A stretch of DNA of 63,480 nt, counting the filler, from Olpidium bornovanus S191 (lineage: Eukaryota; Fungi; Olpidiomycota): NCBI GenBank assembly GCA_017911155.1. It is 26 parts of 26 records of this genome, joined end to end, with 100 filler letters (N's around TTAATTAATTAA, not from the genome) between each part and the next. Parts side by side here need not be neighbours in the genome. Positions count along the whole stretch, not along the records: positions 6,588 to 8,718 come from JAEFCI010001777.1; 25 more parts are not named here. The stretch is one strand, 5' to 3'. The position numbers and the translations under genes were made by a program. This document shows positions 1 to 63,480 of this stretch, piece after piece. The notes beneath the pieces are model-generated. The model did no database searches. It was given only the letters and a program-made list of their open reading frames with translations, and was not told the origin of the DNA. Each line of letters opens with the position of its first letter. The first letter of the stretch is position 1.

Positions 1-51
1 AAAAAAAAAGGAGGGCAAAAGGACGCACGGCCTTCAAAACCCCGAAAACCG

Positions 52-86
<35 letters not shown>

Positions 87-476
87 AAAAGTCAAAAAAA
101 AAAAATCATACCGTTTTCGGTGTTCTTTTTTATCTTTCAAACCGAGACAGAACTTCCGCGTTTATTTTATTTTTGGGGCCGGGGGGGCGTCCGTTGGGGG
201 AAGGGAGGAGGGGGGGGGCCGAAAAAAGGGGGGAGGGGCAAGAAAGAGAAAAAAAAGGTCGCACAAAGATTTTTTTTTTGGCGGAAAGGGTTCGTGCGTT
301 TCCTGTTCCTGGACTTTGCGCGAAACACGCACGCGCGCACACGCAAGCGAACGCCACCCCCGCACGCCACACCACCCCACCCCGGAACCTCCTGCCTTTT
401 CTTTTTTTTTTTTTTTTTTTTTTTTCGGTTTTCGGGGTTTTGAAGGCCGTGCGTCCTTTTGCCCTCCTTTTTTTTT
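1..476. repeat. Inverted repeat: 1-75 is the reverse complement of 402-476
   Basis: AAAAAAAAAGGAGGGCAAAAGGACGCACGGCCTTCAAAACCCCGAAAACCG+polyA at 1-75 matches polyT+CGGTTTTCGGGGTTTTGAAGGCCGTGCGTCCTTTTGCCCTCCTTTTTTTTT at 402-476. The match ends in the A/T homopolymer. Confidence 0.95.
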
Positions 477-485
477 TGGTTGCCT

Positions 486-3083
486 TCATCCGCCGGCGGC
501 TGCCGCCTGGGCGGCGAGCGCGGCCACGTTCCGCTCGTGGCGGCTGATGCACTCGCAGCAGAGGGTGCGGAACCAGTCTCGGAGGCAACCGCTGGTCGGG
601 TTGTTCTGCAGCAGCGTGGCCGCCACCGTCTCGACGTACCCGATCATGAGACGGTTGACGACCTGGCCGACCAGGAGCTCCGCGTCGGCGTGCGAGCTGA
701 CCGGGTCGACGGCCGCCCACGCGGCGCCGGCGCCGGGGCGGGGCAGGAGGAGGATCTCCGGCGGCGCCGGCCTCAGGGAGTTTGGTACCGGCGGGTGCGG
801 CGGCCGCGCCAGCCGGCACAGCTGCGCGACGTGCAGCGGGAACGCCGAGCGCAGCGCCCTCTCCCCGCCCTGCGCCGACATGCGGAATGGCGGGCCCCGC
901 GCCTGGACGTCCACGTCCAGCCGGTCGGTCGCCAGCGTGACTGTCGCCGAGAGGTACAGGTTCACCTTCATGAGGGTGAGCTTCATATCCATCGGCTCCG
1001 CAAGGTAGCCGACGACGACGTCCCAGAGATGCGCGACCACCTCCTTGTCGACCCCCATGTCGGCGGCCTCTTCCGCGCTGCTGGGGGCCGCGGCGGGCGC
1101 TCCCGTCTTTGAGTACTTCCAGATCCCCTTGAACACCGTCGGGTCTTTCGTAAGCTCCTCCCACGCCAGCTGCCCGACCCGGCTGCGGAACCCCGTGAAG
1201 TTCCGGCTCATCAGCTCCTCCAGCCAGGCGCAGAAGGTTTCGCCGAAGATGGCCGTGAAAAGCGGGGCGTGCGCCGCCGCCGCCCTCGCGAAAGACGACG
1301 CGAAAGCCTCCATGCAGTGCGACGGCGGCATCGACGCCGCCACCAGGTTCCACAACGCGTCGATCTCCGCCCCTATCCGGTCTGGCGCGGCCGGAACGCT
1401 CAGCGCGATCGGGTAGTCCAGAAAGCTCGTGGCCGCGTGGGCGGGCTCCTCGAACGCCGGGAGCGCCGCCGCCGCCTGCGCCTGCGCCTGCGTCGACATT
1501 TGCGGGGCCGGTCCAACGACTGCGGGCTGAGACTCCCACGTCGGGACGCACGGCACCGCCTGCGTGGGCGGAGGCAGGGTCGGTTGGGCGTGCGTCCACG
1601 CGGCTGTCTGCATGGCGTCCGGCATCGCGTATTGCGCGGGCGTCTGCGACACGGACCTGGCGAGTCCCGCAACCGGGATTCCCTGCGTCGACGCGGGGCC
1701 CCACTCCGGCAGGACGGCCTTGCCGAAGTTCCACGGGGACGCCGACTCCCGCCCTTGCATGACGGTCGGGCCAGACATGCGCGGCGTCGCCACGTGAGAG
1801 TTGAAGGCCCAGTTCTGAGCCGACAACTGCGGTAACTCCTGGATCGACGTGCGAGCCGCCGTTTGATTGGGAACCGACGGCATCACTTGCATAGACATCG
1901 GCACCGTCTGCGCGGACGGTTGCAGTAACTCCAGCATCGACGTGCGAGCCGCCGCGTGGTTGGGAACCGACGGCATTGCTTGCATAGGCATCGGCACCGG
2001 CTGCACTGATGGCTGCGGCGACTCCTGCATCGACGTGCGCGTCGCCGCGTGGTTGGTAACCGGCGGTATCGCTTGCATGGGCATCGGCGCCGTCAGCGAA
2101 GACGGCGGCGGAATGGTCGGTTTGATCGCTGACATAGCCGGCCTGGCCGCCGGGAGAGACGCCGGCATTAACATGTGCGGAACGGCATCCCAACGCGGCG
2201 GCTGCTGCGACGGCGCGCGCGGAGTCGAGCGCCTGGGCAGCTGCCCGGAAATCTGCGGGACCGGAACTGCCGGCCCTGGCGCCGGCAGCGCCGCCTCCCT
2301 GGGCGTCAGCGGAATGTCATGTCTGCCGGCGCTCTGATTCAACGTCCTCGGAGCCCCAGGCATCGCGGGCGCGGGCATCGATTGCACCGCGAGCGCGCCC
2401 GGAAGCTGGGCGCCTTGAGCGGGCGGCGCGGGGAACCCCGGCGCGGGACCAAGCGCCGCGAGCTGCTGCTGCAGGTGAGAGCACGGCGCGTCCGACAGAG
2501 CGGAAGAGGCCGGCATGGGGTTTGGCGGCGGCTCCAGGGTCGGGTATTCCACGAGGCTGGCCGGAATGCCGTGCGGACCAAACATGCTCGGAAACCCCCC
2601 GGCGGCCAGCCCTTGAGGCGTCTGCCGGGCGATTTGCGATAGTGCGGGGTAGTTCGGCGGACGCGCCGCGGCGGGCGTTGAGCCGGCGGCCGACGTCGCG
2701 GCCTGCCGCTTCGTGGCGCCCGTCTTTTTCTTCGGCGCACGTCGTCCCTCCGCGGTGCCGGGTCCGTACGTGCCGCCGTTCTCCTGTCGGGCCGCCTCGC
2801 CGGCGGCCTTGCGTCGCTTAGGCGCACGCGCGGGAGCCGGCGGAACCGTTGCCGAGACCGCTGAGGCGTCGGGGGCGGCAGGGGTCTTGGAGGCATCCGG
2901 GGCGGCCCGCTTCTTCGAACGCGAAGACGATTTCGGAGCCGTCTTGGGCACGGGAGCCGTCGCCGACTGGCACGACTCGCCGCCGGACGGAGAAGACCCA
3001 GGAACGGGCGGATCGGGAACCGGCGCCGAGGACGACTCGCTCGACGCGGATGACTCGGGCTGAGAGGCCGGTCGGGATGACAT
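486..3083 (-). CDS. Large intronless hypothetical protein: Ser/Pro-rich N-terminus with basic NLS-like patches, Pro/Gln-rich middle with tandem repeats, predicted globular C-terminal domain
   Basis: The 968-codon ORF 486-3392 is open throughout; the first ATG (MSSRPASQ) is at 3083. Basic patches are SKKR, PKRRK and PKKK. The C-terminal ~250 aa have normal hydrophobic patterning (AEIDALWNLVAASM...LWDVVVGYLAEPM). No family recognised. Confidence 0.6.
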   Translation of the reverse strand: MSSRPASQPESSASSESSSAPVPDPPVPGSSPSGGESCQSATAPVPKTAPKSSSRSKKRAAPDASKTPAAPDASAVSATVPPAPARAPKRRKAAGEAARQENGGTYGPGTAEGRRAPKKKTGATKRQAATSAAGSTPAAARPPNYPALSQIARQTPQGLAAGGFPSMFGPHGIPASLVEYPTLEPPPNPMPASSALSDAPCSHLQQQLAALGPAPGFPAPPAQGAQLPGALAVQSMPAPAMPGAPRTLNQSAGRHDIPLTPREAALPAPGPAVPVPQISGQLPRRSTPRAPSQQPPRWDAVPHMLMPASLPAARPAMSAIKPTIPPPSSLTAPMPMQAIPPVTNHAATRTSMQESPQPSVQPVPMPMQAMPSVPNHAAARTSMLELLQPSAQTVPMSMQVMPSVPNQTAARTSIQELPQLSAQNWAFNSHVATPRMSGPTVMQGRESASPWNFGKAVLPEWGPASTQGIPVAGLARSVSQTPAQYAMPDAMQTAAWTHAQPTLPPPTQAVPCVPTWESQPAVVGPAPQMSTQAQAQAAAALPAFEEPAHAATSFLDYPIALSVPAAPDRIGAEIDALWNLVAASMPPSHCMEAFASSFARAAAAHAPLFTAIFGETFCAWLEELMSRNFTGFRSRVGQLAWEELTKDPTVFKGIWKYSKTGAPAAAPSSAEEAADMGVDKEVVAHLWDVVVGYLAEPMDMKLTLMKVNLYLSATVTLATDRLDVDVQARGPPFRMSAQGGERALRSAFPLHVAQLCRLARPPHPPVPNSLRPAPPEILLLPRPGAGAAWAAVDPVSSHADAELLVGQVVNRLMIGYVETVAATLLQNNPTSGCLRDWFRTLCCECISRHERNVAALAAQAAAAGG
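1806..2085 (-). repeat. 93-bp (31-aa) in-frame tandem repeat, 3 copies
   Basis: The anchor (C/G)ATCGACGTGCG occurs at 1842, 1935 and 2028 (spacing 93). Peptide units: MPMQAIPPVTNHAATRTSMQESPQPSVQPVP / MPMQAMPSVPNHAAARTSMLELLQPSAQTVP / MSMQVMPSVPNQTAARTSIQELPQLSAQNWA. Confidence 0.9.
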
Positions 3084-3649
3084 ATTCTCCGTCGGTGAGT
3101 TATTCTCCACTGAGTGGGCGCCGCCGCCGTTTTGGCCGGAGCTCTGATCGGGCGGCTTGCCGGCTTCTAGTACGGAGCTCAAGGTTGCGCGCTTTTTCCG
3201 GCCCGGCGGAATTTTTGCGTCGGTCTTCCGGGAGGATTGTGTGCTGTCAACCTCAGGTTTCTTTGGCGGTTCCCTGCGAACGACGCGCAGTATAGATCTG
3301 ATCGGTTCCACGGTGTCATATTTAAAAGGGACTATTCCAGGGGAGGGCCCGCGAAAGGAGAAGAGGGAAGAAAAATAAACAAAAAGAGACAAGAAAAGTA
3401 CGACTCAATACCGTTAGGCATGAAACGCCGGCGTCCGCGCGCGCAAACGAGAACACCGCGGGCAAAACAAACAAAAAAAAAAATCCGAATGTGCGGCTTA
3501 CGCGGCTCCCAATCGTTATCCGTCATTTCATGGTTCTGCTTTGCTTTCCTGGCCGCCACCTCGGGCTTCGGCATCAACCAATCCAGCCACACGTACACCT
3601 CATCGTCGTCCGCGTTCGCCGCGCCCTGACTTTTGCCGGTTTCCGAATT

Positions 3650-3749
3650 NNNNNNNNNNNNNNNNNNNNNNNNNNNNNNNNNNNNNNNNNNNNTTAATTA
3701 ATTAANNNNNNNNNNNNNNNNNNNNNNNNNNNNNNNNNNNNNNNNNNNN
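3650..3749. other. Artificial contig-joining spacer (44 N + TTAATTAATTAA + 44 N); first of 25 identical copies
   Basis: The same 100-nt spacer starts at 3650, 6488, 8719, 10291, 13894, 16921, 18193, 19373, 21937, 25792, 29806, 35443, 36757, 41277, 42809, 44591, 45935, 47329, 48631, 51429, 52568, 53735, 57984, 59855 and 62361. TTAATTAATTAA puts a stop in all six frames. Confidence 0.99.
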
Positions 3750-3968
3750 CATGAAAAACGCTGCTTTTCCGTCGGGGCGAAAAATAAACCACGTTTAAAA
3801 GGCCTCTTCAAACGCGAAGAAAAAACTCGATGTTGAGCCGGTTAAGTATGATGCGGCGGAAGACCAAACATCGGAAGTTACGCGCTTCTGTTTCCGGATG
3901 AAAACTTTCGACGCGGCCCCGAAGACACCCTCCACCCCCCCCCCCCCCAAAAAAAAGCGGATTCTAGG

Positions 3969-5866
3969 CTACTCTACAAATATAGCCTCGGCGGCAAACT
4001 TTTGATAGCCTTTGTCAAACTGGTGCAGCCGGATAAACCCGTCCTCCGCGCCGCTCGCGTACCTGGCACGTCAGATGCAAGTAAAATGGAAAAGGGCGGA
4101 TAAGGACGGTTGAGGGGGCCCAGGCCAGACCGCAGACAACAAGCCCCGCGCACGCCGGGACTTTGCACGCGTCATGTGTGTCGCTAGAACACACCGCCGG
4201 ACAAAAAAAAAATGTCCTCCTCCTCTTACCCTGTCCCGGCCGGATGGATCGCGATGGTGTTGATGGGACCAAAGTGGCCCTTCACCCGGCCGATCTCCTC
4301 TTCGAAAATCTTATTGTAGAACCGGCACTCGAACTTGCCGGCGCGCTGGCTCGTTCGCGCCGCCTCCATTGCTTCCTGACCGCCTCCCAGGACGACCTTG
4401 CGAAAAAATACCCACGAGTATGAGTGAAACGCTTACATCAAAACATTTCGCCTCTCCCGCGGTACAAATTTCAAATCACAACGAAAGCTGACTGCCGCCC
4501 CGAAAGTGGTGTCCGCCACCTAGAATTCGTCGAACAGGCCCCAGGAAACAGGCCCCAGCGAGCCCGTTGAGAACTCACCAGCTCCGCCGGCGAGGGGGTC
4601 AGCGCTGCGCTGTTCAGCGGGGTCTTGTCCGCAGGTTTGTACGTCTTCAGCAGATGCAAGGTTTTGGCCTCGTAGATATGCGCGCTCGAGTCCTTGCTGG
4701 CAGTGATGAAGTAGCTGTGGTCCTTGGCAAACTGTATGTCGGTTATGAGGGCGCTATGGTGCTTCACGGTGTTAAGGAGGTCGCCGCTCTGCAAAAATTA
4801 GGGGGAGGAAGTGAATGAAGGCGAAAATCCCTTTGGCAGCGCAGAATACGCGCACGTTTCAGAGCAGAAAAAGACTTCGTCGCGTCTCCGACTCCAACAC
4901 ACACCCGCCAATCCCACTGAGTGATCGTCCCGTCTTCGTGCCCTGCGATGACGAACTGGTCAAAGGGACCCCAGCCACCAACAAGCGCCTTCGATTCCTT
5001 GGGCTGCATCATGGACACCGGCTCGGGATTTTCTGGAAAACCCAGCGGAAACCTTAGGCGACCCAATTGATCGAGATTTTTTCTCCGCTCGGGCGACCCG
5101 GGATTTCGGAAGCGACGCCCCGAACCCAAGAGACTCACGCTCCCCTCCCAAGGGCTTGATTTCCAGAATTGTTATGGAGCCCGGGTATCCCATTCGCCGC
5201 TCGCAGGTCAGGAAGGCGTGCCGGCCGTCTGTTGAGAAAGCGACCCATTTCACGGCAGTGGGGAACTGCCAGGTGTGCACGAGCCGGCCGGTCTGAACCT
5301 CCCAGAGTCGCGCGGTGTTGTCAGCCGCGCCCGTAATAAGGACAGTCGAGTCGGCTGCAACCAGCAGGCAAAATCAAAGCAGAGGCGCGGAGCGGACGCG
5401 GCGGAAGGGGCCCAGTCGAATCAGTTTGACGTGCACGCTTTACAGGCCCCGGAACCCAACGTTCTCGCGTGGACCGGCAGACGAAGAAAGAACGTCTCAA
5501 GCGTCGGCGTCCGCCCGCAACAGTCTCGCCCTCTTCCCGACTGGACGGGAGGCCAAAGTTCCGCCGTCGACGCGCGTTTGCACCCCACCGCGTTCTTGCC
5601 AGGGACCACGCTCCTTCGCAAGCGACGGACGCTTTTCCACGTAAGCTCCGTTTCGCGGCAAACAGCAAGAACTTCCGTCACGTACGGCTGCAGTCCACGC
5701 TCCAGATTGCACCCTGGTGGCCCTCGTAGGTGCCGAGCCGCTCCCCGTTGTGCCAGTACCAAACGCAAAGCACGTTGTCTTTGCTGGCGCTGAAGAGCAG
5801 GTCGCCGTCACGGTTGAACTTGATTTGGGTGAGCGAACGCTCGTGCCCCGCGAGCAGTATCGGGTG
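3969..5866 (-). CDS. TIF34: Eukaryotic translation initiation factor 3 subunit I (WD40), multi-exon; first codon not located
   Basis: Exons translate [30 protein letters not shown]...[65 protein letters not shown]...[30 protein letters not shown] and [19 protein letters not shown] at 3969-3971; GT-AG introns. Confidence 0.96.
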
Positions 5867-6403
5867 CTAGAAGAAAATAAAAAAAGGCGAAGACGCGCGG
5901 GTTCAGCAGCAAGCCCCTGTCGCCTTTCAGGGTGTTACAAGCAGTCGCGGTGGCGATCGACGCTTGCGTCCGCCGGGTGGCTTGAACGACAGGGTGTCCC
6001 GCAACTCTCCCGCCGCAAGCGGAACCAGTTCCACCAGCGGGCGAACCTCCGACGCAAACGCCGCCGGTGCAATGTTCCCGGAACAACTTCCCCGCCGGCG
6101 ACCGCCGGCCTCACGCCCGGGGCATCGCAGGGACCGAAAGTCGCGACTTTGGCCCTTGCGAGGGAACCGTCGTATCAACGGCTGCAAAAACTCTGCCGGA
6201 TAAGCCTGGGATGGCGCTCAAATGCCGCTCTGCCGGGAGGCGGCGTGCGTTCCGTCCGGTCTGGCGGAGTCACTGCGGTTCCCCCTCTCTCTACACCACG
6301 CGGAGCCGGCACTCCCGCCTCGGGGGCGAGGAGGCAGTTGACTCGCTCGTTTCTCAGGCGGCGATTCTTCCACGCACACGCACGCACGCACACGCTGCCT
6401 CTG

Positions 6404-6478
<75 letters not shown>
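6404..6478 (+). repeat. (CT)n microsatellite near contig end
   Basis: Near-perfect CT dinucleotide run just before the spacer. Confidence 0.95.
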
Positions 6479-6481
<3 letters not shown>

Positions 6482-6587
6482 AGATCGNNNNNNNNNNNNN
6501 NNNNNNNNNNNNNNNNNNNNNNNNNNNNNNNTTAATTAATTAANNNNNNNNNNNNNNNNNNNNNNNNNNNNNNNNNNNNNNNNNNNN

Positions 6588-8090
6588 AAAGGGGCGAAGT
6601 CGACCGCACGGGTGGCGTGCAAGGCCATTGTCGCCGAACGGCAGCGGCAGCTCGACGACTGCAAGGCAGAGCTGCTGAAGTGCATCTCGGAGGCCCGTCT
6701 GCTCCATGCCACCATCTTAAAGAACGGCGGTTACGGAGATCCCAATGCGGACAGGTTTTCCACGTGGAAAGCAAATGCCCAGAGTGCGGAGGTCGGAGAC
6801 GCGGGCGCGAGGGCCGAGATCGCCCTCCTGCTTGCGGCCGCTGGCTGTATACCTAAGGCCACATGCAAACCCCCTGTGGAGTTGTTGTCGTATTCACTCT
6901 CTCCACTTCAGCCTCCTATGGCGTCTGGCAACAGGAGTTTGGAAGGCAAGGCCAGGTGCGAAGTAGTCATCGAGCGGAAGCGGCCCTGCGCAGAAAACTC
7001 GAGTATATTAAACGCCCAAACGGCGAAGAGTTCCGAGGGTGAGGGCGCATCCTTTACGGCCGGCAACACTGACCGGACAAAGCCGATCCTTCCGACTTCT
7101 AAATTCGGAGCCGACACTCCAAAGGCGAAGTCTTCCCCGAGCGCCGAGAAAAGCAAAAAAACGAAGTTGGACGACGACGGTTTCGCGGCGGGGAAGATCC
7201 CGAAAGGGCAGACGATCGAGGATGTCATATGGGACCTGCGCGAGCGGACCCATGTTCTCCGAAAACTCGAGAAAGAGCTTGTCGGGCGCGTCCGCTCCTT
7301 GCGGTACTTCACAATGGTTCGCGACCTTCAGCAGACCAGGGTGGATTTCGGCGGTTTAAAAGAGGTTGAACTTGCCTGCCCCGGCAAGTTCTGTAGAAAG
7401 AAGAGACAGGCTGGCCAGGAAGCTCGGAGGCGCATCCCTGCAGATGACGTAGCCATTCTCTCCTCCTGCGGCCACATGGGCTGCCGCGAGTGCGTGAATT
7501 TCCACGCGTGCAAACAGGAGTGCGTGGAACACGAGGAGAGCGGGTGCCGCGCCCCCGCCCGGGAGACGAACGTCGTGCTCGCCGTCTCGCTCGGCGTGGA
7601 CGCCGACACCGACAAGATCCGCCAGTTCGGCGCCAAGCTGTCTGCAGTCGTGGACCTCATCCAGTCGGTACCCCCCGACGAGCGCATCCTGATATTCGTC
7701 CAGTTCCCCGACCTGATGCAGAAGGTGGCGGAGGCGCTCGACGACGCGAACGTCCGATACCTGCAGATAAAGGGCACGGCGCACGCCAAGAGCACGGCGC
7801 TGCAGAAGTTCCAGCGGGAGGACCTGCCGCCCGGCGGCGAGCGCGTGCTCCTCCTGAACGTGATGGACGAAAGCGCCAGCGGCGCCAACCTCACCGTCGC
7901 GAACCACGCGATCTTCATCAGCCCCCTGCTGGCGCCGACGCAGGAGATTTACAACGCCTGCGAGACGCAGGCCGTAGGACGCGTTCGGCGCTACGGGCAG
8001 CGGAAAACGGTGCACATTTACCGGCTGTTGACGGAGAACACGATGGACACGCAGATCTACAACCAAAGGGTGCAAGTTAAAGAGAATTAA
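6588..8090 (+). CDS. DNMT5: C-terminal part of a SNF2-family ATPase with RING-like insert and helicase-C domain; most similar to fungal DNMT5 (often annotated Rad8-like)
   Basis: ORF open from the contig edge to TAA at 8090. Motifs: LRERTHVLRKLEKELVGRVRSLRYFTMVRDLQ, AILSSCGHMGCRECV...ECV...GC, ERILIFVQFPDL, RVLLLNVMDESASGANLTVANHAIFISPLL and ETQAVGRVRRYGQRKTVHIYRLLTENTMD. SNF2 helicase-C is secure; the DNMT5 identity is from recalled similarity, and the methyltransferase domain is not in the contig. Confidence 0.7.
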   Translation, partial: KGAKSTARVACKAIVAERQRQLDDCKAELLKCISEARLLHATILKNGGYGDPNADRFSTWKANAQSAEVGDAGARAEIALLLAAAGCIPKATCKPPVELLSYSLSPLQPPMASGNRSLEGKARCEVVIERKRPCAENSSILNAQTAKSSEGEGASFTAGNTDRTKPILPTSKFGADTPKAKSSPSAEKSKKTKLDDDGFAAGKIPKGQTIEDVIWDLRERTHVLRKLEKELVGRVRSLRYFTMVRDLQQTRVDFGGLKEVELACPGKFCRKKRQAGQEARRRIPADDVAILSSCGHMGCRECVNFHACKQECVEHEESGCRAPARETNVVLAVSLGVDADTDKIRQFGAKLSAVVDLIQSVPPDERILIFVQFPDLMQKVAEALDDANVRYLQIKGTAHAKSTALQKFQREDLPPGGERVLLLNVMDESASGANLTVANHAIFISPLLAPTQEIYNACETQAVGRVRRYGQRKTVHIYRLLTENTMDTQIYNQRVQVKEN

Positions 8091-8818
8091 AAAAAAAAAG
8101 AGAAAGCCTCTGTTCCCCCAAACCAAAATGTTTCTTGCACCGTTTTTTCTTAAGTCAATCCCACGTTTTTATAGATTTCCGCACGCTTTTCCAGCCACAT
8201 ATTTTTTTTTGTTTATTTCGGACCGATGAGGAAAATATGTTTCCAGGAAGACGCCCAGCTAGTAATCCCCGGCGGCCGTTCGAACTGCTGCCGGACGCGC
8301 TAAACCCTGAGGAAACCTTTATGGGATGATGCCACTCATTCGCGCTAAGTTGCTAAGGTCCGACTCGATTCGGGTCTTGCTCCTAATAACTCCTTCCGCA
8401 AATGTCCACCTCCCACCCACTTCCACATGGGCACACACACGCACGCACACACGCACACAAACACACCTGTGGGGAAACAGCCCATTGACCATCTCCTTGT
8501 TGCCGCGCTGAACATTCTGCAGCAGGGCAGGCCCTTTTCACTTGCCCGGGCTCTCCTTTCTTCCAAAAAAATACGGAGGAACCCCCCAAGGTTTCCACCG
8601 CCACAAACCGCAGGTGATAAATGCGCGTACCTCTGACGTTGCATTCGGCCGGGTGTCAGTCGGGCTCACATCATCATCTGCCCAAAAGTGGGAGTGACAC
8701 AGCGGACGATAATTTTGANNNNNNNNNNNNNNNNNNNNNNNNNNNNNNNNNNNNNNNNNNNNTTAATTAATTAANNNNNNNNNNNNNNNNNNNNNNNNNN
8801 NNNNNNNNNNNNNNNNNN

Positions 8819-10290
8819 CATGTACTCCTTGAACCACTGGAACAGGGATTGGTTGTTCCCAATGAAACACTCGACGCGCTCCACCAGGAGTCGGTGGTCA
8901 AAGATTCCTTGCGAAAAGAGGTTAAATATCTTGAGAAACTCGTTGTAGCTGGCCTTGTTACCAATGTGCTTTTTCACTTTTTCAAACCAGGAGATCTCCT
9001 CCTGCCACGTGCAAGAAGGTTGCACGGACCCCGTCGGCTGTATCGCGATGCCGTTGGCGGGCGCAGGCGCGTTCGGCACGGGAACTGCCTGCGGAGGCGC
9101 AGTGAGCGTGGCCGACAACGAGGCAACTGGAGATTCGCCCCGAGGTGTCAGGGAGTCAACGGGCAGCACGGATTCGGTCTTGTGCTTGCTTTTCTTCGAC
9201 TGTAGAGAAAAAAATGGGCTAGCCGCGTCATCATCTTCGTTCCCACAGTCAAGTCCGCCGTCTTTGGAACGTCGGTCTCACCTTGGTTGAACTCAGGCCC
9301 TTCTCCGCCGCTCTTACACTCCCTTTCCTGTTTTTGCCTGCGGATGCCACTCGCTCCGGCGTGGCTAGAGAAGGTTGCTTCTGATCTGCATCACCAACAT
9401 TTGAGAAAGGGCCGCCAGTTGCTGGGAACTTCCCAAACACCGGCATCCTTGAAGTGCCACTTGCGAGCCCGTTCGCTGGCGAAGAAGACGTAACAACAGA
9501 CACTCAATACAAGGCGTGCGGCAGCGGTCTTTATCGGACGAAGTGAAAGCACGCGGCACGCACCCAAATCTTCAAGCATGCCGCCGCCGGACCGAGCGTG
9601 ACTCGGGTGGTCCGGAAGAAATTGCTTGAACTCATTCAGCAGATCGGGAGCACTTCTGAACAGCACTGTGACCTGAGCATATACTTCCTGGATCGGCAGC
9701 ACTTCTCTCTGGTACATCTGCAAAATTTCCAAAAACTGCTTGTAGATGTCTGGTTCACTGGCAAATCGATTCTGTCCGCCGGAACAGCCGAGTCAGCTCT
9801 GGATACAGGCCGTACAAGCTTTTATTTTTGTCGCACCCTGGCGCGAGCGCCGCGGACAAGTCAGTGCCGTGCGGAGGAACCGCACCTTAATCTTATTGAC
9901 ATAGTCGATCGCGTGGTTGAACTCAACCGGCTGGCCATGGCCCCTCAGCTTCTCCGACTCCGCTGTCGGGTGAGGAGTCGGGCCTACATGGGAGGCTTGC
10001 GATGCGGGCGAGAAGCTACCAGACAGCGTCGGCCCACGGCCGGTTCCGGTGGCAAGGAAACCCTTTGGGGGCGGCCCGCCTAGAGCGGTGATCACCCGGT
10101 CGTTCGAGAGGACGGCCACCGGGGCACCGTCGATCCTTGCCGGACGCGATTCCTCCGGCTGCGACGGTACATGCGCCAAACCGCCTATCGACGCAGGCGC
10201 GTGCATTAGCCCCGGTATGGGGGGTGGCAGAATCGTCTGGTAGCCCGGGTGGGAAGAAGGATGAACCGCGGCGGCTTCGCCAGCAGCGGA
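8819..10290 (-). CDS. SIN3: Sin3 histone-deacetylase corepressor, internal fragment (PAH2 and PAH3)
   Basis: PAH2: [16 protein letters not shown]|[56 protein letters not shown]3: [31 protein letters not shown]...[23 protein letters not shown]. Confidence 0.96.
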
Positions 10291-10390
10291 NNNNNNNNNN
10301 NNNNNNNNNNNNNNNNNNNNNNNNNNNNNNNNNNTTAATTAATTAANNNNNNNNNNNNNNNNNNNNNNNNNNNNNNNNNNNNNNNNNNNN

Positions 10391-10960
10391 AGGGTCCCGT
10401 GCGCGGTGTTGGCGGCCCTGCCCCTGGAATGATGATGCCGCAACGGCCTGGAATGCCCGTTGCCGCCGCCGGCCCGGTCGCGTACGGTCGCCCTCCGATG
10501 CCGGGGCAGCCACCAATGCCCGGTCAGATGCCGCCGAGGCCGCTAATGGGTGCCCCACCTGGCTTCCGCCCCCTGATGGGCGTGCCACCCCCGCCAATGG
10601 GAGCATACCCGCCAGTGGCCGGCGGGCCGCCCGGTCGCGGCATGCCCATCGCCGCCCACTTGCAGCAGCGACCGCCCATGCCTGGCGCCGTAAGCTTGGT
10701 TCCTTTGCTTTGTCTTTGCGTTTGGCGATTTTGTTCCGGGACGGAACGGCAGTCGCGAACTTGTCCAAAAGTCATTTATAAGCCTGATGCAACGCGTCGC
10801 CTCCCCGTTTCTCTTCCTTGCCTTTTTGCCGAACGTTCGATGCGAAAAGATTCCGCCGCCTGGATTCCAAGGACCTCCTCCCGGCATGGTGGGACGCGGC
10901 ATGCCTCCTCCGCTCCCCGGCTTCCCTGGCCGCGGCGGCCCGCCGCCGAGACCGCAATGA
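10391..10960 (+). CDS. SMB1: Small nuclear ribonucleoprotein SmB/B', Pro/Gly-rich C-terminal tail (last two exons)
   Basis: The contig opens with GPVRGVGGPAPGMMMPQ, the conserved SmB GPVRGVGGP motif. A GT-AG intron runs about 10690-10849; the last exon IPPPGFQGPPPGMVGRGMPPP...RPQ ends at TGA 10958-10960. Confidence 0.85.
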
Positions 10961-12803
10961 TGAGGAGTCGTTTCACGCCAAAGGATAGTGTGATTTGCGA
11001 GCGCGCCGTGGGTCCCGCCCGGGGCCTTCACCCTCCCCTTCCCCCCCCTTCCCCCTTTCCCTCACACAAAATCTCCGGGTCTCCCCCTACTCCCCCGGAC
11101 CCCCACCTGCACAAACCGCCCGCCAACACACTCCGCGACGGAACTGCGGGAGACAAGAGAGAGGGAAGGGTTCAACCAACACGCGCATCCACCCGCGCGG
11201 GGCGACTTGATGAACGAGACAAGAGAAGGACGGAACCCGCGTGGGGTCTGCCAGGGCCCGCGTGGACGTCCGCATGGTACAGCGCGGCTTGGTGCGCAAG
11301 GACCTGACAGCGGCGTAAAGAGCGCAACTTGAACCCGTCCACAGTACAGATAGTTTGCGCCTTCTTTCGCAGTTTGAGATACTCAGAAGAAGGTCATTCT
11401 TTACTGAGATGCTTTATCGCACGATTGAGCCGCGCGCCGGCTCCCCATTTCTCGCAATGTGGCATAACGGCGGTTTGGAGGAGAATCCAGAAATTTTCAA
11501 AGTATAACCGATATTGCGTGGGTTGCCTCTGCACCCGGTTTTGTTACGGCAAGCCTGCCGCCCAGCAGATTTGACGGACACAGAGTCGTGCGCCGGAGCG
11601 TCTTTTTGCCGAGCCGGATGGCATACGTGCTTTTGACTGCCGTTTGTTCGTAGATCGTGATTTCTTCAGATTTCCCATCCCATCCCATACGGGAGACTGG
11701 GTCATAGCAGCTGCGCGTACCCGCAACGCACGCATAGATTAATCCCTTTCGTCTTCCCCGTAAGGCCGTACAAAAGGGCGTGGAGTAAATAACCTTGTTA
11801 GAATTGGATGTCCCTTTGTTTCTGGTTGTCATGTAGGCCTGCTTTCTGCGCTCGCGAGCCGGGAGCGAGCTTTCACAGGTTCAATCACGTGGCCATCAAG
11901 CAATCCGTTCCTCCTCCGCTCCCTGCCTCTTGTTGCTGTACGCGCTTTGGCTCGCTCCAGCGCAGCAGCAGCAGCAGCAGCCGCCCTTGCCCAAATCACC
12001 GCCCTCGCGCCGTATGGTAAAGTGCACAAGACTCAAACTGAACTACTTCCCCAACGGTCGGGGTTGCGCGTGGACTTCCCGGCTAGTTCCTGTTCGATTT
12101 GAGAGTTTTGCGTTTTGCGCCCGCCGTAGGGCGTTGTATTGTACATAGGATTTACGCGTTATGAGGGAAAAACATTTTGGGGTTCCGTTCAACCGGAGGT
12201 AGAAAAGGAAGTAGAAACAACAATTTAGCAGTTCCCGCGCGTCGGTCAACGTGCTAACTGATGTTTGGCTGCCGTGGCGGAAGGAAGCTGTTGGTGCGCC
12301 AAGCCAGATAACCCCTCTTGCCCCCCCCCCCCTCCCCCCCAATTGATCCACAGAGCCAGCCCAAGTTTAGACAGTATGAGTATTACGCGGGTTTCTTTCG
12401 TCTGTTCCCTTCTTTTCTCTTCATCTTTGGTGTCCGCGGCTGGTGATGTATTGCAATGCCAGGGTTACCTAGTATTTTATAGTGGAGTCGGGGTGGGGGC
12501 CGTTCGAGCAAAACATAACTGAGTATTAGGTTTAGGATAAACACGGACAAGGAAAAAGCCCCTGAATTATTTTCTTATTGTTATTGGTCTATTTTTGTGG
12601 GGTGATCTCGTTTGGGCTGAAAGGCCTTTTCAGGGTGGTATCAGTTTTTGGCGTGGCCCCCCGGCTACCTTGAAAGGGGGACTACCTCTTCCGGGGTGCC
12701 CCCCTTACCGGTCAACGGGGGGGTGTTCCACAACCCCCTTGTTTTCCAAACTTTCCGCGCTGCCCCTCCCCCCCTGCCCCCTCCTTCAACCCCCCTCAAC
12801 CAG

Positions 12804-12914
12804 TTCAACCCGAACCTCCCCCCCGCCTTGAACCCGAATCCCCCCCCCCTTCAACCCGAACCGCCCCCCCCTGTTGAACCCGAACTTTCCCCCCCCTCCC
12901 GCCCCTCTTGAACC
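12804..12914 (+). repeat. Minisatellite TT(C/G)AACCCGAA + C-run, 22-24-bp period, 4 full copies plus a partial
   Basis: Cores at 12804, 12828, 12850 and 12874; partial TTGAACC at 12908. Confidence 0.85.
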
Positions 12915-12969
12915 TTCCTCTCCAAATTTCCGAGCTGGTCCTTCCCCCCCCCCACACCCGTTCAACCCG

Positions 12970-13345
12970 CGCAAAAATATTCTCCCGTCGCAAAAAAAAA
13001 ATTTGCCTATCGCAAAAAAATGATTTGCCTGTCGCAAAAAAAGATTTGCCTGTCGCAAAAAAAAGATTTGCCTGTCGCAAAAAAGAAGATTCGCCCCTCA
13101 CAAAAAAAAAAAATTCGCCCTTGCAAAAAAAAGAAGATGCCGGCTTCTCGGCTCCTCAAACAAAGATGCGTCCATCAAACGAACGCAAAAAAAGGAAAGG
13201 AAGATTCGTACGTTGCAAAAAAAATAAGATTCGCACGTCGCAAAAAAAAAGAAGATTTGCACGCCGCAAAAAAAGAAGATTTGCACATTGTAAAAAAAAA
13301 ATTCGCTTGCAAAAAAAGGAAGATCCGCTCGTCGCAGAAAAATTT
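12970..13345 (+). repeat. A-tract minisatellite, consensus about GTCGCAAAAAAA(GA)AGATTTGCC, about 15 degenerate units
   Basis: (C/T)AAAA tract starts at 12972, 12991, 13013, 13035, 13056, 13078, 13101, 13124, then 13186, 13216, 13241, 13267, 13291, 13310 and 13335. Confidence 0.9.
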
Positions 13346-13625
13346 ATGCCAGGGTTACCCTGGTATTTTCCGCTAAAAACGTACCTGGGCAAAGTGAGCC
13401 GAAAAGGAAGTAGTAAAAATAGGCCAAAAAGAAATTCTATTCTTGCTCCTATTAGCCTCCCTGTGGGGGGCAGGCTGTGCATATTTCCGAAACCTAATTT
13501 TATTCTTGTTTCTACGGTGCACGACACTTAAAGCCAACCTACACCCCAAAATCGCGGCCAAATTCCAAAAAAAAAAAACGTTTTTCAAAAAAAAAGTCTC
13601 GGAAACGTCCTCAAACACGTCCAGC

Positions 13626-13893
13626 ATGGCTCCTCCTACAAAGCGTGCTAGACACCTTCAACGCGCTCGGAACGCAAAAAAAACGCGAAATGGTGGGCTA
13701 ATTACTTGCAATTCACCCTCCTTTCCCACCGTCGAAATGGAGGAGGAGGAGTTGGAGGAGGAGGAGGAGGAGGAGGATGAAGAGCATATCTTTTCTGCGG
13801 ACGAAGAGTACACCGGCGACGTGGAGGTGGACGCCCACAGCAGTGCACTTGAGCTTGGTGCTGTTGTGGAGAGGCTTGAGCTCCTGCCGGACG
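13626..13893 (+). CDS. N-terminal fragment of a hypothetical protein (basic start plus acidic tract), possibly a DNA-transposon ORF
   Basis: MAPPTKRARHLQRARNAKKTRN...EEEELEEEEEEEDEE is open to the contig end. It resembles N-termini of fungal DDE-transposase-like ORFs as recalled; no catalytic domain is visible. Confidence 0.35.
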
Positions 13894-16129
13894 NNNNNNN
13901 NNNNNNNNNNNNNNNNNNNNNNNNNNNNNNNNNNNNNTTAATTAATTAANNNNNNNNNNNNNNNNNNNNNNNNNNNNNNNNNNNNNNNNNNNNGGGGGGG
14001 GGGGGGGGGGGGGGGGCGGCCCGGCCCCCCCCGCCCGCGCCCGCCCGCGCCCTCAGAAGTAAACAAAGGAGCTGGCGGTGTTTACGTGTGTCCGCGTCGC
14101 TGCTTTGCCTCCAGCAGCAGCAGCGCCGACCCGCCCCGCAGAACCCCGCACAATAGTAATTGGCCAATAGTGAATAGTGATGGAATACCCTGCTGGGGAT
14201 CTGCGGACGAAGGTCGTACGCGCAGTCCGCCTACAAATTACATTGACCGGTGCTGGCGTGTCACGTAATCTACACCGAAAAACGAAGACGTATGGCTCCC
14301 GCGCAAATGAAAGCGAGGTTGGAGAGTTCCGCCAACATTACGGCGCTTCTCAGGGAACGCCGTCTTTCTTTCCTTCGGCCGGCACATGGGTGGCATCGTG
14401 GCCGCTCCCGCACACCCCACTCCAGAACTGCCCGGGGGAAAAGCGTGTGTGTGAACGTGGGCCAGGAGGCAACAAAATCAGACGCGAGACCGAGAGAGGT
14501 GGCCCAGCGGTGAGACGCTGGCCAAGGCGACCGGACGGTCGTCCGCAAAGACGGTCGAGGAGTTCCACAACATACTCATGTTTTAAATTCGTTCCCGCCT
14601 GCTGTCCGGGCACGACGCCGACGTCGAGTCTTCCAGCGCTGCCCGATGGGAGCATCAACTCCACTTTATTCCATCACCCACCTTCGCGGATGGGCGCCGT
14701 CGGCTGAACCTGACGCACAATTGCGGGCAGACTGCGGCCGCGCCCGACACTGCCGACGGCTTCCTCTGAACCCTTTTCCGCGCCGGTCACTGCCACTGCA
14801 AAGCTCATCCCATCTCGACGAGGAGGACCGGCGTCTGACCGAGGCCAGGTGCTGGGCCCTGCCGCCGGCAGCGTCCCTCCTCCGTTCGAGGCATCGGGAA
14901 TTCCGACCCTGGAATCGAAAATAGAGGAAGACCGCAGTACTGATCTCGAGCACGTTTCCAGTTGGCCAAGATTGGTATAGCCTTCAGGACGGAAGCACAA
15001 AACGTTGGCCTGTCCCCGAAGGATGACAAAGCCCCTTCTCTGGCTTAGCGTGCGCGGATTGATCGGGATGTTCTGTTGCGTTCCACTGTAGTGTATTGCG
15101 CGGACGCGCCACGCAATCGGCAGTTGCTCCTCAACCTCTGCACAACTTTCGGCTTGACAGGAGTTTCGTTCAGAAACTTTTCGAGACCGCGCCGCCGTGC
15201 AACAATGCCTGGATGTGGTGGCACCAGGACTTTTTGGGTGCGTCATATCCAGGATTTTCCCAGGTCGCTGCGTCACAACGGGGGGTTTTGGGGTGGGTAA
15301 GTGGGCGGGCGTGGCGGGCGGGCGGAGGTTCCCCGGGTTGCGCCGGAGCGGAGTCCTTTGCGCCGTGCGAGGAAACGTGACTCGGGCGAGAGCGGGAACG
15401 GCAATACCACTCCGAAACACACCCCGCGCCCGTCAGCGCACATGGCCGCGCCAAACCCTGCCGCCGTCTCCGGCGCTTCCCCGCAGCGGAGGCTGGACTT
15501 GGGAAGGGTAAGGCTTCCTCGCGGGAGGCGATCGCAAGGACGGAATCACGCAAGGATCCAAAAAGACCGCGGTGTGGGACGGGGCGGGCTTGGGAGTTCC
15601 AACGTGACGAAGGAGGAGACCGAAGACCCGGGTCCTCGCGGAAAGCAGAAGGAAGGGCCGCGAATTGCAAAGCCCGACGGATGAGGAGGGAACGGAGGGG
15701 GGGGGGGGGAAAGGGGAGCTCCCGAGTGTTTAAAGAACGGAAGGCCCGTCGCCGACGTTGTGACGACAAGCACCCCGCTCTGCCGGCCGACGGGGTGCTT
15801 TAGGAGCTCCGAACTCTGCGGCGCGGTTTGGGACGGTAGGGCCTGCGATCGCGGGCCGCCAGAAGTAGCCGAACGCGCCCGGACGTGGACGAGCCGAACT
15901 GCCGGTCTTGCGGAAGCCGAACGCGGGCCAGCGGAAAGGGCAAAACTGTCGAAAGCCGTCGGCACCCCGCCCCCCCCCCCAGGTTTTCGCAGCGGTATTT
16001 TTTTCACCCCGACGCGGCCGTGAGGCCGGGGCGGGCGGCAGGGGAGAATCAGCACGAAGTGACCGACGCAGCGAGTTCCCTCCTGTTCTCGATCCCTTTG
16101 TTTCGCGTTCTCGCGGCTGTCGCTCGTTT

Positions 16130-16898
16130 CATAAGCGTTATCAGGTTTTTCTAGACCGAGTCACGCCCCACACGGCGCCACGGTGGATGGCCACCCTGGT
16201 GCTGTTGATAGGTTTCTGCGCGAGGATATTATATATCCGAGGTAAGGGGTACAACGAGGACGACGAAACGAACTACTTGACGGACGGTTAATATTTCTGC
16301 ACGTTTTCCGGTCCGCCGCGGTCATCAAAACGCGTAGCCTTCTACATCGTCGCGTACGCGTACTTCATCTACGCTCTGAACCTCTTCCTTGCGTTCCTTA
16401 CACCGCGATTCGACCCCGCGGCACAGGCGTCGGAACTTAGCACGACGGGCAAGTCCGAGAGCGGCGGCGACACGGCCATCCTACCTGTGAAGGGCGACGA
16501 CGAGTTCCGGCCGTTTGTGCGGAGGCTACCGGAGTTTAAATTTTGGTGGGGTCGGACGGGAGTTTGGCTTCTCTTCGAATATCCGAAAATAATACCGATC
16601 GGGGTGCCAAGCGTTAGTCCATCCACCGGGTCCTGCTTGACAGAAGTTTTTGCCGCCCCCGTCACCGTTGTTCGCACCGAACAGGCTTTCTGCGACCAAG
16701 GCCACCCTGATCGCCTCCATCTGCCCGCTCATCCCGCCGCTGAACGTGCCGGTATTCTGGCCGATCCTGGTCGTCTACTTCGCCATTCTCTTCATGCTGA
16801 CCATGAAGCGGCAAATCAAGCATATGATTAAGTATAAGTACGTGCCGTTTGACTTCGGCAAGAAGAAATACCCCCCCTCGGCAAAGTCCAGTCGATGA
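16130..16898 (+). CDS. RER1: Rer1 ER-retrieval receptor (3 exons recognised; start codon lies upstream, not resolved)
   Basis: HKRYQVFLDRVTPHTAPRW...; FYIVAYAYFIYALNLFLAFLTPRFDP...DDEFRPFVRRLPEFKFW; VPVFWPILVVYFAILFMLTMKRQIKHMIKYKYVPFDFGKKKY. TGA at 16896-16898. Confidence 0.96.
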
Positions 16899-17020
16899 CG
16901 CCCACCTCCAGGAATGTAGANNNNNNNNNNNNNNNNNNNNNNNNNNNNNNNNNNNNNNNNNNNNTTAATTAATTAANNNNNNNNNNNNNNNNNNNNNNNN
17001 NNNNNNNNNNNNNNNNNNNN

Positions 17021-17056
<36 letters not shown>

Positions 17057-17086
17057 AGTGTCGGTGATAGGAAAGGTCGACCGTAC

Positions 17087-17946
17087 CTCATAAGAGTCTC
17101 GTTGGAAATTACGGCGACAATCTGCGAAGCGAGGCTCTTGTCCATCAGGCCAACCTGGATCCAACACCTGACCTTCGCCGGGGGGGAGACGGCCATGTTG
17201 TTCACCGTGGCGAGGCCGGCAGACGCGAGGTCGAGCTGCTCGACGACGCAGTCCCAGAAGGTCCTGGCCTTGGCAAACAGGCTCCTCTTCGCCCTGACGC
17301 CGTACCGGAAGGTGAAGTCCAGGAGGTCGACCAGGCACCTGATCTCCGGGTCGGACTCGGCGAGCGGAACGCCTCCCGCGAGAAACTTTGACACGACGAC
17401 GTGGACGAGGCCCGAGACGACGTCGACGAGGTCGGCGCGGAGCCGCTGCGCGCGGTGCAGGAACTCGAGGACGGAATGCAGGCGCGCGGGCGCGAGGTTC
17501 TGGAACAGGCCGCGGGCGCTGCCGGTACGGAGCATCTGCTGGACGTCGGCGTCGTAGGCCCGGATCAGGCCCAGGGCGTCGCGCATGCGGGCGAACGCGT
17601 TCGCGTCGTCGCCGCCGCCGCCGCCTCCGACTGCTCCCCCGGCCGCCGCCCGTCCTTTTCCTTGAAACGCGGACTGCGGGCTTCCCGAAGCGCTCCCTGG
17701 GCTGCTTCCCAGGTTCGCCGTCGTGGTCACATGCCTCGCGCCGGCGGCGGCAGGCGGCGTGGATGCCGCGGAGGGCGGAGACGGCGCCGCGGCGAAGATC
17801 CGCGCCACGAGGCTGCCGGTGGCGGGGCCGCCAAAGGCCAAAGTTAGGGGGGGCGCCGCCGCCGCCGAAGCGGGGCTCTCCAGAAAGTCGCTGCTGCGGC
17901 GTCCGTCGCTGGCATCGCCGTCATCTCCTGCCGGGGGCGAGTCCAT
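17087..17946 (-). CDS. RUN-domain protein, first exon
   Basis: The ATG at 17946 begins a low-complexity leader, followed by RUN-like blocks: IRCLVDLLDFTFRYGVRAKRSLFAKARTFWDCV and AKVRCWIQVGLMDKSLASQIVAVISN. GT donor at 17086. Confidence 0.7.
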
Positions 17947-17989
17947 AGCGGAAAGGGTGGGGGACGAGGGGATTTTTTCGTAATTTTCT

Positions 17990-18038
<49 letters not shown>

Positions 18039-18292
18039 CCCCCCCCCGGGGGGGGGGGGGGGTGGGGGGGGGGTGGGTGGAGACGTTCTGTGTGATGACT
18101 ACAGTTCCGCCTTCGTTTGCAAGGCTGCTTTTTTTACATTCCCGTGGCGGAGCACAACCGCCCGGGTAAAATGATGGTGAAAATGAATCTACNNNNNNNN
18201 NNNNNNNNNNNNNNNNNNNNNNNNNNNNNNNNNNNNTTAATTAATTAANNNNNNNNNNNNNNNNNNNNNNNNNNNNNNNNNNNNNNNNNNNN

Positions 18293-18368
<76 letters not shown>
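18293..18368 (+). repeat. (CT)n microsatellite at contig start
   Basis: Perfect CT run directly after the spacer. Confidence 0.95.
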
Positions 18369-18372
<4 letters not shown>

Positions 18373-18719
18373 ATCTTTCTCTTTTTGCTCCCTTTTTTTT
18401 TCTTCTTCTTCTCGTGCGTCGCACCCGTCTGGAACGCGCGCGAGGCGTGGGTCCTTCCCCTTCTTGCCCCTCTCCGCCTTGAACGACAGACGCGGACCTC
18501 TGACGACGGGGAAACGCGGAAAGGAAGCGGTGCGGTGAAGTCCCCTGTCGCTGACAAAAGAGACAAAAAAAGGGGGGCACGCAGTTGGCGCCGCAGCTGT
18601 CGCCGCCGGGCGTCGCGCGGGAGAAAGAAAAGCGGCCGGCGCCGCCCCGGCTCTCTTCCGCCCGGAACGATCGATCTCGTCCCCCTTCGCCCACCACTCC
18701 CCCCCCCCCCCCCCCCCCC

Positions 18720-18753
<34 letters not shown>

Positions 18754-19328
18754 TCACCCTCCCTTTCTCCCTTTCCTTTCTTTCGTCCCGGCCGCGTTCG
18801 CGACGACGACGGAAAGACCGGGAGGGAAATAGAGGAAGAGAAGGAGCGCGAGGTCCTCCTGGCCGACGTCGCGGGGTGAGATCTCGCTGCATTGATCTCG
18901 GCCGGGGCCGAAAACTCTCGACCGCCGGGTCCGTCCTCGCCGGGTCCGGGGAAGTTCTCTGACTCTTCCTCTTTCTCTCTCTTTCGTTCCCTCTGTCGCT
19001 TCCAACGCGCGCGCCTGTTGGCAGAGTTGGTCTGCTCTGGCAGGGGTCACGTGACCGGCACATACTGTGGGAGGGTTTCCCCCCTTCTTTCCCCCTGCCC
19101 CCCCTTCCCCCCCCCCGAGGGGCGCTAAAAAAAAAACTGACCCGCCGCCCCGTTTTTTCGCCCCCTCACTCCCACCCCCCGAGTGCGAAACCGAAGGGGG
19201 GGGGTTAAGCTCAAAAAAAAAAAAAAAAATTCATGCGGGGGGCAACACGCGCATGAAAAAAGAAAACGGGCGGCAAAAACCGGGTTGCGCCCTTCGGACG
19301 CCTTCTCGGAAAGACAACGCAAACCCTG

Positions 19329-19372
19329 CGCTCCACCGAGGACTCGAACCCCGGCTTCGTCACTTCAAGGGC
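19329..19372 (-). tRNA. 3' half of a tRNA gene cut by the contig end; isotype unresolved
   Basis: The minus strand reads GCCCTTGAA-GTGAC-GAAGC-CGGGG-TTCGAGT-CCTCG-GTGGAGC-G: anticodon-stem 3' strand, short variable loop, T-arm with B-box GGTTCGAGTCC, acceptor strand. The 5' half is missing. Confidence 0.8.
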
Positions 19373-22300
19373 NNNNNNNNNNNNNNNNNNNNNNNNNNNN
19401 NNNNNNNNNNNNNNNNTTAATTAATTAANNNNNNNNNNNNNNNNNNNNNNNNNNNNNNNNNNNNNNNNNNNNCATGCTAAAAGCAAAACTGTTGACTTCG
19501 TAACACGCAGATCGCCCGCCGGCGCGATCATCGGTGCGGCCCACGTCGATTACGCCATCGACGCATCCGTTGACACGTCCATCGATGCGACCGTCCTCCC
19601 ATTCCATCAACGCTCCCAGTCGATTCGTCCTAACTTTCCCCCACATCCGCCCGCAGGTTTTGCCTCCGCCTCCAAGTCTCGCCTTAACAAAGATGTCGCG
19701 GCGGAGCAAAAATGTCCTTCCTTCCATACCGGCCGATCTTAGCGCGGCGTCGATGCGATCGCCAACTCTTGCTTTGCCCTCGGCATTTATGTCGACGTCT
19801 ATCGCGATGATGCTTGCGGTCGTACCGCTCGGTGAATCCATCGATCGCGCTCGCCCTTTCCTTGTATCTCCTAAAACACATTCAATCCATATATTTTATA
19901 TGTTATTTTGGTTATTGTTTAAATGTAATTAGTCAGTACTAACGATTTTCGATCATCCTTAACGAGCATTATGTTTCTACTCCTTTCGCCAACAATTCCG
20001 TCCCGTCGCCGACGCCACCGTCTGCCAGACACTCGCTTGTCCGCATTCAATCGACCTGTCCCGTGGCTCGAAGAGAGGCGCTGTGGACCAACATTCGGAC
20101 TGGTGGCGTCGATGCGATGGAAGATGGTGGCATTGACGGAGAGGTCGACGCACGCTGGAACATATTGGTATGCATTTAACCTCAGCCGGATTCAAAAAGT
20201 GAAGAAAGGAAAGTTCCCAATGTCGATGACACTCTCGTCCGAAATGTCAGACCTCAGTCGGTCCTGCATAGACAGAGATGAGATCATTGCCCAGGGTGCA
20301 CCACGTGGAGGTGTTTGACAGGCTCCCCTTTTTTCCCTAGGTAAAAAAATGCCCACGAGGTAAACCCGTCTCAGAGTTAACGGGTAAATTGCGGGGTTTG
20401 GGTTGTTTGTCGAGTGACTACCAAAAATTTTGTTGCAAAAATGCCAGAGGAGCACTTGTGGGCCCTTCCCCCTCGGATATTTGAGCGCAGGGCTTCAAAT
20501 GGATTACCACAGTGTCGAGGGGAGACACTTTGGGAAGGGCAGGTCAGCTGGGCGATCAATGTGCAAAGTCACCCAGCCTACCACCATTGACTCTAGAGCG
20601 ACCCTTACAGGCGTGCGTCACCGGGTTCTATACTGGTCTGATCCTGCCAAGCTAGCGCTTGACAAAGGCCTCCGGCATCTAACCTGACAGAAATTGGCCT
20701 GCAGGGGTTGGACTTCGCGGGCTCGCCCCTCCAGGATTTATCCCGAAGGAGAGTCAATCGAGTAGCATTTCAGTGGAAAAGTGTCTGCACTGCGACGAAG
20801 CGCAGCGTGCCAACCTCAAACCAGGCGGGGCAGACGAAGCACTCGGGCCGGACGTCCCCCCATCCGGAGCTGAAAAGGGCGGATGTGCTCCTCGGGCGAG
20901 AGACAACAGAAGGAAAGCAAAAACGACTGAAAGGGGAAGAATGAAAGCAGACGCTGGCCTCGTTCATGTCAAAGTCGAGCGCACGTTACACTGGCGTGAC
21001 GAACCTTCCTTGAGCAGCGTATAGGGAAGGCTGGTGTGTGTGCGATCTGGGGTCAGCGTGTAAGGAGAGGTGGAGCGAAAAACCCCCTCACTCCACGTAA
21101 ATTCCGCCGCCCCTGGAAAGAGCCAGAGAAAGGGGGGGAAAAGCAGACGCTGACCCCGTTCGCGTCAAAGTTGGGGCGCACGTCACGTATGGTTGGGCGG
21201 TAGGGGGGGAGCGTGAACGAAGAGGTGAGGGACGCGCCTTCCGAGACGCCGTGTAAATCTGTTTGCTGATCTTCCACCGCGATCGTGACGCGTTTTACTT
21301 CCGCCACAAAAGTATCCGGTTGGTTTGACTGCAGTTGGGCCGGGAGAAGGAAAGTGGGGTTTCCGCGGAAGCAGACGTGAATCGCTCACGGCAGAGACGA
21401 GGTGTTTATTTTTTAAAAGGTGTTGCTTTCACGGCTTTGCGGCAAACGTGCCCGGTTTGGTTGGCTGCTGTTGGGCGGGGCCAGCGGGTGCGGGAGGAGG
21501 AGGTGGGCGGGGGTTCCGCGGTAGCGGGTGTGCGAGCTCAGGGCAGGGGACGAGAAGAAGCAAGGGTTTTTTCCCTTTCCTCGCGGGTCTTCTGGTTGGG
21601 GTTCGGCACGGGCGCCGGCCGGCGGAACCTCGCACCCCCGCCCGGCCCCTTCCTTTTTCCGTTCCTGTTCCTTTTCTTTTCATGTCGGCCGCCGTGTACG
21701 CATAAACGACACCCCACACCGAAAAGCCCTCTTTCGCGAATGTGGCAAGGAGTGGAAGGAGAACGACTTCGGCTCGGTGTATAAAAGGTAGGGTTTTTTT
21801 GGAACGACGCAGCTGCCTGCGCTAAAACGGCCGGCCGGAATGGGCAGTACTTCAAAACAGCCGTGCTCTACGAAGGACGTATCACATCGTGTGCTGACGA
21901 GATTGGATGACGACATTGAAAGGGGGTGGGGGGGGGNNNNNNNNNNNNNNNNNNNNNNNNNNNNNNNNNNNNNNNNNNNNTTAATTAATTAANNNNNNNN
22001 NNNNNNNNNNNNNNNNNNNNNNNNNNNNNNNNNNNNCATGACAGCTCGGCAGGCGCAGCAGAAAACAACATCTCTCAATCTGTGCAGCAGCCAAAGCGTC
22101 CCCAACATCGCGCCAAGGATAAGATCGATACCTCTAATTGGAAAAAGGCATCGGGGAACGGCATTGTTGCCGATTGAGGAGGGGGGTTAGGAGTGAGGGC
22201 CTCGCAAGGCTAGCACCTTGGAGGTGAAGATATTGGGAGCGGGATGCGATTCCGCAGATCTTGAGGGGCATCACTGCTGGTTAATGCCAACTCAACGGCA

Positions 22301-23457
22301 GACGCCCGGATACTGGTTGTTTGAAGTTTGCTTTGCAGTCAAAGGTGGGGTTCACACTGCAGCTTCAATGATCACGTGCACAAAAGAAAGGGGACGAGGG
22401 GCCGCTCAGTCAGGGCACGCGGTTTCGTCTGTTCCAAAGGAGCCGTCACCTTGGTTCTTTCGGAGGGCCATACACGTCTGCGGATTCGGGGAGTTTCTAG
22501 GCGAGTAAAATGATCGTGCAAAAAGCGATTCCTCTGACAAGCGGCGACGCTTCCCCGGACGATGGGGATGGTTTTCTTTGTATTGCGTGGTTCGTGCCTC
22601 TTGGCTACCCTCTATTTCGCGGTCCCTCGCCCCCCACCGTCTCGTTATGCCTGCGCAATTTCGGAGGAGACAAGGGGGATCTATTCCGGCGATACGCGCA
22701 TTGGCTCTTTGATACGCCCATCAATACGATCACTTTACCGCGCCGTCGACCCCACGACCGGCGCGGTTGTTGGTCCCTCCATTGACGGAGCATTCTCGTC
22801 TCCGCATCGACGCCTATCAGTCGACTCGCCCGGACTTGGGGGCTGCACACCGTGCGAGTGCTCGATCCTCCCGCGTCGCGGCCCTTGGCCCATTTTACGA
22901 AGACCCTCGGCGGTCATTTTGCCTTGTGATGCATTTCCCTTATCCCGCCCACTCCGGTTTCCGGGTTTGGCAGGTCGGACCCGCGGTGCCCAAGCAGCGT
23001 CCGACTTTTTGTGCTTTTTCAGGACGGGGTTCGACGGGAGGCGAGATTCGACGCAGAAAAAGGGCCCGGAGTTTGGAAATTCCCCACCCGGCAATGAGTT
23101 TTTTCGACTTTTGTTTTGCTTTTTTTGTTTTCCCCCCGCCGTTTGCTCGCCGCCGCCCCCCCCCACCCCCCGCCTTCCTTCCCCCGGGGCCTCACGCGCC
23201 TCGCCTCCGTCCGCAACGGGGGACCTTCCCCCACCCCCCCCCGCACACCCCCGCCCCCTTCCCTCGCTCGCGCGGGCTGCCCGCCGTCTGCGCTTGCGCG
23301 TCCCTCCGCCCGGCCGCCCCCCGCCCCTTTGCGCCGGTGCGCCCCGGGGGGGGGGGGAAAGGGGCGCGCGGGGGCGGCGGAACGGGGCCCGGGTCCCCAT
23401 CCATCCTCCCTCCCTCCTCCCCCCGTCGTCCTCCCGGAGCCCGACTCCCCCTCCACT

Positions 23458-23548
23458 GCGTCTTGGGCAGCCCCCTGCGCAGTCTTGGGCAGCCCCGTGC
23501 GCAGTCTTGGGCAGCCCCGTCCGCAGTCTTGGGCAGCCCCGTGCGCAG
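23458..23548 (+). repeat. 22-bp GC-rich tandem repeat GCGCAGTCTTGGGCAGCCCCGT, 4 copies
   Basis: TCTTGGGCAGCCCC occurs at 23461, 23483, 23505 and 23527. Confidence 0.95.
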
Positions 23549-24102
23549 GGCGGACGACGGGAAAAAAAAATATGATGGGACAGAGCCCGAGGGACCTGGA
23601 GCACCTGGCCGACACCTGGTGAGCGCGGCCTCGATGGCGTCCAGGGACGAAAACATGGAACGTGAAAACATATAAAAAAAGGCCCGCGAACAGGACGGCG
23701 CGGCGCACCGGGCCCCGTGCGCGGAACACGCTCCCTGACGTATCCCCCTTACCCTCCCTCCTGCCCTTTCCCGGACCTCAAGGTTCATCGCCTGCCGAGC
23801 AGGGAACCTCTCGCTGCTGGTGACGCTGCTCTTCTCCGGCGAGCGCTTCTCAAACCTTTCCTTTTTGCTGCACCTGCCTCACCCGAGCCCGCCCCGGCCA
23901 GACTACGTGGCGGACCCGGCCTTGGCCGCCGAAGCTGTACCGCTGCTTGGGACCAGCGCCGCCAACATGACAGGCCTGCACCTCGCGCTGTCCGCCTGTT
24001 TCAGTAACTGGGACCCCGAGCCCTTTGCGCGCCACTCGCCAGACACCCTCCGGTTGCAGAGGAAGAGGCTCGTAATGCAGATCATCGAGGTACAGCCCGG
24101 CC

Positions 24103-24139
<37 letters not shown>

Positions 24140-26784
24140 GGGGGGGGTGTTGGGGGGCGATGAGCTAGCTTTGGATGGGGTGAGAAGGTCTTCGTGGCTT
24201 GTTTGCGGGTGGGGGGGAACAGCGGGCGGGGGTGAATGGGAGACTGGTTTGTAAGATGAACCGAGCTTTGATTCGGCGCGCGTCGTGGGCGAACGAGGGA
24301 AAGTGCGTCCGCCTTTCTTAATGGGCTCCGGATAATCGTGATCTTGAAATTCCGTTGCTGTGAACTTCCTCGGAAGATTCGCGGGCATCGACGAGCCGAC
24401 CAGGGGAGCGGGGGGCCGGGAGAGATGGCAGGTGAACTTTACCTTCAACCACTCTGCGAGCAGCATACCTCTCGCGTCCCCCGCGCGCGGAGATTGCCGT
24501 GGGATTGCCGCTCTTTGACCTGCGTTGCCCAAAATTGGGGGGATGGGGCAGGGGTTACGTTGATGCGCGAATGTAGTTACGAATCGACTCCGGAATTTTT
24601 CGGCTCGAATACTTTTTTATTTTCGAAAACATAGTCGAGGTAAATGATAACCAAAACCGTAGACATTGATGCGTATGTGGCCGCGGGCCCGCGAAGTCCG
24701 GTTAGTGTCAGGTTCGGATTGGAAGTTGGTTGATGATGGGCAGTTGGCCATCAGCGGCAGCGGCTGTCGGCCGACATCGAAAAACTGTGCGGGCGGTAGC
24801 GGCGGCGTTTGGTAAGCAACGGCAGCTGGGTTGCAAGGGTGCCTCGAAAAAGAGAGGAGGGATAAAAACAAAACTGGGGGCAGCGAAACGGCGGTGACGG
24901 GTTTTTTTTTCTCTCTCGGGTCTCTCGGGGAGTTGGGGGTTAGGGGAATGGAAATGGGGGAGGGGGGAGGAGGAGGGGGGCGGGGTTATCCTCGGAATTT
25001 TCTTTTTCATTAGTTGTCGACGGTGGGCGAAAAGTCGGGTTGAAAGCCTGACGGCCAATTGAAAAAATGGTCGACGAAAACGAAACAACGGGACAACGAC
25101 GAAATATTAAGATTGTCCGCATAAAGTGCGGGTGGCCGCGAGAGGTATCTCCATTATCTTTTTCTTTGGCGGCGGACCGGCCTGTAAAATGGCCCTCTAG
25201 GCAGCCGTCATGTTCATGGTGAGACGGAAATTGGCGTGGATGCGCGCCGCGAAGGCGCGCTGTCAAGGAAGTGGGGCCGAGAAATGCCTTTCAAATTGTG
25301 CACTGCCAAATGCGCACTGATGCGTGCGTGGGGAACGTGCTGCGAAAGGCGTGTGTTCCCCGGTTTGACGGCGACTTGAAAATTATTTTTGGGTTATGAC
25401 GGCAGGCAAGGCGAATACACGTTTTTGTAGGGAAAGTAGCCGCAAAGCGGGAGGGGGAAGGCGGAGAACGGCGGGGAGAGATTTGCAGAATACATAAAAA
25501 TTCGGCCATTGGGGCCATAGGCCGGCCTTCAACCAGAGACTGCGGGCAGGTTAGGTCGTTTTGTTTATGGACGGGCACGCTGAAAATGCGCGAAGCGAAA
25601 AGCACGGAGGCCTCGTAAGAGCATTACGACGGCGGCAACTTTTTGATGCGGTTACCAGCTATTTTTTTCTCATGCGTAGCGTCACTTTACTTTGTATTTG
25701 ATTGCAGTGCGTTAGTCCCATCCGACTGTACACACTCCCTTTATTAACCTTATCAGAGGTTTACGGGATTAATGAACAGCTTTTTCGTAACNNNNNNNNN
25801 NNNNNNNNNNNNNNNNNNNNNNNNNNNNNNNNNNNTTAATTAATTAANNNNNNNNNNNNNNNNNNNNNNNNNNNNNNNNNNNNNNNNNNNNCTGCAAGGA
25901 TTCTCAGACAAATCCGGTTACGCGCTCTGTACATTTGCATACAGCACGGGGCCGGGCAGCGAACCCGTTATTTTTGAGGGGAGGACGGAGGTGAGCTACG
26001 TCCCCGCCCATGCTGCTTTTGGCTTCAAGTCGCCCGCCAATTCTCACCTGGGGTTACTGGGGGGGGGGGGGGGCGGGGGGGGGCTGAAAGGGCCGCATTG
26101 TCCCGCCAAGGGGCCCGCCGGATTTTGGGTGGGACCCTGTTTTCCTACCCGATGGCTTTGACCAGACGTGAGTGGCGGAGATTTTGCTTTGAGTTGTCCG
26201 TAAAAGCACGCGTGGGCTGACGCCCACGGGTTCCAGGTATGCGGAAATGCCGAAAGCAACGAAAAACGCCATATCCCACCGGTTTCGTGCCTTGGATAAG
26301 CTGCGAGCCTACCTCAGCCAGGGAATCTAGCAGCACGTTGGACTTTTCCGGACAAACCCTGTGGCGTGCACGCGTGGATGAGGCCTCCGGGCAAATCCAG
26401 CGATCTCGCCGCGATAACCGTGCGTCTAATCAGTTTGTATTCCGAGGCCAGTCGAGAATTGAACATATTTCGGCTGGGCCGCAGCCCAGAGCGCCTCGAT
26501 CCCGAAGGGGGCGTATGTCCTGGATAAAGCGGGTGGCCGGAGTCGCGCAGGGGCGACGGGAGTTTGGCGGTCCGCCTGCTGCATTTATCGGGGGAAAGGG
26601 CCAACGGGCGGCAGGCGTGGAGCCGTTGGGGCCCGTAATACTGTAGCGGGACAGGAGGGGGAGGGAATTGGAGGGAAGAGGGGGGATTTTCGTCTGCCTA
26701 GAAACGTTCGGCGATCGTCGGCGGCGCGCTGCAGGCATCTCCAGCGAAAGGGACGGGCGGAGCGTGCCGGACGAGCGCCCCGCC

Positions 26785-29203
26785 ATGTCGACGTCCTTCC
26801 TTAACACGTCCGCCTCGCCCGTCGCTGTCACGGACTCGGCAAACGTGAAACTTCGGGGCGGACAGTATGCCCTGTGCGTCTCGGCCTCCCTGCCCGTCGC
26901 CGACGCAACCGTCCCCGCCGGCGGGGCGGGCGCGCCCTCCTTCACGACGGCCGTGGCCGCCTTTGCCGACCCGATCGCTTCCGGCTGCCCCGGCGACCGC
27001 GGGGTCCTCCAGCTCCAGCTGCAATCCCTTACCACCAACAACGTGTGGGCAGCCAAGCTGGACTCGGAGTGTACGCGCGGTCCTGTCGAGTTCCGCGGTC
27101 CGCGGTTGGCGCGAGGGCGGAATACGGCATGCGTGCCGCTCGGTCCCTTGCGCACTTCGACGAGAGTACCATTATGATCGGATGTGCTCTCCAGTCGTGC
27201 GCTGCCGGTTTTCGCGTTTAATCACGCGTTTTCCCGACTCCCGTCCTTCGCCCGCCCCGCGCAACTCCCCGCAGACGTCGAGCTGATCACCAAGAAAACC
27301 GGAAACTACAAGAGATTTCCAGTTCTCGTGGAGATGCTGATAACCGCTTTGAAACAGGTACGCACGGCCGCCAGAGGGTAAGCTGGCTTATTCTTCGCAC
27401 GCCGGATCCTCAGAGCGGCCGCCTGCGTTGCACAGTTGCGGGCCGGTTGTTGCCTGGCGTTTGACGCGATTCCGGGGCATTGTTTTCCGCGATAGGACAG
27501 CCGGACGCTGTCATTGGACCTTCTCACCCAAGAGGATTTTGCAACTTTGAAATCCGGCGATGATATTGCTTCGAGACGAGCCGAGAATACCACCGAAGGC
27601 GACGCGACCCCCGGCAGCAAGCGCTATCTGGTGCTGACCTACAACACGACGTTCGACCGGTAAAAAAAAAAGATATGCTTGCCCCTGCGTGGCGTTGCGC
27701 GCAGCGTCAACTTCACCGGCAACGCCGGTGGAAGGTCCGCTATTTTTGCTTACTTCGGCTGTATACAGAGTGCACTACCCGCTACCGCTCACGTTCCAGC
27801 CCCGCCCAATTGTCGTTGAGCCGTGTTCCTCCTCCGACCACGCGCGGCAAACGGCGGGGAACGCGGGTAGGGCGTTGGACAAGAATGGCCGCGCGGTGGG
27901 CGCCGTGGGAGGGACATCCGTGGCGCGCGAGCTGCGTATTCTTGTTGACAATCTCCAGGCCGAGCGTGCTAAACACCTCGAAGAGATTGAGATGGTACGC
28001 CCAAATCGCGCGTCTCAAGCAACAACCCCCTTCTCTAGTCAACCTCGCGGCTGCCCGGCCATTTCTCCTCGGCAGGCTTCTCGTAACACTCGCTGCTCAC
28101 CGCCGACCGTTACATATCTCCTCGCGCCACTCCCTTTGGAAGCTGCGTCGTCTTAATAGTCGGCTGTCGCGCCAGCTCCAGGAGTCCACCGCCGCGCAAG
28201 TGGCTTCGACCGAGTCCCTCAACGCGGCAGTCTGCTCCCTGCAGGAGGACAATGCCAGGCTGACCAGCGAGCGGCAATCTTCGGAGGCCGCGTTCTCCCG
28301 CCTGCATGAGGAGGCGGAGCGGGAGGTGCGCTGCATTCAGCGGGAGTTCGATGTCTTGTGCGCTGAAATCGAACAGTGGAAGGCGAGCGAACTTGATGCG
28401 CAGGGAACACCCGTCCCGCACATGAAATCGCCCAACGGCGGGCAGGGGGATCACATCAAGAAGCTGCACAAGCTGATGCAGGGGTTAATCGTGGGTAGCA
28501 TTCCGGCCGAACGTGGACCGGATTTTTTGCCGTCGTGAGGCCTGATCCGCGGGGCGGTTTTGTTTCGCTGACGAAGTGGATGGGTGGGGGGGGGGGGTCA
28601 TCTTTCCTTGTGCGCTACGGCCCGTTCGAAAAAAAAAAAAAAAAAAAAAAAAAGAAAGAGCTCCACCGGACCAAAGCCAAGGCAGAAAAGGCCCTGTCAC
28701 AGAAAACGCGGCACATCGAGGAACTGTCGGCCGAGCTCGACGTGTCGCGGATGACGGAGAAGAGCCTGCGCGCGCGCTGCAAAGAGCTTTCCGAAAAAAA
28801 CCAGAACCTCCGGGCAAGCGCGGAGTTCAATCCCGTGCTGAAGTCGCGGCCGATACGCGCGGCGATTCACGGAGGCGGCGGCGAGGGCCCCAAAAAGCCT
28901 AGGGCCGCGGCCCAGCGCGCGTGGTCCTCACGAGCCGGGGCGCCCGTCAGCCCGCCAAAGGCGACCGACCGATTCTGGTGCGGTCGACGGCCGTACATCA
29001 GCCCGTACGCCCAGGGAAGCCCATCCCGACATCGGAGCGCGGGGTCGCCTGCCAGATTTGATCCGACAGAGTAAGGCGGGCAGGACTGGGATCTTTTTGC
29101 CGCGAGGGTAAAAGTTTCCTGACGCCCGGCCCATTCTTTACTCCGTGCCGCGCAGGTACGTCCGGCAACGCAAGCGGGTTATGGAAGAACGACGAGCCCG
29201 AAG
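26785..29203 (+). CDS. CCDC61: CCDC61/VFL3 centriole/basal-body protein (SAS-6/XRCC4-like head plus coiled coil), multi-exon; the C-terminus may continue
   Basis: Head domain: NVWAAKLDSE|..VELITKKTGNYKRFPVLVEMLITALKQ|DSRTLSLDLLTQEDF...SKRYLVLTYNTTFDR|VHYPLPL, matching the CCDC61 pattern HKTGNFKQF...TLDLLT...KRYLILIYSVEFDRIHYPLPL. A coiled coil follows, then C-terminal RFDPTE|YVRQRKR (CCDC61 RFDPTAFV). Confidence 0.92.
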
Positions 29204-29905
29204 GTGAGCCTCTCACGGATTACTGTGCGCCCCGTTCCTTTGACCGCTGGGAGCTCACGCTGCCGCGCTTGCGGTATGTTCAGTTTGTCCGCAGGGCGGG
29301 TCTTTCGAACCGGAGTCTTGCCGGACACTTTTCGTGACTCCGATCACGACAACGCAAGATCCGCCGCGAGCGACGGTCGAACGACGTTTCCACGTACGAA
29401 ACAGTAGAATTTTATTTCTTCCGATTTTTTTAGCATTCTGCGTAGTGGTTTTGCGAACTGTTGACGGAAACTCTGCCTAGTCCGTCAGCCCGGCGGACGG
29501 TCCGTATCGGCTGGCGCCTCGAAACCGAGCCGCGACAATAGTGAGTGCCTGACTTTTGTTTCGCGACCAGTCTTTTGTCTGGTGACTTTGACGCTCATCC
29601 GAATTAGCTTGCGAGTAACGTGGTTACGTCACCTTGCTTTCTTGTCTTTGCCAGGCACGTCCGTCAAGTGCATGCCTGCGTCCTCATGGGCGCACTCCAA
29701 AGAACGAGCACAGATTCACGACGGGAGCGTCACGAGAAAAAACGACTTTTCGCCTGCCCGGCAGCCTTCCTCGAAAGGGTCGTGGCGCTGCTTGCCCCCA
29801 AGCGCNNNNNNNNNNNNNNNNNNNNNNNNNNNNNNNNNNNNNNNNNNNNTTAATTAATTAANNNNNNNNNNNNNNNNNNNNNNNNNNNNNNNNNNNNNNN
29901 NNNNN

Positions 29906-32685
29906 ACATGTGCAAGACGCCGAAGATGATCGACATCTTCATCTTGTATGAATTCGTAAACAAAAGGGCATTTTCCGCCAGGTGCCAGGCCTGTTGGTGG
30001 GGCAGCGAGGGTTTGGCGCGATGTTTTCGTCGCGAACGTCTCTGATGAAACTACGTGGCCAACTAACCGGATCCAAACCAAATGGGTACGTGTAACCGGC
30101 AACTCTCGCAGCAGTAACGGTCTCGCTGACTTGCGTTCGATCGAACACCCAGCCGGTCTCAGCCAGGAAAACCGCCCGAGAGAAGACGTCGTTGTAGATT
30201 AGACCAGTGAACATAGAGAACACGCCCATTACAAGAATGATGTACCGGCCTCCGAAGAACATTGAGAAGATCTGTTGCCAGACCAGGTGCGTAAGGAATG
30301 TCCCACCGTCAGCAAAACTATGCGGAGCGTCGCCGCCGTCCAACTCCAAAACCTTGATGCATCAAACAAACGCACCTCATGGTTTTCCTGCGCTGCCAAT
30401 CTCCGCTCGTTCATGACCATCCAGAGAGCAAACATGGTGACCATGAATCCGTGTCCCAAGTCACCGAACATGACGGCAAAAAAGAACGGGAACGTGATGA
30501 CCGTAAAAAGGCCAGGGTTTACTTCACGATACTGAGCAACGCCGTACGCATCAATGATTCCCTGAAAGCCCTTGGTGACCTTGTTGGTGCGATGATAGGT
30601 CGGCGGCTCCTTCGCCGTCCGAAGCTCGTGGAGGATCGAAGGAACATTTGCGCCGCAACGGTCCTACCGGGAGCCACGTAAGGCGAGTGAAAGCCACGAC
30701 ACACTGTGCACACCTTCGTGCTTACAATCACTTGCCGCATTGTTTGCTGTACTGGTCCGATGGCAGCGCACGGGCACCACGCTTCGGCGATCAGGCACTT
30801 TCGATTGGGGTCATAATTGAACAAGTTCATGGCGTGATAAATAGCCTTTTCCTTCTTGATGATGGTTGACCAATCCGTGACCCTCGTCGAAACCCTCGCA
30901 AGCTCGTGGTGACGTGCTTTCTTCGTATTTTGTAGTACCTACCAAGTCACGCACTCACTGTCAACGGACCCCAACCTGCAGACAAAATTCCTACGTTCCT
31001 CACAAACCAAACCACCATCCTCACATTAGTCAGATCTTCAATCCGTGACGAAACCTCTAATGCCATTTCCCTGCGGCGGTCGGCGTCCGCATCGATAGCG
31101 TACAGCGTTCCACCAAGAGAATCGGAAATTTTACGTATCTTAGCCAACAACTCGGTGCCGTGGGCAAAAATGATGAATACGTTCTTTTCTGAGGCATCGT
31201 CGGTGTGAGGGTCGACGATGGGATCTTCAATCTCTGCGCTGTTCATGTACAAGTTTCCGCGCAGTGCGCGCCACAGAATCCGCTCGAAGGACGCCATGCG
31301 CGCACGCGGGATGGTGCCCGCAACAAAGCTGGGCCGCGGCAAAGTATAATCTTCCGTGTTGTTAGACACGGTTGCGGAACTGTAACACTCGCAATAAAAC
31401 TTGCCGGAAACGCACCCTATCGTTATGGTTCCTGACCTCCTCCCGTAGTCGACAGCATTTGCTTCCAGGTCCCGTCGGAGCAGTGGATCGCGTAGATCTT
31501 CTGTCGAATGCCGGATGTCTTCTTCCCTATCATAAGCCTGTGTGCACGTTATTTGATGATGCGGCACGCAAGTCCCGTTGGGTCAGAAATAGCCAGCAGC
31601 GAACATTCACCCGGTTCCACAAAGGTGACAGTCGTATTACAGGTTAAAAAGAGAAACGGATAAAGGCAATTTCTATGAGCAGTACTTTCCCCGGCTTAAC
31701 ATTCCCGTTTCCACGCAGGAAAAATAAAAAAATGAAATAGAATATCTGAAACCAGAATAAATAAAATAATGTTAAATGAAATAAAAATAACAACCCTAAA
31801 GAAAAATAAATAAAATAACATAAAATAAACAATATAAAAATAAACAACATCAAAAATATTATCATATAATAAACAACATAAAAAACACAACACAAAAAAA
31901 CTAACGTAAAATAAATAAGATAAAAATAAGTAAAACAGCTCCTTTTGAACAAAACCGCACACTCACCGCCTCGAAGAACCGCGCCGTCTCCCGCAGAACG
32001 TGTCCAAGCTCCGTGAGTTCAAGATATCGGCTTTTCAACGTCTCCATCCCGGTGTTCATCTGCAGCACCCGGTTCTCGTGGAGACTGAGCTGCTCCTCCA
32101 GTTCGTCGATTTCCCGGGCGGTGCGTGCGCCGGAGGTGCGGGAAACGCGCAAGGTGGTAGTAGGCCGGATCTGGATGTTTTCCTTCTCGATCTGACTCGA
32201 GAGGAAGCCTGACCCACGTGTTTCCGGATACCAGGTCAAGCGAACTGGCACGGCTCAAAGGGTCTTTCGAGCGGCCGAAGCTGGCGGGCCCACACCCACG
32301 TATTTTCCGTTCTATCTCATCGAGCCTTCGAACCTCGTTGACGAAAGCGCGTTGGAACGCCCCCAAGTCGCTGTTCAGCTGCGACGTACGAAGCGATCGC
32401 TTCTAAGCTTCGGCGGCTCTCACATGCAGCGTTCCCTGCCCGTGGCCCTGCACGGAAAGGCACACGTTTTCCTGGTCGTTTTTCAAGACTCACGTCTCTG
32501 AAGTGAACGACGCCCATCTCGCCGAGCGCGCTGACCGTCAGCTGTGCCACTTCACTCGGGATGTACAGCTGGACCAACGCCATTTCCTCCGACCTGAACA
32601 GGCTGGATTGCACTGCGTCCAGATCGACCTGCATCCGTCCCGCCTCGGGTTCGGCGTGCCTACGTCGCGCCGCGCGTCGCGGCAT
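29906..32685 (-). CDS. VPH1: V-type H+-ATPase V0 subunit a, paralog A (N-terminal two-thirds; truncated at contig edge)
   Basis: [57 protein letters not shown]...[95 protein letters not shown]. The start is ATG 32685 or 32634. VPH1 versus STV1 subtype not resolved. Confidence 0.96.
31700..31935. other. AT-rich low-complexity island inside a V-ATPase intron
   Basis: Almost pure A/T with sparse C and very few G on the + strand, inside the intron at about 31538-31966 in an otherwise GC-rich contig. Confidence 0.85.
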
Positions 32686-33569
32686 GGGCGGAAGTTACAC
32701 GTTCCGGCCGGCGGCAGCGTTTCACGCGGCTGTGGAACCCGGAGAGCGCAGAGCCTGCAGAGGCGCCAGCACAAACACGAAAAAGAGAACACGAAGAGCC
32801 CCGACAGAGGGGGCAAAGGCGCGCGGAAGCGCCCGCTTTCTCCAAGCGGGGCTTGGAAAAAGCGCGTCTGCGCGCGCGTCTGCGTTGTTGGTTGGTTGGG
32901 TGAGAGTGTGAGTGAGGGAGTGAGCGTGAGTGTGATGAGTGTGAGCCGGCGAGTGAGGGAACCGAAGCGACGGGGCGGAGGGAGTGAGCGCGCGGGCGTG
33001 CGCGCGCGCGTCGTTTGCATTAACCCGCAATAACGAGAATTGAATTGGATGTGTTCCACCCACGCCCCCCTCCCCACCCCCCTCCCCCTTCTCCTCCTCC
33101 TCCCAACCCCATCCGTTTCTTGCGCCGGGAACAACTGCAACGAAAAGAGCATGAACAAACAAACAAACAAAAAAAAACCAGATAACCCTCCACCCTTCCC
33201 CCCCCCCCTCCTTCTCCCCCCCTCCCCTTCCCCTTCCCACTCGAGCGTCTGCGATCCAGGGGCGTCTCTGCGCGATTTCCACGCGCTCTGCACGCCGGCC
33301 GCTGTACTGGCTGCTAGCGCCCTTCTGAACGACTTGTCGCTTCAAAGACCCGCTGGAGTTGTCTCCAGGCTCTGAAATTACGCCGCGATTTCCACCTCTG
33401 GGAACTATTGCAAACCAATGATCTGGGCGCAGGAGTAAACTCGAGTTGCCGAACCGTAATCTCAACGAAACCCGCCAAGGGTTCCCACAAAAATGGAGTT
33501 ATTTACGCCAGGGAAACCAAAAAGTGTGAACAGCGTTTTAAAAGGCGTGAACGAGGAAACCGCCAAACG

Positions 33570-34511
33570 TGTGCCTACTCCATCTTCCGCGACCGTTGTT
33601 TCTTGATCGGCACAGCCGATTGGGGCTTGCCGGCCTTCCGAGCAGTCGACGACCAGTAGTAGAACTAGGGTAGAAGAAGGTTTCGGTGGTGAGCCCCGGT
33701 GTCATTTGACAATGTAACATAACAGCAATGATGGAGGCACATAGATTGTTTTAAAATTCCAGGCACAGAGAAGAAAAGAAAAGAGACAAACAGAAAGGAA
33801 AGTCGCGCCATGAAAACCCACGATCTGAAACAATAGGCAGCCGTTGAAGAAAGCACCCAGGAGAACCCCAGACAGGAGGAGATTGTCCTTGACCTCCTGC
33901 AGTGTGGTGAACACCCGAGCCATAGCCCCCGCGAAGAAGAGGAAAACTGTGACAGCGGAAAGTTGCCCCGTGCTTTTGCTCCTGTAATTCTCGTAAATTT
34001 GCGGCGCACGGCTGAGGGCGATGTTCGGTATGGTGGCCATTTGCAGGTACGCCATTACGTAGTCGTTGACAAGGGAAACGTCGGCGAGAATCGCGCTCAT
34101 TGCGAGAAAGGCAAGCGGCGCTAGGGCGGCGACGGTCTTCCTTCCGCGGTAGCTCAGGATAAGGGAGAGGATAATAACGTTCTGGACGGTGATAAACAAC
34201 GTCTCGCCATAGGTGCTGAACGGGTTGCCCAAACGGATGTTGTAGGCGAGCGAAACGACGTATCCGGCAGTCTCAAGGAGCGCCGAAGCCATCGACAGGC
34301 CCTGGGCAGACCGACCGTTGACGATTTTGAGAACCTGCGGCAGTTTCACTACGCTGCCGCCTACCACGATGGCAAAGCCCAGCGCCTTGCTGACCGCCAG
34401 GTTGCGGCACGGCGCGTCGAACACGTCCAGCCGCTCCACGAGGGTCCAATAGCACTTGTGGCCGATCAGTCCGACCAGCTGGTCCCTCACCAACGGGTTG
34501 AGCTGCACCAT
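33570..34511 (-). CDS. MPDU1: Mannose-P-dolichol utilization defect 1 (Lec35) PQ-loop membrane protein; extreme 3' end uncertain
   Basis: ATG 34511 (MVQLNP). SKALGFAIVVGGSVVKLPQVLKI...AQGLS...PFSTYGETLFITVQN and RAPQIYENYRSKSTGQLSAVTVFL...ARVFTTLQEV; intron from 33821, next exon FYYWSS. Confidence 0.95.
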
Positions 34512-35542
34512 GACGCGGCTCACCCCTACTGCAACCGCGTGTTGCGCCGAAGATGCTTCAACCGCCGCGAAGGCAAGCTCCGCCCGCCGGTACGCTGGCT
34601 GCCGCGGAAGAGCCGAGTGCACGGTCCCGACCGGAGCCAGCGCGGAACGTAGGCGCGCCCGCTGCGCCCGCAGGAAAGAGACAGGCGAGACGCTCCCCGG
34701 AGCTTTCCCAGGCGGCCGCTTCCCCGCAGAACCGATCTCGAAGCGACGACGGGGCAGCTCGCCAGAAACCGGCCTGAAACTTTCTCCTTTCCTCCTCCGT
34801 TCGCCTCCAGCCTGCGACGGCACGAGCCGAGACCGCGGCCGCCTTTGACGCGGCGGGAAGGAGGGGCAAAGCGGGCGCCGGCGTAGGCCGGGAAGCCGGA
34901 CGGCGCGCCAGAGACGCGTGTGCTGGGGGATCGCGCGTCCGCCCTGGGTGCCGGCGGGGGGACGGGTGGGTTGGTTGCGGGGCGGTAAGTTTCAAATCGA
35001 CATACGCATTTTTCTAATGGAGAGAATAAACGCAGCATAAAAAATGCTTCGAGTTGCGCCCTGGCCTTCAATGGATAATTTGCTATCTCCGCGAGCCAAT
35101 TTGATTACAATCAATAATTACTTATGCTCCAGGGTTACCCGTGGTTCTTCATTTTTCCCGTGCTCGGGGAGAAGTGGTGGGGGACGCGCTGCGTAGCAAA
35201 GGTTAGACGTTTTTTCCACTGCTTCCTGCCGTTCTTTGCGGCTTCTCGCCGTATCTGCGCGTCCCAGTGCATCGCCGTCGACGCGTAGCGCTCCTCCCAT
35301 CACGATGTCGGCCTTACGGGTGCGGCGACTTCCGTTGGCTCCCGCAGAATCTTGCGGAGCCTTCGGCGCATTCCGGATGGCTGGGCATCGGCCGAGACGC
35401 ATATGAAGGGTGCCCGGCTGTCGGCCCATCAGTGAGTTTGCANNNNNNNNNNNNNNNNNNNNNNNNNNNNNNNNNNNNNNNNNNNNTTAATTAATTAANN
35501 NNNNNNNNNNNNNNNNNNNNNNNNNNNNNNNNNNNNNNNNNN

Positions 35543-36583
35543 CCTGTTTTGCGGCCCTCCATCGAGAAAATGCTCTGCAGCATTCCGAGAAACAGGTAAT
35601 CAGAGACCGGCGGTTGCACGTGGTCCCACTTGACAAGTTCCCAAGAGCCTTACCCTCGTCATGCATTGACATCCGCGGCGGTAGAGCGTTTACAGGGATT
35701 TCGTATGGGTGATACAAGACCGGTTTGACTGCCTTCACTGGTGGAGTCTCGCACAGCCGCTGTCGTTTCGCAGGTGGACCGGCCGCGCCTTCGAATGACA
35801 AAAAACCCCCCAAATATTAGATTCGCGGATGCGCAACGAGCAGGCGAGCCGGGCCTCGGCCGGGGCGGTGAAAGTAGGTGGTGTAATAAAAATAACAAAA
35901 GCAGATGTTCGGCGGCCCGATAGACGGAGAAAACCAGTGCAGAAAATTGCAAACGCAGGCTACCCGGAGGTCCATCGTGCACGGTGCGCTTCTGCTGTAT
36001 ACCTGGATGGTCTCGGCGTGAACCCTCGTCTCCGGAGTCCGCCCCGGGCCGGTCGATCACGGTGACGGTGGGCGACGCACGGCCGCTCCGTGGCGATTCA
36101 GTCTGCGGCCGCGGCACGACGGTGCGACCCCAGTGGTCCTCCTGTTCGAACTGCTCAAGGTTCCTGTCGTATATGTTCCGCATAACGTACGCCGCGTTCG
36201 TGCACGTAGACGGAAAGTCGAAGGAAACGCATATTGTTTTCCACGCCCGGTCGGCAGTGACCTGCGAGCAGGAGGAGGAGCGAAAGGTCAAACCCGCGCG
36301 GAACCGCGGAAAATATCAGAGAGGGTTTGCGGTGCTTTCTGGGGGCGGCGCGCTCAGTCCGAAAGGGAGGGGGGACCGAATCGCTCTGCGGCGCACAAGG
36401 CGATGCCGAACGAGGAAAGCGGCTCGCGTTTCACGAGGCACGCCCGGATGCGCGCAGAGGCGAGTCTGCCCACTGGCAACACGACCGACCTTGTGGTAAC
36501 CGCCATGGGCGAGAACGGCGTCGTAAATCTTCTTCAAATCGAGCCTCTTTCCTCCGAGCACGGGCTCTTTGAGAAGAGAGGTT
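35543..36583 (-). CDS. RSC9: ARID-domain chromatin remodeller subunit, Rsc9/ARID2-like, internal fragment
   Basis: FKEPVLGGKRLDLKKIYDAVLAHGGYHK|VTADRAWKTICVSFDFPSTCTNAAYVMRNIYDRNLEQFEQ is an N-terminal ARID. The last visible exon HFLDGGPQNR precedes the expected Rsc9/ARID2 'LLLALKSG' block. Confidence 0.75.
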
Positions 36584-36601
36584 CTGGCGGTGGCCGGGGA
36601 A

Positions 36602-36640
<39 letters not shown>

Positions 36641-38258
36641 AGGCGGGGAAGAAGGGCGGGCCGGGCGTTTTCCTCTCTTCCCCCGCTACCACCACTCGGA
36701 ACGAGAGAGGGCGCGCGCGCGAGAACGAGGAAGGAAACGAGAAAGAGCGAGAGCGANNNNNNNNNNNNNNNNNNNNNNNNNNNNNNNNNNNNNNNNNNNN
36801 TTAATTAATTAANNNNNNNNNNNNNNNNNNNNNNNNNNNNNNNNNNNNNNNNNNNNAGTCAGCTGCGCGAAATCAAATGTGGACGTTTCCCAATGTACTT
36901 GCGCAAAGACTGAGCAAGGATATCCTGCACAAGCAGGTCACTTCATCCGGCCATTCAGGCAGGACCAGGTACCATGCAAGCATCTACGAGGGAGGGCTGG
37001 GACAACCCTTCCCAAGTGAGTGAAGGAGCTTTCGCCCGTACCAGATGGCCGCAGCCCCGACAGGAACCGCGTGCCATTTGCCTCTTGACGATACCAGCCC
37101 CAGTCTCATCATGCTCTTATCTTTTGTTCAAACCACAACGCACCTGAGTGACGTGCCGGTGTACAGAAAGGCCTTAGTCACACGTAGTGCCAGCTGTAAT
37201 GACTCCTGCCGCGTGACGACAAGCCAGAGGGAAGGGGAGGAAAGCGACGAGTGACGTTAGCGAAATCGCGGAAAGGTGAGAACACCGCAGGTAATGTCAA
37301 CGCGCATTGAGCACACTCTTGGCTTCGAAAGGCATGCTGACTTCTGCAAGAGCCGCCCACGCAGCCGTATTTCATTTGTTTTATTGCCGTGGTTGGACAA
37401 GGCGGGTGTAAGAACCTTTGCCATATGGTCGAGTTTGAATTTCCTCGTTACGCCCTTTCACGCCTGAGGTAACCGCAGTGCGGTGCGGGAACCCTGTGGC
37501 CGGCGCGAGAGGGGCATGTCTGCACTGCGCACAGTGGACGGCCACCTACGAAAGGAAAGTGCGAAGGAAAGAACTAAACCGCTGACCTTGTGCGAATGAT
37601 GAGCGCCCGGAAAACGCGCTTTCTTATCCGGATCTACAGCGCCACAGACAAAATCTGAACCAAGTAGAAAAAAATTCGGGTTCAAGCAAACAGCAATAAC
37701 CCCCTGCAGACTAACATCGTCCAGCTCGTCCCACGACCGTTGGTTTTGGGAGAGAGAGTTTACGGCGTACGGTGGCCCTCCGCTACGTTGACGTGAGGCA
37801 TTTGGCGATTGATCGAATGTTTATTTCATGGACATGAAAGATTTTTCCGTTTCGCCCAAAAAAAAAAAATAAAAAAGAAATTTACCGGCCGACGGCAGAC
37901 TTGCCCTTCGGAACTTCCTGGGCGCGCAAACGACGTCCTCGCCTGCTCCCCTCACCCGCGCGCCACAACCCGCCGTCACGGAAAACCACCCTAGCCCGAC
38001 GGGAAAAGAAGGACTTCCGTTTGCAGCGGCCTCCGTCTGTTCCCGCCCGCCCTTTGAGGGCCGCGACGCCGGCCACCTTCGGGGAAAGACAGCTCGCCCG
38101 GTTCGCAGAGGGCGCCCTGAAACAAAACGAAAGCAGGCGATTCCCGGGGTGCGACACGCTCCCGGCTGATTGGTTATCACACCTCCCCCACCCCCGTACC
38201 GGCTCCAATTACCCGTTTTTCGAGCAAACCGGGTTCCAGCGCCAAAACCGCCACCAGC

Positions 38259-41200
38259 ATGGCAGCGCTCTCGCCGCCAACGAATACCGTGCCGACCAGC
38301 GCGTCTTCGCTCTCCGGGACAGCGACGGTGTCCGCCGGCACTTTGGCGACTGCCGCGTCCCCGCCGCCCTTGCTCACCCAGGAAAACGCCGTGACTGGCG
38401 CGGACTATGTGAACAGGGACGACAGATATGCTGCCGCTGCCGCCGCGTCGACCCTGTTCCGATCGGAGCTCATGTCCCTCGTCCAGCTGTACATCCCAAC
38501 TGAGCTCGCGCAGCCGACCGTCAGCGAGCTCGGAGACCTGGGCCTGTTGGAATTTAATGACGTACGGTGTCTAACCGAGGAAACGCTGTTCGCGAAGGGC
38601 CAGAGTGGCGGCTGTGGAAACGCCGCGGTTTCTACGCCTGACGTTGTACTGGCTTCTTGCCTTGCAGCTGAATGCCGATGTCAACGTGTTTCAGCGCGCT
38701 TTCGTCAACGAAATCCGCCGACTGGACGAGATGGACCGGAAACTCCGTGTGTAGAAAGCTGGCCTGGCGCGGACACGGCGGCGGCAGAGCGGAATGCGGC
38801 TGAGCGTCGGCATGAGCACGAGAAACATCTGCAATGCTAACGGGCATTGTTGTTGCATATTCCGCAGGCTGTTTGAATTCGCAAGTTGAGAAGGAGGACT
38901 TCCCGGCGTTCAATGAAGCGTCGGCCCAGCTTCCTACCGGCCCGCGGAGTGCCCAGGAAATTGATGATCTCGACGAACTCATCGCCGGTTACCATGACCG
39001 CATCCAGCAGATGAACCAAAATTATGCGCGGCTGCAGCGAAACTTTCTCGAACTGTCCGAGCTTAAGCAGGTTCTGGCTAAGGTTGCCAACATTATGCAC
39101 GAAGTGCGTATCGCCCTCTAATATTCTTTTTCTTTTCATTAGCAGGGCCATGCCATCGTTGTCCGCAATGTTAAATATTGCTTTGGTTCCCGTGTAATTC
39201 TAGGCTGAGGAGGATTTGCGTGGCGGCGAACGCTCGAACCTCTCGGATGAATCGCTTGTAAACCAGAACGATGTTGAGACCGGCTTGCGCCCCATTAGCT
39301 CCACGACCTTGGAGTATGGACGTAGTTTTGACATTTTCGCGTTTGCGGTCACACTGTCGGACATGCAAGTTGACGGCTAAGTGTCCACGGAAATATTTGC
39401 CTTTTAGGTTCATCACCGGTGTTGTCCCTCGCTCGCGTATTCCTGTATTTGAGCGCGTCCTGTGGCGAGCTCTCCGCGGTAACCTTTACATGAAGACGGA
39501 GGAAATTACCGATGTAGTTATCGATCCGGGCACGGACGCAGCCGTGCAGAAGAGCGTCTTCGCAATCTTTGTCCACGGCAAAGAGCTGATGGCCAAGATC
39601 CGCAAGATTTCCGAGTCCCTCGGAGCCACCATATACCCGGTGGATGCCGATTCGAGCAGACGGCGGGAGGAAACCAACCACGTTGAGAGTAGTCTGGTCG
39701 ACCTCCGCCGTGTAGGTCACGATACGCGATCTTTTCTATCATCCTGGGGAACTTCGCGTTTATCCAGATTTGTGTGCGTGATGCGTTGTTAGGTCCTCGA
39801 TAACACCAACGCCGCCCGTCGGATGGAGCTTGAAAAGGTTTACCGCTCAATTGCTACCTGGGACGTTATCGTCCAGAAGGAGAAAGCCATTTATCACGCG
39901 ATGAATCTCTTCAACTATGACCCGGCTCGCAAGTGCTTGATCGCCGAAGGCTGGTGCCCAACGGCATCCATTCCCAGCATCCAACAAGCGCTTCGCCGAG
40001 TACAGAATCGCGCCAATTCGCCCATCCATTCGCTACTGAACGAAATTATTACCCAGGAAGTGCCGCCGACCTACCACCGCACCAACAAGTTCACCGTCGG
40101 TTTCCAGAACATTGTTGACGCCTACGGTGTCGCCCGCTACCGCGAGGTCAACCCTGGCCTGTTCACGGTCATCTCGTTTCCTTTCCTGTTTGCCGTAATG
40201 TTTGGCGATGTCGGCCACGGCTTCTTAGTTTCCTGCGCAGCAGGGTACATGGTCTGGAAGGAAAATATGCTCGCTAAGAAGGATTTTGGAGAAGTGAGCT
40301 TCCGGATATCGCGGCTTTATCCGAGGACTGTGAACTTAAGTTTGCTATATTCTCTTAATCGCTTCTCACCGTCGTCCCGCACGTTTGCCACATCATCCAG
40401 ATCTTCGGCACCATGTTTTCCGGTCGTTACATCATCCTTCTCATGGGTCTGTTTTCTGTGTACACTGGTCTGATCTACAATGACATCTTTTCGCGGGCTT
40501 TATACATCTTCAACGGCTCCACTTGGGACTTCACTGGACAGCCCGTTCAAGGGACGGTTACCGCTACACGTATTAACAGCCGCACTTACCCGTTCGGGGT
40601 GGATCCGGTATGTATCCAATGCTTTTTTGATTACATGATTCGAGGCTTCTCACGTTTTGCTAATAATGGGCCTGTACATACGTTTCCATCGGTTTTTCTA
40701 GGTGTGGCACTTAGCTGATAACGCACTAATATTCACCAACTCGTACAAGATGAAGATGGCCATCTTGTTGGGTGTCGTGCAAATGACATTTGGCATATGC
40801 CTGACCGTGTACAACCACGTCGAGTTCAAGCACAAGAAGTACATCCTGGCCGAGTTCGTCCCGCAGGTCATCTTCATGTTGTCCATCTTTGGCTACCTGT
40901 CGTTCATGATCGTGCTCAAATGGTGCACCAACTTCGAGGGATCGGCCACCAAGCCTCCCTCGCTGCTTAACATGCTAATCTACATGTTTTTGAGTCCCGG
41001 AAATGTGAACCCTAGCGAGAGGATGTTCGGCGGCCAGGGCACTGTCCAAGTTGTCCTTGTCCTCGTCGCGCTGGCTTGCGTACCGTGGATGCTGCTGACG
41101 AAGCCGCTGCTGATCCGTCGAGAGATGAAAGCCAAAGAGGCCACCGGGTTCGCGAACCATGCCGCTGGCCAACTCCACGACTCCGACTCGGCCGAGGCCG

Positions 41201-41276
41201 GCCACTTCGCCCGTGCCGACGAAGGTCACGACGAACACGGCGACGAGGCTAGTGCACCGCACCGGCTTCTGTTTCG
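38259..41276 (+). CDS. VPH1: V-type H+-ATPase V0 subunit a, paralog B with a Ser/Thr/Ala-rich N-terminal extension (truncated at contig edge)
   Basis: [166 protein letters not shown]. Subtype not resolved. Confidence 0.96.
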
Positions 41277-41449
41277 NNNNNNNNNNNNNNNNNNNNNNNN
41301 NNNNNNNNNNNNNNNNNNNNTTAATTAATTAANNNNNNNNNNNNNNNNNNNNNNNNNNNNNNNNNNNNNNNNNNNNTAGTCGTCACGGGCGTTGCTACCA
41401 TGATTGACAGGACCGGCGGGTGATGAGGTCGCCCCCCCCCCCCCCCCGG

Positions 41450-41488
<39 letters not shown>

Positions 41489-41528
41489 CTTCAGCTATTC
41501 ACATCCCCCGCCCTCCCAAACATACTAC

Positions 41529-42752
41529 ATGGCAGACCTCCACCACCTGGAGCCTTCCCCCGCGAAGCCGCCCCACGCGCGCTCGTTCGACGGTACTGCC
41601 CCGCCCGCCCGACACGGCCCAGCTGTGCCGCCGTGCTGTCCCGTGTCCGCGCTTGCTCTCGCGGCGCCCGCGAGGCGCGCTCTGAAAACGGAACGAAAGC
41701 TTACGCCGCCGTTGGTCCCGTTTCTGCGCGATCCCCTGCCTGCCAGGTCGATACAGGGGCCGAGCGCTTGGCCGACGTGCGTCACTCGTTTGCCGGTTGC
41801 CGGCGCAAAGTCCGGCCGCCGAGGATCCCAGAAGTGTCGTGTGTGCGCGCGCGCGCTCGTGGGCCCGTCCTTCGGCCGCGCGGAACGTTACTTCGAAATC
41901 CTGACCCGGCCCTCACTCCTCCCGCCCGTGCGCGGCGCAACGTTCCGCCCGATATTACAACGGCGCGCAGAAAATGACCGGAGGATGCGCACGGTGGCGC
42001 CGGTCGACTCAGCGGCGGAATTGAAGTCCCGGCTCGTGGCGCTCCTTTTCCGCCTCAGCGAGTCGTCGGGGGTCGGCTTGCATGAAAACATCCAGAAGTT
42101 GACGAACGCTCTCATGACAGACTTCGACAAGCAGGAGGCTTCCATACCTGGAGCTATTTTGCAGTGGTGAGGGGGTGCGGGAAGCAGGTCGAAATCAACA
42201 GGCTGCGTCCGACTCGCGTTTGGCAGCGGTTTCCGCCCAGACGGTACTTAACCAAAGAGAGTGTTAACCGGCCGTTTCTCCTCGCGAACCGTAGCGTCAA
42301 GGACCTGCCCTTGAAGTTCGGTATCTACGGGTCTCTTGTGGGGCTGCTCAACGTCCATAATCCGGGCTTTGGTCGCCAGATTCTCATGACATGCGTGGAG
42401 GCGATGGACGACGCGCTCAGGAGGGGCGCCTGGCGGGAAGTCAAGCTGATGGTCCGTGCGGAGAAACACCGTGCAATTTTCGGAGGACCAACTCCTGAGA
42501 ACTAATCGAACTTTTTGCAGCTACGGTTTCTTATTGAGCTGGCGAACGCCCGCGTCCTTCTTCCTAACTCTCTGTTGCGCGTACTGAGGTCGTTTGCCGA
42601 GGTGTTGGAAGAATGTGATGTGAAACGGGTACGGGTGCCGAATTGTTTTTCCGGCGTGCGTTGGAGAGCGCCTGAAGTTCGTCTAAGCATGAGCTTGCAC
42701 GCAGGACCGTGCCGATTGCTTTGCGTACCTGCTGCTCATCAATCTGCCGGTG
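41529..42752 (+). CDS. STO1: Nuclear cap-binding protein subunit 1 (CBP80), N-terminal MIF4G region
   Basis: ELKSRLVALLFRLSE...LHENIQKLTNAL, LPLKFGIYGSLVGLLNVHNPGFG, EVKLM|LRFLIELANARVL, RADCFAYLLLINLP follow the CBP80 motif order. A short first exon from ATG 41529 is inferred to splice in frame to the acceptor at 41970. Confidence 0.9.
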
Positions 42753-42986
42753 GTTAGTGCCGCGCACCCTTTGGCCGCCGCGTCTGAACGCACTCGATCT
42801 GACGCCGANNNNNNNNNNNNNNNNNNNNNNNNNNNNNNNNNNNNNNNNNNNNTTAATTAATTAANNNNNNNNNNNNNNNNNNNNNNNNNNNNNNNNNNNN
42901 NNNNNNNNCCTCTCGCTCGGCCTCGAAGCCCTTCGCTTGATCCCAATGCTTTTGCCCGACTTCGATACCCCCCGCTCGAGCTCGAT

Positions 42987-44590
42987 TTACCGCCCGCCTC
43001 TTTTTATTGTTGGGCTCCAATCGAGGGGGGCCCCGTACGTAAACCCCCCTGGTGCCCCCTCTTCTAATAAACACAAGAACCTTCGCCGGAACCACACACA
43101 CCACAACACTTTAACAACGTCTTCGTCCTCATCTTCATCTGGCTCGGACGGGTAGGCGGCGCGACTTAACATATCTGCCATCTTGTTTTCCGCTTTGAAA
43201 ATGTGCGTCAACAAAACATCAAATTGTTTGACCACGCCAATCCACCTTTGTGAAACATTGGCCGTAGTACAATTTTGAATCATTCCGATGACTGGTCGGC
43301 AGTCGGTCTCAACAATAACGTGCGTCCCGAGAATCGACTGTTGCTCCGCTAAGAGAGCCGCTTTAATCCCGAACAATTCGCGTTTGGTCTGACCATAATT
43401 TCGCTGAGTTTCCCCCAAAGTTTTAGACCCAAATTTGGCTGGCTTTCGTTCATTGTCCGGGGAATCCTGGCTAAGCACCCACCCGACAGCCGTAGGACTC
43501 GTATCTACTGTTAAGTAGATCTGACCGATTTGATTGTCTCCGTGGTAATGAAGCGGTCGCAAAACTGGGGACCCACAAAGAGCTTGTTTTAGTCGGGCCA
43601 TAGCTCCATCACACTCCTCCGTCCAGGCCTACGGTTGGCCTTTCCGTAGTAATTTGTATAACGGTTCCGCCAGTGAACCATAATGCGGAATGAAGGAGCG
43701 ATAGAATTCAACCGCTCCTGGGAATCGCCGGACTTCGACTACTTTGGAGCAAGGAAACATCTTGTTGATTGCCGAAACCTTTTTTCGTTCTGAAAACTTT
43801 CCCTCAGGCAAACATCAGTAGCCCACGATAAGCATTTCTCGAAACCCAAATGACGACTTAGTTCTCGAAAAAGTCAAGCCAACCTCAATAATCCGCTGAA
43901 GGACTGCAACCACGTCTTGTATGTGATTGTGCTGTGGCACGGCCCTCGCCCCGACCGAACCGTCGCCATACGCCAAGAAGGACGTCACGGAAGGCGGCGG
44001 CGGGCGGGCGTGGGGTGGAGGTGGAGGCGGAGGCGGGACAAGGCGGCCCCCGAATCCGGGGCCCAACCAATAGAATAGTCCCCCTCGAAGCCCACCAATC
44101 GAAGAACGTCCCCCCCCCTCCCCCCCCTCAGCGCCACGCGGAAACCTTTCGCCAACCATCACCCCCCCTGGTAAACGATACTGCTCCCGCGCGCAACCGC
44201 GCGCGTCTACGGAACCCCGCGTGAGGACCACGACCGCGCGGAGGCAACCGCGTCAGCGGATGAACCGAGGCCGACTAGGATGACGTCCTGTCCCGCTCGG
44301 CCTCGACGAGCATAAATAGCGCTCGACTCGCCCCGTAGCTCGACATCGAACTTCCCATAAAACTTCTTTTTGGCTTGCCTCTTCTGTACTTCACGTACTT
44401 AACCTTGAAAGTAATACCTCTCGGACCGGAATACAACGCGTTTGTCCTGCGACCTCCTTCGACCAAGGACCTGACCGCGGTGCCACCAAAGCGCGACTTG
44501 ACTGTCCACAGTACAGTGATCCATACGAATTTTCGGATTCCAGGCTCCACTTCTCCAATATCGCGGTCCTCATGGAGAATGCCCTTCATC
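42987..44590 (-). mobile_element. Degenerate Ty3/Gypsy pol fragment (RT C-terminal part plus RNase H), interrupted by a solo LTR
   Basis: EPGIRKFVW//HIQDVVAVLQRIIEVGLTFS...EVRRFPGAVEFYRSFIPHYGSLAEPLYKLLRK.. then LTVDTSPTAVGWVLSQ...FGSKTLGETQRNYGQTKRELFGI...VETDCRP...HIFKAENKMADMLSR. In-frame stops at 43815-43817 and 43629-43631. Confidence 0.93.
43928..44515 (+). mobile_element. Solo LTR, 588 bp, with 5-bp target-site duplication
   Basis: Starts TGTGCTGTGG and ends CCACAGTACA (TG...CA; 9/10 inverted match). Flanked by GTGAT at 43923-43927 and 44516-44520. Internal TATA-like CATAAATAG (about 44313) and AATACA (about 44430) suggest + orientation. Confidence 0.88.
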
Positions 44591-44811
44591 NNNNNNNNNN
44601 NNNNNNNNNNNNNNNNNNNNNNNNNNNNNNNNNNTTAATTAATTAANNNNNNNNNNNNNNNNNNNNNNNNNNNNNNNNNNNNNNNNNNNNCATGTTATTG
44701 CGCTGTGCGGCGTATATCTACCTATGCTGAAAAACTTTGCAGCGTAGTCGGTTGAGCTTGATCATTGACGGGCGTGCAGGTCACAACTCTCTCGATTACG
44801 CGACATTCTCG

Positions 44812-45839
44812 TCATTCCGGCGTGAGGATGACGCCCGTCATTCCGTTTACCTGGGACCAAAGGTCGCAAATTCAGGTGTAAATACTTGCGGCAACGCGTT
44901 CCCACGAGCCGGATCTCCGCAAACGGTCGCGGAACGGCGGGACTTGCTTTGACGGCGCCGCGCCGGACGGTCGTCGAGGACAAAAAGGAACAGCCCGAAA
45001 AAACAGGGCCCGAAAAAAAAAAAAAAACACCAACCGCGCAATGCATCCCGACTTTGCAGTAAAAAAACTTGAGCCCCCTTGCGTCGGCCGGAATCTGCAG
45101 CCTCCACTTCGTTCCTGGGGGATTGACGCCGGAGTCGAACGCGTTCGGCGAGACGCTCTTTGTGCACGAGCCCAGAGCGTCGGACTCGGTGACCGAGTGG
45201 TTGTTTTTGCCCGCCCACGTAAACTCGATGGTGTCCCCCGGATTTGCCTTGATAATCACAGGGGTGAAGCGCATGAAGCCGTCGCCGCTGTTCCAGCACG
45301 CGTAAGTCAGAACGGGGGAAAACCTGCAGAGACGCAGCCGGATAATAATTCAGAACGGAATAGCGGGAAAAAAAAGTATGCGTTTACATCGTCGCGTTGA
45401 TCACGGTTCCGGTCCCTTCCGTGACCACCTGCACGCTGGCTGCCTGAGTGCAGGTGGCGGCGGTCTGGAATGCCGCAGAAAAGTGCTGTTGGAGAGACTG
45501 GACGGCGAGCTGGGAAAATGAACGAAAGGACGCCGTTCCTGCTCGTCAGCTTCGATCCAAACTGGGACGCGCGAGAAAACCGCGCCGTTTCTCGGGAGCA
45601 AAACCGCGTACCGTAGCCTTTTCGATCAACTCCGCCACGGCGCCCGGGCCCGCTTGGCCGACGCCAATGCTCTGGAAGACCGCTTCTCCGTCGTCGGCGG
45701 AGATGTCGGCCTGCGTGTGAGCCGAGCCGTCCCCGACGGACGGCCCGCCGTGCGCGGACGACGGCGCCGGTGCGGCCGAAGCAGGGGACCTCAGGAGTGC
45801 GGCGGCGGCAAGGAGGAAAAGGAGGGCGTGTCGGGCCAT
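44812..45839 (-). CDS. Secreted cupredoxin (type-1 blue-copper) protein, apparently complete, 4 exons
   Basis: Signal peptide MARHALLFLLAAAALLRSPASA. The domain reads FTPVIIKANPGDTIEFTWAGKNNHSVTES...FDSG...KFFYCKVGMHCA|VNGMTGVILTPE*, with His, Cys, His and Met ligands. TGA at 44812-44814. Confidence 0.85.
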
Positions 45840-46625
45840 CGTCGGCAAAGCGCGGGCGGCGGGGGGTGGCGGAGATCCGACGGCTTTTTTTTCTTTTTTT
45901 TTTTTTTTTTTTTTTTTGGGAAAGGGGGAAGGCCNNNNNNNNNNNNNNNNNNNNNNNNNNNNNNNNNNNNNNNNNNNNTTAATTAATTAANNNNNNNNNN
46001 NNNNNNNNNNNNNNNNNNNNNNNNNNNNNNNNNNCATGATGGCATAAACTGGCGCCGGAATCCTGTTTGCTCGTCAAATCTTGACGGCGCGAGAGGAAAA
46101 TAACAGCATTGGCAAGAAAAGGCCGTTCGCCCCCCCGAGGCAAGCAACCTTAGTAACACGAATCAAACGTAGTAACATCGTTTTTTCGTCGGCGGCCCCC
46201 TTCGTCCTTATCGACGAGCAACTTTATTTTAGTCGCCTGCGGCGATTTATTTGGGGTCTGTTGGCATCGGCAATAATCAACCCCCCGTCCTAGTTTGCTT
46301 AGAGCCTTTCCATTTTTTGATGTTCAACAAAACGCGGCGCCGACGAAGAAACCACTCCTTCTCTTGGATTTCAACGGGTCTCCGCCGAGCGCAGCGAAGC
46401 GTGGGGGTGGAGTGGAAAGGGGAAAGAGGGAGGAGGACCAACACTACGGCGGAAGCCGGACGGGCCGGGACTGCTGCAGCAGAGGATCCTCTTGTATACC
46501 GCGGCCGCCCGGCCCGGGAGGGAAGCAAAAGATGTTAAGCGAGAACAGGCGGTTGATGAGGAAGAACGAATTTCAAGAAAACCCCTCGGAACAGTGAAGC
46601 AAAATGGCAATTTGAAGTGAACACG

Positions 46626-46697
46626 TGGCCTCTGCGAGAATCGAACTCGCGATCTTCGCTTTACTAGAGCGACGCTATGCCACTAAGCCAAGAGGCA
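46626..46697 (-). tRNA. tRNA-Thr(AGT), intronless
   Basis: Minus strand TGCCTCT-TG-GCTTAGTGGCATAGC-G-TCGCT-CTAGTAA-AGCGA-AGATC-GCGAG-TTCGATT-CTCGC-AGAGGCC-A: full cloverleaf, anticodon AGT, 1:72 is T/C. Confidence 0.92.
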
Positions 46698-47727
46698 CGA
46701 GTAGATGCAGAAACAGTTATGCTCATAAGTATTACCTAGTTCCTATTTGTTTTTGAAGAATTGCCGTCGAATGTCTTTTCAACCCCCCCCCCCCTTCCCC
46801 CTTTTTTCTCCTCCAGACAACCCAGCGGCGTGACTCAAGGACAGCGGGGTAGTTTGCTGCATTGTAGCTGTTTCACGCGGTTCTCCACGCGGGCGAAACG
46901 GCGGCGGGGGAGAGCGTAAGCGCCGCTCGGGGCCCCCTCCGTGGCGCTCGCCCCTCGCTCACTTGAGTACCGCTCTCGGGTGCCGCCGCATCTCGCGGCG
47001 TTCCTCTCCGCCGGTGCCGCTCGTGTTAGGAACAAAGGGGGAAATTGTTGTGAACGGAGTTACGTCCCTTAGTGTGTTTTGTTTATTTTCGGTTCGGGTC
47101 TAGGTTTCCTTCGGTGTGTCGGAACACTCCTCCTCTGTGAGTACTTCTATGATATACGATCCAGGCCTTCTATGATTACGATGCACTCTCATGAAATACG
47201 TATGATTCATGTCATAGACAACGAATCCCCGTGCCGTAGGCGATGGTTATTTGTGCAGTAGGCCCACGGAGTGAAGCTCTGCCTCGTTAAAAACCTTGCC
47301 GAGTAAACCCAGCGGGAAAAACCTCGACNNNNNNNNNNNNNNNNNNNNNNNNNNNNNNNNNNNNNNNNNNNNTTAATTAATTAANNNNNNNNNNNNNNNN
47401 NNNNNNNNNNNNNNNNNNNNNNNNNNNNCATGTCAACGCTCTCCCTGGCTGCGGCTTCCGACATTACAGGCTGAAAGTAACGTTAGTGCGAGAACCCCCC
47501 CCCCACAAAAAAAAACACACACCTCCGTCAGAAGACTCAAAAATGTTCCGAAGAAAATAAGAGCAAAAGGCGGGGCCTCCGCGAAGATCCGGAAAATGCA
47601 CTCACGCTTTCCTGCGCATTCGCTGCCGCCTTGCCTGCGTTCTGAGGTTCGTAAAGAAGCACGGTAAGCCCGACTCTGGAAATCTCTCCCTTTCCCTCCC
47701 TGCACACGCTTCCGAAAAACCACGGAC

Positions 47728-48630
47728 CATTCTCTCCCTTTGCCGCTGCTCTTGGGCCATCTGGATGTATTTCTGCATGGCAGGGTCCTTCGCTACCTTG
47801 TCGAGCTCCTCCATCTTGGCCCTCTCCTCGGCAGCCTTCCTCTCCTCCGCCTCCGCCTTCTCCCGCGCTCTGCGCTTCTCTTCCTCCTCCTCCTCCTCCT
47901 GCAGCTTGCGCCGCCGCGCTTCCTCGAGCCGCCGCTGGCGCCGCTCGGCCTCCTCACGCTCGCGCTCCTCGAGAAGTCCGCGCTCCCGCTCCTCCCTTCG
48001 ACGATCCCGTTCGCGTTGCTGCTCCAAGAGTCGGGCCTCGTACTCTTCGCGTCCGCGCCGCTCGCGTTCGTCCCGCTCTCGTCGCTCGCAGACTGCCGGG
48101 TCCTCCTCCGCCTCGTCTTCTTCGTGCACTTCTTCTGCTTGTGGCGCCGCTTCCTCCGTCTGCGCAAGCGGGGCCTGCAAGGACACCGTAGTTATCGGCG
48201 TCGGATCTGCCGGTGTGACCGCCTCGTTCGGCCTTATTTCTTCGGTCTGTACTGTTGTTTCGGGTCTGCTCCCCGCTCCCCCCGACGGTCGTGCTGCCGA
48301 TGGATGTTCAAGTGTTATTTCAGGCATCAACAATGGGCGGTCGATCGCCTCGCCCGTCGACGAATAGGCCAAGAACCGGCCGAGCGAGGCAGAAACCAAT
48401 TCTTGATGTGTCTTGACGTTGGTAGCCGGTGGAGGAGACGGTGGGTTCTCATCGGCAGTGGCGGGGATTGGCAACCGCGGATGAGTGGAGTCAGCCACAG
48501 CCAGTTTGACATGTTTCAGATCCGATGTCGGTTCCGTTTTACTTTCCGGCAAAGTGGTGGCCAACACGGTCGCCGCAACGTCCGGGTAATGGGCAACTGA
48601 CGGCGTCGCTTCGTTTCGGGGACCGTCAGG
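47728..48630 (-). CDS. Internal exon of an Arg/Glu-rich coiled-coil protein; possible OFD1-like centriolar protein C-terminal region
   Basis: Frame open from the contig edge to a GT donor at 47727. A long ERR/EEE charged helix is followed by ELDKVAKDPAMQKYIQMAQEQRQRE, reminiscent of the OFD1 terminal motif (NPLEKYMKIIQQEQ). Identity is weak. Confidence 0.55.
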
Positions 48631-49158
48631 NNNNNNNNNNNNNNNNNNNNNNNNNNNNNNNNNNNNNNNNNNNNTTAATTAATTAANNNNNNNNNNNNNN
48701 NNNNNNNNNNNNNNNNNNNNNNNNNNNNNNCCCCCCCCCCCCCCCCCCCCCCTTCCCCTCTCCTTCCCCCCGGCGCTCCCTCCAGTCGCCGCTCCAGGCG
48801 CGAACGAACCCGCCGCGTCCGCGCCCGACACGCCCGGCCCCGCCTCGTCATAACTGCGCATATCTCGCCGCGCGCTGTTGCCCGTCGTCCGCGCGTGCCC
48901 GTGCGGCGAGGCGCGTGGGGTCCCCCCGCGCGGGCTGCGGGCCGCTGGGAGCGCAGGGCGGCGTCCCCCCCGGGCCTTTTTTTTTTTTTTTCTTTTTTTT
49001 TTTGCCCACGGTCCTACATGCCTCCGCCGGAGGCCGCAGCGCGCTCCGACCCCTGCGCGCGCGAACCAGGGCGGAACGGGCGGCGGCGGCGGAACGCCCG
49101 GCGGTCAACCGTGCCGAGGGCGCGTGGCGGCGTCCGGCCGACGATCTGGGCATCCGTG

Positions 49159-51428
49159 ATGCTGGCCTCCGTCGTCACGATCACGCACGCAGCGATCGCG
49201 GCGCCCGCAGTTGCCGCCGCCGTCGCGTCCGCGCAACCTTTTCCGGGGAACGCAGCGGAGCGGCTCGGGCTCGACCGCCGCCAGATGGTCGACGATCCCG
49301 TCGTGGCGAGCCAACGGCTCGCCGGCGGTGGCGGCCCGAGCGCCACTGCGTTCGTTCCCGTGCCGCGCCATGCGCATTGCGCCTTTGTCGAGAGCGCTGT
49401 CCTGTACATACTAGGTGGGGGAAGGCAGAGGGGGAGGGGAGGGGGGACCGGAACGGCCGCGTTCAGGCGCGAAGCCCAGTTCAGCGCTTCGGAAGTCGCT
49501 CAGACTTGCGCTGACGCCGCCCTCGTCTTCTCCGTCGTCGACGCCTTCTCCCGGCCAAGGCGGCACGAACGACGTCAGCGGAACTCGTCAAAGTCTGCCG
49601 AGCAGGCAGAATTTCTTTGCCTGGGATCCTATACCGACTGACGGAAGTCGGCCCGAGAGGGTCCGCTGGAGCCGGGTCAGCGAGAATGGCTTCAGACCGG
49701 GTTCGTGTCCTCTGCCGTCGTCATGACCGTCGGCACGTGCTGTATGCGCATTAGCGGACTAACGATGATCTGCACGAACCAAATACTTTACTTCCGATCA
49801 GTCTTCGGGCATACGTGCACGGTGGTCCCCGAAACCCGCCACGTGATAGTTCTGGGCCGAAACAGGCCCGAGGATCCCTTTATGCAGGTGTTCGACCTGA
49901 GCACGCAGCAGTGGCTCGCTGCGTCCAACTTCACGCCGTATCCTGGGAGTGGCGAACCCAGCCTGTGCGGCCACGTCGCCGCCCTCGTGGACGATTTTCA
50001 TATCGTGGTGTCCGGCGGGAAGTGGGTGGGACAAGGTCGGGTCAGGTACGGCAAGCGATCCCCAAACCCGTTCACCTTCATACTCGACGTGCGTTCGTGG
50101 GAATGGGTTTGGGGGTCGGTTGGCCTGGAGCTGGAAGCCGGCATGTCCGCTTTGATTGCGAGCGAGGATCTCGAAAAGCGGTGGCCGATGCTTCCGAGCC
50201 CGCAGCAAGCGGGGCCCGTCGGCGTCGCGGACAACGCGGTGCAACCGGCGCTGATGCCGCCCGTGCAGCATCCTCCGTCGGGGTTAATGTCGGCCGCGTC
50301 ATGGGTGCACGCCGGCCGGCTGTACGTAGCCGGCGGCTTCCAGACCGCCGGTATCTCTTCTAAACCTGGCAAGCCAACCGCCTGGAGTTACGGGTTAGAC
50401 GACGGATGGAAGGCAGAGCCGGCGCTCAACTATCTCGCCGCTGGCGTGTCCGGAATGGCGTGTGCCGCAGGTGCGTCCGCGCAAACGAACGTAGGCCGTA
50501 AGGGCGGTGGTTCTTCGATTGAGACAGTGCGTCGTTGGGCCGGTTCGTCGTCCCGCACCTCAAAAACAGTGAACGAGACAACCGTCTTGTGCGACGGAGG
50601 CAGGAACGAAACCAAGTCGGGCGACATGGCGCCGGGAGGCGTCGTGGACTTTTCGAGTTACCCACCCAGAATCCTTTCCTTCACGAACCCACCGACCTCC
50701 AGCGGGTTGCAAGGCCACAGTCTGGAGGTCCTGCAGGACGGGACTCTTGTCGCGTTCGGTAATGCGGTTTTTTGTTTTGCATATACGCATGCATATCCGC
50801 AACCCGCTCTGATGCGTTCGCCCCGCAGGCGGACTGGACGCCTTGTCAAAGCCGCAGAACAGGCTTTTGTTCATGTCATTCGATCCGCCGGCGTTCTCGT
50901 GGCAATATCCGGTGAAGTCCAATTCCACGGAGGAACCGGATGATCCGGACACTCCCACTGAGCCGGAGGATGTACCGGACGACGGGGCCGACGGCGTGAA
51001 CCGAAATCTTACCGTCTACGCTCTGCTGGCCACGATGGGCACGCTATTCTGTGCGTTTGCGGCGGTTTGCCTGGGAGGCAAGGTGTCAGCCCGCCGCCAG
51101 GGCGTGGTGGTGCAGAGGCCGATGATGCCGGCGATGAGGCAGAGAGACAGCAGACCCGATGCGGGCGCAGGATTTACGACGATAGACAGCGCTGACAGGT
51201 CGCAAGAGGATTTAGAATTCTACAACGGCGGCGAGGAACCTATGGAGGTCCTGCGGTCCGCGTCGGCGGAAGACGCCGTCAGCGATCACCAATCGGCAAT
51301 GTTCAACCATGCGCCTATTCTGTCGGCGTCCGCTATGCGGGACATAGCTTCGCGGGGGCGGCCGTCTCGGTTCTCGACGTCACAATCGCAGCGCGGTCAC
51401 CTGCCCTGGGAGCCAGAGACTCCGGTAC
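49159..51428 (+). CDS. Kelch-repeat (beta-propeller) single-pass membrane protein, 3' end truncated
   Basis: Hydrophobic leader MLASVVTITHAAIAAPAVAAAVASA. Kelch-like blades PRHAHCAFVESAVLYILGG, FGHTCTVV, CGHVAALVDDFHIVVSGG, SAASWVHAGRLYVAGG, QGHSLEVL. An acidic stalk is followed by the TM helix LTVYALLATMGTLFCAFAAVCLG and a basic stop-transfer segment. Confidence 0.75.
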
Positions 51429-52668
51429 NNNNNNNNNNNNNNNNNNNNNNNNNNNNNNNNNNNNNNNNNNNNTTAATTAATTAANNNNNNNNNNNNNNNN
51501 NNNNNNNNNNNNNNNNNNNNNNNNNNNNCATGGAGTTCTTCGAGAATAGCTTCTTTCTTGCAATCGTCGCATCCGAGGAGCACGTGGCGCGGCCAGTCCG
51601 GCGCGCGCTTGTGTAGCAGGCCGCCTACGAGGAGAAAACGCGCAACTTGCCGACGCAAACGCGGGGAAAAAGAGGAGGGGTCCTCGTGCTTGAGAGCGTG
51701 ACCGATGGTGACTAGATCGGCGTCCGCGGAGTGAAATATTGGTGAGATCCGAAGCGGGGACACTCGTCCGGGCGGCAACGTCCCTCGCGCGGCGACTCGG
51801 ACCGCAAGTACCGGCCAACGAGGGCTCCCGACAGCAACACGATTGTCTGTGTAGCCAGGTAGAAACAAACCGAAATCCCGCGGCAAGGCGATGGGGTGGT
51901 CACTAGCATGGGCCGCTATTGCATAACTAAGACCAAGGGGGGCAGGTTTTCAAGGCGGCACAGGGCCTCTTATTTGTGGGACGGTTTATGTTAAGAGTGG
52001 GCGATTACGCGTTAAGAGTGTGGGCGGGAGAGAGAGTGGGAGGAAGGAAAGTCGGCTGCCTTTCGCGTGGGTCTGCACGCGTCTAGGGGAGGAAGGAAGA
52101 GGCCTACGTGTAGTACAAAATAGCTCCGTGACAACCGGCCTCCCACTCTTCTGCAATAGTTGGAATTCTATGCTCGGTTTCTGAAATTTAATGTGGGGCT
52201 TTTGGTTTCCTCACGACTTCTCCTGTTTTCCCCTTGTACCCGCCGTTCCCCTTCACTACAGCCGCCCCCCCGTGACTGATGAGCTTGTCTTGAAAGTCAC
52301 GGTCCGCCACGTGACTGACAGCTCTTTTGGTTTTTAACGAGTCGGATTTGGCTCCACCAACGCCACTCGCCCCGCACCGTTACTCCGCACTTCAGTCTCC
52401 GCCGTGTCCACCCGTTCACCTAGCCACAATGTCGTCCTCTGCAACTGCTGCCCCTGTGTCCACCTCGTCCGCCTTCACCGAGACTGCCGCCATCCCTTCC
52501 TCGCCTTCAACCTGACGTTTGGAGCCTCGAGGCGCCACACTCCCTCTCATCGACCTAACCGTCCATANNNNNNNNNNNNNNNNNNNNNNNNNNNNNNNNN
52601 NNNNNNNNNNNTTAATTAATTAANNNNNNNNNNNNNNNNNNNNNNNNNNNNNNNNNNNNNNNNNNNNC

Positions 52669-52748
52669 GCAATCACATGTGCTGAGCATGAAGAATGGAA
52701 GAAGTCAATGGCCTCAGAGTTCGACTCACTACGCCAAAATCACACATG
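52669..52748 (+). mobile_element. Short Ty1/Copia reverse-transcriptase N-terminal remnant
   Basis: AITCAEHEEWKKSMASEFDSLRQNHT matches the Copia 'EA...WKKAMxEExxSLxxNxTW' motif; similarity stops at 52748. Confidence 0.65.
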
Positions 52749-53209
52749 CCATGAAAAAGCAGCTGGTTGCCTGGGTGGTGGCGCAGCTGGACTCGTTCCG
52801 CTGAGCTCGCTGGGAGCGCTCCTCGAACCTGCCCCGGCGCACATCCGCCAGCCAAGCGACGAAGAGACCTCGTCTCCGCAGAGTTTGCGCGGCGGTGAAG
52901 GTCGGGCACCCGGGAAGCGTCGCTGACAATCGCGCCGATCCCAAATAATGGACTTGTGCGGAAACGGCAAGCAGTAACCCCGCAAGGGCGAGTACTTGCG
53001 GGCGGACTCGGCGTTTCTGGCGACGCTCGCGTCCGTGCCGCTGTAAAACGGGCAACGGGGCGAGGGCGGCACACAACGCGCGCTTCAACATGGCGGCCGC
53101 ACATGTCCCGCGTCGCAAAAACGGGCTTGGCAGCGGAGTGCTCCAGGGTCAATTCGCATCCTGCGCGAGCTTCTCGCGCGCGCACGCGGCGAGCGTCAGC
53201 AGAGCCTGA

Positions 53210-53408
53210 AATGACCTGCGTCGAGCGGTGGCTGGCGGCTTACATGGTCATTTACAACTTGCCCATCAAGTGGCGCGACCCAGAGTGGGAGCTGGCAGAC
53301 GAAGCTCCAAAAGGGAAGCCGCGTCGGTGCGCTCAAGCGCCAGAGGCAGAGGGCGCGCAGGCCGGGGTACTGCACGGCGACCCGGGAAAAGACCTTTACG
53401 AGTTCTGA
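53210..53408 (+). CDS. Possible terminal exon of an unidentified protein
   Basis: MTCVERWLAAYMVIYNLPIKWRDPEWELADE...DLYEF* has protein-like composition; no family recognised. Confidence 0.3.
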
Positions 53409-53885
53409 GTTTTTGCGCGTTCCGGGCTGGGGGACCGGTTCTATTCTCCAACACGACAGCAGCAGTAGTAGTTGTACAACATCATGGGGTTCTGACCGGG
53501 AAAGGTAGAATTAAGGAATCTGCGCAATAAGGACGTCGACTTTGATAAAAAGCAGATCGCCGTTGGCTCGAGCTGCAGCTTGCTTTGCCAGACACGTTTC
53601 CTCTCGTTTGCCGTCGTAGATGGTCGAGTTTCCTAATTTTATTTTGTATAGTGTTCTTGTTCCCAAAAAAATCAGTTTTCGTCTTTACTATATGGTTTTT
53701 GACTCAGGGCCTCTGAGTTCAACGGCATCAAAAANNNNNNNNNNNNNNNNNNNNNNNNNNNNNNNNNNNNNNNNNNNNTTAATTAATTAANNNNNNNNNN
53801 NNNNNNNNNNNNNNNNNNNNNNNNNNNNNNNNNNAAAAGAAATGAATCAAATTGCCTGAAAACAAAGAATTCTTATATAGCTCAC

Positions 53886-55265
53886 CAGGCTTCAGCACCT
53901 TTGAACCTTCTTCGCCGTCTCCAAAAATAACCCGGCGGTTGGCGCTTGGTGCATGCACAAAAATCAGTTCGCATTTCTGTAGCGGTACACGCCAGCTCTC
54001 AAGCAGCTGTTTGATGTCCTAGGAAAGGTCAGGCGTTGAACATGATGTTAAATAGGGTATTGTCACCACATTGCAGAGACTGAGTTATACTAAAGTTCAT
54101 GCACTGACTTTCCGCAGAGCTTGCTCGTTGTATCGGCGAAGATCCGCTCCGGCGGACTTCGCTCCCCCTTTCGCCGCATCGTTCGCGGATTGGCTGCCGC
54201 CTTGCTTTCGGCGGGTTGTGTAGCGATGGAAAGTCTTATGGAGAAAGGGCTGGCCCTTCGCGCAATTGTACAGAGCTCCAGCGAAATGGCCGCCTCCGAC
54301 CATAATCAACGCCCACGTCAACGGTTCGGTGACTTGTTGGGCGCCGTCGCCGTCCACGCGGTTGAGATGGAGTAGCCGTCGCTTCAAAGCAACGACGTCG
54401 TCCGGAGGGCTGCTGTCGGCATCGGTAGGTTGCAGGACGGTCCGATAGACGCTCAACCGCAGGCGTCGTCCCTCACCGTCGTTGTACTGCAGCCATATCA
54501 GCGGAGATTTCGCAGGGCGCCTCGTTGAATCTAACAGGTCCTCTTCGAGAAGTTTGCTCTCATCTGCCTCCCTCCGGAGAAGCCGCCCGACGTCATCGTA
54601 TCCCGGATCGCCGTGCTCGCTCTCGCTCTCAGATCCTGAGATGCTGGAGAGGTCTGACCGGTTGGCGTCAGCATGTAAGCACTTCTTGTACCTGGGTGGG
54701 CCCTTCTGCATTCCGCACCTGCCAATAGTTCCTCGTATACGTCCTCGGTAACTGGCGGCAGGTCCTTCACCAGCCTTCGCTTCAGGTTGTACCTGCTCAA
54801 CTTGCGATCAGGAACCATTTTCCCTGCGCAACACACGCGGCTGCGCGGTCAAGTGGCGTTTATTTTACGCACTGCCGGCCGGCCCCACCTGTGGAAATCC
54901 GTCTTCATGTGGGCGCGCTGGTCGGTGAAGTCCGCGAAATCCAGGTTCCCGCACGTGTGGCAGACCGGCGCAACGGAAGGTGCGGGCTGACCGACGTGCG
55001 CGCGGTGCGGCAAGGCTTGGACCGCGCCCGCGCGCGGGTCTCCCGCGGCCGAGGGGCGGGAAGCAGGGTGCGTTCCGCGTTCGCCAACCCCGCCGTCGTC
55101 CTGCGGAACGGCGCTCAAGGACAACAGCAGCGTGGCGGGCACAGCAAAAATAGACGCGGGGGCCTGGCGCGCGGTTCCCGCGGCGCATGGGGCGCCGGGA
55201 GGAGGCGCGGTCTGGCGGGCGGCGGCGGCGGCGGCGGCGTCGTCGTCGGCCGCGGCACTCATCAT
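53886..55265 (-). CDS. VMS1: Vms1/ANKZF1 ribosome quality-control factor (C2H2 zinc finger plus vLRF1 domain), 3' part truncated
   Basis: CHTCGNLDFADFTDQRAHMKTDFHR|YNLKRRLVKDLPPVTED, WALIMVGGGHFAGALY...HKTFHRYTTRRKQGGSQSANDAAKGGAKSAGADLRRYNEQALRK, CELIFVHAP. Confidence 0.96.
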
Positions 55266-56568
55266 TGGGACAGCCGGCGTAGCGCGGGCGCGCACCGGGA
55301 AGGGGGACGGGGCTGGCGACGCAGAGGGGGTTTCGCTGCGGCCAGCGGGCGTTTCAAAAATTTTTTGGGAAGGGCGGGCTCCCGGCTCAATCCGCCACAG
55401 AACGCTCACGAAAACGGCGCCCGGAGCGAGCTCGCCGTTTTCCTCGAGCGCCGCCCACACCGGCCGGCGCGTGGAAGTCGGGGGGCGGAACGTCCTCCGC
55501 CCTAGTGCTGGAAGTCGTCGTCAGGCGCTAAGGCCGGAAACCATCCTTTCTCACGCTCCGTTCCCGCTTTGTTTTCTTGAGCTGCTGCCTCCAGGTGCTT
55601 ACTGCGGCCTCCGTGACGCCGCCGTCGAAAACCTGCCGACTGTGCGGTTTCGCCGTCCCCAATCTGCCGACACTCCTTTCCAATCCCGGTGGCTCCCGCG
55701 AAGCCCCTTCCTTCGCCGTGTTCTCCGCGCTGACGTCCATGCCGTTTGCGCCGTCGTCCGTGTCCCCGCAAAAAGACCTCGTTCACCTGCCACGCATCAT
55801 TCCTCGTCCCTGCCAGACGCAAACTCGGAACCTCCCATTCGGCATTACCTGCGGCTGCTCGATCGCCGGGTCTTTGCGGCTGTGATCTTCTACAGCTGGA
55901 GCACCACGCGGCAGGACCTTCCAGCAAACTGCTGACAGGACTGCAAGGGGACTGCCGGGCGAGACATCTCCTTTCCGAATACTCCGGTTTGTACAGGCCG
56001 GGATGCGGGGGGGGGCGGGGGAGCTTTGTTCATTCAGCCGCGGTCAAGCAGGCCTCGCACGTCGCGGCAGGACGTGTGACGGCGCTGGCTGCGAGGGGCG
56101 TTTGAGGATGCGAGGACACGGGTTTGGGGCGAACATTTGGCCGGTTTGGGCGCGCGCGCGGCCCAGGCACCATTGACGCAAAACGGGGCGAGAAAGGGAG
56201 CGATCGGGGCGGTTTTGCATTGGAGGGGGAAAAAGTGCGGCAGGGCGGGCGGTGACTTTGGGACCGCGTGAATCAAAATTTTGCGGTGACGTCAGACGGG
56301 GCCGCGGGGAGGGCGGGCCCCGGTTTTTGTTTCTGTTTGAGTGGCCGCGGTAAATTTTGCAAAAAACAAAAAACAAAAAAAAAAATAAAAATAAAAACAA
56401 AAATAAAAATACAAAAATTTTGCGTCACCCTCCCCTGAGGCGCAGACGCCGCTTCACCACGCGCTGACGGAAAAGGCCGAGGCTCCCGCGCTGCCGAGGG
56501 ACCACGCGCGATCTTCAGACGCGCGCCGGCGACCAGCGCGCGAGCTGCCCGCCCTGTGGCGGACGTCC

Positions 56569-57895
56569 ATGGCCTCTGCCGGCCGGCCGTCGCTTTCGGC
56601 GCTGGCCGCCGCGGCTCAGGCCCGCCTCCCGTCGCGCCCGTCGCCAGAGTGCGCCGCCTCGCTGTGGAGCCGTGCTCGGCGCGCGCGCGGTCTACCCGTG
56701 TCAGCATTCGCGGCGGACGTTTCGCCGCCGCCGGCCGCTCCAGCTGCGGCCCGCGGCGCGCGCGGCGGTTTCGTCCGCTATGTCGCGACTAGACCCTCCG
56801 GCGCGCCGCCGCATGCCGCTGGAGAGACGGCCCCGTCTGCCGCCGCTCCCGCCGCCGTTGCGAAGCGGGAGCGCAAGGGGAATAAAGCCGTCAAAGAATA
56901 CCTCTTCGGCCTCAACTGCGTCGGCGCCGCGCTTGCGGCCAACCGCCGCGCTCTGTACAAACTTACCGTGTGCCAGGAAATAGAGGACTGCGAAGTCGCC
57001 AACAGGTGGAGTGCCGTTCCGTGACGCCAGGTGTAAAAAGCGTCGTCATGGCGGCGCGCCTGTCTTACTGCGTCTGAATAATGTAGTGACGCCTATCAAC
57101 AGATTAAGCGCACAGTGGCGGAATTGAAGATTCCCGTTGAGACGAAACGAGAATGCTACTTCCAGAACGCGGGCGTCGACGACCCGAAGCAGGTAATCAT
57201 TTCTTCTTGCTCAGAACACGCCGAAGGAGACGGAACGTTTATAAAACTTCCATCCGACTGCCCTCCGGCCGTTATGGTATTCTTTCAGGGCATGATGCTG
57301 GCCGTTGGGCCACTAGACACCATTAAAATCACGATGCTGAACAGCGTTCAAAAAGGAGAGCCGTACGTGCTCGGGCGTGGCTGCACGTCTGCAGTTAAAT
57401 GCCTAGCGCATTCCGTTGCTTCACTGTTGAAATTGAAAGCAAACGTGTAACAAATCGCAGATACTCTGCTGTTGGAAAACTGTCGGATATCCGCTACAAG
57501 CCACGGCCTGGTGTATGGCCATTGTGGCTAGCCCTGGATAGAATTGTGGACCCGACGAATTTCGGAGTGATTTTGCGGTATGCACCACAATTTGCGCTAT
57601 ATAGCATGGTTTGGGTCCGTGGTTGATTTTCGTCACGTTTGTCTGACGCCCCAACTTTCGGCTCCCGTGTTTTACAGATGTGCGCACTTATTTGGAGTGG
57701 ACGGGATAGTCGTGACATCTAAGAACAGGTAAGACATCAAATGCGCTCCCACTACACATTAAAAGGCTGCGTGCTTAGTCTAACTCTAGGCACCGATCAA
57801 GGGCTCCATTGTCTTCTGCCGCTTCCAAGGCCAGTGGAGGCGTCTTGGAAGTAATGTCAATTCATGAAGTGGACGATCTGAGCTTCTTCCTCAAG
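56569..57895 (+). CDS. MRM1: Mitochondrial rRNA 2'-O-methyltransferase 1 (SpoU family), 3' part truncated
   Basis: Arg/Ala/Ser-rich presequence-like N-terminus, then EYLFGLNCVGAALAANRRALYKL, KQ|GMMLAVGPL, PLWLALDRIVDPTNFGVILR|CAHLFGVDGIVV and ASKASGGVLEVM. Confidence 0.9.
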
Positions 57896-58439
57896 GTGGG
57901 AACAATTCCGTCCCGTGCGCCGTGCGCACCGGTTGCCTCTTGTGCTCAATTTTCAACTCCCCGATACCAGCGTTCAGCCCTACNNNNNNNNNNNNNNNNN
58001 NNNNNNNNNNNNNNNNNNNNNNNNNNNTTAATTAATTAANNNNNNNNNNNNNNNNNNNNNNNNNNNNNNNNNNNNNNNNNNNNCGCATGCTTTCCGTTTC
58101 GCGGCAGAAAGTGACGTCGAAACTCTGTTCGTCTTTGCGCTTCAAAACGGAGGTCATTCGTCATTTGTCACCTCCGGGACTTGCGAGGCGTCGAGATTGG
58201 CAGCCGGCGCTCCATCGAGCGCGCGTGTAGAATTAGTATGAACTATTACACCTGGAATAATCCCTGGTTATTCCAGCCTCTCTTTCTCTCTCTCTCGGAA
58301 GGGGAAGTTTGAAGGAAGGGGAAGGGGGGGGGGGGGGGGGGCGGGGGGGGGGGGGGGGGGGGGGGGGGGGAGATTTGGAGGGCGAAAACCAAAGGGAAAA
58401 AAGAAGAGGGGGAAGAAACAGAAAAAGCGGGCTCCTTTT

Positions 58440-58524
58440 CAGAGAGAAAAGAACGGAGAGAGCAGAGAGAGAGAGTTTGAAGAGAGAGACAGCAGAGAGA
58501 CACAGCAGAGAGAAGCAGAAAGAG

Positions 58525-58579
<55 letters not shown>

Positions 58580-58592
58580 CAGAGAGAGAGAA

Positions 58593-58624
<32 letters not shown>

Positions 58625-58660
58625 CAGAGCGCAAAGAGAGAGAGAGCAGAGAGAGAGAGA
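58440..58660 (+). repeat. Degenerate (GA)n microsatellite preceded by a poly-G run
   Basis: GA-rich run with GCA interruptions; poly-G at about 58323-58370. Confidence 0.9.
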
Positions 58661-58829
58661 GGATGATGTTTCCCAATGCGGGTGACGTACGGACAGCGGG
58701 GAAATGGGGGGAGGGTAAAAAAAAAAGCAATCTTCTTCTTTTTTCCTTGTTTTTCTTTTCATTTTTTTTTTTTGCGAGGGTGCAAAAGCAACGACGCGCG
58801 CGCCGGATTGTCCGGCAAATCCGTCGGTA

Positions 58830-59854
58830 TTACTTTTGGGATTCTTCGGTCGTGGCTGCGCCCCGCTGATCTAAAATTTGGTCGCTAGGGCGGGACGGGG
58901 AACGCGCGCGGGGACGGCTGACTCGTGAAGATGCGTTGGCCGGACGCTCCGCGAGCCGGAAAGATGGGCCTCTTATTCGCTTGGCGACCTCGACGGTAAT
59001 CGTCCGGCCCCTAAAATACGTGTTGTTCGTCGCCTCGACGGCGCTGTTCACGCTGTCCAAGCTCTTGAACTCAATGAAGGCGAACCCGCGCGCGTTGTTG
59101 TGTTCCCGGTCCGACGGCAGCCGCACGTCCACGATCTCGCCGAAGGGGGAGAAGCGCTCCCGGAGGTCTGCCGTGGTCGCGCTGTACGGAAGGTTCTTCA
59201 CGTACACCTGCCCGCCGGCCTCGGCCAGCTTGTAGAAAAACTTGTCCGCATTCGGGCGGAGGGTCATGGGGCACCCGTCTAACATGGCCGCGGTCGGGTC
59301 CCGGAGCGCGCGTTTCGCGTCCTCCGCGGTCTCGAACTCGACGTACCCGTGCGGGGGTTCCTTGCCGGCGCCGACGCTCCAGGGCACGTAGACCTGCTTC
59401 ACCGGGCCGTAGCGCGAGAAGTGCTCGGCGAGCTGCTCGGTGCTCGCGCCCGGGGGGTTGTGGTGGAAGCACAGGTTCTTTGCCTTCCGCGCGGCCAGCC
59501 AGGTCCCCGGCAGGTCCGCCGCGGACTGCTTCTCCTCCTCGGACATGTGCGGCTGCACCCGGATCCGGCAGCCCATGAAGGCGGCCCCGTCAGCGCCCTC
59601 CGCGGCGCGCGGAGGCTTCGCTGTCGAACGCGACGAACGCGAAGCCCGGCCCGGTCCCGTCCGGGTTGTTCGGCCGCATGGAGACTTTCATGACGGGCCC
59701 GAACTGCGCGAAAAAAGTCCGCGAGGTTCTCGCGCGTGGCCTCGTAGGCGACGTTGCCGACGTAGACGCGCCGCTCGAGCGGGATCCAGAACGCCGCGCG
59801 CGGCAACGCCGCGGCGGGGTCGACGGCCGCGGACGTTCCCTGGGAGTAGCGGCG
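58830..59854 (-). CDS. Three-RRM RNA-binding protein; RRM1 is broken by apparent frameshifts
   Basis: RRM1: RRVYVGNVAYEATRENLADFF/AQFGPVMKV...GFAFVAFDS. RRM2: QLAEHFSRYGPVKQV...HGYVEFET. RRM3: VYVKNLPYSATTADLRERFSPFGEIVDVRL...RGFAFIEF...GRTITVEVAK. Stop at 58830. Confidence 0.88.
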
Positions 59855-59954
59855 NNNNNNNNNNNNNNNNNNNNNNNNNNNNNNNNNNNNNNNNNNNNTT
59901 AATTAATTAANNNNNNNNNNNNNNNNNNNNNNNNNNNNNNNNNNNNNNNNNNNN

Positions 59955-60262
59955 CAATTTTGAGTGACCATGGGCGATGGCGCACGCAGTGAGGCGGGCT
60001 GTCGAAAATAAAGGGGGAGGCTGAGCAGCACGAGCACTGCGCACGCCAAAAAGCCCCTGTTACCCCTTTGTAGAGTCTCTAGTTTCCCGTCATATAAAAC
60101 AGGCTGGGAGTAGATAGCGGTGCAAGGCTCCGAATACAATACAGAAAACCTCTTCCTCTTCTTCTCCTTCGGCTTCCGGAAATCAACAGTTTTCACAGGA
60201 GGGGGCCGTGTGGGTCCTGGCGCGCGCGCGATGTCCTTTTCGAATTCGGCCTGAGCTTTCAT
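59955..60262 (-). CDS. Possible N-terminus of an unidentified membrane protein, divergent from the SPP2-like gene
   Basis: MKAQAEFEKDI...KEKKRKRFS... then hydrophobic GFLACAVLVLLSLPLYF; open to the contig edge. Confidence 0.25.
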
Positions 60263-60289
60263 CCCCCTTTTCCCCCTCGCGCTGTTCCC

Positions 60290-60322
<33 letters not shown>

Positions 60323-60389
60323 CCTGGGCCCACCAAGAAATAAGCCGCGCGTCTCCACTTCCCCTTCTCAAGAACCAAAGTAGCCCGCC

Positions 60390-62360
60390 ATGTCGTCGCG
60401 GACTCCTCCCCGTCCTGACAACGACCGCGGTCGCCGCAGCACCCACCGGGCGCCCTCGCCCTCCGCCGCGCATCGGGGCGGCGGCAGCGGCGGCGCGCCC
60501 TCCGGCGCAAGCGCGGCTTCAGACGCCGCGCACGCGCGCGGTCCGGACGGGCACGCCGCCGCGGTGGCCTTTTCTCTGAAGCGGAAGAAGCTGCCGGGGC
60601 CTTCCAGAAGCTCGCCGTTTCCCTCGTTGGCTGGGGCCGCTGACGACGACCGTACGAAGAAACGACGGCGGAGGGGCGTGGACAGCGCATTCGCGGACGA
60701 GGGCGACGACGGCGAAGGCGATCGCAGCGGGACTCGGGAGGGCGGCGACATCGAGCTGATCACGGGCTTCAAGGATCGCCAGACCCAGAGGTGGGTGGGT
60801 TGTTTGCTTCTGGACGGACGTCCTTTAGAAGCTTCTTCGAACAGTCATGACCGCCGCCGTGCCGTTTTTGACGGTCTTTCTACCGCCACTCCAGTCTTAT
60901 TCCAAAGGAAGTTAAGCCCCCTCTCGTCATACCGGTTCAGCCGAACACGCACACGAGGTTGCGAAGACCAGGCTACCTGCCCGAGTCGCAGGTGTCAACA
61001 ACAAAGGCGTTCGGCGGGGCCGGCGGCGGCGCGCCGACCGTGCTGGATAACGTGGGGGCGACATACGGACTGCAGCGGGCGCCTAGGAAGCCACCACCAG
61101 TGCTCGACGAACGGCGCGACGCCGCGGCGAACGAGCCGCACGAAGGAGCGGAGCGGAAGGAAGAGGAAGACGAAGCCTGCCTTACGCCCGAGCAGCTACT
61201 CGAACGAAAAGCGGAACGGGAGCTTCGGGAGGAGTCGCAGTCGCGGGACAAAGGGAAGGATGGCCATCACTCGGCGCTCGCTGATCTCGTCGTGGTCATC
61301 GAGAATGACGCCGCCGGCGCGGCGATTGACGAGGCAGGACGGTACAGGGCTGACGTGGCGACTTGCCCCGACGAGGGGGGGCGAGAGTTCTCTGACTTCT
61401 GGCGCGCGGTGGTGAAACGGCGCGTTGTCGCCTAGATTCGCGTTGTTTTGATCGTGGCTCATTGGAATCGACCCGCCCCATTTAGGCCACACTGGATGAC
61501 TACGAACGAATCCCTGTCTCCGCATTTGGCGCAGCGGTGCTACGCGGCATGGGGTGGAAGGAAGGTTGCGTTATCGGGAAAAACGTTCGGAATGCGTAAG
61601 TTTACAGCGGGAGTCTTGCTCTGGTCGCTTCTTGCCAATTCAAGCGCTTTTGCGTGCGCCGATTGATGTCGCCGGATCTGCGGACTCCAATCTGACTGCC
61701 TCGACGCACACGTCTATGCGCAGCCTCGTGAGACCTGTTGAGTTCCTCCAGCGGCCAAAGCTACTTGGTTTAGGCGCGCAACCAATCGCCCCGTCTGCGG
61801 CGACGGTGTCGAAGAAGATGTTGAAGCCTGGGGAGACTAGGGAGTCCAAGAATTTTGTTGAGCATCGGTCTCGAAATGGTTTGTAGAATCGCAAACCGAT
61901 AGTATATTTGGCATGTAAAATTCAAATACATGATGATTAGCCCTGACTAAGGTGTGTGGAAAGTGCCAGAGAACCGTGATATCTCTGCCATTACCTTATC
62001 CGGCTTCTCGGTGTGGTTTCCCAACCACCACGTTTTTGTTCCTTACAGGAAGCACCCGCATGCTCGCGGCAGCAACGGAGTGTAATGCGTCAGTTGCAAA
62101 ACCGACCAACGTCTACGGAGCGGCCAGTACAAAAGCCCTTGTCACTTTGAGTCCTCATCTTTGCAACGCAGCCAGGCTACAAGCGAATTTACGGCGATTC
62201 TGCACGATCCGGAACCGGTTTGCTGAGCCGCGTGCCTGCCCACATTCCCTTTTCACCAGGGAAATCTCCGGGAGAAACAATGTGTTGTTATTTCCACTTG
62301 CCGATCCAAATGCACCTCTCTTTGTTGGAGCTGGATTACTCCGCGGCTCACACAAACATG
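60390..62360 (+). CDS. SPP2: Spp2/GPKOW G-patch spliceosomal protein, multi-exon; likely continues past the contig
   Basis: IELITGFKD, LTPEQLLERKA, DEAGRYRADVATCPDE|ATLDDYERIPVSAFGAAVLRGMGWKEG and RPKLLGLGA are the Spp2/GPKOW G-patch signature. A possible KOW start (LFVGAGLLRGSHKH) lies at the contig end and is uncertain. Confidence 0.88.
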
Positions 62361-63480
62361 NNNNNNNNNNNNNNNNNNNNNNNNNNNNNNNNNNNNNNNN
62401 NNNNTTAATTAATTAANNNNNNNNNNNNNNNNNNNNNNNNNNNNNNNNNNNNNNNNNNNNAGAGTTCATTGAAATGCTCTTCGAAGGATTGCCTGAAATC
62501 TCTGTCAAGGCCTCCCGCCTCAAAATCACTGAATACTCCCGGAATTGGTCCTGAATGAGGCTTCCGAGCAGTGCATTCATGATGATCTTGGAGTGGAGGT
62601 TGAGGGCCTTCGACTTCTCGAGCCTGCGGAGCTCATACAGAGTGCTCATGAATTTTTTTTTTTTAGTTTTTCCAGAGAAAATCCTCTTCTTGCCGGTCGC
62701 ACTTTTCGTTGAGCACCGGTCTGTTCTGCCGCGGCCTCCAGGACCCCCACCTAATTTTCAGCCGGAAGAATGACGCGCTGCGGTTCCGACGGGTTGCGCC
62801 CCCGCGGACGAGGCGAGATCCCGTTGCTTTGCTGCGACGGTGATTCGGGCTGCATGTATCTCGGCTTCCGTGAGGACTGTGGGTTGCAGCCTCCCGTTGT
62901 GGAAATTATACCCATGACTCCCTTCCCTCGCGCGCACCGCTCGCGGCCCTTTTGTCCGCTCGAGCCTGATGTTGACGCGACTGGGGACCGACACGCCGGC
63001 GCCTGGCTATCAACGAAGATTTGCGGAGCTTGACGATTCTCATGGCCACATAATGCTGATCATGTCGCAACGTGACAAACCCGACTGTCAGCGGCAAAAA
63101 ACCCAACCACCTGACTTTTCAACACCCTCCCCCTCTCGGTCTGACCGAAAATCCACACGACCTGCTTTTTTTAGGGAACCCTAGTTTCATTGGTCGGAAC
63201 AGGGAGGTGTGACCTGGAATTCAGTGCTCCCTGGTAGAAAGCAAAACTGTATTGCGGGGGGGGGGGTCAAAATTGTATTGCTGAGAAGGAGGGCTTCGGC
63301 GGACCGTGCGTAGCGACCGTCCGACCAGGAACAGCAATGACCGGCGTCGCGGCGCGACCGGAGGGTGGAAGTTAATCTGTACAGAATTCTACAGTGTTTT
63401 CACATCATTATATTTCACTGTTCGTCGTTATCACCCCCAGAGAAACTGCTCGAGCGCCACCTGGTGGTGCTCCATGAGAT

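Follow-up and report, generated by a model that had tools for sequence, protein, structure and literature searches.

Does the open frame at the edge of one piece of Olpidium bornovanus S191 DNA encode the ATPase end of a maintenance DNA methyltransferase, or that of one of the many other SNF2 proteins that carry a RING finger, and from what kind of organism does it come? The frame lies in a window of 63,480 nucleotides, that is, the whole stretch of DNA, made up of 26 joined parts of the assembly. A first-pass annotation had read it as the C-terminus of a DNMT5-like methyltransferase-ATPase in an early-diverging, flagellated fungus. With high confidence we conclude that the fragment does come from the 3′ end of a DNMT5-type gene, the product of which would join a cytosine-5 methyltransferase for CpG maintenance to an SNF2 ATPase; its host is a less certain matter.

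The coding fragment and its 3′ flank

The frame is found on the + strand of the JAEFCI010001777.1 part, in frame 1, where it is open from the 5′ edge of the piece at 6588 to a TAA codon at 8088-8090 and comprises 500 codons. The strings quoted in the first-pass annotation, along with the SNF2 helicase-C motifs that it reported, are all present in this one frame. Residues 4-496 of the fragment align with residues 1863-2322 of the DNMT5 protein of the chytrid Borealophlyctis nickersoniae, and because this alignment runs to residue 2322 of 2325, the stop codon of the fragment corresponds to the natural C-terminus of its homologue. The encoded region is the ATPase's lobe 2, made up of a helical domain, a second RING zinc finger (RING2) and the RecA2 fold; beyond the natural stop codon come about 630 bases of non-coding DNA.

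The 1503 bases contain no internal stop and no frameshift. GC content at the three codon positions is 0.61, 0.45 and 0.77, so that GC3 is strong (77%), and it rises within the conserved domains. Two long open frames on the minus strand, at 7356-8126 and 7328-7918, were considered as genes and rejected; we read them as shadows of the high-GC3 gene. The first-pass remark that the window looks CpG-rich rather than CpG-depleted holds for this piece: the ratio of observed to expected CpG reaches 1.16 within the coding sequence and 0.95 within the 628 bases 3′ of the stop. The CpG content of the gene itself provides no test for DNMT5-type methylation, which targets transposons in Cryptococcus and Phaeodactylum (PMC12344493).

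The same 628 bases hold open frames of 57-99 amino acids on either strand, none with a Pfam match. No tRNA was found in them, and no Rfam family scored above noise.

Domain organization

The features of the piece, together with the motifs discussed below, are collected in Table 1.

Table 1. Features of the JAEFCI010001777.1 piece, in positions of the window; residues are counted within the fragment.
Feature	Residues	Positions	Strand	Basis
3′ end of DNMT5-family CDS, 5′ end cut by edge		6588..8090	+	Open frame, phmmer PDB match, end-to-end alignment
Conserved stretch just upstream of helical domain/RING2/RecA2	1-91	6588..6860	+	Aligns to 7r76_A 1890-1963
Ser/Lys/Ala/Pro-rich linker, poorly conserved	92-202	6861..7193	+	16% identity to Borealophlyctis linker
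Long alpha-helix of helical domain (HD), ATPase lobe 2	210-253	7215..7346	+	AF2 model helix 11-54, pLDDT >90
R218 of WDLRE	218	7239-7241
KELVGRVRSLRYF	229-241	7272-7310
VRDLQ	244-248	7317-7331
RING2-like zinc finger	259-334	7362..7589	+	Alignment to CnDNMT5 RING2 region; Cys/His conservation
SSCGHMGC	292-299	7461-7484
Cys/His block CGHMGCRECVNFHACKQECVEHEESGC	294-320	7467-7547
RecA2 (helicase C) fold of SNF2 ATPase	343-499	7614..8084	+	Pfam Helicase_C, AF2 model, motif residues
ERILIFVQF	365-373	7680-7706
LLLNVMDESASGANLTVANHAIF	421-443
SGANLTVANHAIF		within 7848-7916
ETQAVGRVRRYGQ	459-471
GRVRRY (motif VI)		7977-7994
A11 run overlapping stop		8089-8099
Non-coding 3′ flank (3′ UTR and/or intergenic)		8091..8718	.	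No codon-position GC periodicity
T9 run		8202-8210
Imperfect (CA)n microsatellite		8432-8466		Reported by Tandem Repeats Finder

The linker is probably disordered, and in Borealophlyctis a Lys-rich linker of similar length occupies the same place. We considered whether this stretch might instead be an intron, and we rejected that reading: its frame 0 is free of stops while the other two frames contain 2 and 3, and only about 1% of shuffled sequences leave that frame open. The linker's GC3 of 0.65 lies below that of the conserved coding parts (0.75-0.88) and above the value of about 0.5 in the non-coding flank. The homologous region of Borealophlyctis, linker included, is encoded in one exon, which also counts against an intron in the fragment.

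The long helix of the helical domain holds the strings WDLRE, KELVGRVRSLRYF and VRDLQ, and its W, R, E and H are nearly invariant among the 42 sequences of our alignment A1. The arginine of the first string, R218, aligns with R2007 of the 7r76 chain, which is R2036 in the numbering of the corresponding paper; in the DNMT5 of Cryptococcus neoformans (CnDNMT5), R2036 contacts hemimethylated DNA (10.1101/2021.10.01.462825).

For RING2, the candidate zinc ligands are C264, C269, C294, H296, C299, C302, C312 and C320. Across the 42 sequences two of these, C312 and C320, never vary, and three more, C264, C294 and H296, are nearly invariant; C269, C299 and C302 were picked solely for their spacing. 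The zinc spacing is non-canonical, with a C-x4-C pair that is common to Borealophlyctis and a C-x7-C pair, and the Pfam RING models match weakly, none of them significantly (E 0.07-0.45; 11-14 bits against cut-offs of 25-28).

The AF2 model of RecA2 has the alternating pattern of strands and helices expected of a RecA-like fold, and Pfam Helicase_C covers residues 350-470 at 23.4 bits, 0.1 under its cut-off of 23.5. The SNF2 helicase-C strings are ERILIFVQF, LLLNVMDESASGANLTVANHAIF and ETQAVGRVRRYGQ; judging from the usual SNF2 consensus, we take ERILIFVQF to be motif IV-like and SGANLTVANHAIF to be motif V-like. Motif VI is GRVRRY, within the string GRVRRYGQ. Its residues R465, R468 and Y469 align with R2265, R2268 and Y2269 of CnDNMT5, of which the two arginines contact the gamma-phosphate and the tyrosine stacks on the adenine (10.1101/2021.10.01.462825). 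As judged by alignment, the fragment retains the predicted DNA-contacting arginine, both arginine fingers of motif VI and the tyrosine that stacks on the adenine. Two features of DNMT5 membership are thereby found: an SNF2 lobe 2 with motifs IV-VI intact, and a helical domain and RING2 ahead of RecA2, with the DNA-contacting arginine.

Similarity to DNMT5 and closest relatives

When the fragment is compared with the PDB by phmmer, C. neoformans DNMT5 (7r76_A) is matched over residues 203-499 with E 2.3e-72. An AF2 model of residues 200-500 (pLDDT 86.7) gives the same answer at the level of the fold: the first four Foldseek matches, 7r78, 7r77, 7r76 and 7t02, are all DNMT5 structures (E 6.6e-22 to 7.6e-18, over about 303 columns). 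A search of 1.84 billion representatives returned 138 proteins at E<=1e-30, so that the similarity, like that to the PDB entry, goes far past what chance would give. Those named relatives that reach E<1e-60 share the architecture of DNMT5. That is, the full-length relatives are 2100-2500 amino acids long and carry PF00145, PF00176 and PF00271, several of those from chytrids have an N-terminal chromodomain as well, and the fragment matches their extreme C-terminus. Thus, by similarity and by tree, the fragment is nearer to characterised DNMT5 than to other SNF2 subfamilies.

The best relative is HK104_008647 (P0266) of Borealophlyctis, which matches end to end at 398 bits; identity is 47% over the whole alignment and rises to 60% in the core and to 71.5% within RecA2. 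BLASTP with composition-based adjustment reports only residues 4-91 against this protein, and the C-terminal match is recovered with -comp_based_stats 0. Nothing above about 60% overall identity was found in the collections searched, which comprised three word-index protein searches and an exhaustive representative search. In a scan of JGI metagenomes, 10 loci were found, the nearest of which are 68-69% identical over the last 134 residues and 41-42% identical before those.

Alternative readings

The Rad5/Rad16/SHPRH proteins of DNA-damage tolerance or ubiquitin ligation likewise carry a RING finger between their two SNF2 lobes, and it is natural to ask whether the fragment is the C-terminus of one of these. 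Rad5 is the second-best family both by sequence (E 3.8e-07) and by fold (fifth in Foldseek, E 1.3e-08), and some true DNMT5 entries in the databases are named ‘Rad8’ or ‘RAD5’. The DNMT5 match, however, is better than that to Rad5 by 65 orders of magnitude, and its alignment spans all 300 residues; KELVGRVRSLRYF, VRDLQ and the RING2 spacing are DNMT5-specific; PF00145 occurs in almost all of the named full-length relatives listed; and our trees place the fragment inside the DNMT5 set, with the RING-SNF2 outgroup, a single sequence, on a branch of 5-10 substitutions per site. The best similarity of the fragment is not to the Rad5/Rad16/SHPRH families, and RING profiles do not recognise a canonical C3HC4 RING in it. 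The Rad5/Rad16/SHPRH reading is effectively refuted, with next to no probability left to it, and the original assignment to DNMT5 is upheld. A different objection accepts the family and doubts the gene: the fragment might belong to a DNMT5-derived remnant or methylase-less paralogue, such as a 5′-truncated or decaying copy, from which no ATP-dependent methylation would follow. The upstream half does lie outside the piece, four of the relatives (P0356, P0365, P0430 and P0434) are listed without PF00145, and DNMT5 has been lost repeatedly in fungi (10.1101/2025.01.10.632494). Against this stand the intact frame with its strong GC3, higher in the conserved domains, and the retention of all functionally named residues and candidate zinc ligands. 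Moreover, in both of the short relatives inspected, Rhizophlyctis P0109 and Acrasis P0001, the gene model has been split, and a DNA_methylase gene immediately precedes it on the same strand. We consider a remnant very unlikely.

Given a genuine DNMT5, its source might still be something other than a zoosporic fungus: a dikaryan, which could be a contaminant, or else an alga or a protist outside the fungi. Three trees bear on this question, a quick one of 129 rows and two careful ones, of 42 and 32 rows, under a mixture model. Over 285 C-terminal columns the fragment groups weakly (support 81) with Dikarya and Acrasis, and Acrasis kona is also the top raw HMMER match. Over 490 columns, in contrast, it falls outside the crown-Dikarya clade (95/90), and the nearest row is Borealophlyctis; a grouping of these two has support 53/74 in one tree and is absent from the 32-row tree. 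Approximately unbiased (AU) tests reject neither the fragment with crown Dikarya (p 0.23) nor the fragment with algae (p 0.30); every lineage hypothesis tested survived the five completed AU tests. The GC content of the piece (58%) exceeds that of the Borealophlyctis locus (52%). On the other hand, identity to Borealophlyctis tops that to the others compared in both conserved blocks: 44% in residues 1-91 (Borealophlyctis 1863-1950), as against 33-36% for Rhizophlyctis, Thoreauomyces, Acrasis and Tribonema, and 60% in the core, as against 46-55% for eight other named relatives. The first zinc pair, C-x4-C, and the long linker are common to the fragment and Borealophlyctis as well. Constraining the fragment to group with Spizellomycetales plus Rhizophlyctidales also gives a best tree that equals the unconstrained one. 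The host is most likely a chytrid-grade fungus; a dikaryan, protist or algal source is a substantial possibility that falls short of probable. The proposal of an early-diverging, flagellated fungus is compatible with the data, the nearest named relative being a chytrid, but the AU tests reject no alternative to it. It is unlikely that the fragment derives from a zoosporic-fungal lineage that is unsequenced or that has been scored as having no detected DNMT5. The supplementary table of a 2023 survey appears to list the Blastocladiomycota Allomyces and Catenaria, for instance, without DNMT5. If such an origin were true, ATP-dependent CG maintenance methylation would reach one more deep branch of the fungi, for which 6mA is otherwise described as the dominant mark.

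Expected activity and proposed mechanism

The fragment covers only the counterpart of the 7r76 chain from about residue 1890 onward, and its edge lies about 1800 codons downstream of the expected methylase domain. By analogy with the full-length relatives, the methylase and RecA1 halves would be located upstream of the piece. A DNMT5 is expected to carry there a C5 cytosine methyltransferase domain (PF00145) with the motif IV serine of its type, together with RING1 and an SNF2 lobe 1 (RecA1 with Walker A/B and Q motif). The protein would then be expected to be enzymatically active and its host to keep CG methylation, most likely on transposons, and we may reasonably infer ATP-dependent maintenance of 5mC in this lineage.

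CnDNMT5 methylates in an ATP-dependent manner and is specific for hemimethylated CpG (10.1101/2020.01.05.895227; 10.1101/2021.10.01.462825). If the present enzyme works as the Cryptococcus enzyme does, the target-recognition domain of its methylase would bind hemimethylated CpG, and the allosteric loop, once released, would touch RING2. Lobe 2 would swing by about 25 degrees, bringing the helical-domain arginine into contact with DNA; ATP would close RecA1 on RecA2 via the motif VI arginine fingers; and this closure would open the methylase active site. Under this proposal methylation would occur at hemimethylated CG sites only, because it is the RecA closure that opens the active site.

Significance and comparison with known systems

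The first-pass annotation overrated the significance of the locus. GenBank already contains DNMT5 genes from 14 species of Chytridiomycota, which belong to four orders. In the chytrid Spizellomyces punctatus, measurement has shown 5mC to be confined to transposons (PMC12695648). The find is real but ordinary: the enzyme family is well known, its mechanism has been solved structurally, and no new question is opened. What is added is one fairly divergent DNMT5 sequence, with a core identity of at most about 60% to anything in the searched collections, and it supports the view that an ancient maintenance methylase has been retained in deep fungal lineages beside 6mA. Its practical value is in annotation, as almost all such genes are labelled ‘hypothetical protein’, ‘Rad8’ or ‘RAD5’ in databases.

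The DNMT5 of C. neoformans (7r76, 7r77, 7r78 and 7t02, deposited as ‘DNA repair protein Rad8’) has the same C-terminal order of helical domain, RING2 and RecA2, and it is the best fold match. Its chains are 39-42% identical to the fragment in the structural alignment, and its R2036, R2265, R2268 and Y2269 are conserved; the C. floricola orthologue is about 47-48% identical over residues 201-499. The two differ in the linker, of about 110 residues in the fragment and about 30 in Cryptococcus, and in the first zinc pair, which is C-x4-C in the fragment. This comparison applies to the C-terminal part, the N-terminal two thirds (chromodomain, methylase, RING1 and RecA1) being outside the fragment.

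Borealophlyctis DNMT5, whose architecture is Chromo + DNA_methylase + SNF2 + Helicase_C, shares with the fragment the position of the linker, the single exon and the C-terminal end. The linker sequences themselves are unrelated, coding GC is higher in the fragment, and the distance between the two proteins is no smaller than that between members of different chytrid orders. Other chytrid orthologues, annotated as hypothetical like that of Borealophlyctis nickersoniae, occur in Rhizophlyctis rosea, Thoreauomyces, Powellomyces, Geranomyces (2 species), Gaertneriomyces (2), Fimicolochytrium, Irineochytrium, Phlyctochytrium (2) and Hyaloraphidium.

Rad5 of K. lactis (6l8n/6l8o) resembles the fragment in having a RING before the RecA2 lobe of an SNF2 ATPase. 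Its similarity, over residues 291-491, is marginal, with 22% identity in the fold alignment, and it is without the helical-domain strings of DNMT5; the Rad5/Rad16/SHPRH families also have no methylase fusion.

Among the algae, the DNMT5a of Tribonema minus belongs to the same family and has the same C-terminal module, at about 51% core identity. The algal sequences (Tribonema and MMETSP transcripts) form a tree group of their own (89/85), and by identity the fragment is nearer to the fungal sequences. A DNMT5a has been described in Phaeodactylum (PMC9998398), and a DNMT5a that carries SNF2 and RING occurs across fungi, green algae, haptophytes and stramenopiles.

Identity of the gene

The window carries, in the piece at 6588-8718, the intact, real 3' end of a DNMT5-family gene, which encodes a C-terminal fragment of 500 residues. 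The GC content of its 500-codon frame is 0.61, and by codon position 0.61/0.45/0.77, which is the pattern of a real gene. In alignment, its stop is three residues away from the end of the Borealophlyctis nickersoniae protein; thus, the window includes the natural C-terminus. The strings quoted in the first-pass annotation (SNF2 helicase-C motifs, VRDLQ and a RING-like block) are each present where it placed them. Two long antisense ORFs lie opposite the DNMT5 frame, as a high-GC3 gene leads one to expect.

Features of the window and of its 3' flank
Feature	Location	Strand	Remarks
DNMT5-family 3' coding end	6588-8090	+	500 codons and TAA (8088-8090); frame 1 open from piece edge
Conserved stretch upstream of HD	residues 1-91		
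Ser/Lys/Ala/Pro-rich linker	residues 92-202		unconserved
Antisense ORF	7356-8126	-	256 codons
Antisense ORF	7328-7918	-	196 codons
A11 run	8089-8099		begins inside the stop codon
T9 run	8202-8210		about 110 bases downstream of A11 run
(CA)n microsatellite	8432-8466		imperfect, CA/CG, 35 bases

Pfam by itself says little about the fragment: the Helicase_C model reaches 23.4 bits where its cut-off is 23.5, and E-values for the RING models are 0.07-0.45. Among the sequences of all solved structures, the best match is 7r76_A, which is CnDNMT5, the Cryptococcus neoformans enzyme, deposited as 'DNA repair protein Rad8' (E 2.3e-72, residues 203-499; a second, weaker block covers residues 4-74). The next family is Rad5 (E 3.8e-07), and ordinary remodellers reach about 1e-05. 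An exhaustive search of 1.84 billion representatives returns 138 proteins at E<=1e-30, many of them 2000-2500 residues long with the query matching their extreme C-terminus. DNA_methylase, SNF2-related and Helicase_C domains occur together in four Pfam-scanned proteins of the 138, and of the named full-length relatives in two lists of 120, nearly all carry PF00145.

A 42-sequence alignment was used to model residues 200-500 with AlphaFold2 (mean pLDDT 86.7); the predicted structure comprises a helix of 44 residues, a small Cys/His module and a fold of the RecA type. A Foldseek comparison of this model with the PDB puts the four DNMT5 cryo-EM structures at the top, aligned over about 303 columns at 39-42% identity with E-values from 6.6e-22 to 7.6e-18; Rad5 comes fifth (E 1.3e-08). 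Three trees place the fragment inside the DNMT5 set, far from the RING-SNF2 outgroup. The solved-structure match, the fold, the domains of the relatives and the trees therefore bear out the first-pass reading of a DNMT5 C-terminus, and by solved-structure match, Foldseek and all three trees the protein does not group with Rad5/Rad16.

Comparison with the solved CnDNMT5 structure

In CnDNMT5 the ATPase has a lobe 2 made up of RecA2, into which a helical domain (HD) and a second RING finger (RING2) are inserted; hemimethylated DNA is contacted by R2036 of the HD, and in motif VI R2265 and R2268 bind the gamma-phosphate and Y2269 stacks on adenine (10.1101/2021.10.01.462825). Given that the 7r76_A chain index equals the structural-paper numbering minus 29, the exact equivalents in the fragment are R218 (WDLRE), R465, R468 and Y469 (GRVRRY), all of which are conserved. 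Candidate zinc ligands of the RING2-like module are C264, C269, C294, H296, C299, C302, C312 and C320. C312 and C320 do not vary across the 42-sequence alignment, and C264, C294 and H296 hardly do; C269, C299 and C302 are proposed from spacing alone. Because the spacing is non-canonical (C-x4-C and C-x7-C), RING profiles barely register the module.

The linker was considered as an unspliced intron, and this reading is rejected on four grounds. The linker is open in the gene's frame only, which has about a 1% chance; its GC3, 0.65, is intermediate between the values for non-coding DNA and for the conserved parts of the coding sequence; a Lys-rich linker of about the same length occupies this position in Borealophlyctis; and the whole 495-residue region of Borealophlyctis lies in one exon.

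Placement of the fragment

The best identities to the fragment across the searched collections are about 55-60%. The composition-based statistics of BLASTP hid the best relative, the Borealophlyctis protein: a match of 300 residues at 60% identity was suppressed, and the subject's low-complexity, Lys-rich linker is the apparent cause. Without composition adjustment, this protein (Rhizophlyctidales, Chytridiomycota) gives an end-to-end alignment of 398 bits, in which identity is 44% over residues 1-91, 60% over 203-500 and 71.5% over RecA2. Eight other named relatives compared directly show 33-36% and 46-55% in the first two of these regions. The fragment and Borealophlyctis have in common both the C-x4-C spacing and the position of the linker.

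In the 490-column trees, the fragment belongs neither to the well-supported crown-Dikarya clade (95/90) nor to that of Spizellomycetales (96/90). Its nearest row is Borealophlyctis; one tree supports the pairing at no more than 53/74, and the other lacks it. AU tests reject none of five groupings of the fragment: with Borealophlyctis (p = 0.49), with Rhizophlyctidales (0.46), with Spizellomycetales plus Rhizophlyctidales (0.55), with crown Dikarya (0.23) and with algae (0.30). We consider a chytrid-grade fungus the somewhat favoured source, with the remaining probability split between other fungi and protists; the gene probably comes from a chytrid-like fungus that the searched collections do not yet include.

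Three JGI metagenome loci (L008, L009 and L010; contigs Ga0247732 and Ga0065721) encode DNMT5 C-termini 68-69% identical to the fragment over the last 134 residues. Each has a frame change before RecA2, which suggests an intron there. The DNMT5 C-terminus of the heterolobosean Acrasis kona is also among the fragment's best matches, and stands next to the crown fungal clade in the trees (support 82/62 and 69/47). Elsewhere, the DNMT5 of the monoblepharid Hyaloraphidium curvatum (P0138) groups with that of Cryptococcus floricola (P0116) against the species tree (support 98/98 and 100/99). Both are long-branch rows, and the grouping could reflect long-branch attraction, an old paralogue or transfer.

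Distribution and proposed mechanism

DNMT5 is considered an ancestral eukaryotic enzyme, with representatives recorded in fungi, chlorophytes, haptophytes, stramenopiles and euglenozoans (PMC9998398; PMC12344493; PMC10538959). We find full-length genes, mostly labelled 'hypothetical protein', in 14 Chytridiomycota species of four orders: Rhizophlyctis, Borealophlyctis, Powellomyces, Thoreauomyces, Geranomyces (2 species), Gaertneriomyces (2), Fimicolochytrium, Irineochytrium, Phlyctochytrium (2) and, counted here, the uniflagellate-derived Hyaloraphidium. A 2023 survey, as its supplementary table reads without the column headers, apparently lists no DNMT5 for Allomyces, Catenaria and Gonapodya. 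The window adds one further sequence to a family already known in chytrids; the first-pass annotation had named that family rightly, and had set its surprise value too high.

For early-diverging fungi, reviews stress 6mA and near-undetectable 5mC (PMC13297926). Nanopore methylomes of the chytrid Spizellomyces punctatus, however, already show 5mC confined to transposons and 6mA on expressed genes (PMC12695648). In Cryptococcus and Phaeodactylum, DNMT5 methylates transposons only (PMC12344493), so that a housekeeping gene need not be CpG-depleted. CpG is indeed not depleted in the piece, as had been noted (observed/expected 1.16 coding, 0.95 flank), and this ratio is uninformative about methylation.

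The fragment itself shows the family identity, the fold and the conserved residues. A methylase upstream of the piece, its activity and its biological target are extrapolated from the Cryptococcus enzyme, as described in 10.1101/2021.10.01.462825 and by Dumesic et al. By this analogy, hemimethylated CpG would be recognised by the target-recognition domain of the methylase, and the freed allosteric loop would then touch RING2. Lobe 2, the part encoded in the window, would then rotate, with the HD arginine contacting DNA. ATP would close RecA1 on RecA2 through motif VI, and this closure would unlock the catalytic loop of the methylase, coupling ATP use to very high maintenance specificity.

Two relatives that seem to lack a methylase in the databases, P0109 of Rhizophlyctis (1204 aa) and P0001 of Acrasis (577 aa), are split gene models: immediately upstream of each, in the same orientation, stands a DNA_methylase gene. 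Hence neither of these two cases checked is a free-standing C-terminal module. In Acrasis kona (GCA_026419775.2, locus L012; GC of the locus 0.40), annotation breaks the gene into several short ones, with the C-terminal part at 8001-9734 and upstream genes at 4110-4877 and 5950-6399. In Rhizophlyctis rosea (GCA_027596075.1, locus L011), a methylase of 1063 aa (4692-7883) and the SNF2 part (8001-11615) stand only 118 bases apart and are most likely a single gene that the annotation has divided. This pair is followed by a chitin synthase gene. Two accessions of R. rosea yield two distinct DNMT5 rows, of which the pair is the second; the rows may be paralogues or strain copies.

The 3' flank

No tRNA or Rfam family was found in the piece, and no ORF of the 628 bases 3' of the stop has a Pfam match; this flank has a GC content of 0.51 and lacks codon periodicity. 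Beyond the A11 run lie 620 more bases of sequence, and the run is therefore genomic, not the tail of a cDNA.
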